From assembly GCA_963674825.1 (NCBI GenBank), contig OY771587.1, positions 3,543,812 to 3,607,811 on the forward strand: a stretch of 64,000 bases of DNA, in the 5' to 3' direction. The position numbers and the translations under genes are program-made. This document shows, piece after piece, positions 1-64,000 of the stretch. Position 1 is the stretch's first letter, and the number at the start of each line of letters is the position of its first letter. This DNA is from Candidatus Cloacimonadales bacterium (GTDB taxonomy: Bacteria; Cloacimonadota; Cloacimonadia; Cloacimonadales; JAIOQZ01). The notes beneath the pieces are model-generated. The model was not told the origin of the DNA. It made no database searches and saw nothing but the letters and a program-made list of their open reading frames with translations.

Positions 1-533
1 AGAAAATTATCGGCATTGTAGCCGCGCTTGCAGGGCACAAGGACTACCCCAATCTGCTCGGTGCAGCCCGAAACATTCTCGACCGTAACCCGGACGTGGT
101 GTTCGTATCGCTGGGCGATGGTCCCGAACGAGACAAGGTTCATGCTCTGGCGCAGGAAGAGCCGCTCAAGAGCCGGTTTCTGTTCCTCGGGCATCGTGAC
201 GACGTAGGACCAATCCTCAAAAGCTTCGATATCTTCGTGATGTCATCGCGAAAGGAGGGACTCGGGACGTCCATCATCGACGCCATGGCACAAGGACTGC
301 CCATCGTGGCGACCGATGCCGGCGGGATCCCTGAGATGATTCGTGATCGCGAGAATGGTATTCTGGTCAGGCGGCAGGACTCCGCAGCGCTCGCAGAGGG
401 GCTCCAGTACATGCTCGATCACCCCGATTTCTCCCAAAAGATGGCACAAAAAGCCCTCGAAGAGGCCCCGCTCTTCAGCATGCAGAAGATGGCCGAAGGC
501 AATATCGAGCTGTATCGAGAAATATTGAGATAA
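1..533 (+). CDS. Glycosyltransferase family 1 (GT-B fold), C-terminal part; 5' end lies outside the window
   Basis: The frame is open from the window edge, and the listed ORF start at 96 is an internal GTG. The translation ...FVMSSRKEGLGTSIIDAMAQGLPIVATDAGGIPEMIRDRENGILV matches the GT1/GT4 E-x7-E sugar-nucleotide binding region. Confidence 0.85.
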   Translation, partial: KIIGIVAALAGHKDYPNLLGAARNILDRNPDVVFVSLGDGPERDKVHALAQEEPLKSRFLFLGHRDDVGPILKSFDIFVMSSRKEGLGTSIIDAMAQGLPIVATDAGGIPEMIRDRENGILVRRQDSAALAEGLQYMLDHPDFSQKMAQKALEEAPLFSMQKMAEGNIELYREILR

Positions 534-560
534 TAAGACCACAAGAAAACATTTATCTAC

Positions 561-587
561 AAAAAAAGGCAGACACCCTGGCCTGCC
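561..587 (-). terminator. Rho-independent terminator candidate for the TolC-like gene, between convergent genes
   Basis: The minus strand reads GGCAG-N10-CTGCC followed by TTTTTTT, about 20 nt after the stop at 610-612. Confidence 0.6.
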
Positions 588-609
588 CTATGCAAAGTTT
601 GTTATAACT

Positions 610-1863
610 CTACCACTTCCCGAGGATATCGCGGGATAGCAGCAGGTTGATTTCTTCCTGTTTTTGCAGGAGCTCGTAGTGCTTGGTGTTGAGGGTCTGC
701 TGTGCGTTGAAGTAATCGATGCGCACGTTATCGAGGTCGATGAGGTTGAGCATTCCGAGCTTGAATTTCTCTTCCGCCATGGCGAGGTTTTCTTCTGCGA
801 GTTGACGGGTGCGCTCAGCGATTTCCCACGTGTCGTGTAGCGTCTGCCAGTCCTGCTTGAGCTGCTTGAGCTCGAGTTTATCGGAGTCAATGGTGTCGTC
901 CAGATCGAGCTGATCGGAGATCATGTTTCGCTTGGCCCGTTTGTAAACAAAACCGTGTTCGAGCAGCTGATAGAGTGAGTAGGAAGCCGAGATACCGATA
1001 GTGTAATTATCGTGATACGAACCGAAGTCGAGGACGTCTTCCTTTTCATTGCTGTCCGGCGCGTAGCTGTAATTGTAGCTGTAGGAAGCCGTGACATTCG
1101 GGAAGAAGTTCAGCCACTGCTGGGTGAGGCTGCTTTTTTGCACGCGAAGATTGTTTTTCAGAACCTTCACTGTGAGTGGGTCCTCATAGGTGATATCTTC
1201 CGGCGAGGTTACTTCCACCGTCGTATCGGAAAGCGGGTAACCTTCGTCTTTGAGGTTGAGGTAGTCGAAGAGTTTTTCGCGTGTCTTCTGTAGCTGGTTC
1301 TCACCATCGCGAACGGATATCTGAGAATTAAGCAGCGATATCTCGCTCTGCTTGAGGTCGAGTAAGGTTCTTCGATTGCTTTGATACAGGGTGTTTGTCT
1401 GGTCGTAAACTTTCTCCTGAAGCTTAAGCTCTTCTTTCAGGATATCCAGATTCTTCTCCGCTTCCAGCACGTTGATGTAGCGACTGAATATCTCATACGC
1501 AGCGGACTTGCGGATCGCGTCCCAGGAATAGTTAGCGCTCTCCATGTTGATAACCGACTGCTCCAGGCTGAACCATGTGGGCTCATCAAGTGAGATGGAT
1601 TTGGACAGGCTGAATCCTGCGTTATCCGTTTCGACACCGTGCGATTGGGTCTTGCTTGCTGAGAGGGAAGCATCCGGCAGCACGAGGTCGAGCATGCTCG
1701 AGTAATAGTTTGATTTGCTGTTACTGTGACTGAGGCTTTGTTGGCGGATAGCAGTAACCTGCTCCAGTCCCTTCTCAATCAATCCGTCGAGTGTATATTC
1801 CTGTGCGAAAGCTGTCAGCATTGTACTGGCCAACACCATACAAAATAAAAACCGTTTGATCAT
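610..1863 (-). CDS. TolC-family outer membrane efflux protein
   Basis: ATG at 1863 is preceded by AAGGAGA. It has a signal peptide MIKRFLFCMVLASTMLTAFAQ and a two-fold repeated coiled/beta OEP-like pattern (LEQSVINMESANYSW..., LKQSEISLLNSQISV..., IDLDNVRIDYFNAQ). The ORF track start at 1890 lacks an RBS. Confidence 0.8.
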   Translation of the reverse strand: MIKRFLFCMVLASTMLTAFAQEYTLDGLIEKGLEQVTAIRQQSLSHSNSKSNYYSSMLDLVLPDASLSASKTQSHGVETDNAGFSLSKSISLDEPTWFSLEQSVINMESANYSWDAIRKSAAYEIFSRYINVLEAEKNLDILKEELKLQEKVYDQTNTLYQSNRRTLLDLKQSEISLLNSQISVRDGENQLQKTREKLFDYLNLKDEGYPLSDTTVEVTSPEDITYEDPLTVKVLKNNLRVQKSSLTQQWLNFFPNVTASYSYNYSYAPDSNEKEDVLDFGSYHDNYTIGISASYSLYQLLEHGFVYKRAKRNMISDQLDLDDTIDSDKLELKQLKQDWQTLHDTWEIAERTRQLAEENLAMAEEKFKLGMLNLIDLDNVRIDYFNAQQTLNTKHYELLQKQEEINLLLSRDILGKW

Positions 1864-2051
1864 ATCCGATTTCTCCTTTCGAAGTAACAAAACTTGGCCA
1901 TGTAAGCACGAACCAGGTTACATAGATTTCGTTGCAATTCACATACCAATTACTCAGACAAGCGCAAACCGCTTTTCCTGCGCATCAATTCTCACTTTCT
2001 TTCGTCTGGTATGCCCGTCCGCGAGACATTCATGTGCGGTGACGGACAGCC

Positions 2052-2639
2052 TTAGAACAGCTGAAGAAGCAGATAGATCACAAAATTAAACAGGCCGATC
2101 AGACCGGATAAGCCCAGCATAAAGTAGGTAACATAGCGATGAAAATACTTGTCGAAATACATCATCACCTGATCTACATCCGCCTTAGCCTCAATCAAAT
2201 CGATATAACGTGTCAGCTCGTACTTCTTTACCAGGAACGGCACGAAGCTGCGCAGGAAGTGCCTGGCGAATTCGTAAACAAACAGTGCCAGAATCTCACG
2301 AATCTTCTCTTTGACTGGCGCAGGAAGGTACTTCATCCGCATCACGCCGTCGAGCTTATTGTATGTCTCGTCGTAGATGCGATGCTCCCATTCCCAGAGC
2401 TTCGATGAGCGATCTTTGCGATTGGCTGCGTTCTCCAGGTAGTATTTCACCCAGAAATTTACCTTGGTGAAGAACCATGTCTTTTTCCTTCGGAGAAATC
2501 CGGGCGTGAACGGCACTGGTTTGCCAAACCAGTGGAGCTGTTTCTTCGGGAAGAACAGAAACCACCGTACCGGCTGAACCAGCAGAAATCCCGCCAGAAC
2601 ATTCATGAGAAGCAGGATGAACGCTTTGAGGAATATCAC
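2052..2639 (-). CDS. Hypothetical membrane protein (N- and C-terminal TM helices)
   Basis: 195-aa ORF starting 9 nt downstream of ribBA, so probably co-transcribed. Both ends are hydrophobic. No family recognised. Confidence 0.6.
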   Translation of the reverse strand: MIFLKAFILLLMNVLAGFLLVQPVRWFLFFPKKQLHWFGKPVPFTPGFLRRKKTWFFTKVNFWVKYYLENAANRKDRSSKLWEWEHRIYDETYNKLDGVMRMKYLPAPVKEKIREILALFVYEFARHFLRSFVPFLVKKYELTRYIDLIEAKADVDQVMMYFDKYFHRYVTYFMLGLSGLIGLFNFVIYLLLQLF

Positions 2640-2648
2640 GAATACCTC

Positions 2649-3857
2649 TTAAACTTTGTCCAGAAGATGCCCCATCTTTTCTTTCTTGGTTTTCAGATAC
2701 TTCAGATTCTCTTCATGTGGTGCAATCTCGATGGGAACTCTTTCGGAGATTTTCAGATCGTAACCCTTGAGCGCGATAAGCTTCTTGGGGTTGTTGGTAA
2801 GAAGACGAATATTGTGCAGCCCGAGATCATTAAGGATCTGAGCGCCGATACCGTAGTCACGCAGATCGGGCATGAATCCGAGTTCGACGTTCGCTTCCAC
2901 GGTGTCTTTACCGTGATCCTGCAAATGGTAGGCTTTGATTTTGTTCAAGAGACCAATGCCTCTACCCTCTTGCTTCATGTAGAGTATAACGCCGCGGCCT
3001 TCTTCTTCGATCATGCGGAAAGCATTTTCGAGCTGCATACCGCAATCGCAGCGCATCGAAAAGAGCGCATCGCCGGTCAGGCATTCGGAGTGTACGCGTA
3101 CCAGCACGTTTTCCTTGTTTTCCACATCGCCTTTGACCAGCGCAACGTGGTATTCATCGGAAACGGTACTCTGGAAGGTGATGATGGTGAAATCACCGTA
3201 CTTCGTGGGCAGCTTGGCTTCGGATACGCGTTTGACGAGCTTCTCTTTTTTCCGGCGATACTCGATCAGGTGCTGAATAGTGATGATCTTCAGCCCATGC
3301 TCTTGCGCATAGGGGATCAAGTCTGGAAGCCGGGCCATATCGCCGTCATCCTTGATAATCTCCACCAGTGCGCCAACGGGATTCAATCCGGCCAGCTTCA
3401 TCAGATCGACCACCGCTTCGGTATGCCCCGTACGCTTGAGAACGCCACCCGGCTCAGCGACCAGCGGAAAGATGTGTCCCGGACGAACGAAGTCTTCCGG
3501 TGTGGAGTCTTCGGATGCCAGCAGTTGGATGGTGCGATAGCGGTCTTGTGCCGAGATACCGGTAGTGGTGTCTTTCTTTGCATCTACCGAAATGGTAAAC
3601 TTGGTTCCGTGCCGTTCGGTATTGCGATCTGTCATCATGTTCAGGTCGAGTCGCTGCGCGGTTTCGACTGACATCGGGACGCATACGAGTCCCTTGCCCT
3701 TGGTGATCATAAAGTTGACCATCTGGGGTGTGATTTTCTCAGCCGAGCAGACCAGATCGCCTTCGTTTTCCCGGTCGGGGTCGTCAACTACGACAACCAG
3801 CTTACCGGCCTTGAGATCTTCGATCGCTTCTTCGATCGATGCGAACGTGTATTCCAT
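2649..3857 (-). CDS. ribBA: Bifunctional 3,4-dihydroxy-2-butanone-4-phosphate synthase / GTP cyclohydrolase II
   Basis: Starts [36 protein letters not shown] (RibB signature). The C-terminal half has [20 protein letters not shown] (RibA zinc and GTP site). Start moved to the ATG at 3857; the upstream extension of the ORF overlaps the next gene. Confidence 0.95.
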
Positions 3858-3871
3858 TGTATCCTCTTGAA

Positions 3872-4129
3872 TTAACCGATTTTCCCCGCGTTGAATAGTT
3901 CGACGAAATATTCGATCGATCGGTTGTAGGTTTTCTCGTATTTCGCGGGAAAGTAGCAGGCGGGAAGCTCGCCCATGCTGCGATGATAACTGATGCACTG
4001 ACAGCAGTTTCCTTTCTTCGAGCAGGGATAGCTGCAATTGCATGCCGCCATGTTTCGTTCTTTCATTTCACAATTCATTTCAGCCTCGCAGGTACTACAA
4101 AAATTAGCCGGAAATCCGTCAAGGATCAA
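3872..4129 (-). CDS. Small cysteine-rich protein (DUF6485-like pattern); start uncertain (4129, 4078 or 4066)
   Basis: The motif [32 protein letters not shown]...[11 protein letters not shown] resembles, from memory, the small Cys-rich DUF6485 family. It sits between rluD and ribBA with gaps of 26 and 14 nt. Confidence 0.55.
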
Positions 4130-4155
4130 TTACTAAACTTCAGATGTATGGTGCC

Positions 4156-5124
4156 CTACAGCTTCACCATCTTTTCAATGAAATCGACCGTGCCGATGAA
4201 ATCCTGCGGCAGCGGTGCGGTAAGGAACAGCTCTTCTTCGGTAACCGGATGTCGGAAACCGATTGATTTTGCGTGCAGAGCCTGCCGTTGCATGTGGTTT
4301 GCCCATAGATATTTCATGCGCTTGTGCAAATGTGAGGGTAGTGCGTTCAGTTCCAGCTTTTGAGTGGAATAGGTCCGGTCGCACAGCACCGGGTAACCGA
4401 TGTGCGACAGGTGAACTCTGATCTGATGGGTCCTTCCAGTGAGAATGCGTACATCCAGGAGCGCGAAGTAATCCAGATCGCGTTCGATTTTAAATATGCT
4501 GATCGCCGTCTTGCCGTCCTCCGAGATGCACATTTTTTTGCGATTCACGCTGCTACGCTTGATGCCTGTGTGGATCTCGGTGGGTTCTTCTCGCGGGACG
4601 CCGACTGTAAGCGCGTAGTAGTGCTTCTCGATTTCGCGCATCTCAAAAAGCTGCGATAGCATCGAATGGGTGCGGTCGTCCTTTGCGACGAGCATAATAC
4701 CGCTTGTGTCCTTATCCAGACGATGGACAATGCCCGGCCTGGTGGGATCGCTTCCGGTGGAGAGATTCCCCGAAAAATGGTGTGCGAGCGCATTCACAAG
4801 GGTACCACTTTGATTACCTGGAGCCGGATGCACGGTAAGCCCGGCGGGTTTATTCACGGCAATGAGGTATTCGTCTTCAAATAGGATATCGAGCGGAATA
4901 TCTTCGGGCTGCACCTCGCTTGGAGCCGGTTCCGGTAGCTCGATCTCGATGATGTCACCGACTTCCACACGATGGCTTTTCTTGACTGGCTTGCCATTGA
5001 CCAGCATTTTCCCTTCACTGATGAGCTTATCGATCAGCGTTCGTGAATAGAGCGCTTCGATCTCGAGCGAACTCAGATATTTGTCGATCCGCAGTCTCGA
5101 CGTGTCTTCGCATGTAATTTTCAT
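4156..5124 (-). CDS. rluD: RluA-family 23S rRNA pseudouridine synthase (RluD-like) with N-terminal S4 domain
   Basis: S4-like N-terminus (RIDKYLS...), catalytic HRLDKDTSGIMLVAK motif and a C-terminal HQIRVHL motif. Confidence 0.9.
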   Translation of the reverse strand: MKITCEDTSRLRIDKYLSSLEIEALYSRTLIDKLISEGKMLVNGKPVKKSHRVEVGDIIEIELPEPAPSEVQPEDIPLDILFEDEYLIAVNKPAGLTVHPAPGNQSGTLVNALAHHFSGNLSTGSDPTRPGIVHRLDKDTSGIMLVAKDDRTHSMLSQLFEMREIEKHYYALTVGVPREEPTEIHTGIKRSSVNRKKMCISEDGKTAISIFKIERDLDYFALLDVRILTGRTHQIRVHLSHIGYPVLCDRTYSTQKLELNALPSHLHKRMKYLWANHMQRQALHAKSIGFRHPVTEEELFLTAPLPQDFIGTVDFIEKMVKL

Positions 5125-5930
5125 GATTCGTCTGCGTCTTTGCCGCCCTTCTTGCGGTCGATGTTAAAGATCCCGAGCACAACACCGATCGGCATTCCAC
5201 CGGCGTCGCGAACGATGCTGCTCTTGAGTGTTATATGACGCTTGAGGGAAGGGATGAAGTATTGCTGTGGCCCGTGCGCGCTTCGCCCCTGTAGGATTGG
5301 AAGCGTATATTTGACAATACTGTTCTGGACTTCGGGCTGGAAGCTTGAGTCGAAGATATTGAGGTTCTCTGCCAATAGCGGGAAAATATCGTTCAGGTTA
5401 TCGCTGAGAAACTTGATATCACCGTCGATATCGAGGATGATAAAGCCGTTCTCCGCGAGCTTTAAAAGGCTCAGAATGCGATTCATGTGCTCGATGATCT
5501 TCTCTTTCTTGGCCTGATCGAAGTGAATCACCGAGTTTAGCATCTTGCGAACCTGAACGATGAGCTCCATCACGTCTTCATCGTTGCGTTGCGCCAGTTC
5601 CGATTCGTCGATATCGAGGTTGTAGTTGCCGCGTGTGATCTCCTTCAACAGCTTGGTTACATCTGTGAATCCACGATGCAAGAACACCGGAATATAGAAA
5701 AAGAACACGATTGCAATCAGGAAATATAGGAACAGGAAGATCCACAAGATGTTTCCTATATCCTTTTTCATGAGTTGGGCTCGTTCGCGCAGCATGTTCG
5801 TGTCATTAAGCTTTTTCATCGCGTCGGAATGCGTACTCAATGTGAGCCACATGACCATACCCTGCGCCGCAGCGAGCAGCAGAAGCACTACGATGAAGTA
5901 GCGAATTTTACGGGTGATAAAGTATTTCAT
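5121..5930 (-). CDS. Membrane protein with two TM helices followed by HAMP-like and PAS-like regions
   Basis: An N-terminal TM helix and a second TM helix (ILWIFLFLYFLIAIVFFFYIPVF) are followed by an amphipathic linker and a ~110-aa alpha/beta region. The stop overlaps the rluD start by 4 nt. Confidence 0.55.
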   Translation of the reverse strand: MKYFITRKIRYFIVVLLLLAAAQGMVMWLTLSTHSDAMKKLNDTNMLRERAQLMKKDIGNILWIFLFLYFLIAIVFFFYIPVFLHRGFTDVTKLLKEITRGNYNLDIDESELAQRNDEDVMELIVQVRKMLNSVIHFDQAKKEKIIEHMNRILSLLKLAENGFIILDIDGDIKFLSDNLNDIFPLLAENLNIFDSSFQPEVQNSIVKYTLPILQGRSAHGPQQYFIPSLKRHITLKSSIVRDAGGMPIGVVLGIFNIDRKKGGKDADES

Positions 5931-5957
5931 AACCTTGTTCCTGTTGTAACTCCGTGG

Positions 5958-6656
5958 TTAGTCCTGCATCGTTTCTTTAATAACTTCGTTGATGCGTGGC
6001 TCAGGCCCGAGTAAAACGAGCTGGTCGCCTTCTTTGATCACATCGTTCGCGCCTGGCATGTCGTTAATTCGCTTCTCGAGCTTGTTCTCGCCATCTTCGG
6101 AGACGGTGAGATGATCGTACTTGATGGCGACGATGTGCACACCTTTATTCGCTGGAAGTGCAAGCTCTTGCAGCGTCTTTCCGACATAGTTCGATGGAAC
6201 GGAGATTTCCACGATAGAGTGTCCGGTTGCGAGGTTGTAGTAGCGGATTACATTGCGCGAAAGGAGCGACTGTGCCAATTCGAGGCCGATCTGCTCTTCC
6301 GGGAACACGATGTGCTTCACGCCGATCAGCTCAAGGATACGTGCGTGCAGCTTGCTGTCCACTTTCGCGTGGATGTTGGCCGCCCCCAGTCGTGTGAGAA
6401 TCACGCTGGTAAGCACGCTAACTTCGATGTTGTTTCCAATTGCCAAAATTACCGCGTCCATGTCGTCCACGCCAACCTGTTTGAGCGCTTGTTCGTCGGT
6501 ACTATCCATGCAGATCGCCGCGGTTACGCTACTCTTTATTTCGTCGATCAGTTTCTGATCAGAGTCGATGACTGTCACTTCCGCACCGTTCTTGAACAGT
6601 GTCGAGGAGACGGTCATACCGAATTTTCCCATTCCAATTACAAGAAATTTAGCCAT
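5958..6656 (-). CDS. trkA: Trk/Ktr K+ uptake system NAD-binding (RCK) subunit
   Basis: Rossmann motif VIGMGKFGMTVSSTL...VTVID at the N-terminus and a TrkA-C-like C-terminus (GDQLVLLGPE). Confidence 0.88.
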   Translation of the reverse strand: MAKFLVIGMGKFGMTVSSTLFKNGAEVTVIDSDQKLIDEIKSSVTAAICMDSTDEQALKQVGVDDMDAVILAIGNNIEVSVLTSVILTRLGAANIHAKVDSKLHARILELIGVKHIVFPEEQIGLELAQSLLSRNVIRYYNLATGHSIVEISVPSNYVGKTLQELALPANKGVHIVAIKYDHLTVSEDGENKLEKRINDMPGANDVIKEGDQLVLLGPEPRINEVIKETMQD

Positions 6657-6683
6657 AACGATACCTCGTTATTTAATCCGTTT

Positions 6684-8603
6684 TTATCCTATAGAAATTT
6701 TTTCGACTGTATATGCAAGCGTTTTTTTCGTCTTGGACTGTGTCAGGGCAAAGATCAACGTCAGCGGCCCCACCCTGCCAAGGTACATCAGAAGGATGAT
6801 GATGATCTTACCGCCAAGTGTCAGATCGGCCGTGATACCCATGGAAAGCCCGACGGTTCCGAATGCGGAAAATGCCTCGAAGATGATCTTGCGGAACGAT
6901 TTCTTCTCAGCCCACTCATATTCGGTCTCCACTTTCTCACCATGCACTACATGCTGAGGTTTACGTACGATAACCGAATCCGTCACAACAGCTTCCTGAA
7001 GGCTGTCCTGGGGGGCGATGGCTGTATGCCAGGTTTCGCGCGTTTCGCTGACTACCACCTTTTCCGGTGGCGTGGTCTCGAAGATGAGTAACAAGTAGAT
7101 CATAATCGAGAGAAAGCCGATTGAAGTCGCGATCAGCGCCAGCACGCGTTTGAGCATCTCGTCCGAGATACGTCGCTTGAATATGGAAACCCCTTCCCCA
7201 CCTTTGATGATCGCCAGCACGGAAAGCAGAATGATTGCAAATGTGGTTGTTTTCACACCGCCACCGGTCGAGCCGGGAGAAGCGCCGATGAACATCAAGA
7301 GGTTCGTGATGAAGACAGACGAATTGCTGAGCTCGGCGTTGTCGATGGTGTTAAAACCAGCTGTACGGGTTGTCACCGACTGGAACATCGAGGCAAGAAG
7401 CCGTTCCAGGAAAGAGAAATCGCGCATGGTGTGGTTGTACTCCGAGAGGAAGAAGGCCACGAATCCGATCAGGATCAGCGCAAGTGTCATCATCAGAACC
7501 AGCTTGGTGTGGAGTGTCAACCGGGTGGGTTTGTACTTCATGAGAACATTGCGTCTAAGATCGACCAGCACGGAAAATCCGATACCACCGACGATGATGA
7601 GAAACATTGTGTTGAGGTTTACGCCGAGTGAGCTTTTGAACTGTACGAGATTATCGCTGAACAAGCTGAATCCTGCGTTACAAAATGCCGATATCGAGTG
7701 GAAAAGCGCATAATATCCCGGTGTATTATGCACCATGGGGTGTCCGCGGAACATGAAGTAATAGATAACAGCACCACCGACTTCGAAGAACATGGTCACC
7801 AGGAAAATATCTTTGATCAGAGTAAGCATATCGAGCCGGTTCGATTCGCCCATAACGTCCTTCATCATGTTTTCGCTTCGTTGCGTGAGCTTTTCACCCA
7901 GTAAAATCGCGAAGGCGGTCGATATGGTCATGATCCCCAGTCCACCGATCTGGATCAGAATCAGAATGATGATCTGCCCGAACGATGTGAAATAGGTACC
8001 GGTATCCTGTACGATGAGCCCTGTTACGCAGGTCGCGGATGTGGCAGTGAAAAGCGCGTCAATATAAGGCGTATCACTGTGATTGCCCTCCTGCACTGCC
8101 CACGGGAGTGAGAGCAGGAACGATCCGATCATGATCACCACGAAGAAACTCAACAGGAAAAAGATTGGCGGATTTGCTGAAAGTTTGCGATAGATCTTCT
8201 CGTTATAGCTGATATTAGCAAATGCCCGGACAATCATGTAGGTCTGACGTCCGATCAAATACAGGCTGAAGAACTGATATCCGCGGAAATGGGTGGTAAT
8301 CAATACTGCGACGATCATCAGATCGATCAACATCGACCGGATATACCGTGGAGAAAAATTATGGCCGATCAATCGCATGATCAGGTACCCAACGAAGTAA
8401 AGCATCGCCGAGACGGAGGTGATACGAGAGAAGGCCAGGAAGTTCTGATCGTCGGAATAATGATAGCTCAACAGCAGGATCGCAAGGCTGATTAACGCAA
8501 AGATATGCAACAAGTGATGCATGGAAGACGCGAGCCGGCTGAAGAAGTCCAGGACGGCCCGAACGCCTTCACGCACGGAATGTCTGTTGTTTTTCTGACT
8601 CAT
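6684..8603 (-). CDS. trkH: TrkH/KtrB-family K+ transporter membrane subunit (long form)
   Basis: Repeated pore-loop motifs (TATCVTGL, FCNAGFS, TRTAGFN, GTVGLSMG). At 639 aa it is longer than typical TrkH. ATG overlaps the adk stop (TAATG). Confidence 0.88.
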   Translation of the reverse strand: MSQKNNRHSVREGVRAVLDFFSRLASSMHHLLHIFALISLAILLLSYHYSDDQNFLAFSRITSVSAMLYFVGYLIMRLIGHNFSPRYIRSMLIDLMIVAVLITTHFRGYQFFSLYLIGRQTYMIVRAFANISYNEKIYRKLSANPPIFFLLSFFVVIMIGSFLLSLPWAVQEGNHSDTPYIDALFTATSATCVTGLIVQDTGTYFTSFGQIIILILIQIGGLGIMTISTAFAILLGEKLTQRSENMMKDVMGESNRLDMLTLIKDIFLVTMFFEVGGAVIYYFMFRGHPMVHNTPGYYALFHSISAFCNAGFSLFSDNLVQFKSSLGVNLNTMFLIIVGGIGFSVLVDLRRNVLMKYKPTRLTLHTKLVLMMTLALILIGFVAFFLSEYNHTMRDFSFLERLLASMFQSVTTRTAGFNTIDNAELSNSSVFITNLLMFIGASPGSTGGGVKTTTFAIILLSVLAIIKGGEGVSIFKRRISDEMLKRVLALIATSIGFLSIMIYLLLIFETTPPEKVVVSETRETWHTAIAPQDSLQEAVVTDSVIVRKPQHVVHGEKVETEYEWAEKKSFRKIIFEAFSAFGTVGLSMGITADLTLGGKIIIILLMYLGRVGPLTLIFALTQSKTKKTLAYTVEKISIG

Positions 8604-9247
8604 TAAGAAAGACTGATGTGTCGTTCATTGAGGACGCGCACCACCTCGCGGTGGATCACATCCGGTTTCTGATCGGCATCGATAACCCGCAGCTTGCCTT
8701 GTTTGCGGAAATATTCGATCGCCTGATCGGTTTGGTTATGAAAATCCTGGATGCGCTTTGCGATCGCTTCTTCGTTGTCGTCGCTACGCATCACGAGCTT
8801 ACCGCCGCAATGATCGCATATGCCTTCGACCTTTGGTTGCCTGAAAAGCACGTTGAAGTCGGCATGACAATTCGTGCATATTCTTCTCGCCAGCAGGCGT
8901 TCCATCGATTTCTCGTCGGAGAGCAGAAAAAGAATCGCCAAATCGATGGGATAATGTTTATTGAGATATTCTGCCTGCGCAATGTTGCGCGGGAAGCCGT
9001 CCAGCACGAAGCCTTTTGGACAGGTCTCCATTTTTTTATCGATCACATTGAACACTATTTCATCGGGTACCAGCAGTCCGTTTTCAATGAAATAACGAAC
9101 CTTTTCGCCAGTCTCGGTGCTATGCTTGATATGCCAGCGAAATTCGTCTCCAATGTTGATATGAAAGAGCTCGAAACGCTCCTGCATAAGTTCTGCCTGA
9201 GTACCTTTACCGCTGCCCTGGATTCCCATGAATACCAGATCGACCAT
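8603..9247 (-). CDS. adk: Adenylate kinase (zinc-LID type)
   Basis: ATG at 9247 is preceded by GGAGGAACC. P-loop GIQGSGKGTQA and LID cysteines CTNC...CDHCGG are present. The ORF-track start at 9280 has no RBS. Confidence 0.93.
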   Translation of the reverse strand: MVDLVFMGIQGSGKGTQAELMQERFELFHINIGDEFRWHIKHSTETGEKVRYFIENGLLVPDEIVFNVIDKKMETCPKGFVLDGFPRNIAQAEYLNKHYPIDLAILFLLSDEKSMERLLARRICTNCHADFNVLFRQPKVEGICDHCGGKLVMRSDDNEEAIAKRIQDFHNQTDQAIEYFRKQGKLRVIDADQKPDVIHREVVRVLNERHISLS

Positions 9248-9442
9248 GGTTCCTCCCTTGTAGAATTCATATGAACTCACGTAAAACGATAATTTCCACT
9301 ATATAGCATTAATCGTCAAGTTTTCTGATTAAATATGAATGACAGGCGCGTTGCGTTATGCCAGAAACTCGAATGCACTTACTCGAAAATCTAGCTATAG
9401 CAAGCGATAAAATGAATCGTTAACCGTCCCTTTATACAGCTC

Positions 9443-9472
9443 TTAACAATTCTGTGTAATGAGTCATAAAAT
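9443..9472 (+). promoter_or_regulatory. Sigma70-like promoter candidate for the PHP-GT1 gene
   Basis: TTAACA-N18-TAAAAT, 24 nt upstream of the ATG at 9496. Confidence 0.35.
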
Positions 9473-9495
9473 AAAGATTGTGAGAGGATGCTCTT

Positions 9496-11847
9496 ATGGC
9501 GAAGGTAGATATGCATGTTCACAGTAAGTATTCCGAACATCCTTCGGAATGGTTTCTACAGCGGCTCGGAGCTGCGGAGTCATACACGGATCCGCAAGTT
9601 CTTTATCAGAATATGAAGAAACGCGGAATGGATTATATAACCGTTACAGACCACAACCGCATCGACGGTGCCTTGCTCTTGAAAGAAGCCTATCCAAACG
9701 AAGTAATCGTCGGCATTGAAGCTACTACCTATTTTCCGGAAGACGGCTGTAAAATTCACGTCCTTATTTACGGGCTTAACCAGGAGCATTTCGAGAATAT
9801 CCAGATACAACGTGTGAATATCTACAAGCTTCAGAAATATCTGGTTGAAGAAAATCTTGTTCACGCTGTGGCGCATCCCACCTACAACATCAACGGCAAG
9901 CTGACAGTGGAGCACCTCGAAAAGCTCATATTGCTTTTCAATGTGTTCGAAGGGATCAACGGTGGTCGAAATGAATTGCATAACGACGCCTGGATGAACA
10001 CCGTTCGTCACCTTACACCGTCGCATATCGAAAAGCTCTCCGAGAAGCACAATATCCAGGCCACAGGAGATAAACCATGGATCAAGGGCCTTATCGCAGG
10101 CTCTGACGACCACGCAGCCCTCTTTATGGGACAGACTTTCACCACCGCGACCGCGAAAAAACCTGAAGAATTTCTCGATGAGGTCAGAAACCGGCGTTCG
10201 CAGGCTAATGGACGCAGCAACAACTTCCAGGCGTTCATCTTCACCCTCTACAAGATCGCCTGGGAATTCTATCGCTCCCGCAGTGGGGAACTCTCTCGCA
10301 GCTTGATCGACCGTATTGGCGCAAGTCTGTTCGAAAATCGTTCGCTAGGTATCCTGGAACGTTGGAAATTGCGTCGCATCAAAACGGAAGTATACACATC
10401 GAACATCGAGTTCCAAAATAAGCTCCATGACATGGTAGAGTTGCTCAATAACCCAAAATCGGAAGACATCGAAGAAAAGCTTCACCTTCTTTACAACAAG
10501 CTTGCCGACATCGTAGATTCTTTCTTCTCTATCCTCTTCTATTCGTTCGAAAAAGATGTACGAAATGGTAACCTGCTCAAGATCGTTCGGAATATCTCAT
10601 CTGCGATACCAGGCGTTTTTATGACATTACCGTTCTTCAGCAGCATCTGGCATCTCTACAAAGGACGTGACATGCTGATCGATTTGCAATCACGCTTCGA
10701 TTGCACGCCTTACACATCCGGCAAGCGCATTCTGTGGTTCACCGATACACTCGACGACCTCAACGGCGTCGCCATGACACTCAACAAGGTGTTGGAAATC
10801 TCGCGCAAAAAAAACTACCCTGTTACGGTTGTCAGTTCGCAGGTGAGTCGTGATGACGAGGATCATTACATTAACCTGCCGCAGGTTTATAGCTTCGATC
10901 TGCCCTATTACGAGTCCTACCACATCTGCATTCCGTCATTCTTAAGGGCAATCGACCTTATTTACAATTACCGCCCGGACAAGATCATTATCAGCACGCC
11001 GGGGCCAGTCGGGTTGATCGGGTTTGCTGTCGCCAAGATGATGCAAGTTGAGTGCGTGGGCGTCTATCACACCGATTTCACCGCGCAGGTCTCTGCGATC
11101 CAGGAAGACGAAGGCTTGGGCGGATTGATCGAGGAACTGTCGCACAGATTCTATCAGATGATGGACGAAGTGCGCGTTCCCACCAATGCATATATCAACC
11201 TCCTTTCCGAGCGTGGAATCGAGCGAAACAAGATGAAATTTTTCCCGCGCGGACTGGAGACAGAGCTTTTCTCGCCGCGCAAACACTCGCGAACCTGGCT
11301 CCAGCACGAATACAAGCTCCAGGAAGGCTTTTACATGCTCTACACGGGACGTATCTCGCGTGATAAAGACCTCGACGTGATTCTCTACACCTTCCATGTC
11401 CTTGAAAAGAAATACCCCAATATTTACCTCCTGATGGCTGGCGAAGGGCCGCACCGCAAGGAGTTCATGTCGCACTACAACAGCGATCGCATCGTATGGC
11501 TGGGACGCATGAACCGCGAGACGCTCCCCGACTTCTACTCAGGCTGCGACCTCATGCTCTTCCCAAGCACCACCGATACCTTCGGGATGTCTGTCCTTGA
11601 AGCACAGTCTTGCGGACTTCCTGCGCTGGTAAGCAGCCAGGGAGGTCCCAGGGAGATTATAATCGATGGCGAAAGCGGTTATGTGATGCCAGATACCTTC
11701 CCTGAAACGTGGAAAGCGAAAATTGAAGAGCTGATTAACATGAAAAAAGGAACCCCGGAACAACTGGATGACATGCGTAAAGTATCCCGTGAGAACGCAA
11801 TCAATAAAGCAAGTTGGGAACGCTTTTTCGAAAGCTTTGTGGAGTAA
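9496..11847 (+). CDS. Fusion protein: N-terminal PHP-type metal-dependent phosphoesterase domain plus C-terminal GT1 (GT4-type) glycosyltransferase
   Basis: N-terminus has VDMHVHSKYSEHPSEW...TVTDHNRIDG...AHPTY (PHP His/Asp ladder). C-terminus has RILWFTDTLDDLNGVA... and FPSTTDTFGMSVLEAQSCGLPALVSSQGGPREII (E-x7-E). Confidence 0.8.
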   Translation: MAKVDMHVHSKYSEHPSEWFLQRLGAAESYTDPQVLYQNMKKRGMDYITVTDHNRIDGALLLKEAYPNEVIVGIEATTYFPEDGCKIHVLIYGLNQEHFENIQIQRVNIYKLQKYLVEENLVHAVAHPTYNINGKLTVEHLEKLILLFNVFEGINGGRNELHNDAWMNTVRHLTPSHIEKLSEKHNIQATGDKPWIKGLIAGSDDHAALFMGQTFTTATAKKPEEFLDEVRNRRSQANGRSNNFQAFIFTLYKIAWEFYRSRSGELSRSLIDRIGASLFENRSLGILERWKLRRIKTEVYTSNIEFQNKLHDMVELLNNPKSEDIEEKLHLLYNKLADIVDSFFSILFYSFEKDVRNGNLLKIVRNISSAIPGVFMTLPFFSSIWHLYKGRDMLIDLQSRFDCTPYTSGKRILWFTDTLDDLNGVAMTLNKVLEISRKKNYPVTVVSSQVSRDDEDHYINLPQVYSFDLPYYESYHICIPSFLRAIDLIYNYRPDKIIISTPGPVGLIGFAVAKMMQVECVGVYHTDFTAQVSAIQEDEGLGGLIEELSHRFYQMMDEVRVPTNAYINLLSERGIERNKMKFFPRGLETELFSPRKHSRTWLQHEYKLQEGFYMLYTGRISRDKDLDVILYTFHVLEKKYPNIYLLMAGEGPHRKEFMSHYNSDRIVWLGRMNRETLPDFYSGCDLMLFPSTTDTFGMSVLEAQSCGLPALVSSQGGPREIIIDGESGYVMPDTFPETWKAKIEELINMKKGTPEQLDDMRKVSRENAINKASWERFFESFVE

Positions 11848-11896
11848 TTCAAACCTAAAATACTGCTGATGGGCAGGAACAGAGACCTTATTCAGT

Positions 11897-11933
11897 GTCA
11901 TGCTGCGTTGTGAGTTCTGCGAAGCAGCATGAC
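11897..11933 (+). other. Perfect 10-bp stem hairpin (GTCATGCTGC-N17-GCAGCATGAC) 50 nt after the PHP-GT1 stop; possible terminator without a T-tract
   Basis: Inverted repeat read directly. It is followed by ATCAACATC rather than a U-run. Confidence 0.35.
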
Positions 11934-12604
11934 ATCAACATCGGCAAGGTTCCACTTATGCAGGACGCATATCTGTCCAAACAACCGGAGCCAAATCTAC
12001 TAAACCAACTAATGCGCCCTTTACACCCGGTATGGATCTACTCATGCTTTCTTTCAGGATCAATGATATGTCTGATCATCGGGTACTTATCAGTGGGAGG
12101 AGACCCTTTTCCCTTGTCAGTCTTTATGTACAATTTGTACCATGATTTGCTTTCTATTATTGTGCTGTAGATTTTATCTGTAAAAATTTCATCACTTTTT
12201 GTATTTGTGTTGACTTGACAGCTCTCTCATACAGGAAGAGCTTCACGAGACATGGCTATGCGATGTTTGCTCTGCATTTGCTGCTCATAATAATCTGCTG
12301 GTATTACCGTGCAAAGAAGTGTACTGCCGGAAAACAAGCATACTGGAAGAATTGCTATCGTGACAATCGGTATTTTGCTGGTATTTTTCATTGTATCCTC
12401 CATATCTTGAAGTAGATGTAATGCTCATTTAGTATGCTTCTACTCCGCAAGGCATCCTCCCTGCAATTGAAATCCATTTGTGCAGAATATTAATGTTCTT
12501 TCAAGGTGTGTCAAGATCGTAATCAGATTTCGCCCAGGTCCAATTTCCCTTGACACCTCGGGCCTTCATAAAAAACATTAGAAAAAAATACCCTTGGAGG
12601 ATCC

Positions 12605-13903
12605 ATGAACACTTTGTTTCGCATCATCGCGGTTATGGCGGCACTGAGTCTGCTGTTCGCTTGTTCCAATACATCCACCAACTTCGATCAGGACAACGAC
12701 AATAACGGTCGGGTCGTCGGAAGCATTCACGGAGTTGTCTCGGATACCAATACCGGCGCAAGACTCAAAGACATCACCATCACCTACGCCGTGAAAGGCA
12801 AGATTTACACCACCAAGACCAACGACCTCGGCTATTACGCCGTCAATAGTCTCCCGTCGGGCTCCTATGAGCTTACCTTCTCAGGAAACAGTGCTTATGC
12901 AATCAGCAGATCGTTCATCGTTATCCCGGATCTCGAAGACATCGGCATCTCGGATATCCCCACCAACGACGATTTCGAATACTCCGTAACGCAGGATCGC
13001 GGCCTTTATACGCTGGATGCTACCGTTAACGGCACAATCATGGCGTTTGTTAACGGCCAGGAGATTTCAGACCTTACCGGTATACGCGTGATTGCCGACT
13101 ACGGAATATACAGCTTCGCTCCGGACATCTACACCACCTACACGGATAGCGACGGTGTGTTTGCCTTTGCAGGCCTTCCGTCCACCGGCGAATTTTCGCT
13201 GCAGATCGATTCCTGGACTGATGGAACCCATACATTCGCTGCGCAGGATATTACCGTATATCCGGTTGTTTCAGGCGTTCTCAACCTCGAACCCATCTAT
13301 CTGGATGTGGTCGCGGAAGAGGTTAACGTTGTCTCCAGCAACCTGTATGAATTCCCTATCACCGGCACCATCGAGATTACCTTCAATCAGTCGATTGCCC
13401 CGGATTACTTCGATGTTGAACTGGTAAACCAATCTGGCGGAATCGTAGATATCAGCTCTATCGAATGGACCTCTTCGACCCACGTGACTATCGATCCTGA
13501 CGAAGCGCTGCTTCTCGACCATACTTACGATCTCAACATCGATGGCATGACCGTCAACGCGAACGATTTCGTGTGGAATACTCAGTTCATTACACAGCCG
13601 GGAATCATGATCGAAAGTACCAACATGGAGCTCTACGATGGTTATTACCAGATCACACCGAACAAAAGTATCGTGATTAACTTCACAGAGCAGGTGCTTC
13701 TCGGCTCGGCAAACAATGTGCTGGATATCACCGATTACCCCAACCCGATTATGAGCTGGTCGAACAACAACAAGACTCTGACCGTCACGCCACCGGACGA
13801 TGGATATCAGACGAGTACCATCACTGTCGATATGGAATTCTTCTCGGTACTGGCTCCGTATGACTCGGTCGCCATGATCTACATGGTAGACATCGCCGAA
13901 TAA
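12605..13903 (+). CDS. Lipoprotein with carboxypeptidase-regulatory-like domain and Ig-like (SbsA/Big_5-type) repeats
   Basis: Lipobox LLFAC-S. GSIHGVVSDTNTGARLKDITITY...TNDLGYYAVNSLPSGSYELTFS fits the CarboxypepD_reg pattern. RBS GGAGGATCC precedes the ATG. Confidence 0.7.
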   Translation: MNTLFRIIAVMAALSLLFACSNTSTNFDQDNDNNGRVVGSIHGVVSDTNTGARLKDITITYAVKGKIYTTKTNDLGYYAVNSLPSGSYELTFSGNSAYAISRSFIVIPDLEDIGISDIPTNDDFEYSVTQDRGLYTLDATVNGTIMAFVNGQEISDLTGIRVIADYGIYSFAPDIYTTYTDSDGVFAFAGLPSTGEFSLQIDSWTDGTHTFAAQDITVYPVVSGVLNLEPIYLDVVAEEVNVVSSNLYEFPITGTIEITFNQSIAPDYFDVELVNQSGGIVDISSIEWTSSTHVTIDPDEALLLDHTYDLNIDGMTVNANDFVWNTQFITQPGIMIESTNMELYDGYYQITPNKSIVINFTEQVLLGSANNVLDITDYPNPIMSWSNNNKTLTVTPPDDGYQTSTITVDMEFFSVLAPYDSVAMIYMVDIAE

Positions 13904-13917
13904 AAGCCCTTTTCACT

Positions 13918-13945
13918 AAACCGCTCCTCACCCGGGGAGCGGTTT
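13918..13945 (+). terminator. Rho-independent terminator
   Basis: AAACCGCTCC-TCACCCGG-GGAGCGGTTT followed by TCTATT, 15 nt after the stop at 13903. Confidence 0.8.
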
Positions 13946-13972
13946 TCTATTACTCCGGTTATTATCTTTTCA

Positions 13973-14002
13973 TTGACAAATCGAAAGCGATTCCAATAAA
14001 AT
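13973..14002 (+). promoter_or_regulatory. Sigma70-like promoter candidate
   Basis: TTGACA-N18-TAAAAT, 30 nt upstream of the ATG at 14032. Confidence 0.45.
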
Positions 14003-14031
14003 CCAATCCATGAAGTAATCTGGAGGAATGC

Positions 14032-14541
14032 ATGAAGAGGCACAAAGCCATCCTGTTTCTTATCGTATTGGGAACGTTGATATTCGGTTCACTCAACGCC
14101 ATAAACAAAATCGAGAAGGTGTCTGTTACCGAAAATTATTTCGCGGTTCAGGAGGACGATGTTGTCTCAATCTACAGCATGAATTGCCAGATTCTTGGAT
14201 CGAAGGACTTCTTCCTTGTCGAGCAGTTCTGGTATGAAAAATACTACATTGTGACTCTCAAGGATCACCAGCTCATTTTTTACAACACACAGCTCAGCGA
14301 ACTGGGTAAGCTCGATGTCTTCAACGCTGATGAATACTGGTTTCGTGACCAGTATATCGTGATTAAAACCGGCGATAATCTAACTACGTACGACCTGAAC
14401 CTCAATCGGCTCGGGTCGCGAAGCGCGTTTTTCGCCGATAACATCTACATGTATCCGGATCGCATCGTGATGCAGACCGCCGACCGCTATACCGTTTACG
14501 ACCTGACATTCAGGGAAATCTGCTCCAAAGAATTCTTCTGA
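14032..14541 (+). CDS. Secreted hypothetical protein with internal ~38-aa beta-rich repeats
   Basis: Signal peptide MKRHKAILFLIVLGTLIFGSLNA. Recurring Y-x-V/I...Y(D/N)x-x-x-x-LG pattern. RBS GGAGGAATGC precedes the ATG. Confidence 0.6.
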   Translation: MKRHKAILFLIVLGTLIFGSLNAINKIEKVSVTENYFAVQEDDVVSIYSMNCQILGSKDFFLVEQFWYEKYYIVTLKDHQLIFYNTQLSELGKLDVFNADEYWFRDQYIVIKTGDNLTTYDLNLNRLGSRSAFFADNIYMYPDRIVMQTADRYTVYDLTFREICSKEFF

Positions 14542-14557
14542 TCGCAAGGAGGCGAGA

Positions 14558-14875
14558 ATGCCTGGGGAACTTACTACTATTGAGCAAAAGATGGTCAAGA
14601 AGATCTATAATGGTAAGAAGCTGAGATCCATCTATCTGATCATTTCTGCTTGTTCAATGATTGCAGGTATTTACTTTATCATACGTGCAGTTAGAATTCT
14701 CTATTTTGGCGTGGAAACAACAATGTCTTACGAAACCGTTCGATATTCATTTTCATTGGCCATTTTTTTAGTTGTGATCGCATTTACACTTTATGAACGT
14801 GCTCAAGAGCTCTTTGTTATGTCATCAATCCTAAAAAAACTAATACCATCTGAAGAGGAGAAAGACAAACCTTGA
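14558..14875 (+). CDS. Small membrane protein (2 TM helices)
   Basis: RBS AGGAGG precedes the ATG. There are two hydrophobic segments. The stop overlaps the next start. Confidence 0.55.
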   Translation: MPGELTTIEQKMVKKIYNGKKLRSIYLIISACSMIAGIYFIIRAVRILYFGVETTMSYETVRYSFSLAIFLVVIAFTLYERAQELFVMSSILKKLIPSEEEKDKP

Positions 14876-15477
14876 CCCGTCTTCGTAATTTCATCATCAA
14901 TTCATTCATTGGCGGTATCCTTGTACTGCTGCCGCTGGTTGTAACCGGATCGATCATTGTGTGGATCATCATCCGGCTCGTACATATCATCCGGCCGATC
15001 GTTGGAATCCTTGGCACCGATTCGAGGCTCGAGATCGCGCTGGCCTACCTCATCGTCATTGCAGGATTTCTTTTAATCTGCTTCATGATCGGCGCAACAG
15101 TGAGAACTCGTTCCGGTACACGTTTGCATACGTTTCTGGAAAAACACCTTTTCAATCGCTTTCCCGGCTACAAGCTGATAACCGAGACGATCAAGCTGCT
15201 TTTCGGCGACCGCAAGTTCCTCTTCTCTCGCGTCGCGCTCATCCAGCTCTACGAAAACAGTACGTATGTAACAGGTTACATTACCGACGAACACCCGAGC
15301 GGTCTTGTAACCGTATTCGTACCTACAGGCCCCAACCCCACTTCCGGCATGATCTATCACGTACAGAAACAGTATGTTCACCCGATTGAATCCAAATCTG
15401 AAGAAACGATCAAAACGATCCTCAGTTGTGGTGCCGGCTCGAGCAAGTTGATCGATAAACTGAACCAACCTGAGTAA
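14872..15477 (+). CDS. DUF502-family membrane protein
   Basis: N-terminal FIGGILVLLPLVVTGSIIVWII pattern and ~200-aa size are typical of DUF502. TTG start overlaps the previous stop. Confidence 0.65.
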   Translation: MTRLRNFIINSFIGGILVLLPLVVTGSIIVWIIIRLVHIIRPIVGILGTDSRLEIALAYLIVIAGFLLICFMIGATVRTRSGTRLHTFLEKHLFNRFPGYKLITETIKLLFGDRKFLFSRVALIQLYENSTYVTGYITDEHPSGLVTVFVPTGPNPTSGMIYHVQKQYVHPIESKSEETIKTILSCGAGSSKLIDKLNQPE

Positions 15478-15553
15478 CGCAAGACTGCATGCTGTGCAAG
15501 CAGTTCGATCTCGAAGATACTCATTGCGCTTCGTCTGAAAGAAAGGAGATACC

Positions 15554-16741
15554 ATGAAATATTTTGCATTTCTTGTAGCGGCATTCATGACATTGTGCCT
15601 GAATGCGTCGGATCTTACACAATGGGCGGACAGCACCAACGCTTTTTCCGCAGGATTATACCGGCAGATCAGCGAACCGGGTAAGAACCTGATTTATTCA
15701 CCCTACAGCATCTCGTCAGCGCTCTCCATGACTTCCCTGGGTGCGCTGGGCGAAACCCGGGATGAAATGCAGAAGGTGCTTCATTCGGGCAGCGAGAGCT
15801 ACAATCAGTCTTTCGGAACCGTATTCAAGACGCTGGAGTCGGTCGGAAAATTCGGCAACGTATCGCTCAATATCGCCAATTCAATCTGGGTGGAGAAAGA
15901 ATACCGGCTGCGTCAGCGTTTCATCGACGCCAATCGCAAATATTATAACGCAGGACTATACTCGGTTGAGTTCAGCAAGAACCCCGAGAAGGCACGCAAA
16001 AAAATTAATGGCTGGATCGAAGAGCAGACCAACGACAAGATCAGGGATATGCTGGCGGAGAACGACCTCAGCCCGGTTACAAGACTTGTTCTGGCAAACG
16101 CCGTGTACTTCTACGGTCACTGGCTGCATGGGTTCGATCCCAATAAGACGGCAGACCAGAGCTTCTTCCCCACCGCCACCGATGAAATCTCAGCCCCGTT
16201 CATGCACATCAAAGAGCGCTTCCGCACACGCAGCGATAACATGATGACCGCGCTCGAAATTCAATATCTGGGTGAAGACGTCTCCATGATTATCGTGCTG
16301 CCCAGGGAAAAAGACGGCCTCGCAAAGCTCGAAGAACGCATCGACTACCTGCGCGAATGGCTTCCCGTGAAAGATGTTGATCTCCGCCGCGAGATGAATG
16401 TCTATGTTCCGCGTTTCAAGTTCGAGGCATCGTTCAACCTGCGTGACGCGCTTATGGCGATGGGTATGGAGAAGGCGTTCACGGATCAGGCGGATTTCCG
16501 TGAGATCGAGCCCAACGGCGAGCTGTTCATCTCCCGGGTGAAGCACAAGGCATTCATTGAAGTGAACGAAGCCGGCACCGAAGCTGCAGCGGCGACGGTG
16601 GTAGAGATGCGACTCAAATCGGCTGCCGTACCGGAACAGACACCTGAATTCAGAGCCGATCACCCGTTTCTGTTTGTTATCAGACACAATTTCACAGGCG
16701 CGATCCTGTTTGTGGGTAAGGTAGAGAATCCTCTGCAATAA
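15554..16741 (+). CDS. Secreted serpin-family protease inhibitor
   Basis: Signal peptide, serpin core (NLIYSPYSISSALSM), hinge EAGTEAAAATVV and C-terminal FRADHPFLFVIRH...ILFVGKVENP. Confidence 0.92.
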   Translation: MKYFAFLVAAFMTLCLNASDLTQWADSTNAFSAGLYRQISEPGKNLIYSPYSISSALSMTSLGALGETRDEMQKVLHSGSESYNQSFGTVFKTLESVGKFGNVSLNIANSIWVEKEYRLRQRFIDANRKYYNAGLYSVEFSKNPEKARKKINGWIEEQTNDKIRDMLAENDLSPVTRLVLANAVYFYGHWLHGFDPNKTADQSFFPTATDEISAPFMHIKERFRTRSDNMMTALEIQYLGEDVSMIIVLPREKDGLAKLEERIDYLREWLPVKDVDLRREMNVYVPRFKFEASFNLRDALMAMGMEKAFTDQADFREIEPNGELFISRVKHKAFIEVNEAGTEAAAATVVEMRLKSAAVPEQTPEFRADHPFLFVIRHNFTGAILFVGKVENPLQ

Positions 16742-16769
16742 ATTGCGAGCCATCCATGTTTTGCTGTAG

Positions 16770-16791
16770 GGGCAGGTCCCTGTGCCTGCCC
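16770..16791 (+). terminator. GC-rich hairpin after the serpin gene (weak T-tract)
   Basis: GGGCAGG-TCCCTGTG-CCTGCCC followed by TCTTGAAG. Confidence 0.4.
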
Positions 16792-16827
16792 TCTTGAAGA
16801 GCCAAGAGAGAAAAAATCGGAAGTTGA

Positions 16828-19352
<2,525 letters not shown>

Positions 19353-19404
19353 CAAAGAAACAGCAGAAGAATGGGCAATCACAGTGGATTGTCCCTAAAG
19401 GAAT

Positions 19405-19538
19405 TTCGTTTTCACTTCGTGAAAGCCGATGTTCCACTAACATGACTTTTTTTCGCGGAATCCAGCGATCCACTCTCGCTATTTCGCTTGGCGAAAGGCT
19501 TTCGTTCGAAGTTTTCGTTTTCACTTCGTGAAAGCCGA
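19405..19538. repeat. Two copies of a 25-nt direct repeat TTCGTTTTCACTTCGTGAAAGCCGA (19405-19429 and 19514-19538), each with a small TTTCAC/GTGAAA hairpin
   Basis: Identical 25-mers read directly in the 191-nt convergent intergenic region. Confidence 0.8.
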
Positions 19539-19543
19539 AAATA

Positions 19544-22519
19544 CTATTTCAGCAGCAACATCTTCCGGGTACCGGCCACCTTACCATCAACCTTGAGCTG
19601 ATAGAAATAGACGCCCGTTGCGACATGCTTTCCACGGCCATCGGTTCCATCCCAGACAACGCTGTGCCTTCCGGGTGCAAACTGCTCATCGAGTACCTTG
19701 CGAACCATCTGACCGCGGATGTTGTAAACCTTCAGTTCAGCGCGCGCGTAATTCTTCATACTGAATTCGATAGTCGTCTCGGGATTGAACGGATTGGGAT
19801 AGTTACCATGCAGAATCGCGTATTTCGGCGCGGTTGCCGACGATCCGGATCCTTGCGGCATCTCATGGTAATTGGTCTCTTCGTAAGCGATGTTCAGGAT
19901 TTCAACAGCGTCGGAAGTTCTTACCTCGATGTAGTAGTAATCGTTTGGCGCTTCGATCTCGGAAAATCCGCTGATATCATGCCAATCTTCCCATTCAACC
20001 AGGCTGACATCGTCAAACCAGTTGTAGCCGTCCGGATCGCTGTTGAACTCGCTGTATATCTGAACGTCAAAGAAGTTGGTTCCGTCCGGGGGATCGATCT
20101 CTTTCCAATAGTGGTGCCAGTCGGTTGTGCCTGAGATATCTTCATCAAGCGAGTATTCAGCTAGCATGGAGCCCTGGGTACGTGCCGTATGATTGCGGAT
20201 TTTCAGCGTAGCATACTCGGCTTCTTCCGTTTTGATGTAGCCTTGAAGCGTGAACATCGTGGTATCCGAATCGCATTTGATTCTATTATCGAGGTTGACC
20301 GTCACGCCATCGCTGCCGCTCCAGAGCTGTTGCCGAAGTGAGCGTAAACCACGGTATGCAACGAAGTCGTCATAGTCCTCGTAGTTGCTGTTGAGGTTCC
20401 ATAACGTGCATCCTTCATCTTCCATATTACCCCACCAGAGGCGTTCCCGTCCCACGCGATACTGGCAATTAGCCACAAGGTCAGCAACCTGAAGCGACGA
20501 GATGTTTCCCTGACGTGTGAGGCGAATCGGGCCCGACGTGCTCCAGTCGTCAACCTGCACCATATCGAGCGTCTCTTCATAAAGCTCAGTTTCAGTATCG
20601 AACTGGGTTGTGTCCATGATTACATAGGCAATAACTTCCTCGCGATCGACATCCAGCCAGGTGTCGAGTTCTTTCGATTTCTGCGCCAGATAGTCCAGGA
20701 TATAGAGCCCGAGTTCGTTTTGCGCCGGTTGCGTGATGTAGTCGTCAATAAAGGCCGGGACGATCGAGAAATTCTTGTAGCCGTCTTCATCGACCTCCGC
20801 GTTGAGGATCATCGTGGGCATTGTTTCGGGATAATCAAGGTCGAAGACGTAGTTGCCGAGCGAATGCGCGATCAGCTTGCCGTTATATACCTCGAGGCCG
20901 TGGATGATGTGCGGATGATGCACAATCACCAGGTCAGCGCCGTTATCGATTGCGAAGTGGCGCATTTGCCGATCCCACATCTGCGGAACATCGTAGAGTG
21001 GCGAATAATCTTCATCGGCATTGTTGTTTAAATCCGGTTCGTCTGGAAGGTCGTATTCGTTACCCGGTTCGGTGGAATATTCGCTACCTGCGTGCCATAT
21101 CATGGTAATAATATCAGCGGTCTCCTGAACGGATTCGATCTGCTGCAGGACATTATACGGCGTCATGTAAGCGAATCCCGATTTATTGAGCCCCGCGTTG
21201 AGGTAAGGCTGGAAGTTGTTGTACTGTCCTGTGCGGTCGCTGGACATCAGGAAAGCCATGTTGATACCGGCGGGGTTGGCAAAAACGGGCTGGCTGGCTT
21301 CGTAGAGATCCATTCCCGCACCGCTGAACGCGATCCCTTCCTGAGTCAGCATCTGTTGCGTTTCGACGAGCCCTTCTTCCATATAATCAAGAATATGGTT
21401 GTTCGCGATGGTAACAATGTCGATTCCAGCGTATGTTAGGCCTTCGACATTGTCTGGATTTCCCTTGAAACAAACGGTTTTGGTCGGGTGCTGGTTATAT
21501 GAATTTGTCAGCTGACACTCGAGGTTGGCGATGGTCAGGTCTGCGGCTTCACCAAGGATGGATAACGTGGGATCGAAGATCGCTTCGACACCCAGCGTGT
21601 TGATGATCCCATTCCAATCATCGTATCGTCTTGCCAGCATGATATCACCCACGAAATTAACCTTAATAGGCAGCGTGGTTTCGCCTTCATCGACCCAAAT
21701 CTCGCAGGTAGCTGTTCCCCACATTCCGCTATCGTCCCGCACCTGTAGCAGTACGGTGTAATCATGGTCATCTTCGATCGTGTAGGTATGCAATGGTTCT
21801 GCTTCCTGGCTGGTTGCGCCATCGCCAAAGGACCAGAAATACTCAAATGTCTCGCTATCGGGATCCGTTACCTCTGCATGAAACTGGGCGGTAACGAAGC
21901 GGTCGCTGCGTGTAGGAACCTCGTAGCTTATCGCAACTGTCGGCTCAACCGGCAAATCTTCGGTGATGTTAACGATATGGTCAAAGTAAACCTCGCCGGA
22001 ATTGCTACCATCGTTGTCGTTTACATAGACAATGGAAGTTATTGTGGGATAGTATTCAAAACGCGCCATCCAGTCGTCAGCAACCGGTAGCAGGATAGTA
22101 TTCCATTGATCTATCGGAAAAGCACCCTGATAGACGGTTACCCATTCATCGATGTCCAGTTCCTGGGAGCCGGCAAAGCTGTAGAAAAGTGTATGTGCGC
22201 TGTCTTGAAGCGCAAAGCCTTGAATCTCGCTGACATTATCCACGTAAACCGCGACCTGCCAGACATCGCCTTCCACTACATCGATCGAATCGACAGCTTC
22301 AACCTTCCAGGTGTTACCAAACAGTTTAAGGGCGTATTCCGATTCGTTCCAAGTAGTAAGAGAATCGAGCGACCAGTCGTCCGGATCGCCGTCTTCATCG
22401 GCATATGATTCAAGTTCGATCAGTCCATCCTCGAAGTCTTCGATTACAACCTCGCGGTATCCAGTGGCGCTCAGGCCGATTATAAACATGCTGAGAGCAA
22501 GAAGTATCAATGTGCGCAT
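19544..22519 (-). CDS. Large secreted protein: PKD domain plus CapA/PGA_cap-type metallophosphatase domain plus C-terminal sorting-type (T9SS CTD / FlgD-Ig-like) domain
   Basis: Signal peptide. PKD motif FWSFGDGATS...HTY. CapA-like VNFVGDIMLARR, ANLECQLT, WHAGSEY, VHHPHIIHGLE...SLGNYVFD. C-terminus YPNPFNPETTIEF...KMLLLK. Confidence 0.8.
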   Translation of the reverse strand: MRTLILLALSMFIIGLSATGYREVVIEDFEDGLIELESYADEDGDPDDWSLDSLTTWNESEYALKLFGNTWKVEAVDSIDVVEGDVWQVAVYVDNVSEIQGFALQDSAHTLFYSFAGSQELDIDEWVTVYQGAFPIDQWNTILLPVADDWMARFEYYPTITSIVYVNDNDGSNSGEVYFDHIVNITEDLPVEPTVAISYEVPTRSDRFVTAQFHAEVTDPDSETFEYFWSFGDGATSQEAEPLHTYTIEDDHDYTVLLQVRDDSGMWGTATCEIWVDEGETTLPIKVNFVGDIMLARRYDDWNGIINTLGVEAIFDPTLSILGEAADLTIANLECQLTNSYNQHPTKTVCFKGNPDNVEGLTYAGIDIVTIANNHILDYMEEGLVETQQMLTQEGIAFSGAGMDLYEASQPVFANPAGINMAFLMSSDRTGQYNNFQPYLNAGLNKSGFAYMTPYNVLQQIESVQETADIITMIWHAGSEYSTEPGNEYDLPDEPDLNNNADEDYSPLYDVPQMWDRQMRHFAIDNGADLVIVHHPHIIHGLEVYNGKLIAHSLGNYVFDLDYPETMPTMILNAEVDEDGYKNFSIVPAFIDDYITQPAQNELGLYILDYLAQKSKELDTWLDVDREEVIAYVIMDTTQFDTETELYEETLDMVQVDDWSTSGPIRLTRQGNISSLQVADLVANCQYRVGRERLWWGNMEDEGCTLWNLNSNYEDYDDFVAYRGLRSLRQQLWSGSDGVTVNLDNRIKCDSDTTMFTLQGYIKTEEAEYATLKIRNHTARTQGSMLAEYSLDEDISGTTDWHHYWKEIDPPDGTNFFDVQIYSEFNSDPDGYNWFDDVSLVEWEDWHDISGFSEIEAPNDYYYIEVRTSDAVEILNIAYEETNYHEMPQGSGSSATAPKYAILHGNYPNPFNPETTIEFSMKNYARAELKVYNIRGQMVRKVLDEQFAPGRHSVVWDGTDGRGKHVATGVYFYQLKVDGKVAGTRKMLLLK

Positions 22520-22674
22520 ACGCTATCCTTTGTTGAAGTTGGAGATCGTGTACCGATGTCATGTGTATCAAGATTCGTTCCACATTGCAAGAAAAATTAT
22601 CATCGTACTCAGACGGGAATTCGTTTTCATTGACAGCGAGAGCGGCGACGAGGTTGTTTACCTGCGAGGTAAAA

Positions 22675-24609
22675 ATGAACGTAGTAGCATATATCTCCGA
22701 TCACGGCTTTGGCCACGCAACTCGTATGGAAGCGCTTGTGCGTCAACTAAACGACTTCGGTATCTTCTGCCATATCCGCACGGGCAGACCGGAATTTCTA
22801 TTCAATACGCTCAATGACCAGTTTTATCAATACGAGGATGTACGACTCGACGATGGCATGACCCACGAAAACTGGTGGACCATCGACATGGAAACCACCC
22901 GGAAGCGGATTTTTGAGCGTTACAAGGATTACGAAGCGCTTGTGGAAGCCGAAGTTTCCTTCCTAAAAGAGAACCACATCGATCTGGTTATCGCGGATGT
23001 CCCACCGCTCGCGTTCGAGATCGCGAAGCGTGCAGGTGTTTTCAGCATCGCAATCTCAAACTTCGACTGGCACTATATCTACCGCAATGTATTCACCCAA
23101 GATAAAGAGCTGAAGCCCCTCCTCGATCAGATCGCCTCGCTGTATGGCAAGGCTGACTGTTCTTTCCGACTTCCGTTTTCGGACAGTCAGAGCATCACCG
23201 GAGAAAAAAAAGGCGTTCTGGCCAGAAAACTTCCGCAGAATCGCGCAAAATTCTGTCGTGAGCACAATATCGATCCCAACGACCTCATCGTACGTGTTTC
23301 CTTCGGTGGTGAAGGCGGTAATCCCGTCGATATGGACAGCCTGCTGAAAGTGCCGGGTATCACGGTTCTCACCAACGATCAGCACGGCGAGGATCACGAT
23401 AACTACCGCGCGCTTTCGGGAAACCAGGCTTTCACCGAAGCACTGGGTGCGACCGATGTCATCATCACCAAGCTCGGATACAGTACGCTGGCCGAGTTGA
23501 CCCAAATGGGCATTTTCCTTATCTATACATACCGCGAAGACTACCCGGAAAACAAGATCCTGGAAGGCGATCTCGATGGTTACGCACGCAAAATCCACGT
23601 TCCGCTCGATCAAATCGGCAGCGCAGACTGGAACAACCTGCTCGATCAGGCTAAACAGCGGCTTCAAGAACCTTACAACGTACGCAAGTACAGGAATCGA
23701 AATCGCGATATCGCGCTAAGCTGCATTCAGCGCTGCTTCGATGGCCGGACCGGCAAGAAAGCAGTCATCGATGTGGGAACCAACAACATCCAAATGCTGT
23801 GGGCAATCGGTAAGGATGTAGTACACCGCGCATCACAAATATCAGCTCTGGGCAAAGGCATGAAAGACGGTATCCTGACCGGAGCTGCGATCATTCGCGC
23901 CAAACACATCCTGCGAGACTACGTAGATTCCGCACGTGCCTTCACAGAAGATATCACCGTCACCGGAACCAGTTGCTCCCGCGAGGCAAAAAACATTCAC
24001 CTGCTGTCCGACTGGCTTCATAAGCGCTACGGAATCGGCTATCACATCCTCTCCGAAAAAGAAGAAGCCGGGTTGAGCGCACTGGTGATGCGGGTTGATT
24101 TCCCGGAGCATAAACGCCTGGTATCGTTCGATATCGGTGGTGGCAGTACTGAATTCAATCTTCTGCAAGACGGTGAATTGCTCGAATCGATCAGCTTACC
24201 GGTGGGAATACGTCGCCTTGAAAACCTGTTCACATCGAATACCGAAGCAAAGATTGAGTACATCTCAAGCCAATTGAACCGTATAGCAAGCTGGAAAAGT
24301 GAGCCGGTGACACTCGTGGGAATCGGCGGAAGTATTGCAAATCTTGCTGCCGTGAAAGCCGGATTAATTCGCTACAATCCAGAAATTGTCCATAAAATGA
24401 TCCTCAGCTCAGACGATATGAAGAATTTCATTGACACTTTCGGAAAATTAACCTACAAAGAAATCCAGGAACTGATGCCTTTCGAACCGGCTCGCGCGGA
24501 TCTGATCCGAACCGGTTCCATATTTATTAAGATGGTTATGGACTTTTTCGACCAGGAAAGGGTGATTGTTAGCGACCGTGGCTTGATGTTTGGAGTGCTG
24601 TACCAGTAA
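22675..24609 (+). CDS. Fusion protein: N-terminal GT-B-like (MurG/UDP-glycosyltransferase-like) domain plus C-terminal Ppx/GppA-type (ASKHA) phosphatase domain
   Basis: Start moved to the ATG at 22675 (MNVVAYISDHGFGHATR). The C-terminal half has AVIDVGTNNIQML...VTGTSCSREAKN...SEKEEAGLSAL...FDIGGGSTEF, the Ppx/GppA motif set. Confidence 0.7.
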   Translation: MNVVAYISDHGFGHATRMEALVRQLNDFGIFCHIRTGRPEFLFNTLNDQFYQYEDVRLDDGMTHENWWTIDMETTRKRIFERYKDYEALVEAEVSFLKENHIDLVIADVPPLAFEIAKRAGVFSIAISNFDWHYIYRNVFTQDKELKPLLDQIASLYGKADCSFRLPFSDSQSITGEKKGVLARKLPQNRAKFCREHNIDPNDLIVRVSFGGEGGNPVDMDSLLKVPGITVLTNDQHGEDHDNYRALSGNQAFTEALGATDVIITKLGYSTLAELTQMGIFLIYTYREDYPENKILEGDLDGYARKIHVPLDQIGSADWNNLLDQAKQRLQEPYNVRKYRNRNRDIALSCIQRCFDGRTGKKAVIDVGTNNIQMLWAIGKDVVHRASQISALGKGMKDGILTGAAIIRAKHILRDYVDSARAFTEDITVTGTSCSREAKNIHLLSDWLHKRYGIGYHILSEKEEAGLSALVMRVDFPEHKRLVSFDIGGGSTEFNLLQDGELLESISLPVGIRRLENLFTSNTEAKIEYISSQLNRIASWKSEPVTLVGIGGSIANLAAVKAGLIRYNPEIVHKMILSSDDMKNFIDTFGKLTYKEIQELMPFEPARADLIRTGSIFIKMVMDFFDQERVIVSDRGLMFGVLYQ

Positions 24610-24647
24610 AGTCCTGTAATCGATCAATTCGACAATCGGGGTTTGTT

Positions 24648-26801
24648 ATGTCTTCTGCGATGAAAATAGAGCAATTACCGCGTGGCGGAATAATCGTACG
24701 CTCTGGTGACGATTGTATCCAATATGGAGCACCACCCGAAACGATCAAGGACACCCAAAGGCGTTCTGAAGGCGTTCCAAGACACTATTTAATACCACAT
24801 CAAATGTTCGATATCCAGCGCGGAATCTCGCTGGCTGATATGGAATTCCCCGTTTATTACAATTTTTTCCAGAGTGGTGGGAAGACCATCATCATCTGTA
24901 CTGAGGAGCAACGCAAACGCTTACAGATGATCCTTCGTGAATCTCTTTTCGGACCGGAAAAGCTTGAACCTGCCTATCTCGAATCTGAGATACGCTATTT
25001 TCGCAATAACCCATTCAATCCCGGCCATCAGATGAACCTCTCGGACCTGGTTCAGTTCAGGGTATTCAAGAATCACGAGATAACGATCGGTGGTTTCAGC
25101 ATTCGTCGTCACAATGACGGAAGCTTCGATGTTGTTGATAAGGATGGAAATCAAACAAACCTGGCCCAGAACGCAATTTTCGGGGAGCGTCCTCAGATCA
25201 GTGACGTTCATTATTATTCCTTTCGCCAACCAATCTACGGGATTACCATCCTTGGTGCAGGAGACGGTTTCAACCCCGATTCGATAACATCTGGAATGAT
25301 CGTCTGGGTAAACAGGCGCGGAATTATCGTCGATCCACCGGTAAACACTACCGAACGCATGGCTCGACTCGGAGTGAGCCCCAAGCTCATCGATAGCGTG
25401 ATCCTGACCCATTGTCATTCCGACCACGATGCCGGTACCATCCAGCAGCTCATGCAGGAAGGACGACTTAACCTCTATACAACGCAGTCTATCTTCTCAG
25501 GATTTTTGCGCAAAATCTCAGCGCTGACCTGCATCGAGAAGGATCATCTGCGCAAGATGGTCTCTTTCTACCCAGTGAAAATCGACGAACCGCAACGCAT
25601 CGGCGGAGCGGAATTCCGATTCCAGTACAACCTCCATTCGCTGCCTACGATATCTTTCAGGGTATCTCTGCACGGTATTGACATGGTCTATAGTTCCGAC
25701 ACGCAAAACGATCCCGATTTCATCGAAAAGATGTATCGTGAAGGGTTTATCGATCAGAAGCGTCGTGATCAGTTACTGGATTTCCCATGGGACAGCGATG
25801 TTATATTTCACGAAGCAGGCTCCAAGCCGCTCCATACACCGATAGAATTTCTCTGCAACCTGCCAGAGGAAGTACGCCGCAAGATGTATCTTCTGCACAC
25901 CGACTTATCAAGAATTCCACCAGATTCCGGCCTGCGGATCGCCCCCACCGGATTGGCGAATACCATCACGATGGATGTCGGCGAGATGCCGCATGATGCT
26001 GCTATCGAAGTGCTCGATGTGCTCTCGCATATGGATATGTTCCGTGAGCTTCCCATCGAAAAAGCACGCGAGATTCTCATCTATATCAAACGTCGGTCAT
26101 ACGCAAAATCCGAAGTGATTCATCGTGAAGGCGATCCGGCAGAGTACTTCAGCATCATCCTGCACGGTGCTGTGCGAATCGAAGTAAATGGCAAACATAT
26201 CACGACGCTGGGAAAGGGCGATTTTTTCGGTGAAAAATCGATGATGCTTGGGTTAAGCCATAGCGGTGACGCTGTTGCGGAAACTGATGTAGAACTGCTA
26301 TCTATCGAGCGGGATGATTTTTACGCGCTGATTCAAGGTACCGAACTGCAAGACACGCTGGACCATCTGGCACGCATTCAGAACCTCGAGCTCTGGAAGC
26401 TGGTGCAAAACAATCCTGAATTCGCCAGTCTTACGCCTACTCAGATCAATCACCTTCATCGTATGTTCAATTCGGAAATTCTATCCATTGCAGCCGGAAA
26501 GAGATTCATCCGCCAGGGCGATCTGATCGATTCATGCTACGTTATAAAAAAAGGCAGTGTCGATGTGATTCAGAATAACCGGGTCATTGACACGATTGGA
26601 GTGGGCGATATTTTCGGCGTGACTGCGATCTTCGATAAGGAACGAAAAGTTCACCACGGCTTTCGCTGTGTCGATGATGTCGAGCTGTACTCGATCGGAC
26701 GTGAAGCGATGATCGAATACATCGAGAAGAATCCCGGTGCATATGCCCGGCTATATTACTCGAACTATATCCAAAGTTCACCGGAGAACAGATGCTTGTA
26801 A
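24648..26801 (+). CDS. Multidomain protein: unknown N-terminal domain, MBL-fold hydrolase (HxHxDH), and two cyclic-nucleotide-binding domains
   Basis: LTHCHSDHDAG motif. Two cNMP-binding modules (FRELPIEKAR...GDFFGEKSMM and ...GDIFGVTAIF). Confidence 0.75.
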   Translation: MSSAMKIEQLPRGGIIVRSGDDCIQYGAPPETIKDTQRRSEGVPRHYLIPHQMFDIQRGISLADMEFPVYYNFFQSGGKTIIICTEEQRKRLQMILRESLFGPEKLEPAYLESEIRYFRNNPFNPGHQMNLSDLVQFRVFKNHEITIGGFSIRRHNDGSFDVVDKDGNQTNLAQNAIFGERPQISDVHYYSFRQPIYGITILGAGDGFNPDSITSGMIVWVNRRGIIVDPPVNTTERMARLGVSPKLIDSVILTHCHSDHDAGTIQQLMQEGRLNLYTTQSIFSGFLRKISALTCIEKDHLRKMVSFYPVKIDEPQRIGGAEFRFQYNLHSLPTISFRVSLHGIDMVYSSDTQNDPDFIEKMYREGFIDQKRRDQLLDFPWDSDVIFHEAGSKPLHTPIEFLCNLPEEVRRKMYLLHTDLSRIPPDSGLRIAPTGLANTITMDVGEMPHDAAIEVLDVLSHMDMFRELPIEKAREILIYIKRRSYAKSEVIHREGDPAEYFSIILHGAVRIEVNGKHITTLGKGDFFGEKSMMLGLSHSGDAVAETDVELLSIERDDFYALIQGTELQDTLDHLARIQNLELWKLVQNNPEFASLTPTQINHLHRMFNSEILSIAAGKRFIRQGDLIDSCYVIKKGSVDVIQNNRVIDTIGVGDIFGVTAIFDKERKVHHGFRCVDDVELYSIGREAMIEYIEKNPGAYARLYYSNYIQSSPENRCL

Positions 26802-27793
26802 TTTTAAAACCAAAGATAGATCCCGAGTTGGAGAAAGATTTCATTCGGCACATCCTGGAGATGAAGCTGGATTACTACCAGTATGAGCTACCTGACAGGC
26901 ATGCAATCTATGTCCGTCACGATATTCCGCCCCAAGACCTTAACATTCTGACGCATCATGAAGCCGTCGAGAATGTCGTGCGACTCAGTGGTCAGCAGAA
27001 GCAGGTTTCCAGTTCTCAGCCTCCGGTTGCAATTGAAATTGGTGACGAAGCTATCTCTCGTGAGACTTTCACGATTATGGCAGGACCCTGTACGTTCATC
27101 GATGAGAGCGACCTTTCCGCTGTTGCGGAGAAGCTTGCCGAAGAGGGAGTTAAGTTCTTGCGCGCAGGTGTTTTTAAGTTGCGAACGTCTCCTTATTCAT
27201 ACCCGGGACCCGGAGTGAAGGGTCTGGATATCCTTCGTCGCGTCACCGAGAAATTCGGGATGCATTCGATTACTGAGGTCACATCGATCGAGGATGCAAA
27301 GATGTCAGCTCAATATGTGGATATCTTGCAGGTTGGTACGCGGAACATGTACAATGTGCCGATGCTTTCGACACTGGGTAAGATCGGGAAACCGGTGCTG
27401 CTGAAGCGAGGTCTTTCGAGCACCTACGAGGAATGGCTGTACGCTGCAGAGCATATTGCGGTTCAAGGTTGTACGGATATTATTCTGTGTGAACGGGGGA
27501 TTCGCACCTACGATAGCTATTTACGCAACACGCCGGATATCGCGGCGATACCTGTTATGAAATCGATGAGTAGATTGCCGGTGATTTTCGATCCGTCGCA
27601 TGCGACAGGTAAAAGGGAGATGGTCAGACCGCTCTCACTTGCGGCGTGTGCGGCTGGAGCGGACGGACTTCTGATAGAAGTCCACCCGGAGCCGAATCGC
27701 TCACCGATCGATGCACATCAGACGATAGGCATTGACGAACTGAGCGGAATATTACGAGATATCAAGACGATTCGATCGATCTATAACAGCTGA
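26792..27793 (+). CDS. 3-deoxy-7-phosphoheptulonate (DAHP) synthase, class I-beta with N-terminal regulatory extension
   Basis: FTIMAGPCTFIDES...FLRAGVFKLRTSPYSYPGPG...LKRGLSST...FDPSHATGKRE motifs match the KDO8P/DAHP synthase I-beta family. Overlaps the upstream gene by 10 nt. Confidence 0.88.
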   Translation: MLVILKPKIDPELEKDFIRHILEMKLDYYQYELPDRHAIYVRHDIPPQDLNILTHHEAVENVVRLSGQQKQVSSSQPPVAIEIGDEAISRETFTIMAGPCTFIDESDLSAVAEKLAEEGVKFLRAGVFKLRTSPYSYPGPGVKGLDILRRVTEKFGMHSITEVTSIEDAKMSAQYVDILQVGTRNMYNVPMLSTLGKIGKPVLLKRGLSSTYEEWLYAAEHIAVQGCTDIILCERGIRTYDSYLRNTPDIAAIPVMKSMSRLPVIFDPSHATGKREMVRPLSLAACAAGADGLLIEVHPEPNRSPIDAHQTIGIDELSGILRDIKTIRSIYNS

Positions 27794-27795
27794 GA

Positions 27796-28512
27796 TTAGT
27801 CCAGATTGCTCTTACCGACTTTGATGATGTCGCCAGAGCCATGGACCGACTGACTGATCGATTCGGGAGATCCCTGATAATAGACATCGCCGGAACCATT
27901 CACAGACACAGCCAGTGCGTTATCAACCGCGATCTTTACATCGCCTGAACCATTGATGGTCACACTTGCGCTGCTTGAATTCATATCGAATGCATTGACG
28001 TCACCCGAGCCATTGATCGAAACCTTGTGGCTACCGGTATTGCCTTTGAGAAGGACATCGCCTGAGCCCGAGATATGGGTTTCGACATCTTTGTAATCGA
28101 CCGTCAATGAAATATCGCCAGAACCGTCGACCGCAATATAGAGCTGTTTGCCAGTGATCTTTCCATTGGAATCGATATCACCGGATCCGGCAACGCTGAG
28201 GCGTCTGACTTCAGGCATCTCGATCCTGATTTTAATGCTCTTGTGAGAGCGGATGTTGGCTTTTCTTTTAAAGGACAATACCAATGCACCGTTATCCACT
28301 TCAGTCTCAATGAGCTCCATCAGGTTGTCTTCTGCGATAATCTCGCATGAAAAGCCATCACCTTGCGTCACGGTTACATCGGCAGACATACGGAGTGAAA
28401 TCGAATCGAAATCCGAAACGTCACGGTTTTCCGTGATGACATTGCCCGAACCGACAATCGCGAATGTGAGTGTTGAAAAAAGGCTTAAAACGAAAACCGC
28501 CAATCCTTTCAT
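27796..28512 (-). CDS. Secreted DUF2807-like (GIN-domain) beta-helix repeat protein
   Basis: Signal peptide followed by six or more (G/N)GSGD(V/I) repeats spaced ~20 aa apart. Confidence 0.7.
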   Translation of the reverse strand: MKGLAVFVLSLFSTLTFAIVGSGNVITENRDVSDFDSISLRMSADVTVTQGDGFSCEIIAEDNLMELIETEVDNGALVLSFKRKANIRSHKSIKIRIEMPEVRRLSVAGSGDIDSNGKITGKQLYIAVDGSGDISLTVDYKDVETHISGSGDVLLKGNTGSHKVSINGSGDVNAFDMNSSSASVTINGSGDVKIAVDNALAVSVNGSGDVYYQGSPESISQSVHGSGDIIKVGKSNLD

Positions 28513-28575
28513 GGTTACCTCCTGTTTGTTTTCTGCCGAAACAAGAGCTTATTTCTGACTCTTTCTGAGATTTCG

Positions 28576-28842
28576 TTATCTACCTTTGCGAAGTTTTTTG
28601 TCCAAATGCAGCATCGTGAACTGCCTCTTCACACGATGATTGGCAATTCGTTCCAGAACAAAGAACACAAGAATACCAATTGACAGCGATAATACACTAC
28701 ATAACAACAGGAATTCGTTTTCTGTGTCCCGGAAGAACTCCAATGCCAAAATAATGCCGCCTAACAAGCCAATTACAAATATAGTAACCCCGACAATCAC
28801 CATCTGTTTGCTTGACTTAGCCGTTTTGGTGAACATAAACAC
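28576..28842 (-). CDS. Small membrane protein (2 TM helices)
   Basis: 88-aa ORF with two hydrophobic helices. No family recognised. Confidence 0.45.
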   Translation of the reverse strand: MFMFTKTAKSSKQMVIVGVTIFVIGLLGGIILALEFFRDTENEFLLLCSVLSLSIGILVFFVLERIANHRVKRQFTMLHLDKKLRKGR

Positions 28843-29057
28843 TCCTTAATAAGATCAGTAAAGCAATGTTCAGTGTAATGTCAAGAAGATTCGGCAAGTC
28901 AATGGAAAATGATTTGAGTTCACATGACAAATCCTGTATATTTTTAATATGCAATATTTGAATGCTCTGAGGTCGGAAAACTTGCCGAAAAAAAGGTTGC
29001 GTAAATCCCATGAGAAAAATAGATTGAATAAGTGAAAAATGAATATTGGGATGAAGT

Positions 29058-29750
29058 ATGTTTAATTTGAAAATCATGATTCCGCTACTGATTCTGCTTC
29101 TGCTTTCTGCTGCTGTAATTTCCTACAAAGTCTTTGTTTACGAGAGTAAAGACAAGCTCGTCCCGCGCGTTTCCGTGCTGAATCTCGACGAGGCAATTGC
29201 GGTTCTGGAATCGCGTGGACTCGATTATCGAGTTACCAAAATTGGTGATACCGAGCCCAATCCGGACGATCCGGTTATTCGGCAGGAGCCGATCGCTGGA
29301 ACGCGTGTATGGGATGATATGGTCGTTGAGTTGATTGTCTCGAACCGGCCTATGCCGCTTCCGGAAATTGACTCACTCAATGTAGCTGAAGCCGTTCGGT
29401 TGACCAACGAATATGGTTTCGAGGTTGCCGACACACTGTACGCTTACGACGATTACATCCCTGAAGGATTAGTTGTAGGCTACAAAGATCGCAGCACGAC
29501 GACTGTTTTGAAAACACCGGTGACGATCATTGTCTCCAAAGGTGTTTCCTGGGGCACGATACCGAGAGTTACTGGTATTCACGCTCAAAGAGCCGAGAAA
29601 AAGCTTCGAGACGCTGGTTTCTCGAACATAGAATTTTCAATGAAACCGGATAAAAAACTACTGGAAGGATATGTATTGGATGTCCAACCCAGTAGTGGAA
29701 GATATAGAAGAGACACGACGATCCACGTCACTGTATCAAGTGGATCGTGA
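29058..29750 (+). CDS. Membrane-anchored stand-alone PASTA-domain protein (three PASTA repeats)
   Basis: N-terminal TM helix, then three ~65-aa repeats (VPRVSVLNLDEAIAVLESRGL..., LPEIDSLNVAEAVRLTNEYGF..., IPRVTGIHAQRAEKKLRDAGF...). No kinase or PBP domain. Confidence 0.75.
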   Translation: MFNLKIMIPLLILLLLSAAVISYKVFVYESKDKLVPRVSVLNLDEAIAVLESRGLDYRVTKIGDTEPNPDDPVIRQEPIAGTRVWDDMVVELIVSNRPMPLPEIDSLNVAEAVRLTNEYGFEVADTLYAYDDYIPEGLVVGYKDRSTTTVLKTPVTIIVSKGVSWGTIPRVTGIHAQRAEKKLRDAGFSNIEFSMKPDKKLLEGYVLDVQPSSGRYRRDTTIHVTVSSGS

Positions 29751-29795
29751 TCTGATCAGCCTTAACTTTCCCCAACGGTATAAGAAGACCCGATC

Positions 29796-31997
29796 ATGAA
29801 TCGCGTATTGATCATCGAAGACGAATCCAGCATGAGGGATCTCTACAAGAGCCTGCTGGAAGACCAGTTTTATGAACTGTCGGAAGCGGAGAACGGCACG
29901 CAAGCGCTCGAAATGGCGAAAGAAGAGCCGTACGACCTCTATATAACCGATATCATGATGCCCAAGATGAGCGGAATGGAATTCCTTCGTGAGCTTAAAA
30001 AAGCCGACCCCAACGCGCATGTGATCATCGTCACCGGCTACGACGACATCTCGTACAACCGCAAGGCAATCGAATATGGCGCTTGGCGGTATCTGGTCAA
30101 GCCGGTCTCACGCGGAGAGTTTCTCAACGTCGTACGCATGGGTCTGATCGAACATAACAAGCTCGTAGATCCCGATTTCATGGATTTCGAACAAGTTCCG
30201 CAGCCAGTGCCTGAACCTGATAGCGAGTCTACCTCTGATTCAGCTCCGGAAGCTGAGCCTGAAGGAATCCTGGCGAATGAGCCGCTCCTCAAGGATATCA
30301 CCTTTAAAAAGCTCGAACAGCTCAACGCCGAAGACGCCCTGGATATCTACCGTGAGAGCGAAGAAGACTTCCTCGAATTCGTTGAAATGCCACTCCAGCA
30401 ACTTCTGGAAGAGATCGCGAATCAGCTACCCGAGTACATGCAATCCGTTCTAGAATCTGAAGAAAAGCTCTTCGAGCCGATTGTTCGTAAGCAAATGAAG
30501 AAAGAATTTGCCGTAAACTATTATTATGGCGCATTTTACCCGAAGGGTGGCAACAAGAGTCAGGACGGGCAACTCTATGTGGCCATCAACGAAGATCGCT
30601 TCGAGTATGGTTTCATCATCGGAGAATACGGCGACGATCAGCGGCTTGTATTCATTGGCAACCTTCGCAATCATAAGGACCAATTGGTCGAGGATCTCGA
30701 AGACATCGTAAAGGATAGCTCCATTACGATGGGCTCACTTCTGGCAAAGCTCATGGATGCTGGTGAGATTGATCAGGATGAGATGACTCCCATCCTTTCT
30801 ACGCCGAACAGCAGTCCCGGCGGTACGCATGCTTGCTATCAAATTCCGCGAGAGAAGGCAATCACTTATACGCTTGAATCAATGGTTGAGTTGGTTCTCG
30901 CCGGTTTTATTAAACTCTATCCTCTCCTGGTTCTAACGACCGGCAGCGATGCTCTGGAGAAGCTGAATCGGTCATCCAGCTTTATCCCATCGCAGGAAGA
31001 GCTCGAATCCTGGTTGGAGAAAGAAATAACAACCGACACCTTTCAACAACAGGCACAACCCCAACTCCAGCCCAGACCTGCCAGTATTACCGAGTTCCCA
31101 GCTGTCGAGACGCGTGAACCTGAGCCGTCAAGGCCAATTGTGCACGTTCCGGAGAGAAGATACGAGCCTCCAGCAGCGAGAATAGAGCCGGTTTACGAAA
31201 GCAGTTTTCTATTCTATCAGCCACGTTTTCTAGCTGACGAAGAACCAATTATCCCCGAACCTCCAGCTCGCTGGAAATCACTTCTCAAACGCCGTCATCA
31301 GATATTCCTGCGCGGTGGATCAGATGTCCAGTACATGGCCGAAAACCTCGCACGGTTGATGATCAAAGATACTCAGGGCTTCCGTGACACACTCATTTTG
31401 CATCCGTCTTTGAAATACAGCGATCTGGTCAGACAACCGAAATCAATCTATCCGGACGGCTTTATGCCGTTGTTCTTTGAGGCAGCCGGCAATACCGAAG
31501 AACCCTGTGTGTTGATTCTGAACCACTTCGATACCAGCGATCAGCTTGAAATCCTGGGAGAATACATCTATTTGCTTCAAAATCGCGGAACCAAGCTTTC
31601 CATCACCCGTTCCAGCGAATTCCTTGTCGTGCCTAAAAACGTATATCTGATCGCGACCGGTAACGGCCCAATCGAAGACACGCGCGTGAGGGAGGTCTTC
31701 CCCACTATCGAATACAAACCCGATTATACGATCCTTGGCAACTACCTGCCAGACGAAAAGGCAATGGATTTGCTCAGCTTGCTGCAAGAGCTTTTCAACA
31801 TGCAGCCAGAGCTGGAAAACGCGATCGGAGTTCAGCCGTTCCTGCGTGAGCGCGATGAGCTTGAAGAACTGATGCCAGATATCTGGGACATCGACATCCT
31901 GCCACTTTTTACCGCAACACTCCAGCAGAACGGCCTGAAACCTTCCGAATACAACTGGGAAAGGCTCGTTGAAACCAAGCTATCGAGCTGGAAATAA
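29796..31997 (+). CDS. Response-regulator receiver domain fused to a long output region ending in a McrB-like AAA+ domain with degenerate Walker motifs
   Basis: REC: VLIIEDE...DLYITDIMMPKMSG...VTGY...YLVKP. The C-terminus aligns by eye to McrB-type motifs with the P-loop replaced (FLRGGSDVQY) and Walker B replaced (LILNHFD), followed by NVYLIATGN. Confidence 0.65.
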   Translation: MNRVLIIEDESSMRDLYKSLLEDQFYELSEAENGTQALEMAKEEPYDLYITDIMMPKMSGMEFLRELKKADPNAHVIIVTGYDDISYNRKAIEYGAWRYLVKPVSRGEFLNVVRMGLIEHNKLVDPDFMDFEQVPQPVPEPDSESTSDSAPEAEPEGILANEPLLKDITFKKLEQLNAEDALDIYRESEEDFLEFVEMPLQQLLEEIANQLPEYMQSVLESEEKLFEPIVRKQMKKEFAVNYYYGAFYPKGGNKSQDGQLYVAINEDRFEYGFIIGEYGDDQRLVFIGNLRNHKDQLVEDLEDIVKDSSITMGSLLAKLMDAGEIDQDEMTPILSTPNSSPGGTHACYQIPREKAITYTLESMVELVLAGFIKLYPLLVLTTGSDALEKLNRSSSFIPSQEELESWLEKEITTDTFQQQAQPQLQPRPASITEFPAVETREPEPSRPIVHVPERRYEPPAARIEPVYESSFLFYQPRFLADEEPIIPEPPARWKSLLKRRHQIFLRGGSDVQYMAENLARLMIKDTQGFRDTLILHPSLKYSDLVRQPKSIYPDGFMPLFFEAAGNTEEPCVLILNHFDTSDQLEILGEYIYLLQNRGTKLSITRSSEFLVVPKNVYLIATGNGPIEDTRVREVFPTIEYKPDYTILGNYLPDEKAMDLLSLLQELFNMQPELENAIGVQPFLRERDELEELMPDIWDIDILPLFTATLQQNGLKPSEYNWERLVETKLSSWK

Positions 31998-33167
31998 GTT
32001 CACTTTCACCAGATTGATTTCTTCTACTTCACCATTTACGAGACGTGTAAGCTTCAGTTCTTTTACGCTGGGATCATCAATCCACTCCTGGATCTGGTGA
32101 TTATCGAGCGCTGTAGCTTCTAATCCATTGATCGTCAGAATTTCATCTTCTGGATTGATACCAGCCAGATCAGCGGGAGATCCTTCCCAGACTCCTCGTA
32201 CAATGAGCTTGTCCAATCGTCTAATAATACTCACGCCTGTTGAGAAGGATAGAGATTGCTCGATCGGATCAGTCTCTTGCAGCAGAACCATGCGGTTGGG
32301 ATAATCCAGTGTGGTTCGGTAGTCGTCCAGGAAGTGCTTACCAATGAGCATGGTGCCCTCATCAAGCATGTTTGGCAGATCGGCGAAGAGAACCGGGACA
32401 TCCTTCAGCACTTTGTCGCCGATACGAATCTCATCAATCAGAGCGAGCGCGTTGCGCTGCTGCTCCGTAAATGGCCACTTCGCGAAGAATCCCTTTGCTT
32501 TCATTACCCTGGCATCCGGAAACTTCTCGAGGAGTTCGTACGGTAAAACAAAGGCGTGATTCAGCCCGGTGTCGATCATACCATTGAGCTTCATCTTGCT
32601 GTTGACCTTCGTTTGCACTGTAGGGAAATAGGGCGCGATGATCTTCATTTTAAGCAGCAAATCACCCTGGTTCTCTTTGGTAAGCTTGGATGGATTGCGG
32701 AAGGTGATTTCATTTCGGTTGTAATCGAACGTGACCTGGAAGAAGCGCAGGAAATCGGATCCGAGCATTCCATCGAGCTTGATATTGCTGATCTTGAAGG
32801 TATCGCCAAATGGCATAACTGCGGCTTTGAGGTTGCGCACTTCGACGCCGTTCAGTCGGATGCTTTCAACTTTGGCCAGCGAAACCCCTTCTTGTGGAGT
32901 TGCATGCAGTTCGAGGTTCAAGGTATCCGCCACTTCACGCCCGATCATGGTCATGCCTCCAGTATCCAGCACGATTGGAATTTCGCGGCCATTGAATTCG
33001 GGATGCAACGTGATAACATGCGCTGAATTCAATTCGAACGGCACGAGTTTCTCGCCGTCCAGAGGGCTCACTTCTCCACCCTTAGCCTGTTCAACAAGTT
33101 TTACTTTTACGTCACTGCACCCCATCATGCTAACGAGTAAAAGGATCATTAAAATTATAAGTCTCAT
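31980..33167 (-). CDS. Lipoprotein: tandem retropepsin-like aspartyl protease domains plus C-terminal PDZ domain
   Basis: Lipobox MMGC-S. Two D(T/S)G sites (VLDTGGMTMIG and MIDTGLNHAFV). PDZ-like GVWEGSPADLAGINPEDEILTINGL. Confidence 0.75.
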   Translation of the reverse strand: MRLIILMILLLVSMMGCSDVKVKLVEQAKGGEVSPLDGEKLVPFELNSAHVITLHPEFNGREIPIVLDTGGMTMIGREVADTLNLELHATPQEGVSLAKVESIRLNGVEVRNLKAAVMPFGDTFKISNIKLDGMLGSDFLRFFQVTFDYNRNEITFRNPSKLTKENQGDLLLKMKIIAPYFPTVQTKVNSKMKLNGMIDTGLNHAFVLPYELLEKFPDARVMKAKGFFAKWPFTEQQRNALALIDEIRIGDKVLKDVPVLFADLPNMLDEGTMLIGKHFLDDYRTTLDYPNRMVLLQETDPIEQSLSFSTGVSIIRRLDKLIVRGVWEGSPADLAGINPEDEILTINGLEATALDNHQIQEWIDDPSVKELKLTRLVNGEVEEINLVKVNLFPAR

Positions 33168-33781
33168 GCGTCCTCCCTATTGGGTTTGAGTAGTGTTGTC
33201 AGTAATTCGTATATATCATTCACCTGTTTGTCTATGTCCGATTCACGATCGAATGATTGGATCATTGGCAGCCCCTCGATTATCGCATGGATCATGAGAG
33301 CAAGGGTTGCTGCATCGATATCATTGCGTATGACACCTTCTCGCTGTGCTTGCTCGATCAGCAGTTTTTTAGTCTCTTCCGTTCTCTTGAAGATGCGATC
33401 AATCTTTTGGCGGATATTGTCGTTATCACGTGCAAGCGCCATACAGAGATCGTTGAATCCCATGCTGAAATCGTCAGTCTTTTCTCGATCCAGAAGGATG
33501 TTCTCAATATGATAAAACTGTGGGATAGTAATGATGAAGTATCGCATGAAATCGTGGAACGTATTTGCTTTCATAATATTCCGTTGACTCCATGCATACG
33601 CTTTTTCTTCGAAGTAATCGATCACGCTTTCGGCAAGAATCTGCTTACTTTCGAAATGGTGATAAACCGCAGGCTTGGATATCCCTACCTGTTTAGCGAT
33701 TTCATTCATGGACGTACGGTCGTATCCATACTTGAGGAATCGTTCGAGCGCGGTTCTGATAATAATCTCTTTGGTATCCAA
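33164..33781 (-). CDS. TetR/AcrR-family transcriptional regulator
   Basis: HTH TSMNEIAKQVGISKPAVYHHFESKQ. TTG start is preceded by AAGGAGG. The stop overlaps the protease gene start by 4 nt. Confidence 0.88.
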   Translation of the reverse strand: MDTKEIIIRTALERFLKYGYDRTSMNEIAKQVGISKPAVYHHFESKQILAESVIDYFEEKAYAWSQRNIMKANTFHDFMRYFIITIPQFYHIENILLDREKTDDFSMGFNDLCMALARDNDNIRQKIDRIFKRTEETKKLLIEQAQREGVIRNDIDAATLALMIHAIIEGLPMIQSFDRESDIDKQVNDIYELLTTLLKPNREDA

Positions 33782-33790
33782 ATCAACCTC

Positions 33791-33806
33791 CTTACCGGTA
33801 GGTAAG
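33791..33806. promoter_or_regulatory. Inverted repeat CTTACC-GGTA-GGTAAG overlapping the TetR RBS; candidate autoregulatory operator
   Basis: 6-4-6 inverted repeat read directly, 10 nt upstream of the TetR start codon. Confidence 0.3.
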
Positions 33807-33903
33807 TAATTCTGTGGCGATACTACATGTCAAGAGTTTTTATCAAACATCGTACGCTGGCTGCTATCGCCTTCGCGCCGCTCATTACTTCCCTGAATTG
33901 CAC

Positions 33904-33929
33904 AAAAAAAGGGCGAATCGCTTCGCCCT
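33904..33929 (-). terminator. Rho-independent terminator of argF
   Basis: The minus strand reads AGGGCGAA-GCGA-TTCGCCCT followed by TTTTTTT, 20 nt after the stop at 33949. Confidence 0.85.
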
Positions 33930-33948
33930 CAAGATATATACCTTCGGA

Positions 33949-34947
33949 TTAACCGAGTGTGGCAACCATCACGGCTTTGATGGTGTGCATACGGTTCTCG
34001 GCTTCCTGGAAGACGTGTGACTGAGGGCTTTCGAAGACCTCGTCAGTTACTTCCATTTCAGTGATTCCGAATTTCTCGAAGATTTCCTTACCGACTTTGG
34101 TATCGGTATTGTGGAATGAAGGCAGGCAGTGCAGGAAGATGGTTCCCGGTTTACCGGTCTTGTTCATGAGTTCGCGGTTGATCTGATACGGTTTGAGCAG
34201 AGTGATACGCTCTTCCCAAACTTCTGCCGGTTCGCCCATGGATACCCAGACGTCGGTGTAGATTACGTCTGCGCCTTTGACGCCCTCAGCGGTGTCGTCG
34301 GTGACGGTGATCTTCGCGCCGGTTTCTTTGGCGATTTCCTGGCATTTGAGGAGCAGTTCGGCATTCGGCTGAAGGCTCTTGGGGCCCACAGCGCGGAAGT
34401 CCATACCCATCTTGGCTGCGCCAACCATCAGCGAGTTGCAAACGTTGTTGCGAGCGTCTCCGACATATGCGAATACGATGTCTTCATAGGGTTTGCGCAG
34501 GCATTCGTGCGCGGTGAGGAAGTCAGCCAGAACCTGCGTCGGATGAAATTCGTCGGTCAGTCCGTTCCAAACGGGGACGCCTGCGTTATCGGCGAGTTCT
34601 TCCACGATTTTCTGTCCGTAGCCGCGATATTCGATACCGTCGTACATTCCGCCCAGAACGTGCGCGGTGTCTTTCATGGTCTCTTTATGTCCGATCTGGC
34701 TTCCCGAAGGTCCCAGATAGGTTACGTGTGCACCCTGATCGTACGCTGCCACTTCAAATGCGCAGCGAGTGCGGGTCGATGATTTCTCGAAAATAAGTGC
34801 GATGTTTTTACCGGTGAGCTGTTTCTGTTCGATACCGGCGTACTTGGCGTTTTTCAGGTCCCTTGAAAGGTCCAGCAAAAAGCGGATTTCTCTCGGCGTA
34901 AAATCCAGCAGGGTCAAGAAATGCCTGTTTTTCAGGTTGAAAGCCAT
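33949..34947 (-). CDS. argF: Ornithine carbamoyltransferase
   Basis: ATG at 34947 is preceded by AAGGAGGAG. Motifs [17 protein letters not shown] and HCLP are present. The ORF-track upstream extension lacks an RBS. Confidence 0.95.
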
Positions 34948-35156
34948 ACACTCCTCCTTGGATTGATTGACGTCAAACTTCCTGTTTAACGATAGATGGC
35001 AAGAAAAATCTTGTGCGTTATCATGCGTTTGGAAAATGTGTTCGGTGGTTACCCTCTCCAAACTTCTAAATGTTTGGATAGCGTCTGATAAACTTCCGAC
35101 AATATAGTACCCTCTGAATCTGATCAAGGCGATGCAATGGTACTTATATTGTTGGG

Positions 35157-35162
35157 TATAAT
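35157..35162 (+). promoter_or_regulatory. Candidate -10 box (TATAAT) for the ABC-F gene
   Basis: Perfect TATAAT 16 nt upstream of the ATG at 35178. No convincing -35, and the leader would be very short. Confidence 0.3.
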
Positions 35163-35177
35163 AAAAAGGAAATTGCT

Positions 35178-37067
35178 ATGAGTCTTGTACAAGTATCGGG
35201 GCTGACGCACCATTTCGGTGGTTTCACCCTGTTCGATAATCTATCGCTCTCCATCGAGCATAACACCCGCATCGGGCTGGTGGGGCGCAACGGAAGCGGA
35301 AAGACCACTTTGCTGGAAATGATCTTGGGTCGCATGACACCCACGGATGGAAAGCCGCAGGTCGCCAATCGCTGCCGAATCGCATACCTTACTCAGGAAC
35401 CCGAATTACCAGAAGACCAGACCGTCTATCAGTACGTGTCCGGCGCAAGACAGGATATTCTCGATCTGCATCAGGAAATTCGCGATACAGAGCATGCGCT
35501 GGCGGAGGACAACACCACCGAAAACCAGATCCGTCTGGCGGAGCTCAACGATCACTTTCTCGCACTTGACGGATTCGGCTACGAAAACCAGCTCGAGATC
35601 GTTCTGACCAAGCTCAATTTGTTGCGTCCTCTTTGGGATCGCAAAATCGGGCTGCTCAGTGGTGGCGAAAAGACTCGCACCCAGCTTGCACGCATCCTTC
35701 TGGAACCTTTTGATTTGCTCCTCATGGACGAGCCCACCAATCATCTCGATTTTAGCATGATCTTCTGGCTGGAGAAATACCTGCCGTCTCTGGGCAAGCC
35801 ATATCTCATCATCAGCCACGACCGCCATTTCCTGGACGCGACGGTCACCAAGATCGGCGAAATCCGCGAGAAGCGGCTCTTCCTCTACGGTGGAAACTAC
35901 TCGCAGTACGAGTTCGAGAAGAATCGTCAGGAGGAGACACAGCTCAAGCAGTTCAAGCAGCAACAGAAGCTGATCGCCAAGACCGAGGATTTCATCCGCA
36001 AGAATATGGCCGGCCAAAAGGTGCAGCAGGCGAAATCTCGCCTCAGGATGCTGGAAAAGATGGATCGGATCGAGAAACCGATGACCGAATCGGTCGTCAA
36101 ACTGCGCATCGACAGCCAGGGGCGTAGCGGTAACGACGTTTTCCGGATGGATAACTGTAGAATCGGCTTCCCGAATCTCACACTTGCAGACAAGGTCGAT
36201 CTCAACGTCTTCTACCAGGATCGCATCGCCATCATCGGGCGAAATGGAAGCGGTAAGACGACACTCCTGAGAACCCTCATCGGAGAGCAGAATATCCTCG
36301 GCGGCAAGCTCTATCGTGGAGCCAGCCTCAATATCGGATATTACGACCAGATGCATATCAACCTCACCAACGGCAAGACCATTCGCGAGACCATATGGGA
36401 ACTTATGCCCGGCGCGCCACAGGGTGAGGTGATCGGTTATCTTGCGCGTTTCGGCTTCTACGGCGACGCGCTTGAGAAGATGGTGGACGTGCTGAGTGGT
36501 GGTGAGAAGGCAAGGCTCTATCTTTCCGTGCTGATCATGCAAAAACCCAACCTGCTCATACTCGACGAGCCCACCAACCACCTGGATATCCTCACAGTAG
36601 GTAATCTCGAAAAAGCGCTTCAGGATTATACCGGCACCGTGATCTTCGTCTCGCACGACCTCACCTTCGTGGAGAACGTTGCCACCCGTAAATGGTTCTT
36701 CGGCGGTGGCAAGGTAGAAGAGACTGAGCTTTCCATTCAGGAACTCTTCGATCTCGAGCGGAAAGTCGATAAGAAGACTGACCGTTCCGACAAGACGCAG
36801 CGAACCAATCCGCGCAAGGCTCGAACCAACCCCATCGTGCTCGAACGTCTGATGGACGAGATCGACGAGAAGGGAATCGAGATTCAGAATAAACGGGATC
36901 AGCTCCACGAGAAGGAGATTACTTACGCCGATCCTTCTACTTACAGCGATTCCGAGAAAATCAGGACGCTCCAGGTGGAAATCAACGACCTCAAGGTCGA
37001 GATCGAACGGCTGTCTCTGGAGAAAGAAGAAATGGAAGATCGATACCTCGAGATGAGTAGCGAATAA
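35178..37067 (+). CDS. ABC-F family ATPase (two NBDs, no TM domain, C-terminal coiled coil)
   Basis: Two Walker A motifs (GRNGSGKTTLL twice), two signatures (LSGGEKTR, LSGGEKAR), an inter-domain linker and a charged C-terminal tail. Confidence 0.92.
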   Translation: MSLVQVSGLTHHFGGFTLFDNLSLSIEHNTRIGLVGRNGSGKTTLLEMILGRMTPTDGKPQVANRCRIAYLTQEPELPEDQTVYQYVSGARQDILDLHQEIRDTEHALAEDNTTENQIRLAELNDHFLALDGFGYENQLEIVLTKLNLLRPLWDRKIGLLSGGEKTRTQLARILLEPFDLLLMDEPTNHLDFSMIFWLEKYLPSLGKPYLIISHDRHFLDATVTKIGEIREKRLFLYGGNYSQYEFEKNRQEETQLKQFKQQQKLIAKTEDFIRKNMAGQKVQQAKSRLRMLEKMDRIEKPMTESVVKLRIDSQGRSGNDVFRMDNCRIGFPNLTLADKVDLNVFYQDRIAIIGRNGSGKTTLLRTLIGEQNILGGKLYRGASLNIGYYDQMHINLTNGKTIRETIWELMPGAPQGEVIGYLARFGFYGDALEKMVDVLSGGEKARLYLSVLIMQKPNLLILDEPTNHLDILTVGNLEKALQDYTGTVIFVSHDLTFVENVATRKWFFGGGKVEETELSIQELFDLERKVDKKTDRSDKTQRTNPRKARTNPIVLERLMDEIDEKGIEIQNKRDQLHEKEITYADPSTYSDSEKIRTLQVEINDLKVEIERLSLEKEEMEDRYLEMSSE

Positions 37068-37083
37068 AAGAGGTTCGTGTACG

Positions 37084-38049
37084 ATGAAAAAAATAGGATT
37101 TACCTCGTCATTCCCGGTTGAAACCGTCTTTGCGGCCGGTATGAAGCCGGTTGATCTGAACAATATCTTCATCACCGGCAAGGCGGCCGGATTCGTAGAA
37201 TCGGCAGAGTTCGACGGCTTTCCAAGAAACGTCTGCGCCTGGATCAAGGGACTCTATTCTGTGGGTAGAAGTGAGTTCGATACCATCGTGGGAATCACCG
37301 GTGGCGACTGCTCCAACACCCATTCACTCATGAGTCTGTACCAGGAGCACGGCGTCGAAGTCATCCCATTCTCTTTTCCTTACGAGAAGAACCGAGAAGA
37401 ATTGGATCGTGAAATCAGCCGTCTGGAAGCCAGATTCGGAATCGATAGAATGCAGACCGAGTTTGCCAAACAAAGGCTCGACAAGATTCGCAAACGGCTC
37501 ATCGAACTTGATCGCATGACCTGGCAGGATGGCGTGGTTACCGGCTGTGAAAACCACTTCTGGCTGGTCAATTCCTCTGATTTCGAAGGTGATCCAGACG
37601 ATTTCGAGACTCGCCTGAACGAATTCATCGTGCTGGCCGCGCGACGCAAACCGGAAAAGGATCGCGTTCGTCTCGGATTCATCGGCGTCCCCCCTATTAT
37701 CGACGATCTGTACGACTTCCTGGAAAAAAACGGTGCTCGTATCGTTTTCAACGAGGTGCAACGGCAATTTGCAATGCCATATCTGGAAGAGGATATCCTC
37801 GATCAATACCTACACTACACCTATCCGTACACGGTTTTCGACAGGCTTCAGGACATTACTCAGGAGATTGAGCGCCGTAAACTTGACGGCATCATAAGCT
37901 ACACGCAGGCATTCTGTCACAGACAGATCGACAACATCGTCCTCAAACGCCACATCGATATCCCGACGCTGACCCTGGAAGCTGACCGCCCCGGTAGCCT
38001 GGATTCGCAGGCACGTCTCCGCATCGAAAGCTTTCTGGAGATGCTCTGA
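37084..38049 (+). CDS. 2-hydroxyacyl-CoA dehydratase / BcrC-BadD-HgdB family subunit
   Basis: Size and motifs (GITGGDCSNTHS..., ISYTQAFCHRQ..., C-terminal RLRIESFLEML) are typical of the HgdB-like family. No partner subunit or activator is adjacent. Confidence 0.65.
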   Translation: MKKIGFTSSFPVETVFAAGMKPVDLNNIFITGKAAGFVESAEFDGFPRNVCAWIKGLYSVGRSEFDTIVGITGGDCSNTHSLMSLYQEHGVEVIPFSFPYEKNREELDREISRLEARFGIDRMQTEFAKQRLDKIRKRLIELDRMTWQDGVVTGCENHFWLVNSSDFEGDPDDFETRLNEFIVLAARRKPEKDRVRLGFIGVPPIIDDLYDFLEKNGARIVFNEVQRQFAMPYLEEDILDQYLHYTYPYTVFDRLQDITQEIERRKLDGIISYTQAFCHRQIDNIVLKRHIDIPTLTLEADRPGSLDSQARLRIESFLEML

Positions 38050-38064
38050 TTCCATATTGATCGG

Positions 38065-38110
38065 TCATTTTGAATGATTCACTCATTTTGAACGAATCAC
38101 TCATTTTGAC
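38065..38110. repeat. 18-bp tandem repeat TCATTTTGAAYGAWTCAC, about 2.6 copies
   Basis: Read directly, starting 16 nt after the stop at 38049. Confidence 0.8.
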
Positions 38111-38272
38111 CGCTCGCCCCTGAAACACTCCTATATTACTGCACAATAGCGTCTTACAACTATATCCAGGTAATCGTCTGTTTTGGCATCACTAATGCGA
38201 TATACTGATTCTGTATTCATAATGAGGTGTAACGTGAAAAAACACAGAAACAGTATTGAACGAGGTGGTTAC

Positions 38273-38455
38273 ATGCAAATTGATAACACAACATACGCTT
38301 GCGATGTTTCAATCGACGCGGAAGAATTCTACAATGTCCGCCTGATTCCGGATGTGCAACAGGCTGAAACCAGGCTTTTTGAAATTAATTATCCGGATAC
38401 TGCTCAGTCTATGAATCTGCGCGGAACAGGATTACCGCGCGTGAATCGTATATAA
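38273..38455 (+). CDS. Possible 60-aa hypothetical protein
   Basis: ATG at 38273 is preceded by GAGGTGG. No homology recognised, and it sits in an AT-rich intergenic region. Confidence 0.25.
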   Translation: MQIDNTTYACDVSIDAEEFYNVRLIPDVQQAETRLFEINYPDTAQSMNLRGTGLPRVNRI

Positions 38456-38639
38456 AGATATTTATCCCGGAATCTCCGACATATTTTATCCATCCTCCTT
38501 ATCAACTATTCATTAAATTACTTATAAACTGCATTGATTCAATAAGATAAAAAACGCGCCCTACATTACAGATTATTTCATGCATAAAATGAGACTCACT
38601 CACTATTAATATATACACGACCTACTCGGTGGATTATTC

Positions 38640-38669
38640 TTGACAGACGCTTCACGAATTTCATATTTA
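38640..38669 (+). promoter_or_regulatory. Sigma70-like promoter candidate for the MCP gene
   Basis: TTGACA-N18-TATTTA, 31 nt upstream of the ATG at 38700. Confidence 0.35.
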
Positions 38670-38699
38670 TTATATTTCGTTGATGAACAGGAGGCTCCT

Positions 38700-40862
38700 A
38701 TGAGTACGCAATCATCATCTCGGAAGTTCGCAATGCACGCCACCCTCACGCTCTTGTATTTCACTATCCCAGGGATTGTCGCTCTGCTTGCGATCTCCAG
38801 CATAAATGACCATTCAAATGAATCTGCAAACACATGGCTCGTTTCCTATCTCATTGTTTTCATTACTTGTTTGAGTTTTCTTACCTGGAAACTCGTCTCC
38901 CGGCATCGTAAGCAGAATCGTGCTCTCCAGCAATTACTGGACGAAACCGGAAGCATGGCTCGAGCAATCAAGGCAGGTAATCTCTCGTATCGTGCTAATC
39001 CAACAAATGTCGAAAATCAATACTCGCAAATCATTAATGACTTCAATCGCATGATATCCACCTGTCACGGACCGATGAAAATCATGCAGGATCACATCGA
39101 GCAGATTGCCACGGGACAGATACCGCCCAAAATCGAAGAGGAATATAGCGGTGAACTGGATCAAATCAGACGTAGCATCAATAAGGCGGTCAGCGTAACG
39201 GAGAACCTACTTGGTGAAGCAAGACTCTTGATCATCGCAATCAAAGCCGGAAAACTCGATGTTCGTGGCGATTGGTCAAAGTTCGAGAATCGTTGGGCAA
39301 AGCTGATCTATGGTATCAACGAAGTCGTAGAAAACTTTGTCGAGCCCATCCAGATCACATCCGAAAAAATCCTTGCGATCAGTCAGGGTGTTATCCCAAA
39401 GAAGGTCGAGCAGAAGTTCGAGGGTGATTTCAACATTCTGATATCCAGCATCAACACTGCCATTGACGGGCTGCAAGCACTTGAAAACGCAAACCGCATC
39501 TTGCAGAAAGTGGCGGTGAACGATCTGACCGAAAGGGCATCCGAAAACTACCACGGTATCTTCAACAACATTTCGGGAGCGGTAAACGCTGTGATCGAGA
39601 ACCTGCATAAAATCGAAGATGCTTCCGAGAAGTTGTCACGTGGTGATATGAGAGCCCTCACCGACTTCCAGAAGATGGAACGGCTCTCGAAAAACGATAT
39701 CCTAACGCCATCGCTGCAATCTATGATCGCGGCGATCAATTCCATGGTGGAAGAGGCACGCAGCCTGATGCGCGCCGTACTGATGGGCGACCTTAAAAAT
39801 CGTGCGGATCTCGAACAGTTTGATGGCGAGTTCAGGACTGTCATCAGTGGGATCAACCAGATCATGAACGTCATCATGAAACCGATCGAAGAAGTAATGT
39901 GCGTGATGGAGCGAATCGCCGAGAAGGACCTTACGCCTTGCGTTAAGGGCAACTACAAGGGTCAACTGGCTGAGTTCCAGGAGAACGTGAACAATGCCGC
40001 ATCCAATCTACGCAACGCGTTACAGCAGGTCGAATCATCCGTGTCGCAGATCGATTCGGCGTCGATACAGATTTCCGACGGTGCTCAAAATCTGGCGCAG
40101 GGAGCATCTCAACAGGCGGAATCGCTTCATGGGGTGAATGACAACGTGAAGGAGATGGAACGTCTCACGCAGCTCAATGCGGAAAATGCACAAGTTGGCG
40201 CGAAGCTCGCTAAAGAAACACTCGAGAAGGTCGATGCCGGCACAAACGCAATGAATCGAATGAACGAAGCGATATCGGCAATTGCGGCATCATCTGAGGA
40301 GACAGGTAAGATTCTCAAGACCATCGATGAAATAGCATTCCAGACCAATATACTGGCATTGAACGCTGCGGTGGAAGCTGCACGGGCCGGGGCGGCAGGA
40401 AAAGGCTTTGCCGTTGTTGCGGAAGAAGTGAAAAACCTCGCGCAGCGAAGTGCATCCGCTGCACACGACACCGGAATTCTGATCGAAGAAGCCAAGCGAA
40501 ACGCGACAAGCGGTGTATCGATTGTCAGCGACGCTACGACGCGCTTTGAGGAGATTCAGGAGAGCATCGAGAAGGTTAACGGAATCATACAACAAGTCAG
40601 CGAGATATCTCAGGCGCAGACCTCCGAGATCCGCAATATCAATTCAGCTCTCGGTGAGCTGAACCACGTGACGCAGGCGAATGCTTCCAACGCCGAAGAA
40701 TCCTCGAGCGCTTCCGAAGAATTACGCAGTCAGGCTCATGAGCTCAAGGCGATGGTGGCGCAATTCGATATTGAGGTTGATCCTGATCTCGAGCCAGACA
40801 GGCATCTCCCCCAACCCGAGCGTCGAATCAAAGAAATCGAGTTTATGGAGGACGAAGCCTGA
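38700..40862 (+). CDS. Methyl-accepting chemotaxis protein with a long poly-HAMP array
   Basis: ATG at 38700 is preceded by CAGGAGG. It has two TM helices, repeated ~50-aa HAMP-like units, and the signalling hairpin [41 protein letters not shown]. Confidence 0.9.
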
Positions 40863-40949
40863 TATCGACCAATCGACAATAAGCAGATATTGTTTAGAAT
40901 CCCTTCGAACGTAATTTGATTAGGAAGAAAGCTCAGAGATAGTATAAAC

Positions 40950-42617
40950 CTACTGATACGATCTCAGCGCTTCAGCGATATTGAGCGAGTGGTCGCCGAT
41001 ATGCTCCAGATGTCGCAGAAGGTCGATGTAGAGCAATTCAGCACGGACATCCGCACCTTCCTGGATTCGTTTCTGTGCGCCTTTTTTCAGCTTATGGCGA
41101 GATTGATCGACCTTTTTCTCCAGCTCGAGCGCCAAGTATAGTTCATCTTCGCTCAAGTGTCGAATCATACGTTCCTGCACGAAAATGATAAACTTCATGA
41201 CGATGCTGGAAAACGCTGTGATCTCTTCATCGGCAGCAGGATGAAGCTCAATCTTTTTGTGGCGTTTCTTTTCGATTAGCAAAATCAGCCGGAAAGCGCT
41301 GTCAGCGATGTTCTCGAGCTCGTGCGTGATGCGCAGCATAGCGTTGATGTTATTGGTGGTTTTCTCCCCCACACCTTCTTCCAAACAATGTACCAGGAAC
41401 ATTGATATCTGTTCCTGCATTTGGTCCGTGTAATCTTCGCGCTGCTTGATCTCATCGACAGTCTCGCCCATGTGCTTATCGGGATTGTGAAACACCTCGA
41501 TCGCGCTGGCAACCATATCAGCACCGATACGAGCCATCTTCTTGATCTCGGATTGCACCTTGAAAAGGTTCATCTGTACGGTGTCCTGAATACCTGATGA
41601 TATATACGCAAGCTTGTATACGCGTGATATCTCGTCTTTGCGTTCCTTCACAAGCTTATTCACAAGCTGTGCAAAAGGCGTTATAAAGGGTAGAAACACG
41701 AGTGTGTTACTGATATTGAATATTGTGTGGAAAAGTGAGAGATTGAGCGGAAGATTCTCCTGGAGAGTCGCGTCCCACGGCGCAAGCCAGAGGATGAATC
41801 GAAGGAAGGCATTGAAGATAAACGTCAGCCAGATCACTCCGAAGACGTTGAACAGGAAGTGCGCTCTCGCAGCCCGTCGCGCGTGAACATTCGTCCCAAT
41901 CGAGGCCAGGTAGGCCGTGATTGTCGTGCCAATATTCTCACCCAGTACGATCGCGGCTGCGGTCGGGAAATCGATCCAGCCTTTGAAAGCCATGGTTACG
42001 GTTACCGCCATCGCCGCGCTGGAAGACTGCACGATAATCGTGAGTACCGTTCCCACCGCAACGAAAATCAGGTACGACCAGAAACCCATGCTGGAGTAGT
42101 TTTTGAGAAATTCGAGGATTTCGGGATGGTTCTTGATATCGGGGACTGAATCTTTAAGGAATGTCAGGCCGAGGAAGAGAAGGCCGAATCCGACCAGCAC
42201 CATACCGAAGTTTTTATAGCTGTGTTTACGAGAAAGGACAAACGGGAAACCGACACCGATAATCGGGATCGCAATTGCGCTGATCTTGAACTTGAAGCCA
42301 AAGTAGGATACGATCCAGGTCGTGACCGTGGTACCGATATTCGCGCCCATGATCACGCCGATCGCCTGTTGCAGATTCAACAGCATGGCGTTGACGAAGC
42401 TGACGACCATCACGGTCGTCGCGGAGGACGATTGAACCAGGGCAGTAATCATGAAACCGGTGAGAACAGCGACGACCCTGTTGCGCGTCATGAAATTCAT
42501 GATCGCCTGCATGCGGTCGCCAGCAAGTTTCTGTATGCCGTCGCTCATCACGCGCATACCGTACAAAAAGACTCCAAGCGCTCCAACGAGGTGTAAAATC
42601 GTAACGATTACATCCAT
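40950..42617 (-). CDS. Na+/phosphate cotransporter family protein with C-terminal PhoU-like domains
   Basis: GMRVMSDGIQKLAG...ALVQSSSATTVM and QSSSAAMAVT repeats. C-terminal PhoU-like helices (HIGDHSLNIAEA). Start placed at MDVIV (42617). Confidence 0.85.
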   Translation of the reverse strand: MDVIVTILHLVGALGVFLYGMRVMSDGIQKLAGDRMQAIMNFMTRNRVVAVLTGFMITALVQSSSATTVMVVSFVNAMLLNLQQAIGVIMGANIGTTVTTWIVSYFGFKFKISAIAIPIIGVGFPFVLSRKHSYKNFGMVLVGFGLLFLGLTFLKDSVPDIKNHPEILEFLKNYSSMGFWSYLIFVAVGTVLTIIVQSSSAAMAVTVTMAFKGWIDFPTAAAIVLGENIGTTITAYLASIGTNVHARRAARAHFLFNVFGVIWLTFIFNAFLRFILWLAPWDATLQENLPLNLSLFHTIFNISNTLVFLPFITPFAQLVNKLVKERKDEISRVYKLAYISSGIQDTVQMNLFKVQSEIKKMARIGADMVASAIEVFHNPDKHMGETVDEIKQREDYTDQMQEQISMFLVHCLEEGVGEKTTNNINAMLRITHELENIADSAFRLILLIEKKRHKKIELHPAADEEITAFSSIVMKFIIFVQERMIRHLSEDELYLALELEKKVDQSRHKLKKGAQKRIQEGADVRAELLYIDLLRHLEHIGDHSLNIAEALRSYQ

Positions 42618-42803
42618 CCACTCTACTCCGAAAGGATTGTTTGTGTGCTTTTTGCGAAGATCCTTACATACCGTCAACAAATAAATCGGGAACGGTTGTC
42701 CGACCCCGACACGAAACCGTTGTAAAAACAGTAATAGGTTCCAATTGGTGACGTTGCTTTTTTTCTCTTATAATCTGTGGTACAACATTATCATGGAATA
42801 AGG

Positions 42804-43478
42804 TCAGGAAAACAGTTTTCCCGTGGCAATTATCAGCTCGTCAAGCTGATTCGCGACCAGATGCGCATCCTGCTCGATGGCTTCCCACTCGTGTTTTGCA
42901 TGTATATCGCGCACCGCAAAGACACGCATACCTGCATTGAGTGCGGCCTTGACGCCAGCATGAACATCCTCGAATACCAGGCATCGTTCTGGCTCTACGC
43001 CGATAAGCTCCGCGGCTTTCAGGAAAATGTCTGGATAGGGCTTGCCGCGCAGCTCGCCTTCACCGGCCACGATCGCGTTGAAATATCGAAGGACGTGGTT
43101 TGCCTTCAACACTTTTTCCGCCAGAAACTTTGAGTTGCTGGTTCCAACGGCAATGCGAATGTCGTTATCCTCGAGCAGTGCCAGGAGTTCCAGTGTACCT
43201 TGCTTCAATCCGATATCGCAGCAGTAGTGATGAGCGACCATATCGGTCCATTCCTGGATGATCTCCTCTGGGGATTCGGGAAGCCCGAATTTCTGCTTGA
43301 AATACAAAGCTACTTCGAAGAAGCTGTTTCCTTCTTTGAGGTCTTGAAAAAGATCGTCAGGGACCGCGATCCCACGCTTTTCGAGGAATTCCACATCAAC
43401 CTGCGTCCACACGCCCATCGAGTCGATCAGCGTTCCGTCCAGGTCAAAGATTACTGCGTCTATCTGTCGTTTCATCAT
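42804..43478 (-). CDS. HAD-superfamily hydrolase (beta-phosphoglucomutase-like subfamily IA)
   Basis: Motif I AVIFDLDGTLIDS, motif II VGTSN, motif III/IV KPYPD...VFEDVHAG. The ATGATGA arrangement overlaps the phnE stop. The longer listed ORF overlaps phnE and is rejected. Confidence 0.85.
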   Translation of the reverse strand: MMKRQIDAVIFDLDGTLIDSMGVWTQVDVEFLEKRGIAVPDDLFQDLKEGNSFFEVALYFKQKFGLPESPEEIIQEWTDMVAHHYCCDIGLKQGTLELLALLEDNDIRIAVGTSNSKFLAEKVLKANHVLRYFNAIVAGEGELRGKPYPDIFLKAAELIGVEPERCLVFEDVHAGVKAALNAGMRVFAVRDIHAKHEWEAIEQDAHLVANQLDELIIATGKLFS

Positions 43479-44467
43479 ATATCCAATAGTTTTGCCCTGA
43501 CTTTTCCACTCACAAGATCCATCAGCCACACAGTCAGCGCGATAAGCCAGATGATCACACCGACATTTTGCCATGCAAGCATCTGCTGTTGCTGCTGGAG
43601 GGCCAGCCCGATACCGCCGCCGCCTACGAAACCGACGATGGTCGCCATACGGACGTTGATATCCCAACGATAGATGGTGAAAGCCAGGAAGGGTGAAAGA
43701 ATTTGCGGGATTACCGCATACCACCAGACCCAGAAACCGCCTGCGCCCGTGGCTTTGATGGCCTCGACCGGGCCCGAATCGATGTTCTCGATCTGCTCGG
43801 AATATAGCTTGGTCAACGCTGCGATAGAATGGATCATCAGCGCCAGCATACCGGCAAATGGCCCAATGCCGACCCATACCGAAAAGATGATAGCCCAAAC
43901 GATCGCCTCCACGCTACGAAAGATTGTTGCAATGGTGCGTATCAGTAAATAGATACTGTTGCCAAGAAAGGTGCGCGGCATAAGGTTCCTTGATGCCAGG
44001 AAACTGAATCCGAACGCGAAGGGAATCGCGAGAACCGTTGCCAGCAACGCCAGGAAGATGGTCTCCATAAGCGCTTTGAGCAGCGGCATCATGAGCTTGA
44101 AATTGGGCTGAAAGAGTCCCGAGACGATATGCTTTGCGTTACCCGCCCGGGTGAAAAGCTTATAGGGGTTGATCTCCACGACGACCCATCCCACCACGAA
44201 CGTAATCACGATCGTGAGAATAACCGTCCAGGTTCCGACGCTCTTGAACCAAGGAGTATCGTTCTTCCCCATGATATAGCGGCATCCGGGACTGTGTCCG
44301 GTCAGATTCAGGATCACGGCCGGAAGCCAGCCGAAGAGGCCGTAATGCCAGATGGTGGCATCGGGAAGAAACCAGTGGTTGATAAGATAGGTGATGCATC
44401 CGCCGAGGTACATCCAGATGAGGATATCCATCCCCATCGCCTGTGTGCGCTTCTTCTGGCCTTTCAT
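43475..44467 (-). CDS. phnE: Phosphonate/phosphite ABC transporter permease
   Basis: Multi-TM protein with an EAA-like loop (GPVEAIKATGAG) in a phnDCE gene order. Overlaps phnC by 4 nt. Confidence 0.8.
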   Translation of the reverse strand: MKGQKKRTQAMGMDILIWMYLGGCITYLINHWFLPDATIWHYGLFGWLPAVILNLTGHSPGCRYIMGKNDTPWFKSVGTWTVILTIVITFVVGWVVVEINPYKLFTRAGNAKHIVSGLFQPNFKLMMPLLKALMETIFLALLATVLAIPFAFGFSFLASRNLMPRTFLGNSIYLLIRTIATIFRSVEAIVWAIIFSVWVGIGPFAGMLALMIHSIAALTKLYSEQIENIDSGPVEAIKATGAGGFWVWWYAVIPQILSPFLAFTIYRWDINVRMATIVGFVGGGGIGLALQQQQQMLAWQNVGVIIWLIALTVWLMDLVSGKVRAKLLDI

Positions 44468-45222
44468 CGGATCTCAACCTCCTCCGCGTCCTCACCGTAG
44501 ATTTCGCGGAATCGCTCATTATCGACAGTCGACGGTGCGCCGTCATACACGACCTTCCCATCTTTCAGCGCCACGACGCGCGATCCGTATTTTCTTGCCA
44601 AACTCAAAAAGTGTAGCGAGCAGACCACCGTGATGCTGTCTTTGCGGTTGAGTTCGCCCAGATAGCGCATGACCGTATCCGCCGTGGCGGGATCGAGGCT
44701 TGCTACCGGCTCATCGGCGAGGATAAGCTGCGGCTCCTGCATCAGCGCTCTGGCGATGGCCACACGCTGCTGCTGTCCACCGCTGAGGTTGCGCACCTGG
44801 CGCGACGCGAAATCGGTCAGACCGACACGCTCCAGCGCGACTCTGGCACGGGCAATCTCATCCCGTTTCCAGGGCAGTGTCAGCGAGCCGAAACCGTTCA
44901 TCGACCCCAAGCGTCCGGTCAGGACATTAGTCATTACACTGAGATTGCGCACAAGGTTGAATTGCTGGAATATCATGCCGATACGATGCCTGATTTCACG
45001 CAGTTCTTTAGATGAAGCCTTCTCGACATGTTTATCGTCGAATACGATCTCGCCGCTGGATGGTTCGATCAGCCTGTTGATGCACCGGAGCAGCGTCGAT
45101 TTACCCGAGCCGGAAAGCCCGAGCAGAATAACGAATTCACCTTTCTCTACCTTTAGGTCGATACCCTTAAGCGCATGTGTGCCATCAGCGTAGTATTTAT
45201 GTAATGACGAGATATACAGCAT
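44464..45222 (-). CDS. phnC: Phosphonate/phosphite ABC transporter ATP-binding protein
   Basis: Walker [10 protein letters not shown], signature LSGGQQQR, Walker B LILADEP, and a PhnC-like N-terminus ([15 protein letters not shown]). Confidence 0.88.
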
Positions 45223-45224
45223 AG

Positions 45225-46127
45225 TTATTTTACGAACGAATCAGCCGTTATATTGAGCGTTTCGAGCGTCTTGCGCACAACGTCGTAATCCGAATCTTGC
45301 GCCCTTACGAAACCGTCGATCTCATATAGATTGTACATGATATCATGGCCTTTTTCGGTCTCCACGATCTCGAGCAGCGCATTAACAATCTGCTCTTTCA
45401 GGTCTTCCGGGAATTCCGCGCGGAAGGTGACGGTGTCGTTCGGAATCCATTCAGTGTAGGCGAACGGAACCACTTTCTCCATAACATCGGGGTAGGTCTG
45501 CAAGACGTGTGTACGCGCATCCTGGGGCTTGCCGTCTTTGTCCGGCGACCAATAGGTGCAACCGACATCGGCATTACCTTCGTAAACCGCAAGTATGGAT
45601 TGAGGATGGCCACCCGAGAAGTAGTAGTTCTCCGGCTCCACGCCGAGTCCCTTCAGCATTGCCGAGGGATAGATATGGCCGGAAGTGGATGCCGCGTCGG
45701 TGTAGGCAACGATCTTGCCCTGAACATCCTCGAGCGTCTCGATTCCGCTGCCTGCGCGGGACACGAACTGTCCGCGATATTCTTTAAGACCGTTGCGCAC
45801 GACGGTAAGCCCGACGTGAGCGTTGTATTTCTGATTCGCCAGCACATACGCAAAAGTCGCGAGCCAGCCGATATCGGCTTCTTTTGTGTTCATGGTTTCG
45901 ATCACAGCCGCGTAGCTGGTCGGAACGCCCACTTTGAAGAAAAGCCCCGTCTTCTCGTGAAGAAGCTCGGAGATGGCCTCAGCGCCGGTGATTACACGTC
46001 CCGCCTCCATTGACGGCACGAAGTACATTTTGATCGGGTTGTCCTTGGATCCCAACGGACCCTTTTCCGCGCTGCATCCCGCAAGCAGGAACGCTACAAC
46101 GACCAGTAAATACAATATGTTTCTCAT
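45225..46127 (-). CDS. phnD: Phosphonate/phosphite/phosphate ABC transporter substrate-binding lipoprotein
   Basis: Lipobox LLAGC-S. PhnD-like PIKMYFVPS...TSYAAVIETMNTKEADIGWLATFAYVLA. Confidence 0.82.
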   Translation of the reverse strand: MRNILYLLVVVAFLLAGCSAEKGPLGSKDNPIKMYFVPSMEAGRVITGAEAISELLHEKTGLFFKVGVPTSYAAVIETMNTKEADIGWLATFAYVLANQKYNAHVGLTVVRNGLKEYRGQFVSRAGSGIETLEDVQGKIVAYTDAASTSGHIYPSAMLKGLGVEPENYYFSGGHPQSILAVYEGNADVGCTYWSPDKDGKPQDARTHVLQTYPDVMEKVVPFAYTEWIPNDTVTFRAEFPEDLKEQIVNALLEIVETEKGHDIMYNLYEIDGFVRAQDSDYDVVRKTLETLNITADSFVK

Positions 46128-46288
46128 GTTGTCTCCATCGATGATTTTTCATGCCAAGAATGGTAGAGTGCACTGCCGGAAGCAAGTTATTTTCTTTTCG
46201 CTAGGGTACGCGGACACCTCGCTTGCATTTCTCCTTTCTAACCCTCGCCATTTTCTCAGGGAGAGGGTCGGTTCGACGAAGGAGAACG

Positions 46289-47896
46289 CTATTTCAACAG
46301 CGTCACCTTCCTTGTGCTTAGCTGCTTGCCCTCTGCGGTTAGCTTGCAAGTATAGATCCCACTCGCTTTGTCTTCTGGCTTCCAGACTGCGGTTTCACCG
46401 GCATGATCGACCGCAATCGTTTCCACCTTTTGCCCTCGTATGTTATAGATTTCTATCGTCAGATCATGATATTCAGCATCCGTCTTGATCTCGAATGAAA
46501 TCTCCGGGTTGAACGGGTTGGGGTAGGCGTTGAAGGTGATATCAGCCAGCGGAACCGTCTCGTCATCTATCGGATCAAGGTCTTGTTCAACAAGATCCTC
46601 ATGGCCGCCGTAAACGTACACATAACCAAAGTTATTAGGTGAAGCGCTACCCGCATCGCCATAGGCTCCCACCGCAATATCGTCATAGCCGTCGTTATCG
46701 AAATCGCCAACGGCATGACCACTACTTGTACCATACCCGGGTTCGAATGTGTAGCCATAATAGTCCCAGGTACCGTTCTGATCGCCTATATAAAAAAACA
46801 AGTATCCCGCATCGCCCGTTGAGATAATATGAGTATCTACCAGATCTCCCTTGCCATCCCCATTGATATCGCCGAATGAAGGATTGAAATAGGAGTAGAA
46901 TTCAATATGGCCATACCAGTCCCAGTGAATGGTTTCGCCTCCACGCCACAGGCGACAACCAGGGGAAACACTGCCATCATCGGTAGCGTCGTAATAAGAT
47001 AGGACAAAGTCATCGTACCCATCTCCGTTCCAATCTCCGGCAGGATTAAGTTCATACCATAAATTGAGTGTCGAATGATAATCTAGACTATAATCAGGAG
47101 TGGTATCTTGGGTTGTGCCACCGTAGAAAAAACGATTAAAAAAACACCACAATAACGAACCGTCAGGTTGTTCGATATAATCTGGTTGAAAGTAATAGCT
47201 AAAATCATCATAACCGTCACCATTCACATCGCCAAGACCGCGAAAACCCTTGCCATTTCGTGTGTAGATTCCTTCCACAAACCCCACCTTCTCGAAGCTG
47301 CCGCCATACACGATGGAGTAGGTAAGGTAGTGATTGCCTTCGGTTATTCCCGCATCATCGTATCCGTCGCCGTTGATATCGCCAAGCGGGTGGATTTCGG
47401 CGTATGTATCACTGATTTCATATTCGTAGTCAGGGATCGTATCGTTGACGGTGTTGCCGAGAAGGATACGCATCTGTCGATATGTGTGATAAAGACCGTC
47501 AAAGGTAACTTCGATATAATTGTAACCAATATCGTCACACCCATCATTGTTCATGTCGCCAAGATTACTGATATACTCAGATGCAATGATGTGATGAAAT
47601 GCGGTGTCCGCCGGTGCTGATATTGACAAATCAGGTGTCTCTGGCAAACCCGTATCTGATCCGAAATAAATATAGAGTTTTCCCCTATGTAGAACATGAT
47701 CAGGATCATTATAATATTTCCTTGCATTTACAGCCAAATCATCAATGCCATCACCATTGAAGTCAAGGGCAATTACCATTTTCCCAAACTCATCACTAGG
47801 TAATTCGCCTTGCATCTGCCAGACAACATCGAGCTGGTTTTCGGCGTATATCAGTACGCTCATGGCTAGTAAAATCAATATATGTAGGTAACGCAT
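46289..47896 (-). CDS. Secreted seven-repeat FG-GAP/VCBS-type beta-propeller protein with C-terminal sorting-type domain, paralog 1 of 4 (last in transcription order)
   Basis: ATG at 47896 is preceded by GGAGGG. Signal peptide MRYLHILILLAMSVLIYA. Seven GDxNGDGxDD-type repeats. C-terminus YPNPFNPEISFE...KVTLLK. Confidence 0.85.
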   Translation of the reverse strand: MRYLHILILLAMSVLIYAENQLDVVWQMQGELPSDEFGKMVIALDFNGDGIDDLAVNARKYYNDPDHVLHRGKLYIYFGSDTGLPETPDLSISAPADTAFHHIIASEYISNLGDMNNDGCDDIGYNYIEVTFDGLYHTYRQMRILLGNTVNDTIPDYEYEISDTYAEIHPLGDINGDGYDDAGITEGNHYLTYSIVYGGSFEKVGFVEGIYTRNGKGFRGLGDVNGDGYDDFSYYFQPDYIEQPDGSLLWCFFNRFFYGGTTQDTTPDYSLDYHSTLNLWYELNPAGDWNGDGYDDFVLSYYDATDDGSVSPGCRLWRGGETIHWDWYGHIEFYSYFNPSFGDINGDGKGDLVDTHIISTGDAGYLFFYIGDQNGTWDYYGYTFEPGYGTSSGHAVGDFDNDGYDDIAVGAYGDAGSASPNNFGYVYVYGGHEDLVEQDLDPIDDETVPLADITFNAYPNPFNPEISFEIKTDAEYHDLTIEIYNIRGQKVETIAVDHAGETAVWKPEDKASGIYTCKLTAEGKQLSTRKVTLLK

Positions 47897-47978
47897 GGTT
47901 GCCCTCCATTCTGTGCTGCTGTTGTGTCTTCTCAACCCTACGCAACTTAAAAACACAATTTATTCCAATTTTCAAGCG

Positions 47979-49586
47979 CTATTTCAGTAGCGTCACCTTC
48001 CTTGTGCTTAGCCGCTTGCCCTCCGCAGTAAGCTTGCATGTATAGATCCCACTCGCTTTGTCTTTCGGTTTCCAGGTTACGGTTTCACCGGCATGATCGA
48101 CCGCAATCGTTTCCACCTTTTGCCCTCGTATATTATAGATTTCTATTGTTAAATCATGGTATTCGGCGTCCGTCTTGATCTCAAACGACACCTCGGGGTT
48201 GAACGGGTTGGGGTAGGCGTTGAAGGTGATATCAGCCAGCGGAACCGTCTCGTCATCTATCGGATCAAGGTCTTGTTCAACAAGATCCTCATGGCCGCCG
48301 TAAACGTACACATAACCAAAGTTATTAGGTGAAGCGCTACCCGCATCGCCATAGGCTCCTACAGCGATATCATCGTAGCCATCGTTATCGAAATCGCCAA
48401 CGGCGTGTCCATTACTTGTACCATACCCGGGTTCGAATGTGTAGCCATTATAGTCCCAGGTACCGTTCTGATCGCCTATATAAAAAAACAAGTATCCCGC
48501 ATCGCCCGTTGAGATTATATAAGGATTAACCAGATCTCCCTTACCATCCCCATTGATATCGCCGAAAGAAGGATTCAGATTGGAATAGAATTCAATATGG
48601 CCATACCAGTCCCAGTGAATGGTTTCGCCTCCGCGCCACAGGCGACAACCAGGGGAAACACTGCCATCATCGGTAGCGTCGTAATAAGATAGGACAAAGT
48701 CATCGTACCCATCTCCGTTCCAATCTCCGGCAGGATACAACTCATAAAGAAAATTAATGATCGTGATATAATCCATACAATAGTCTGGCTCTGTGCTTAA
48801 GGTTGGGCTGCCGAAAAAAAAGTCATTTCGATAATGGTAAAGAAAAGAGCCGTCCGGTTGTTCTACCGGATCAGGTTGATGATTGTAGTAAAAATCATCA
48901 AAGCCATCACCATTCACATCACCAAGACCACGAAATCCTTTATCTTGCCATGTATATAGATTCTCCACAAACGTCACCTTCTCGAAGCTTCCGCCATACA
49001 CGATGGAGTAGGTAAGGTAGTGATTGCCTTCGGTTATTCCCGCATCATCGTATCCGTCGCCGTTGATATCGCCAAGCGGGTGGATTTCGGCGTATGTATC
49101 ACTGATTTCATATTCGTAGTCAGGGATCGTATCGTTGACGGTGTTGCCGAGAAGGATACGCATCTGTCGATATGTGTGATAAAGACCGTCAAAGGTTCGG
49201 TAGGTCGTTCTATATCCTATGTCATCGCAACTATCACCGTTCATGTCGCCCAGGTTCTGGATAAATCCCCATGAATCATGATACACAAATGTTGTGTCAA
49301 CCGGAGTAGATATCGTCATGTCGGGAGAATCCCCCAAACCATCATCAGAGCCAAAATATATATAAAGCTTGCCTCTTTGGTTTGTATAATTTTCATTCAA
49401 GTAGTATTGATATGCTGTTACAGCCAAATCATCGATATTATCACCGTTGAAATCAAGCGATTCAACATAATAACCGAAGCAATCACTTGATTGTTCACCT
49501 TGCATCTGCCAGACAACATCGAGCTGGTTTTCAGCGTATATCAGTACGCTCATGGCTAGTAAAATCAATATATGTAGGTAACGCAT
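47979..49586 (-). CDS. Secreted FG-GAP propeller protein with C-terminal sorting-type domain, paralog 2
   Basis: Same architecture as paralog 1. The leader and 5' UTR are identical to paralogs 1 and 3. Confidence 0.85.
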   Translation of the reverse strand: MRYLHILILLAMSVLIYAENQLDVVWQMQGEQSSDCFGYYVESLDFNGDNIDDLAVTAYQYYLNENYTNQRGKLYIYFGSDDGLGDSPDMTISTPVDTTFVYHDSWGFIQNLGDMNGDSCDDIGYRTTYRTFDGLYHTYRQMRILLGNTVNDTIPDYEYEISDTYAEIHPLGDINGDGYDDAGITEGNHYLTYSIVYGGSFEKVTFVENLYTWQDKGFRGLGDVNGDGFDDFYYNHQPDPVEQPDGSFLYHYRNDFFFGSPTLSTEPDYCMDYITIINFLYELYPAGDWNGDGYDDFVLSYYDATDDGSVSPGCRLWRGGETIHWDWYGHIEFYSNLNPSFGDINGDGKGDLVNPYIISTGDAGYLFFYIGDQNGTWDYNGYTFEPGYGTSNGHAVGDFDNDGYDDIAVGAYGDAGSASPNNFGYVYVYGGHEDLVEQDLDPIDDETVPLADITFNAYPNPFNPEVSFEIKTDAEYHDLTIEIYNIRGQKVETIAVDHAGETVTWKPKDKASGIYTCKLTAEGKRLSTRKVTLLK

Positions 49587-49668
49587 GGTTGCCCTCCATT
49601 CTGTGCTGCTGTTGTGTCTTCTCAACCCTACGCAACTTAAAAACACAATTTATTCCAATTTTCAAGCG

Positions 49669-51276
49669 CTATTTCAGTAGCGTCACCTTCCTTGTGCTTA
49701 GCTGCTTGCCCTCTGCGGTAAGCTTACAGGTATAGATTCCGCTCGCTTTGTCTTTGGGTTTCCAGGTCACGGCTTCACCGGCATGATCGACCGCAATCGT
49801 TTCCACCTTTTGCCCTCGTATGTTATAGATTTCTATTGTTAAATCATGATATTCGGTATCCGTCTTGATCTCAAACGACACCTCCGGATTGAACGGGTTG
49901 GGGTAGGCGTTGAAGGTGATATCCGCAGGCGAAACGGTCTCGTCGTCGGCATCATTCGTGTCTTGTTCAACAAGATCCTCATGGCCGCCGTAAACGTACA
50001 CATAGCCCCAGTTCCAGTCTGATGTTCCGCCGTCACCGTAAGCTCCTACTGCGATGTCATTGAAACCGTCGTTGTTGAAGTCGCCTATGGCACGTCCCGC
50101 GCCATAGCCATCTTCGTATGTTGAACTACTGAAATCTTTGGTTCCATTCTGATCGCCAAGATATACATAAAGGTACCCCAAATTCCCAGATGCAAAAGTA
50201 AAGGAATTCACCAAATCACCGTGACCATCGTTATTTAGATCGCCATATACCGGAACGAAGATTGAGTAATATTCCACATGACCGTACCAATCCCAGTGAA
50301 TGGTTTCGCTACCACGCCACAGGCGGCACCCGGGAGACGTACTTCCATCCTCTGGAACGTCGTAACCTGAAAGAACAAAATCGTCGTAGCCATCGCCATC
50401 CCAATCACCTGCCGGATACAGTTCATACCATAAATTGACAGGAGACAAAATATTCAACCTATAGTCGGGAATCGTATCCTGGACAGTGCTACCTAAAAAA
50501 AAACAATTATGAAAACTGGCACGCAATGTGTTATCAGGCATGACAACGTTGTCAGTCTGGTAATAATAGTTGAAGTCGTCATACCCATCCCCATTTACAT
50601 CACCCAAGCCACGGAAGCCTTTGCCGTTAAGTGTATAAATCCCATCCACAAATGTCACCTTCTCGAAGCTGCCGCCATACACGATGGAATAGGTAAGAAT
50701 GTTGTTGCGAAACTCTGTTATTCCCGCGTCGTCGTAGCCGTCACCGTTGATGTCGCCGAGGGGATTGATCTCACTTTCTGAGTAATTCACTTCGAATTCG
50801 TAATCGGGAATGGTGTCGTTAACTGTATTCCCGCAAAGAATACGACAACAATAATAAGAAACAGAAGGGCGTCCATCATAGAATATTTTCTCACGGAAGA
50901 AATATCCAATGTCATCACACCCATCATTATTCATATCGCCCAAGTTACGAATTTTCATCCATGAGTATTGCCAATCAAGCAAGGTATCTACAACAGCGGA
51001 AACATGTAAGTTTGGTTCGTTAGGTAAGCCATTATCTGAACCATAATATATATAAAACTTGCCATGTTGGTTCGGGTAGCTAGTGTCGTTACGATACATC
51101 CAGGCACTTACTGCTAAATCGTCAATTCCATCACCGTTGAAATCAAGCGATTCAACATAATAACCGAAGCAATCACTTGGTTGCTCGCCTTGCATCTGCC
51201 AGACAACATCGAGCTGGTTTTCAGCGTATATCAGTACGCTCATGGCTAGTAAAATCAATATATGTAGGTAACGCAT
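49669..51276 (-). CDS. Secreted FG-GAP propeller protein with C-terminal sorting-type domain, paralog 3 (most divergent core)
   Basis: Same architecture. ATG at 51276 is preceded by GGAGGG. Confidence 0.85.
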   Translation of the reverse strand: MRYLHILILLAMSVLIYAENQLDVVWQMQGEQPSDCFGYYVESLDFNGDGIDDLAVSAWMYRNDTSYPNQHGKFYIYYGSDNGLPNEPNLHVSAVVDTLLDWQYSWMKIRNLGDMNNDGCDDIGYFFREKIFYDGRPSVSYYCCRILCGNTVNDTIPDYEFEVNYSESEINPLGDINGDGYDDAGITEFRNNILTYSIVYGGSFEKVTFVDGIYTLNGKGFRGLGDVNGDGYDDFNYYYQTDNVVMPDNTLRASFHNCFFLGSTVQDTIPDYRLNILSPVNLWYELYPAGDWDGDGYDDFVLSGYDVPEDGSTSPGCRLWRGSETIHWDWYGHVEYYSIFVPVYGDLNNDGHGDLVNSFTFASGNLGYLYVYLGDQNGTKDFSSSTYEDGYGAGRAIGDFNNDGFNDIAVGAYGDGGTSDWNWGYVYVYGGHEDLVEQDTNDADDETVSPADITFNAYPNPFNPEVSFEIKTDTEYHDLTIEIYNIRGQKVETIAVDHAGEAVTWKPKDKASGIYTCKLTAEGKQLSTRKVTLLK

Positions 51277-51324
51277 GGTTGCCCTCCATTCTGTGCTGCT
51301 GTTGTGTCTTCTCAACCCTACGCA

Positions 51325-51354
51325 ATTTTATGCACATTTTATTCCAATTTTCAA
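51325..51354 (-). promoter_or_regulatory. Internal promoter candidate upstream of paralog 3
   Basis: The minus strand reads TTGAAA-N18-TAAAAT. The equivalent positions upstream of paralogs 1 and 2 have a weaker -10 (TTTTAA). Confidence 0.3.
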
Positions 51355-51357
51355 GCG

Positions 51358-52950
51358 CTATTTCAATAGCGTCACCTTTCTTGTGCTTAGCTGCTTGCCC
51401 TCTGCGGTTAGCTTGCAAGTATAGATCCCACTCGCTTTGTCTTTGGGTTTCCAGGTCACGGCTTCACCGGCATGATCGACCGCAATCGTTTCCACCTTTT
51501 GCCCTCGTATATTATAGATTTCTATTGTTAAATCATGGTATTCGGCGTCCGTCTTGACCTCGAACGACACTTCCGGATTGAACGGGTTGGGGTAGGCGTT
51601 GAAGGTGATATCCGCCAGCGGTACGGTCTCGTCGTCGGCATCATTCGTGTCTTGCTCCACCAAATCTTCGTGACCTCCATAGACAAACACATGACCAAAA
51701 TTATTAGGCGAGGAACTGCCTTCATCGCCATAGGCTCCCACCGCAATATCGTCACAGCCGTCGTTATCGAAATCGCCAACAGCGTGGGTATAATACCCGC
51801 CATAGCCTTCTTCCGGGGTATAACCATTATAATCCCAAGTGCCGTTCTGGTCGCCTATATAGAAATATAGGTATCCCGCATTGCCCGTAGAGATAATATA
51901 AGAATTAATCAGATCTCCTTTACCGTCGCCATTAATGTCGCCGTGGGATGGAAAGAATCTTCCGTAATATTCAATATAACCAAACCAGTCCCAATGAATG
52001 GTTTCTCCTCCGCGCCACAAGCGGCAACCAGGGGAAGGATTGCCATTTTCTCCTGCTTCAAAATAGCTATAGAAAGCGAAATCATCATATCCGTCCCCAT
52101 TCCAATCTCCCGCTGGAACGAGCATAAGATTATATCCCGCAGTCGATTCATTTACCATATGGTAATCAGCTACCGTATCTTGTGTTGCCGCTCCATAGAA
52201 AAAACAATTATGAAATGTGCTGTGCTCATCATATGGATCTTCATAGTTATACATGAAATCATCAAAACCATCTCCATTCACATCACCTAAGCCCCAAAAA
52301 CCTTTACTTCCTCGTGTATATCTACCTTCCACAAACCTCACCTTCTCGAAGCTGCCGCCATACACGATGGAGTAGGTAAGAGAATAATTGCCTTCGGTTA
52401 TTCCCGCATCATCGTATCCGTCGCCATTGATATCGCCCAGCGGATGAATTTCGGCGTATGTATCACTGATTTCATATTCGTAGTCAGGGATCGTATCGTT
52501 GACGGTGTTGCCGAGAAGGATACGCATCTGTCGATATGTGTGATAAAGACCGTCAAAGGTAACTTCGATATAATTGTAACCAATATCGTCACACCCATCA
52601 TTGTTCATGTCGCCAAGATTACTGATATACTCAGATGCAATGATGTGATGAAATGCGGTGTCCGCCGGTGCTGATATTGACAAATCAGGTGTCTCTGGCA
52701 AACCCGTATCTGATCCGAAATAAATATAGAGTTTTCCCCTATGTAGAACATGATCAGGATCATTATAATATTTCCTTGCATTTACAGCCAAATCATCAAT
52801 GCCATCACCATTGAAGTCAAGGGCAATTACCATTTTTCCAAATTCATCACTAGATATTTCACCCTGCATTTGCCATACAATATCGAGCTGGTTTTCGGCG
52901 TATAGCAGTATACCGCTACTGAGTAGAATCAATATATAAAGGTATCGCAT
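51358..52950 (-). CDS. Secreted FG-GAP propeller protein with C-terminal sorting-type domain, paralog 4 (first in transcription order)
   Basis: Same architecture with a distinct signal peptide (MRYLYILILLSSGILLYA). Starts 7 nt after the stop of the upstream glycosyltransferase-like gene. Confidence 0.85.
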   Translation of the reverse strand: MRYLYILILLSSGILLYAENQLDIVWQMQGEISSDEFGKMVIALDFNGDGIDDLAVNARKYYNDPDHVLHRGKLYIYFGSDTGLPETPDLSISAPADTAFHHIIASEYISNLGDMNNDGCDDIGYNYIEVTFDGLYHTYRQMRILLGNTVNDTIPDYEYEISDTYAEIHPLGDINGDGYDDAGITEGNYSLTYSIVYGGSFEKVRFVEGRYTRGSKGFWGLGDVNGDGFDDFMYNYEDPYDEHSTFHNCFFYGAATQDTVADYHMVNESTAGYNLMLVPAGDWNGDGYDDFAFYSYFEAGENGNPSPGCRLWRGGETIHWDWFGYIEYYGRFFPSHGDINGDGKGDLINSYIISTGNAGYLYFYIGDQNGTWDYNGYTPEEGYGGYYTHAVGDFDNDGCDDIAVGAYGDEGSSSPNNFGHVFVYGGHEDLVEQDTNDADDETVPLADITFNAYPNPFNPEVSFEVKTDAEYHDLTIEIYNIRGQKVETIAVDHAGEAVTWKPKDKASGIYTCKLTAEGKQLSTRKVTLLK

Positions 52951-52957
52951 GGTTGGA

Positions 52958-54688
52958 CTACCAATATCGCTTTCGCATGATGTCGATCATCTTGGTCAGG
53001 CGGTGGCGATAGGTCTCGTTTTGAGTGATGCGACGATAGGCATTTTGCGCGTATTTTTCACGTATGTCGTCATGTTCGAGATAGAACCGCACCAGATCGG
53101 GAATTTCCTCCACATCGTTAAAGAAGACCACTTCTTCCCCATGCGTGTCGAAGATCTCTTCAAGCTGCTGTTTGTAGTCTGTCAGCAGGAATTTCCCGCA
53201 CGCCGGGACGTCAAACACGCGCTGATTGACGGCGTTCTTCATCTGTCGGCTGGTCATGTTGAAATTGATGCGACTGGTATTGTAAACCTCGGGCAGATTG
53301 TCGTAATACATCACTTCGCGTTCGATGCGGTAGCGGCTGTCCAGCAGGCTATCCCAGTTCGGATCGCCAAAGATGGTCGGATAGAAATTCGCGAGCTTCT
53401 GCACACCGCTCATGCGGTAGATTTGCGTGGCACGCCACAGCACGGCTGCCTCGAAATCGAGTTGCTGCTCCAGGCTGTCAAAACGAAGCTCCGTGCCAGC
53501 TTCGCGGACGTTTTCGATCGTCTGCCGAACGTAGCGACTGTTCAGCTTGAGAAATTCCTCCGCGACCGTGTCTAGATGGTAGAGCAAGTCGCGTCGGAAA
53601 ACCATGCTGCGCAGGTTCTTGTGCGTGCTGTAAACCATGCTGCTGCCCACGAAGGAGACGTCGCAGCGATAGGGTAATCCCATGGGCTTGAAGAGCTCCG
53701 GCATCGTGGCTAAAGGAAGGTAATCGACATACGGGTAACCAGCGTCGAGGACATCCTGGATGTAGTCACGATCCCAGACGAATATGTTGCAGAAATCGCT
53801 GATGTTGGTGCCTTTCCCGCTCAGGACGACAGTTGGGCTATCGACGTACCATGAGATATAAGGGATCTCGAGTTCACTGAGTAGTTCCGTCATGCGGCCT
53901 TCCTGATCGAAACCGAGATGGTTGATGGTGAGTACGAAATCGGGATGGAACTGGGCGATGAGGGTCAGAAAATTGCGCACGAACTCGTCGTACTGGTAGT
54001 TTTCCTTGTCGATGTGGATGTACTGTACGTCGTGACCGAGCTGCTGAAGCGCTGTAAGACACTCCTTTGTCAGCACATAGCCGCTATCGATGTAGATTAC
54101 CTTAACCTTGCGTGGGTCGCTGAACTTCGGGTACTTCCACTTGTCGCTAAGCTCGAACACGGGCCGCCCATCAAGTCGTCTTCGTAGGGCGTCGAAATAG
54201 CGCGGCATCAGCCGGGTGCGTTGCTTGAGCTCTGCAATACAGAAACTCCCGGCATCACCCATGAGTGCGGGGATTTCGAAATCCTCGTAGCCGATAATGA
54301 AGGTCACGTCTCCGGGTAAATCTCCCAGTTCGATGTTGTGCATGGCGAGATTGAAGAGGTGTTTATCCGGCTCTATCACAGTGATGCGCTTGCCAGGAAA
54401 ACGCTCCGAAAGCGGTTTCAAGCCGTAGCCAAGTCCCATTCCGAAGCAAACTATGAGGTTTTTATCACTGCGTACACTTTCCGCCCAGCGATCGGCCTCG
54501 CGCATCGGGTAATAACTACTGTGGATCGTCACTTTCTCACCGTCGGCTTCCAGCAGAAGGCCTGGAGCTTCCTCTTTGCTTTCAACCAGCGTGAACTCCT
54601 GCGTAAAACGGCAATGGCCCGGCTTAATGTGTATATTCTCGCGACCTGTGATGATCTCGTGATTGCGCTCAAATCGACTCATAGTCAA
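52958..54688 (-). CDS. Maf-like (DUF115-type) N-terminal region fused to a CgeB-like/DUF3880 glycosyltransferase-type C-terminal region
   Basis: N-terminus LIVCFGMGLGYGLKPL...ITVIEPDKHLF resembles Maf proteins. C-terminus RINFNMTSRQMKNAVNQRVFDVPACGKFLLTDY...DIREKYAQNAYRRI resembles the CgeB family. Confidence 0.55.
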   Translation of the reverse strand: MTMSRFERNHEIITGRENIHIKPGHCRFTQEFTLVESKEEAPGLLLEADGEKVTIHSSYYPMREADRWAESVRSDKNLIVCFGMGLGYGLKPLSERFPGKRITVIEPDKHLFNLAMHNIELGDLPGDVTFIIGYEDFEIPALMGDAGSFCIAELKQRTRLMPRYFDALRRRLDGRPVFELSDKWKYPKFSDPRKVKVIYIDSGYVLTKECLTALQQLGHDVQYIHIDKENYQYDEFVRNFLTLIAQFHPDFVLTINHLGFDQEGRMTELLSELEIPYISWYVDSPTVVLSGKGTNISDFCNIFVWDRDYIQDVLDAGYPYVDYLPLATMPELFKPMGLPYRCDVSFVGSSMVYSTHKNLRSMVFRRDLLYHLDTVAEEFLKLNSRYVRQTIENVREAGTELRFDSLEQQLDFEAAVLWRATQIYRMSGVQKLANFYPTIFGDPNWDSLLDSRYRIEREVMYYDNLPEVYNTSRINFNMTSRQMKNAVNQRVFDVPACGKFLLTDYKQQLEEIFDTHGEEVVFFNDVEEIPDLVRFYLEHDDIREKYAQNAYRRITQNETYRHRLTKMIDIMRKRYW

Positions 54689-54880
54689 TATTCCTCCCGT
54701 GGGATCAAGTGGCTTATTTACTGCCCTATGGCTCTGTTACCACGATCATCGTCAGAGCCCGACGCGTGTCAAGAACCAAATCGGGAAGCGGTTCCTAAAA
54801 GCGGCTTCGGGCCTTTTCCTACAGCCGCGATGAAGCTTTTCTTGACACGGAAAGCCGGAAAATTTTCATGGAGAAGGTTG

Positions 54881-54957
54881 GCCCCCGTAGCTCAGGTGGA
54901 TAGAGCAGTTCCCTCCTAAGGAAAAGGTCGCACGTTCGAGTCGTGCCGGGGGCGCCA
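54881..54957 (+). tRNA. tRNA-Arg (anticodon CCT), CCA encoded
   Basis: Hand-folded cloverleaf. Acceptor GCCCCCG/CGGGGGC, D-stem GCTC/GAGC, anticodon loop CTCCTAA, T-arm GCACG-TTCGAGT-CGTGC, discriminator G, CCA. Confidence 0.9.
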
Positions 54958-55021
54958 CTTAAAATGCTGATTTTTCCCTTATATACAATAACTTACGCAC
55001 CAACGCACATTCCATGCTTTT

Positions 55022-55146
55022 TATAAAGTGTCAGGCAAATTTCCAAAAAGTTGCAAGTAGTTTTCCAAATTGAAGAAAGGCAACCCGTCGAAATGAATTG
55101 CCTTATTATCGTAGTGTATTGTTTATCAGTTAGTTAGCGCTGTGTT
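55022..55146 (+). repeat. Island repeat unit A (TATAAAGTGTCAGGCAAAT box, GTTGCAAGTAGTTTTCCAAAT box, hairpin, TTTATCAGTTAGTTAG box)
   Basis: 55050-55146 matches 55430-55526 at roughly 85% by eye over 97 nt. Confidence 0.85.
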
Positions 55147-55288
55147 AGCAAAATCCATTATATCATTGACTGATTGCTATCCTCTCTGGGTATTATTGGG
55201 AGGAATAGAAAAAAGCCGCGAAGATCTTCAATGTCTGATTTCTCGAAACAAGGTGCGATATGAAAAAACCATGTGTTATCTATGCCAG

Positions 55289-55357
55289 TATAAAGTGTCA
55301 GGCGAATTATAAAGTGTCAGGCAAATTTCTAAATTGTTGCAAGTAGTTTTCCAAACG
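55289..55357 (+). repeat. Island repeat unit B (two tandem TATAAAGTGTCAGGC boxes plus a GTTGCAAGTAGTTTTCCAAA box; truncated)
   Basis: Direct matches to the 5' part of unit A. Confidence 0.85.
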
Positions 55358-55426
55358 GCATCAGCGCCAAGGCGGCGCAATAAGCAATTCAGGCTCGTAT
55401 CCAGCATCATATCAGTAAGATAATAC

Positions 55427-55549
55427 CGTGTTGCAAGAAGTTTTCCAAATTTAAGAAAGGCGACCCATCGAAATGAACCGCCTTTTGATTGTAATGTCTT
55501 GTTTATCAGTTAGTTAGTGCTGTGTTGCAAGTGGTTTTCCAAATTCAGG
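55427..55549 (+). repeat. Island repeat unit C plus the start of a fourth GTTGCAAG-N2-GTTTTCCAAAT box at 55524
   Basis: Matches unit A. The hairpin AAGGCGA...CCGCCTT carries one compensatory change relative to unit A (AAGGCAA...TTGCCTT). Confidence 0.85.
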
Positions 55550-55588
55550 TTTGATTTTGATGATCTCATTTCCATAACTCCATTATAT

Positions 55589-55804
55589 TCAGTCGGTTGG
55601 GTGTGGATTGCACGAGTTTTCTAAATCATCAGGGATGATGAGCGATTCGGCTTGGATCTTCGTCTGGATCTCTTCGAACGTATCGGCTTCAAAAGCCGGG
55701 TTATTGGTTGTTGTTATTGTTCCTGCAGGAAACTCATCACAACAACGAATTACCTGCGTTTTAGCATCCCATATGAGTCTGTATGTCTTTGTTAGTTGCA
55801 CCAC
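55589..55804 (-). CDS. Hypothetical 71-aa protein
   Basis: ORF starting 9 nt after the LRR ORF stop. No family recognised. Confidence 0.35.
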   Translation of the reverse strand: MVQLTKTYRLIWDAKTQVIRCCDEFPAGTITTTNNPAFEADTFEEIQTKIQAESLIIPDDLENSCNPHPTD

Positions 55805-55813
55805 AATAACCTC

Positions 55814-56431
55814 CTACGAATCCAACGTGATATCCCAACTGCGAGCGATCAGCGTATTATAAGCTGCCTGTCCGCTTGCATCGAGATCGGCATAAGTCGT
55901 GCCACATTCGCCATAGTTCAGAGATCCACTGCTGTTACCGATTGCCTCTACATCCACAAGCATCTGCGAGATCTCGTGCGTGCTCAAGCCCGTCAGGCCC
56001 CTGAAATTGGCTTCAAGCACAACCCACGAAAGCGTTGCCGCTGTATAGGTATCGACCTGCGAACCATCCAGACGCAACAGATCCAGCGCTCTCCCGGCAA
56101 GAACAGCGATGTCGCCGTCAATCAGCGTGTTTGAGCAGGAGAAACGAATCAGGTCAGTTAATCCTCCGAGGTCGCTCAATGAGCCCGTCAGAAGCGTATT
56201 TGTGCTTATATCGACGATCTGAAGATCGACCTTATCCGAGAGCACAAAGAGATCCCCGGTGAGGGCGGTCGGATTGTTCTGCTTGGCATAGAAGATCTTG
56301 AGTTGTGTAAGGGGAGCCAGGCCGACCGATAGGTCACCGAATGCCGCCGAAAGATGGATGTACAGATTGACGACTGATACCAGGTGCCGAAGCGTTTCGA
56401 CCCGGACACCCACCCAGCTTTGATTGTACAA
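55814..56431 (-). CDS. Leucine-rich-repeat (LRR) ORF with no credible start; possibly the C-terminal remnant of the degraded SIR2 gene upstream
   Basis: ~23-aa periodic L..L..L.L...N.L.G pattern (LTQLKIFYAKQNNPTALTGD / LQIVDISTNTLLTGS / LTDLIRFSCSNTLIDGD). The frame is open upstream to 56506 with no ATG. Only a TTG with no RBS is available. Confidence 0.4.
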   Translation of the reverse strand: MYNQSWVGVRVETLRHLVSVVNLYIHLSAAFGDLSVGLAPLTQLKIFYAKQNNPTALTGDLFVLSDKVDLQIVDISTNTLLTGSLSDLGGLTDLIRFSCSNTLIDGDIAVLAGRALDLLRLDGSQVDTYTAATLSWVVLEANFRGLTGLSTHEISQMLVDVEAIGNSSGSLNYGECGTTYADLDASGQAAYNTLIARSWDITLDS

Positions 56432-56451
56432 GTAGAAGCGCTCGATCTGGT

Positions 56452-56763
56452 TCAGAGCTCTTGTAATCCTGATATATTTATCTCGAACAGAGCAAACAGA
56501 CAGCGTTCATAGTATATCCGAGCCTGATGTAATGGCAGCAATTTACTCCATCCCTGAATAAAACCTTTGTTCACAACATCCCATTCTTTGTGCAATCCAT
56601 CTTCTCTATAGAAGCGTAAAAGATGAAGTCCAAGCTCAATACTCATTTGTCGCACTTCTTTGCTAACTCTTGCATCGGAGATATACATCCACTTGTATTT
56701 TTTCCATGTACTTGCGAAAAAATCTATCTGTTCATTGTAGATTGGGCAAAGGCTCTTATCCAT
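56452..56763 (-). CDS. 103-aa ORF in the same frame as the SIR2 ORF; probably part of the same degraded gene
   Basis: The distance from 57759 to 56763 is 996 nt (332 codons). Only TGA (56857-56859) and TAA (56773-56775) interrupt the frame. GGAGG abuts the ATG with no spacer. Confidence 0.35.
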   Translation of the reverse strand: MDKSLCPIYNEQIDFFASTWKKYKWMYISDARVSKEVRQMSIELGLHLLRFYREDGLHKEWDVVNKGFIQGWSKLLPLHQARIYYERCLFALFEINISGLQEL

Positions 56764-56856
56764 CCTCCATAATTATTCAAATGCCCAGTTTAAATCGATT
56801 CTACTGCTATTGTCAGCAATATTCCCATGAAACTGACACCATTCTTCTGTGAACAT

Positions 56857-57895
56857 TCAGATCTTTTTCCGCACTTCTTCAGGGGCGATAACCCATCCTG
56901 GATATGATTCGCGTTGAACTTTCCAAGCTTTCAGAGTGGTTTCAATTTGCTTTTCCTTGTCAGCATCTTTACCATGCTTTGGAGATAAGGGAGAAGAAGT
57001 CGTTGGCCAGTTAAGAGCTGCCTGAGAGTTATCTTTGGACTTCAGATATTCTAAAAACCTCATCAATCCCTTATAATGTTCATCCTCTCGAATATCGTTG
57101 CAATCAGCCATGTTGATTACGACAATATTCCGTGCCTCAAGAAGCTTTTGTTGAGCTATGGACAAATTAATAACACCAACCAGGAAGATCTTGGGGGAAT
57201 AATCTCTACCTAAATTGTCTCGTATCCAGCCAATCCAACTAAGAAAATTGGGATCATCCCCAGAGAAACCAATAAGACACAACGTATTTTCCAGCAAAGA
57301 CTGTTGAACCATATTGACGAACGGGGCATTCTCTTTGGGGTATATCCGGTAGTCTTCTTCCGTGATCACAAAGGGTCTGATTGACGGAAAACTACCATGT
57401 AATTTCACGATACGAGGTTGCGAGGAATGTGTAATATCCTCCTTTGTTTTCACGATATCGTATCTGCGATCAAATACCTTCGCTGTTGCTCTTTCAAGCA
57501 AAGTGTCATAATTCGTAGTAAACACATCAGACCAGGGTAAATTCAATAGCTCCGTATGCAATTCAGATGGCTCGTATTCTTTATCTGAAATCGCATCCTG
57601 TAGTAATTGATCGAGCGTTGGCCTCCCAAATGCAGCTTGAACTTCCTCAGCTAATTTCAGCACATTCAGATACTTGACTTGCTTCCCTGGATGATTCCTA
57701 TAGACCTTCTCGTAAAATATATCCCCCAATTCTGCCCAATCGGGAAAGTTATTGCACATCTCGCTATTGGGTTGTCCGTTTTTTACTAAAGCCAGATCCT
57801 ACCATTACAGCTGCATGCTCTGACCAAAGTCTTTCAGCAATCTCATCGAGATAAGGGCGTATATTATCGGCTACTTGTACATTTTGCTCATCCAT
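56857..57895 (-). pseudogene. SIR2-family (SIR2_2-type) NAD-dependent domain gene disrupted by a frameshift in an A6 homopolymer
   Basis: From ATG 57895 (RBS GGAG): MDEQNVQVADNIRPYLDEIAERLWSEHAAVMVGSGFSKK, then the frame is lost at the T6 run 57779-57784. One base fewer gives SKNGQPNSEMCNNFPDWAELG and joins the 300-aa ORF with TTNYDTLLE, KLHGS and GFSGDDPNF. Confidence 0.75.
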
Positions 57896-57912
57896 GAAGG
57901 GACTCCAGGAAG

Positions 57913-58311
57913 TTAGTTATTTAGGTTTAGAACATTAACGACATTATTGGAGAGATGATGAGATATCGAGCAATAATTACTGAGCAGCTTACGAAGTACT
58001 TCCAGCCTATCCCGCATCAACCCAAGCCAAATGCTGTGCTCTACCCCGTCATCGTAGTGGTCGAAGGCATTGCCGGTATTGTAGGGCGGATCGATGTAGA
58101 TGCACTTCACCTGCCCGGCGTATTCCTCTTCGAGAGCCTTGAGCGCGAGAAGGTTGTCCCCGTGGATGAGGATGTTGTCGAAGATGTCGTCCTGGGTCAC
58201 GTGGTGCGGTGCGTGGTAACTGTATTGCGGGTTTTCGAGAAGGATGCGCGGCTCCAGCCGTGGCTTGTTCTCCTTCCCGATCCATGTCAGTTCGAGCTTT
58301 TGGTTGGGCAT
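57913..58311 (-). pseudogene. 5' fragment of an N6-adenine DNA methyltransferase (Type III Mod-like / DPPY class)
   Basis: MPNQKLELTWIGKENKPRLEPRILLE...NLLALKAL...VKCIYIDPPYNTGNAFDHYDDGVEHSIWLGLMRDRLEVLRKLL, then unrelated residues and a stop. Only ~115 aa of an expected 500+ aa remain. Confidence 0.7.
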
Positions 58312-58352
58312 TGGGATTCGTCCTTATAGATATTTTCTTATTCAAATAATTG

Positions 58353-60053
58353 TTAGCTTCTGATTCTTGTCAATGCAACACTGTATCCCATCGAGCGAAT
58401 TGCTTGTACCCTGCCAATTAGATCAATTTTCGCAAACAACGTCAATGTACCTGAGAAATTCTTCAATGTTGTGTCGGCATTTGCAGGTATAGAATGTTTT
58501 TCATCGTAAATAGCAAATACAATGCATATCTCTTCCCTCATTGCGGATTTAAGATCTTTCAGTTGGTGCTTATCTTTCGCTGACAAATCTGCTTTTCCAT
58601 CCAAATCCGAATTATGAACCTTATCTCTAAATTCACTGTGGTGATGATATTCTTGAATCGATAGTAAACCTTGAGAAAAGAGTTCTCTGAGTGACGCTCC
58701 TGAATCATGTTTTATATGAATCAAAAGCTGTTTGTTTACTTTTTCTCCGAGTAAATCACAGAATTCGATTGTATCAAAACCACCCACAGAGCGGACAAAA
58801 TGCTTATGTAAAATCGTAAATTTCGTTGCGCAACTGCTGATGTAGTCGTCTTCCGTCTTGCATGCAGTCGTCCATGATGGCATCCCGATTTCTGTCGGAC
58901 TATAGCACTTAATGCCGTTGATCTCTTTATCTATCAATTGGATGAATGCCCTATTTGCTTGATACCATCGATTGCCAATTACAAAATACGTTTCATTTTG
59001 ATATGTGACATCCCCGCAAATGTACTCCGAAAGGAGTTTTCTTGGTGTTGAGGGTCGATCATCGGAATACTTACAAACAACCTGTATTTCGCCTAACTTA
59101 GCGTTTTGGTTCAGCGAAAGGTAATCCGATACTTTGGTCATTACCTCATCTGGATCGGAAGCCGATTCCTTCCATGGACCGTCATTGATTCTAAACTCTT
59201 CGACCTGATCAGATAGAAATCCTGTTTCCATATCATCCAGATACAATTCCCCAAGCCTGCTACCACTTTTCACCATGTTGTGTAATGCCTGAACAAGGCT
59301 ATTCACCAATCTCATGCGTGTTTTAGGGTCTATGAAATCAAGTTCGGGCAAGTCGTCCGACGTTTTGCCAGTATTCCAGATATTATCAATATCGTAGATA
59401 AATTGATGCACCTCGTCAAGGCTCTTCTTGCCCGTAATTTGCAATGAATCACCAGCAATGATACTCCTCCCTATTTCGATATCTTTTCCCTTGTATTTAT
59501 GCTTGATTGTTTTTTCGCTATTTGCCGGTATTGCTCGAATATGCGTGATAATTCTATGCAAGTTGTCTATATCACCTTTCGGCCTGTAGTTTCCCTTGAA
59601 AATCCGGTCGATGCTGTTCAATATTCCATGCGTCTCTTTCTGGTTTAATCCGCGTAAGTGCAAGCTACCTAATATCTTCTTTGCTAATGTGATGCCAAAT
59701 CTTGGTTCATGGTACTTCTGCGCAGTTATAGCGTGGAATCCTGTTCCCCCTGTACAGGCATAGATATTGTTCCCAACCTTAATCAAATAAACGAATCCTG
59801 AAGATTTTACTTGTGGAGGGATTCCACCGAACTCTGACAGATCCACACCCTTTCCTTTAAACAAAGTGTACCAGGGAGCGTCATTATCTTTCTGTGTTTT
59901 GAAATACAGCTCAGAGTAGAACTCAGTATTATCGAAGTGAGCGACCTGCACAAAGCCAGGAAAAGATATCGTCTGAGAGTCAACATCTTGATTTAGTTTA
60001 TAAAGCGTGATTTTCTTAGCAATGTTTTCAGATTTGTTTTTGTTCTCTGTCAT
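58353..60053 (-). CDS. 566-aa protein of unrecognised family; C-terminal PD-(D/E)xK-like motif; partner of the SNF2 helicase
   Basis: ATG at 60053 lies 6 nt after AGGAGG (60060-60065) and 27 nt downstream of the helicase stop. Motif FDTIEFCDLLGEKVNKQLLIHIKHDSGASLRELFSQG is encoded at 58668-58778. Confidence 0.7.
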   Translation of the reverse strand: MTENKNKSENIAKKITLYKLNQDVDSQTISFPGFVQVAHFDNTEFYSELYFKTQKDNDAPWYTLFKGKGVDLSEFGGIPPQVKSSGFVYLIKVGNNIYACTGGTGFHAITAQKYHEPRFGITLAKKILGSLHLRGLNQKETHGILNSIDRIFKGNYRPKGDIDNLHRIITHIRAIPANSEKTIKHKYKGKDIEIGRSIIAGDSLQITGKKSLDEVHQFIYDIDNIWNTGKTSDDLPELDFIDPKTRMRLVNSLVQALHNMVKSGSRLGELYLDDMETGFLSDQVEEFRINDGPWKESASDPDEVMTKVSDYLSLNQNAKLGEIQVVCKYSDDRPSTPRKLLSEYICGDVTYQNETYFVIGNRWYQANRAFIQLIDKEINGIKCYSPTEIGMPSWTTACKTEDDYISSCATKFTILHKHFVRSVGGFDTIEFCDLLGEKVNKQLLIHIKHDSGASLRELFSQGLLSIQEYHHHSEFRDKVHNSDLDGKADLSAKDKHQLKDLKSAMREEICIVFAIYDEKHSIPANADTTLKNFSGTLTLFAKIDLIGRVQAIRSMGYSVALTRIRS

Positions 60054-60080
60054 TCTAGTCCTCCTGGGCATGGATGGTTT

Positions 60081-62936
60081 CTATTTTATATCCCACCTTA
60101 CACTGAACAGCACCTCTTTCGAGGTCTGCTGAACCAGTTTATTCTCGATTTCTTTGATGAAATTGTCGCGTTTCCGATCGATATCATCCTGTGCATCAAA
60201 CAGCGACCTTCTCTTCTGGCTTCTTTGGGTTTCGAGAGCCCGGAGCTTTCGCTGCCCTTCGAGCTTTTCTTCAAGGGTTGGCGAAAGGGTCGTTGCACGG
60301 CGCACTTCTCTGATTTCCCTGTCGATATCCTTGATATCCCTTTCGAGCTCGGATTTCAGGTCTTCCGCCCATTCGTCCAGCTTCATTGCCTCGGTATCGT
60401 AGAACTGGGTATTCCTTTTCTCAACCTCTTTCTGTATAGCTTCATACCGTCCCGTGAGGCGTTCGTGGCAGAACTCATCAAAGAGGATTTCGGTCAAATC
60501 CTGCACCATTGTGGCGGGGACGTCGAACATTCTTCGGGCAATTTCCGGATCAATGATTTCTCCGGCATCCGTGCAGCAATCGAGAACGATGTATTCTTCT
60601 GTCACATTCATAGATTCGATTGTGAATAGCACTGCTCGCAGTACACCTGACCACCCGATGTAAGGTTCGAGAGACGTGATTTTACCCTCATACTCGCTGA
60701 GGTGGAAGGAAATGGACGCTGGTTGTAATTCGCGCCTTGTTGCCCTTTTCAGAAGGTATTGCGCCATCGGATGTGAGGGTCTGTATAGCATCGCATGACC
60801 GGATCTCCGCGGTAATTCGTACAAACCCAAGTCGAATTGTTTGCCGTCCGGATTTGAAAGCAATGTGAAGGATGACTCCGAGTTGAATTGCGCATGATCG
60901 CCCAATTCGATTTTCGTGAACCGTATCAGAAGCTTTTCGAACTTCGACAGGCATTCATTGGATCTTTTATCCCGGACTCGTAGCTTCTCCCTGACTTCAT
61001 CGTCGAAGTTTTCCATCAACTTCTGACTCGTCTGCGTCATTTCATCATCGATTTCCTGGGACATCTCTTCACGGAGCTTAGCAAACGCTTGCTCGATCTC
61101 TTCCTCCGTTCTGCATTTCTGATAGATATCCACAATCCGTTTCTCGAAATCTACACCCGACTCAATTGAGCCAAGAACCTCGTCGCTCGATCCGAATACA
61201 CCTTCGAACAGCTTGAATTTCTCGGAGAGCAGTTCGAATACACGCTTATCAGCGGCGTTCTTGGTATTCAAAAAATTGACCACGACAACATCATGCTTCT
61301 GACCATAGCGATGGCAGCGACCGATCCTCTGTTCTACGCGCTGAGGATTCCAAGGCAGATCATAATTCACCACCAATGAGCAAAACTGCAAGTTGATACC
61401 CTCTGCACCGGCTTCGGTTGCAATCATGATTTTCCCTTCATCACGAAAATAATCTACGATTGCTGAGCGTTTGTCCGCTGTTCGACTCCCCGTAACTCGA
61501 TCAGTACCTTTGTTTTTCTCTTTCCAATCCTGATAGATTGTCTTCGATCGTTCATCGTTGTTGGACCCGTTGAATAGAACGATTCCTTCAGAAAACGGGC
61601 TATTGGAAAGCAAATCGACCAAATAATTCTGCGTTCTTTTCGATTCGGTAAAGATGATTGCCTTCTGAGGTGCTCCAAATTCTTCAGCATACTCAAACGC
61701 CCGTTGCAATACTTGAAGTAGGGATTGACCTTTTTCATTGATTTTGATCGATTCTGCCAAGTCACGGTATTCTCCTAGATCATCAATCTCCTTCTTGAGT
61801 GCAATGATATCGGAATCCGTTAGAACTTCATCCTGGGAATCCTCTTCCCATTCATCAGACTCTTCTGTGTATGATTCGAAATCTTCGGACAATTCCTGAG
61901 CAATGATGTCCTGTGCTTCTTCGTGCCGATTCAACTTAGATAGAAGACGCTTTCTCATCGTATCCAGTGCACCGGCAATCGCGTAGGATGAAGAAGCTAG
62001 TTGCTTCCTTAAAACCAGGATGATAAGTGTTCGTTGGCTGTTTGGTAAAGCCTGAAGGTTTTCTCGTCGTAGATACTCAGAAACGAGATCATACAGCCTC
62101 ATCTCTGTTTCGCTTGGTGTGAATTCTTGAAGCATGGGGTGCCGTTTGGTGTATTTGATATAAGGCTCCACCTGCCTGCGAAGTGTGCGATGGCAGAATG
62201 GCTTGATTCGCAAACGCAGATGTTCGAATACTCCTTTGTCTCTTACCTTGGCATACCTGTCACGGAAGCTTCTGACGTCTCCAAATGCCTGGTCATCCAG
62301 AATACTTATCAATCCGTACAGTTCAAGGAGTGAGTTTTGCAAAGGTGTTGCTGTTAATAGTAATTTCTGACTACTTCGCAGAGTGTTTTTCAGCACGTTT
62401 CCGATCACGTTTGATGGTTTGTAAACATTGCGAAGTCTGTGCGCTTCGTCAATTACAACGAGATCCCATGGTATGCTTCGAACATCTTCAGCCTTCGACT
62501 TCGCGAAATGATAAGAACAAATGATGATCTTATCACTGCTGAATGGATTGATATTGCGCTTCTTCAGTATCTGGTTGTAGGTTTTTGATTCTAAGATGGA
62601 AGAATCCAGGAAGAATTTATCCGCCAGCTCCTGGTACCACTGCTTCCTGAGATTTGCCGGTGTGATGATCAGGATTTTCCTCTTTCGCTCAGCCCATCGT
62701 TGAGAAATAACAAGCCCAGCCTCAATCGTTTTTCCCAAACCCACTTCATCGGCTAAGATTACACCTTTTGTGAGTGGAGAATGAAAAGGGAATAACGCGG
62801 CATCTATCTGGTGTGGATTCAGGTCGATCGTGGCATCAGCCAGAGTTCCTGTCATTTTCTCGAGACTATCAGATGCATATTGGCGCATCAACTCAGTAGC
62901 AAAAAGCTTGGAATGGTATTTCGTCTGTGCTTCCAT
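60081..62936 (-). CDS. SNF2-family (SF2) helicase/translocase with a ~330-aa C-terminal extension
   Basis: Motif I ILADEVGLGKT (GLGKT at 62727-62741), II VVIDEAHRLRN, III LLLTATPLQNSLLELYGL, V/VI NYDLPWNPQRVEQRIGRCHRYGQK. The last ~120 aa form a charged, coiled-coil-like stretch. Confidence 0.9.
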   Translation of the reverse strand: MEAQTKYHSKLFATELMRQYASDSLEKMTGTLADATIDLNPHQIDAALFPFHSPLTKGVILADEVGLGKTIEAGLVISQRWAERKRKILIITPANLRKQWYQELADKFFLDSSILESKTYNQILKKRNINPFSSDKIIICSYHFAKSKAEDVRSIPWDLVVIDEAHRLRNVYKPSNVIGNVLKNTLRSSQKLLLTATPLQNSLLELYGLISILDDQAFGDVRSFRDRYAKVRDKGVFEHLRLRIKPFCHRTLRRQVEPYIKYTKRHPMLQEFTPSETEMRLYDLVSEYLRRENLQALPNSQRTLIILVLRKQLASSSYAIAGALDTMRKRLLSKLNRHEEAQDIIAQELSEDFESYTEESDEWEEDSQDEVLTDSDIIALKKEIDDLGEYRDLAESIKINEKGQSLLQVLQRAFEYAEEFGAPQKAIIFTESKRTQNYLVDLLSNSPFSEGIVLFNGSNNDERSKTIYQDWKEKNKGTDRVTGSRTADKRSAIVDYFRDEGKIMIATEAGAEGINLQFCSLVVNYDLPWNPQRVEQRIGRCHRYGQKHDVVVVNFLNTKNAADKRVFELLSEKFKLFEGVFGSSDEVLGSIESGVDFEKRIVDIYQKCRTEEEIEQAFAKLREEMSQEIDDEMTQTSQKLMENFDDEVREKLRVRDKRSNECLSKFEKLLIRFTKIELGDHAQFNSESSFTLLSNPDGKQFDLGLYELPRRSGHAMLYRPSHPMAQYLLKRATRRELQPASISFHLSEYEGKITSLEPYIGWSGVLRAVLFTIESMNVTEEYIVLDCCTDAGEIIDPEIARRMFDVPATMVQDLTEILFDEFCHERLTGRYEAIQKEVEKRNTQFYDTEAMKLDEWAEDLKSELERDIKDIDREIREVRRATTLSPTLEEKLEGQRKLRALETQRSQKRRSLFDAQDDIDRKRDNFIKEIENKLVQQTSKEVLFSVRWDIK

Positions 62937-63145
62937 CCAATATCCTTATCGGTTAATCTGGATCGTTAATCAAGCAATTCGGACATAATCATTAGAGGCA
63001 AGCAATTGTTAACCAATAGGAATTTTTGGATTGTTCTTGTCAATCTTATATCTTTTTCTGAACTTGATCGCTGTATATAAATGAATAATGTGAAGTTGTT
63101 CAAAGTGCTTCTACACACCACTCTTCCCTACCTCACGAACCACCA

Positions 63146-63200
63146 ACATTCACAACAATGCACAGACATTCACAGGCTGTTTGTCAGTCATTTGTCAGTC
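63146..63200. repeat. Short direct repeats upstream of the helicase operon: ACATTCACA twice (63146, 63166) and TTTGTCAGTC twice (63180, 63191)
   Basis: Read directly in the 580-nt AT-rich region between the helicase start and the next gene. Confidence 0.7.
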
Positions 63201-63516
63201 GGGTTGTTTTGGTAGGGGCTATCCTGTTATGGTTGTGTAGATTGCGAAAAGCGCTGTTTGGCTTCTAAGGGATATGGCGTGTTATTACACAGCATTATTT
63301 CATAGACCAGAGAACAGAGATCATCCACATGCATTGAAAACGATAGGATACAATGGTTCGCCACGAAATCGTGAATATTTTCCGATAAACAGAAAATATT
63401 TCTTGCCATAATCGTGAAAGCTTTTATGCTTTGGGCATAACCTGCTGATAAATAGTCATTAAAAGGGATGACTGATCAGTGGCACATTTCATGCATTTCA
63501 TATTTGCGAGGTTATC

Positions 63517-63879
63517 ATGAAGAAATTTCTGATTGTCGATGATCAAGTTCTATATTTGAAGTCGCTGAAAGCTTTGTTCTCGAAGAACTATAAGGTTGTA
63601 ACGGCTTCTTCTTATGATGAAGCGATTGAGCAGTTACAGAATCCTGTTGATATCGCATTGATCGATATACGCCTTGATGAGGACGACGAGAATAATGCTG
63701 ATGGGCTGAAATTGCTGAAGTGGATTCAGCAAAACAGCCCGTCAATCTCGTGCTTTACCATGAGTGCATACACGGATTTCGGATACACAGAGAAAGCGCT
63801 TTCATCAGGAGCCAGGTATTTCTTCAGGAAACCCATCGATATAAAAACGCTGACAGATATCATCAAGGAAAAGGGATAA
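63517..63879 (+). CDS. Stand-alone response-regulator receiver (CheY-like) protein
   Basis: FLIVDD...DIALIDIRL...TMSAY...YFFRKP. RBS GAGG. The stop overlaps the next ATG (TAATG). Confidence 0.85.
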   Translation: MKKFLIVDDQVLYLKSLKALFSKNYKVVTASSYDEAIEQLQNPVDIALIDIRLDEDDENNADGLKLLKWIQQNSPSISCFTMSAYTDFGYTEKALSSGARYFFRKPIDIKTLTDIIKEKG

Positions 63880-64000
63880 TGCTACAACAGCTGTTGGTGA
63901 ATGGTTTTATCCTTGGGTCTGTCTATTCGATGATGGCTTTAGGATTTGCTCTGATTTACAATACGACTCACATTTTCCATATTGCATATGCAGGTGTATA
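63879..64000 (+). CDS. livH: Branched-chain amino acid ABC transporter permease (LivH-like), 5' part; continues beyond the window
   Basis: MLQQLLVNGFILGSVYSMMALGFALIYNTTHIFHIAYAGV matches the conserved LivH N-terminus. Confidence 0.75.
   Translation, partial: MLQQLLVNGFILGSVYSMMALGFALIYNTTHIFHIAYAGV

What the first reader, a model, noticed from the sequence alone, without database searches (positions are those of the whole stretch)
55814..57895. SIR2-domain gene broken by one homopolymer frameshift and two in-frame stops, possibly once continuous with an LRR C-terminus
Seen: from ATG 57895 the frame encodes the SIR2 glycine motif (AAVMVGSGFSKK), then is lost at a T6/A6 run (57779-57784). Removing one base joins it to the 300-aa ORF carrying TTNYDTLLE, KLHGS and GFSGDDPNF. 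That ORF ends at TGA 56857-56859. The same frame continues for 27 codons (MFTEEWCQFHGNIADNSSRIDLNWAFE) to TAA 56773-56775, then runs into the 103-aa ORF 56452-56763. The start-to-start distance is 996 nt, exactly 332 codons. The LRR ORF (55814-56431) has no ATG or RBS, and its frame is open upstream to 56506, overlapping the end of the 103-aa ORF. That is consistent with one more frameshift. Established: SIR2 domains are NAD-depleting effectors in Thoeris, DSR1/DSR2, SIR2-HerA and pAgo systems, and LRRs are classic ligand-sensing modules in immune receptors. Inference: these are remnants of a single ~690-aa SIR2-sensor protein, possibly SIR2-LRR, an architecture I do not recognise from described defence systems. 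It is either being pseudogenised or switched off by homopolymer slippage. Sequencing error in the homopolymer is an alternative for the first lesion only.
Basis: partly seen in the sequence, partly recalled or inferred. Interest (0 to 1): 0.7.

Follow-up and report, generated by a model that had tools for sequence, protein, structure and literature searches.

The report
Decayed, truncated DSR2 sirtuin defence gene
The broken SIR2 gene is the front 37% of a known anti-phage sirtuin (DSR2 family, normally about 1,290 aa) that has been inactivated and cut short. The neighbouring "LRR" reading frame is a fragment of an unrelated gene, so this is ordinary gene decay in a defence island and not a new SIR2-LRR immune protein.

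Summary
On the minus strand, one reading frame runs from ATG 57895 and is broken by an A6 run (57779-57784), a TGA (56857-56859) and a TAA (56773-56775).

A relative about 95% identical in DNA (Ca. Cloacimonadales MAG, locus L001) carries the same gene intact: A5, TGG (Trp) and CTA (Leu), in a single 1,293-aa ORF. That ORF matches the Dsr2 profiles end to end. Of 80 homologous loci, 61 encode one ORF of 1,183-1,314 codons.

The window keeps only codons 1-477. Similarity to the relative stops at 56463, and no DSR2 C-terminus lies anywhere in the window.

The "LRR" ORF is not part of this gene. It is the 3' 215 codons of a paralogue of a 299-aa orphan protein (P0122, PKD-like N-terminus plus weak LRR-like repeats), cut at the same junction.

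The locus also lost 3,974 bp of an adjacent type III restriction-modification system, and one neighbouring gene has been swapped.

Two runs give assemblies with all three lesions, so sequencing error is unlikely.

Verdict: a recently pseudogenised member of a known family in a remodelled defence island next to tRNA-Arg. The SIR2-LRR idea is refuted. Interest is low.

The parts
56463..57895 (-). DSR2-family pseudogene: codons 1-477 of an ancestral gene of about 1,293 codons. It covers the SIR2 NADase domain, the linker and the start of the helical middle region.
   Evidence: PADLOC Dsr2 PDLC02184: E 4e-164 on profile positions 44-342 and E 4e-19 on positions 375-479, out of 1222. blastn gives 95.1% identity to L001 9931-11432. 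tblastn gives 95-100% identity to residues 1-479 of the L001 DSR2.
57779..57784 (-). Lesion 1: an A6 homopolymer causing a +1 frameshift after codon 38 (GSGFSK). The orthologue has A5.
   Evidence: direct comparison with L001; the organism B contig lacks one base at 57779, while the contigs of runs X1 and X2 both carry A6.
56857..56859 (-). Lesion 2: TGA nonsense at codon 346. The orthologue has TGG, and Trp is conserved in the family (LWxxTxxW).
   Evidence: (56857 T>C in organism B).
56773..56775 (-). Lesion 3: TAA nonsense at codon 374. The orthologue has CTA, and Leu is conserved in the family (FELxWRMEK).
56462..56463 (.). Truncation junction. DSR2 homology and similarity to the relative's locus end here, and GC-rich unrelated DNA begins. 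There may be a short microhomology (ATCAGGATTAC, reading I-x-I-T in the other frame).
   Evidence: (the organism B contig runs on unlike the window beyond 56463).
55814..56462 (-). The "LRR" ORF. It is the 3' fragment (about 215 codons) of a paralogue of the orphan 299-aa protein P0122. The N-terminal ~85 residues, including a PKD-like motif, and the start codon are missing. It is not part of the SIR2 gene.
   Evidence: only two members in the protein database, this ORF and P0122 (58% identity, same 3.89-Mb contig); the alignment starts at about residue 80-86 of P0122. LRR_4 and PKD hits fall below their cut-offs. No hit in PADLOC or PHROGs.
55589..55804 (-). A 71-aa ORF directly downstream of the LRR fragment, with a GGAGG ribosome-binding site and a GTG start. 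It has no family match and probably travels with the LRR-like gene.
57896..57964 (-). The retained 69-bp upstream (intergenic) region of the DSR2 gene. It corresponds to L001 9931-10000.
57913..58311 (-). Stump of a type III methyltransferase (Mod). Codons 1-116 are homologous, followed by out-of-context read-through to a stop. The stump keeps DPPY but lacks the AdoMet-binding part.
   Evidence: PADLOC MTase_III: E 3.5e-61, profile positions 3-130 of 575. 94% identity to L001 5596-5956. tblastn covers Mod residues 1-116 only.
57964..57965 (.). Deletion junction. Relative to L001, 3,974 bp are missing (L001 5957-9930), which removes Mod residues 117-546 and the whole 894-aa Res gene. There is a short GATCT-type microhomology at the junction.
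58353..60071 (-). DUF6119/TIGR04141 gene (572 aa). It occupies the slot where the relative has a 780-aa SMC/LmuB-like ATPase, so this is a cassette swap between conserved flanks.
60081..62936 (-). Intact SNF2 helicase of 951 aa (DrmD-like), 95.5% identical in DNA to the relative. It anchors the synteny of the island.
54881..54957 (+). tRNA-Arg (CCT), at the edge of the island.

Best explanation
Window 56463-57895 (minus strand) is a dead copy of a DSR2-family defence-associated sirtuin.

In its intact form, as seen in a roughly 95%-identical relative, the gene encodes a single 1,293-aa protein. That protein has an N-terminal SIR2 NADase domain, a helical middle region and a long alpha-solenoid C-terminal region.

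By analogy with the characterised Bacillus subtilis DSR2 (inferred, not shown here), such a protein forms a tetramer. Its C-terminal domain binds a phage structural protein, which switches on NAD+ hydrolysis by the SIR2 core and aborts the infection.

The window copy has four inactivating defects:
1. A +1 frameshift in an A5->A6 run after codon 38, which separates the NAD-binding Gly motif (GSGFS) from the rest of the domain.
2. TGG->TGA at Trp346.
3. CTA/TTA->TAA at Leu374.
4. Loss of everything after codon 477, about 816 residues including the whole sensor region. An illegitimate deletion or recombination fused the stump to the 3' part of an unrelated PKD/LRR-like gene.

An invariant proline is also changed (P103S).

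The same island lost 3,974 bp of the adjacent type III restriction-modification genes (most of Mod and all of Res), and one neighbouring gene was exchanged. The locus as a whole is therefore a defence island near tRNA-Arg undergoing turnover.

The fragment most likely does nothing now. The decay is recent: dN/dS against the intact orthologue is 0.14, close to the 0.11 of the intact SNF2 neighbour.
For: **Shown**
- The frames and lesions are as described.
- The fragments match the PADLOC Dsr2 profile over positions 44-342 and 375-479 of 1222.
- The repaired reading aligns collinearly with long homologues. Stop 1 falls on a conserved Trp and stop 2 on a conserved Leu.
- Syntenic locus L001 (Ca. 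Cloacimonadales MAG) has an intact 1,293-aa ORF with A5, TGG and CTA. That ORF hits PADLOC Dsr2 at E=0 and 1301 bits. It also hits NCBIfam NF041819 Dsr2 over model positions 2-1215 of 1215 at 1351 bits.
- An independent contig of organism B in run X4 shows the same three intact states and diverges from the window at 56463.
- 61 of 80 homologous loci carry one ORF of 1,183-1,314 codons.
- No DSR2 C-terminus, Res or ATPase sequence occurs anywhere in the 64-kb window.
- The breakpoints are mapped to the base.
- The LRR ORF is a fragment of a paralogue of P0122.
- A model of family member P0037 (pLDDT 79) has B. subtilis DSR2 as all 50 of its top PDB matches, with E about 1e-15.
- The contigs of runs X1 and X2 (31x and 38x) are identical to the window across all lesions.
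- dN/dS is 0.137, against 0.106 for SNF2 and 0.104 for the Mod stump.

**From the literature**
- The DSR2 mechanism, tetramer and sensor C-terminal domain are described in bioRxiv 10.1101/2021.12.14.472415 and PMC10981675.
Against: - Only assembler contigs were available for runs X1 and X2, not raw reads. Minority alleles, such as A5 subpopulations, cannot be excluded.
- No RNA data were found, so residual expression of the 300-aa ORF is untested.
- The family resembles B. subtilis DSR2 in sequence only in the SIR2 domain. The fragment query gave E 7e-15. The full-length orthologue and the family profile did not recover it by sequence. The trigger and the details of the mechanism of this roughly 1,250-aa subfamily are therefore inferred.
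- The NCBIfam score of the orthologue (1351 bits) is just under the curated cut-off of 1400.
- The rest of the 3.89-Mb genome could not be inspected for a second, intact copy or for the ancestral arrangement downstream of the gene.
Confidence: 0.9

Rival explanations
1. Remnants of a single SIR2-middle-LRR protein of about 690 aa, a new defence architecture. One further frameshift would join the 103-aa ORF to the LRR ORF.
For: The LRR frame is open upstream to 56506 and overlaps the end of the 103-aa ORF. It has no ATG or ribosome-binding site of its own. It gives a weak LRR_4 hit at E 0.011.
Against: - The intact orthologue and 61 of 80 homologues continue with about 800 residues of helical sequence and no LRR.
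- DNA similarity to the relative ends abruptly at 56463, with a jump in GC from 0.41 to 0.53.
- The LRR ORF aligns to residues ~80-299 of a separate 299-aa protein that has its own N-terminus.
- The upstream open stretch from 56463 to 56506 is DSR2 sequence read in another frame.
Confidence: 0.01
2. The gene is intact in the organism, and the lesions are sequencing or assembly errors.
For: - Lesion 1 lies in a homopolymer.
- The source is probably a metagenome-derived genome.
- About a tenth of the homologous loci from MAGs also show frame breaks.
Against: - Contigs assembled separately from two runs, at 31x and 38x word depth, reproduce A6, TGA and TAA and both junctions exactly.
- Two of the lesions are substitutions.
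- The C-terminal 816 codons are absent from the whole window.
- Both runs come from one sample, so they are independent of the assembler but not of the population.
Confidence: 0.03
3. The stump is still used. For example, the 300-aa ORF could be expressed as a stand-alone SIR2 NADase, or the A-run could act as a phase-variable switch.
For: - The catalytic motifs TTNYD and KLHGS are intact.
- dN/dS is low, at 0.14.
- SIR2-only entries of about 300-345 aa exist in the protein database.
Against: - The 300-aa ORF lacks the N-terminal Gly-rich NAD-binding strand (GSGFS).
- It has no obvious ribosome-binding site.
- An invariant Pro is mutated (P103S).
- One short database relative was checked. L072 is the 37,550-bp contig to which P0098 (344 aa) appears to belong, judged by the matching contig length only. 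It proved to be a piece of a disrupted long gene.
- A slippage back to A5 would still meet two stops and no sensor domain.
- The low dN/dS is equally expected from recent inactivation.
- Tetramerisation and the signal from the C-terminal domain are required for DSR2 activity (PMC10981675).
Confidence: 0.05

Closest known systems
Dsr2 family as defined by NCBIfam NF041819 ("anti-phage defense-associated sirtuin Dsr2", 1215 positions) and PADLOC PDLC02184 (1222 positions)
   Same: The window fragment matches the first ~480 positions of the profile. Its 96%-identical orthologue matches both profiles end to end. It is a single-gene system with an N-terminal SIR2_2 domain and a long helical C-terminus.
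   Different: The window copy is a pseudogene. It has a frameshift and two nonsense codons, and it lacks profile positions ~480-1222. The orthologue scores 1351 bits, just below NCBIfam's 1400-bit equivalog cut-off.
Bacillus subtilis 29R DSR2 (1005 aa; PDB 8K98, 8WY8, 8WKX and others). It is activated by the SPR tail tube protein and inhibited by DSAD1 (Garb et al., bioRxiv 10.1101/2021.12.14.472415; PMC10981675).
   Same: The SIR2 domains are similar in sequence (E 7e-15). The fold is the same across SIR2 plus the helical regions: all 50 top Foldseek PDB matches of a family model are DSR2 chains.
   Different: - Overall identity in the structural alignments is only 12-15%.
- The family here is about 250-300 residues longer.
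- The full-length or profile sequence searches did not recover B. subtilis DSR2.
- The trigger of this subfamily is unknown.
- The window copy lacks the sensor region altogether.
Thoeris ThsA and other SIR2 defence effectors (SIR2-HerA, SIR2/pAgo, DSR1, Avs5)
   Same: They share the SIR2 NADase domain. PADLOC ThsA gives E 4e-25 over the SIR2 part only, and PDB ThsA gives E 1e-11.
   Different: There is no SLOG, HerA, pAgo or NOD partner domain or gene. The Dsr2 profile scores far better (546 bits against 87 bits).
Leucine-rich-repeat immune receptors (NLR/Avs-type sensors)
   Same: The only resemblance is a weak LRR-like periodicity in the neighbouring ORF (LRR_4, E 0.011).
   Different: That ORF is below the Pfam threshold. 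It is not contiguous with the SIR2 gene. It is a fragment of a small 299-aa PKD-plus-repeat orphan protein, with no NTPase or effector domain.

Membership tests
DSR2 (defence-associated sirtuin 2; NF041819 / PDLC02184) | N-terminal SIR2_2 domain with the catalytic Asn and His motifs | tested here: met
   PF13289 at E 1e-23. TTNYD and KLHGS are present and sit in invariant columns of the family alignment. However, the frameshift separates the Gly motif from the rest of the domain, and the invariant P103 is changed to S.
DSR2 (defence-associated sirtuin 2; NF041819 / PDLC02184) | End-to-end match of one polypeptide to the Dsr2 profile (about 1,200 positions) | tested here: not met
   The window covers only profile positions 44-342 and 375-479 of 1222. 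No C-terminal part lies anywhere in the window. The orthologue L001 does meet this feature: PADLOC E=0 at 1301 bits, and NCBIfam model positions 2-1215 at 1351 bits against a cut-off of 1400.
DSR2 (defence-associated sirtuin 2; NF041819 / PDLC02184) | A single uninterrupted ORF | tested here: not met
   The window copy has one frameshift, two in-frame stops and a truncation at codon 477. By contrast, 61 of 80 relatives have one ORF of 1,183-1,314 codons.
DSR2 (defence-associated sirtuin 2; NF041819 / PDLC02184) | The fold of B. subtilis DSR2 (SIR2, then helical middle domain, then alpha-solenoid C-terminal domain) | tested here: met
   This was tested on family member P0037 (48% identical to the fragment), not on the window stump. 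The AlphaFold model has pLDDT 79. All of its top 50 PDB matches are DSR2 chains, with E about 1e-15 and 830-960 aligned columns. The family C-terminus also hits Armadillo-repeat proteins.
DSR2 (defence-associated sirtuin 2; NF041819 / PDLC02184) | Phage-triggered NAD+ depletion and abortive infection | not testable with these tools
   Known for B. subtilis DSR2 from the literature. No functional data exist for this subfamily or for this locus.
   The intact orthologue and the homologues have no LRR. The LRR ORF belongs to a separate 299-aa family. There is a sharp breakpoint at 56462/56463.
Leucine-rich repeat proteins (Pfam LRR clan) | A significant match to an LRR profile | tested here: not met
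   LRR_4 gives 16.4 bits for the window ORF and 19.1 bits for P0122, against a cut-off of 27. The repeat-like periodicity is visible only by eye.
Type III restriction-modification (neighbouring genes) | A complete Mod gene with an AdoMet-binding motif, plus a Res gene | tested here: not met
   Only Mod residues 1-116 remain and Res is absent. The relative L001 has both genes intact.

The most novel reading that the evidence does not exclude
The least ordinary reading still open is that the SIR2-plus-linker stump is retained because it is useful. It might act as a constitutively weak NADase, or as a dominant-negative or decoy partner for another DSR2 copy elsewhere in the genome, or it might be toggled by the A-run. 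A separate possibility is that the PKD/LRR-like orphan family is a new host-specific surface or phage-related module whose recombination drives turnover at this tRNA-Arg island. That family has only two members among 5.8 billion protein clusters, both in this genome.
Probability: 0.04. Interest if true: 0.4.

Novelty: already known. Interest (0 to 1): 0.12.

Why it matters
It matters little beyond correct annotation.

- It removes a false lead: there is no SIR2-LRR defence architecture here.
- It gives a clean, base-resolved example of how a defence island decays. In one lineage, relative to a ~95%-identical sibling, a DSR2 gene picked up a frameshift, two nonsense mutations and a 3' truncation. 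A type III R-M system was excised by a 3,974-bp deletion, and a neighbouring cassette was swapped.
- Such strain pairs are useful for studying rates of gain and loss of defence systems in Cloacimonadota, but the phenomenon is well known.

Tried and rejected
- **SIR2-LRR continuity.** Rejected by the orthologue and the breakpoint mapping.
- **Sequencing error.** Judged unlikely from the two runs' contigs. Raw reads were not available, because the runs are kept only as contigs.
- **RNA evidence.** No RNA run was found.
- **Context of the paralogue P0122.** No encoding contig is on record. There are no relatives in viral contigs. PHROGs gives only a weak hit to the PKD-like N-terminus.
- **DSR2 C-terminus moved elsewhere in the window.** Not found by tblastn or blastn.
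- **Sequence-level link of the full family to B. subtilis DSR2.** The 480-aa fragment hit the SIR2 domain. The full-length orthologue and the 23-sequence profile did not list DSR2, which is probably an effect of HMMER's filters. The link was instead established by fold search.
- **The ~300-aa SIR2-only database proteins as evidence for naturally separate small genes.** One candidate was checked: L072, the 37,550-bp contig to which P0098 appears to belong (judged by the matching contig length only). It is a disrupted long gene. The others, P0094, P0104, P0116 and P0118, were not examined in their genomic context.
- **Literature check that the DSR2 example of Gao et al. 2020 belongs to this ~1,200-aa subfamily.** Nothing was found in the held library, so this point is left as unverified recollection.
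- **GC composition as a breakpoint marker.** The intact relative shows the same gene-by-gene mosaic. Composition alone is therefore not evidence of the junctions.
Full report
**1. The observation**

The region was read on the minus strand.
- From ATG 57895 the frame encodes MDEQNVQVADNIRPYLDEIAERLWSEHAAVMVGSGFSKK and stops after 43 codons.
- The sequence AGTAAAAAACGG holds an A6 run at 57779-57784.
- Deleting one A gives ...GSGFSKNGQPNSEMCNNFPDWAELG..., which runs straight into the 300-aa ORF (56857-57759).
- That ORF ends at TGA 56857-56859. The same frame continues for 27 codons to TAA 56773-56775, then reads LWR followed by the 103-aa ORF (56452-56763).
- Pfam places SIR2_2 in the 300-aa ORF (E 1e-23).

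**2. What the gene is**

- Against PADLOC, the 300-aa ORF matches the Dsr2 model PDLC02184 at E 4e-164 (profile positions 44-342 of 1222). The 103-aa ORF matches the same model at positions 375-479 (E 4e-19). The pieces are therefore collinear parts of the first ~40% of a DSR2-family protein.
- A search with the repaired 480-aa reading found more than 1,300 relatives.
- In an alignment with long relatives, the first stop sits on a conserved Trp (LWxxTxxW) and the second on a conserved Leu (FELxWRMEK). The relatives continue well beyond the window's last residues (...ISGLQEL).

**3. An intact sibling locus**

- A scan of species-representative genomes found locus L001 (Candidatus Cloacimonadales MAG, contig CAXXSY010000004.1) with 96% protein identity over residues 1-479.
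- There the gene is one ORF of 1,293 codons. It has A5 instead of A6, TGG at codon 346 and CTA at codon 374.
- The L001 protein hits PADLOC Dsr2 at E=0 and 1301 bits. It also matches NCBIfam NF041819 ("anti-phage defense-associated sirtuin Dsr2") over model positions 2-1215 of 1215 at 1351 bits, against a curated cut-off of 1400.
- Independently, a 24-kb contig of "organism B" in public run X4 shows the same three differences. One base is left out at 57779, 56857 is T>C, and 56774-56775 is TA>AG. That contig stops resembling the window at 56463. Its difference counts equal those of L001, so it is most likely the same or a very close organism.
- Of the 80 homologous loci fetched, 61 carry a single ORF of 1,183-1,314 codons.
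- About eight to ten others are themselves interrupted, with homology continuing in another frame. Broken copies of this family are therefore not rare in genome data.

**4. Breakpoints**

blastn of the window against L001 gives three collinear blocks.

| Window | L001 | Identity | Content |
|---|---|---|---|
| 60087-63043 | 3031-72 | 95.5% | SNF2 helicase |
| 57965-58325 | 5956-5596 | 93.9% | 5' end of the type III Mod gene |
| 56463-57964 | 11432-9931 | 95.1% | 70 bp upstream plus codons 1-477 of DSR2 |

- Window positions 57965 and 57964 are adjacent. The window therefore lacks exactly L001 5957-9930, which is 3,974 bp covering Mod residues 117-546 and the whole 894-aa Res gene. A short GATCT-type microhomology lies at the junction.
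- At 56463 the two sequences part: GGATTAC|AAGAGCTCTGAACC... in the window against GGATTAC|GGGAGTGTATTAGC... in L001.
- No DSR2 C-terminal, Res or ATPase coding sequence is found anywhere in the 64-kb window.
- Between SNF2 and Mod, the window has a DUF6119/TIGR04141 gene where L001 has a 780-aa SMC/LmuB-like ATPase.

**5. The "LRR" ORF**

- The translation of 55817-56461 has only two matches among 5.8 billion protein clusters. One is itself. The other is P0122, a 299-aa protein from the same 3.89-Mb contig, at 58% identity and 99% coverage.
- P0122 is not encoded in the window. The alignment covers residues ~80-299 of P0122, so the window copy lacks the first ~80-85 residues. Those residues carry a PKD-like motif in P0122 (PKD E 0.004; LRR_4 E 0.0016; both below their cut-offs).
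- The stretch that is open upstream as far as 56506 is DSR2 DNA read in another frame.
- The ORF is thus a 5'-truncated fragment of an unrelated small gene, abutted to the DSR2 stump. Both genes lie on the same strand. A single deletion running from DSR2 codon 477 to codon ~80 of a downstream PKD/LRR-like gene would give the present structure. This is an inference. A few bases of possible microhomology lie at the junction (I-x-I-T in both).
- The ORF has no PADLOC, PHROGs, NCBIfam or viral-contig relatives.

**6. Are the lesions real?**

- Contigs assembled separately from runs X1 and X2 (same sample, word depth 31 and 38) are identical to the window from 54931 to 63000, including all three lesions and both junctions.
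- Two of the lesions are substitutions.
- Error is therefore unlikely. However, contigs hide minority variants and raw reads were not available. No RNA run was found.

**7. Age of the decay**

| Comparison with L001 | dN/dS | dS |
|---|---|---|
| DSR2 stump (475 codons) | 0.137 | 0.144 |
| Intact SNF2 neighbour | 0.106 | 0.141 |
| Mod stump | 0.104 | not calculated here |

(All.)

- Most of the divergence therefore accumulated under purifying selection, and inactivation is recent relative to the split of the two lineages.
- One substitution hits a family-invariant proline (P103S).

**8. How it worked and what it does now**

- A model of family member P0037 (809 aa, pLDDT 79) has B. subtilis DSR2 cryo-EM chains as all 50 of its top PDB matches. 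E is about 1e-15, alignments span 830-960 columns, and SIR2-only chains give TM about 0.8.
- By sequence, only the SIR2 domain is recognisably similar (E 7e-15). The family C-terminus resembles Armadillo/alpha-solenoid repeats.
- For B. subtilis DSR2 the literature shows a tetramer. Its C-terminal domain binds the phage tail tube protein, which activates SIR2 NAD+ hydrolysis. Tetramerisation and relay of the signal from the C-terminal and middle domains are essential (bioRxiv 10.1101/2021.12.14.472415; PMC10981675).
- By inference, the intact ancestor of the window gene worked the same way, against an unknown trigger.
- The window copy cannot. Translation from the native start ends after 43 codons. 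The internal 300-aa ORF lacks the Gly-rich NAD-binding strand. The entire sensor region is gone.

**9. Comparison and verdict**

- This is a pseudogenised member of a known, named family (Dsr2). It sits in a defence island beside tRNA-Arg(CCT).
- Compared with a sibling genome, the island has also lost a type III R-M system and exchanged a cassette.
- The proposed SIR2-LRR architecture does not exist here.
- Novelty: already known. Interest: low (0.12).

Noticed in passing
window 57913-58325, junction 57964|57965: A clean 3,974-bp deletion relative to L001 removes Mod residues 117-546 and the whole Res gene of a type III R-M system. What remains is a 132-aa Mod stump fused to the intergenic DNA upstream of DSR2. 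There is a GATCT-type microhomology at the junction.
   Followed up: yes
window 58326-60086, against L001 3032-5595: A cassette swap between conserved flanks (SNF2 helicase and Mod). The window has a 572-aa DUF6119/TIGR04141 protein where the relative has a 780-aa SMC/LmuB-like ATPase. The function of DUF6119 is unknown and it has no PADLOC hit.
   Followed up: partly
window 60081-62936: The SNF2 helicase scores strongly on the DISARM DrmD models (PADLOC E 6e-215; NCBIfam NF038318 719 bits, below the cut-off of 950). However, no DrmA, DrmB or DrmC was seen next to it, either here or in L001. It may belong with the Mod/Res or DUF6119 genes rather than with DISARM.
   Followed up: partly
window 55021-55545: Short direct repeats lie just downstream of tRNA-Arg: GTTGCAAGTAGTTTTCCAAATT four times, TATAAAGTGTCAGGCAAATT three times, and a 97-nt unit twice at 88% identity. 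In organism B, a near-identical copy of 55022-55070 follows the 3' end of another tRNA. These may be leftover ends of serially integrated elements.
   Followed up: partly
window 55814-56462 and P0122 (elsewhere in the same genome): An orphan PKD-like plus LRR-like protein family with only two members in the 5.8-billion-cluster database, both from this genome. The window copy is followed by a 71-aa ORF (55589-55804) that also has no relatives.
   Followed up: partly
loci L005, L007, L014, L017, L060, L072: About a tenth of the DSR2-family loci fetched from other genomes are also interrupted by frameshifts, stops or a ~1.3-kb insertion (L060). These are either real decay or MAG assembly errors. 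The ~300-345-aa SIR2-only database entries may be such fragments. Only the L072 locus was checked, and its link to P0098 rests on contig length.
   Followed up: partly
L001 13994-18672: Downstream of the intact DSR2, the relative carries a Rad52-family gene and a DRT8-type defence reverse transcriptase (PADLOC E 6e-123). None of this is present in the window.
   Followed up: partly
tool behaviour: The listed protein-database hits were all 824 aa or shorter, although the genomic loci show ORFs of 1,200-1,300 aa. In addition, phmmer found B. subtilis DSR2 with the 480-aa fragment but not with the full-length orthologue or the family profile. These are probably database or filter artefacts and are worth remembering when reading such tables.
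   Followed up: no
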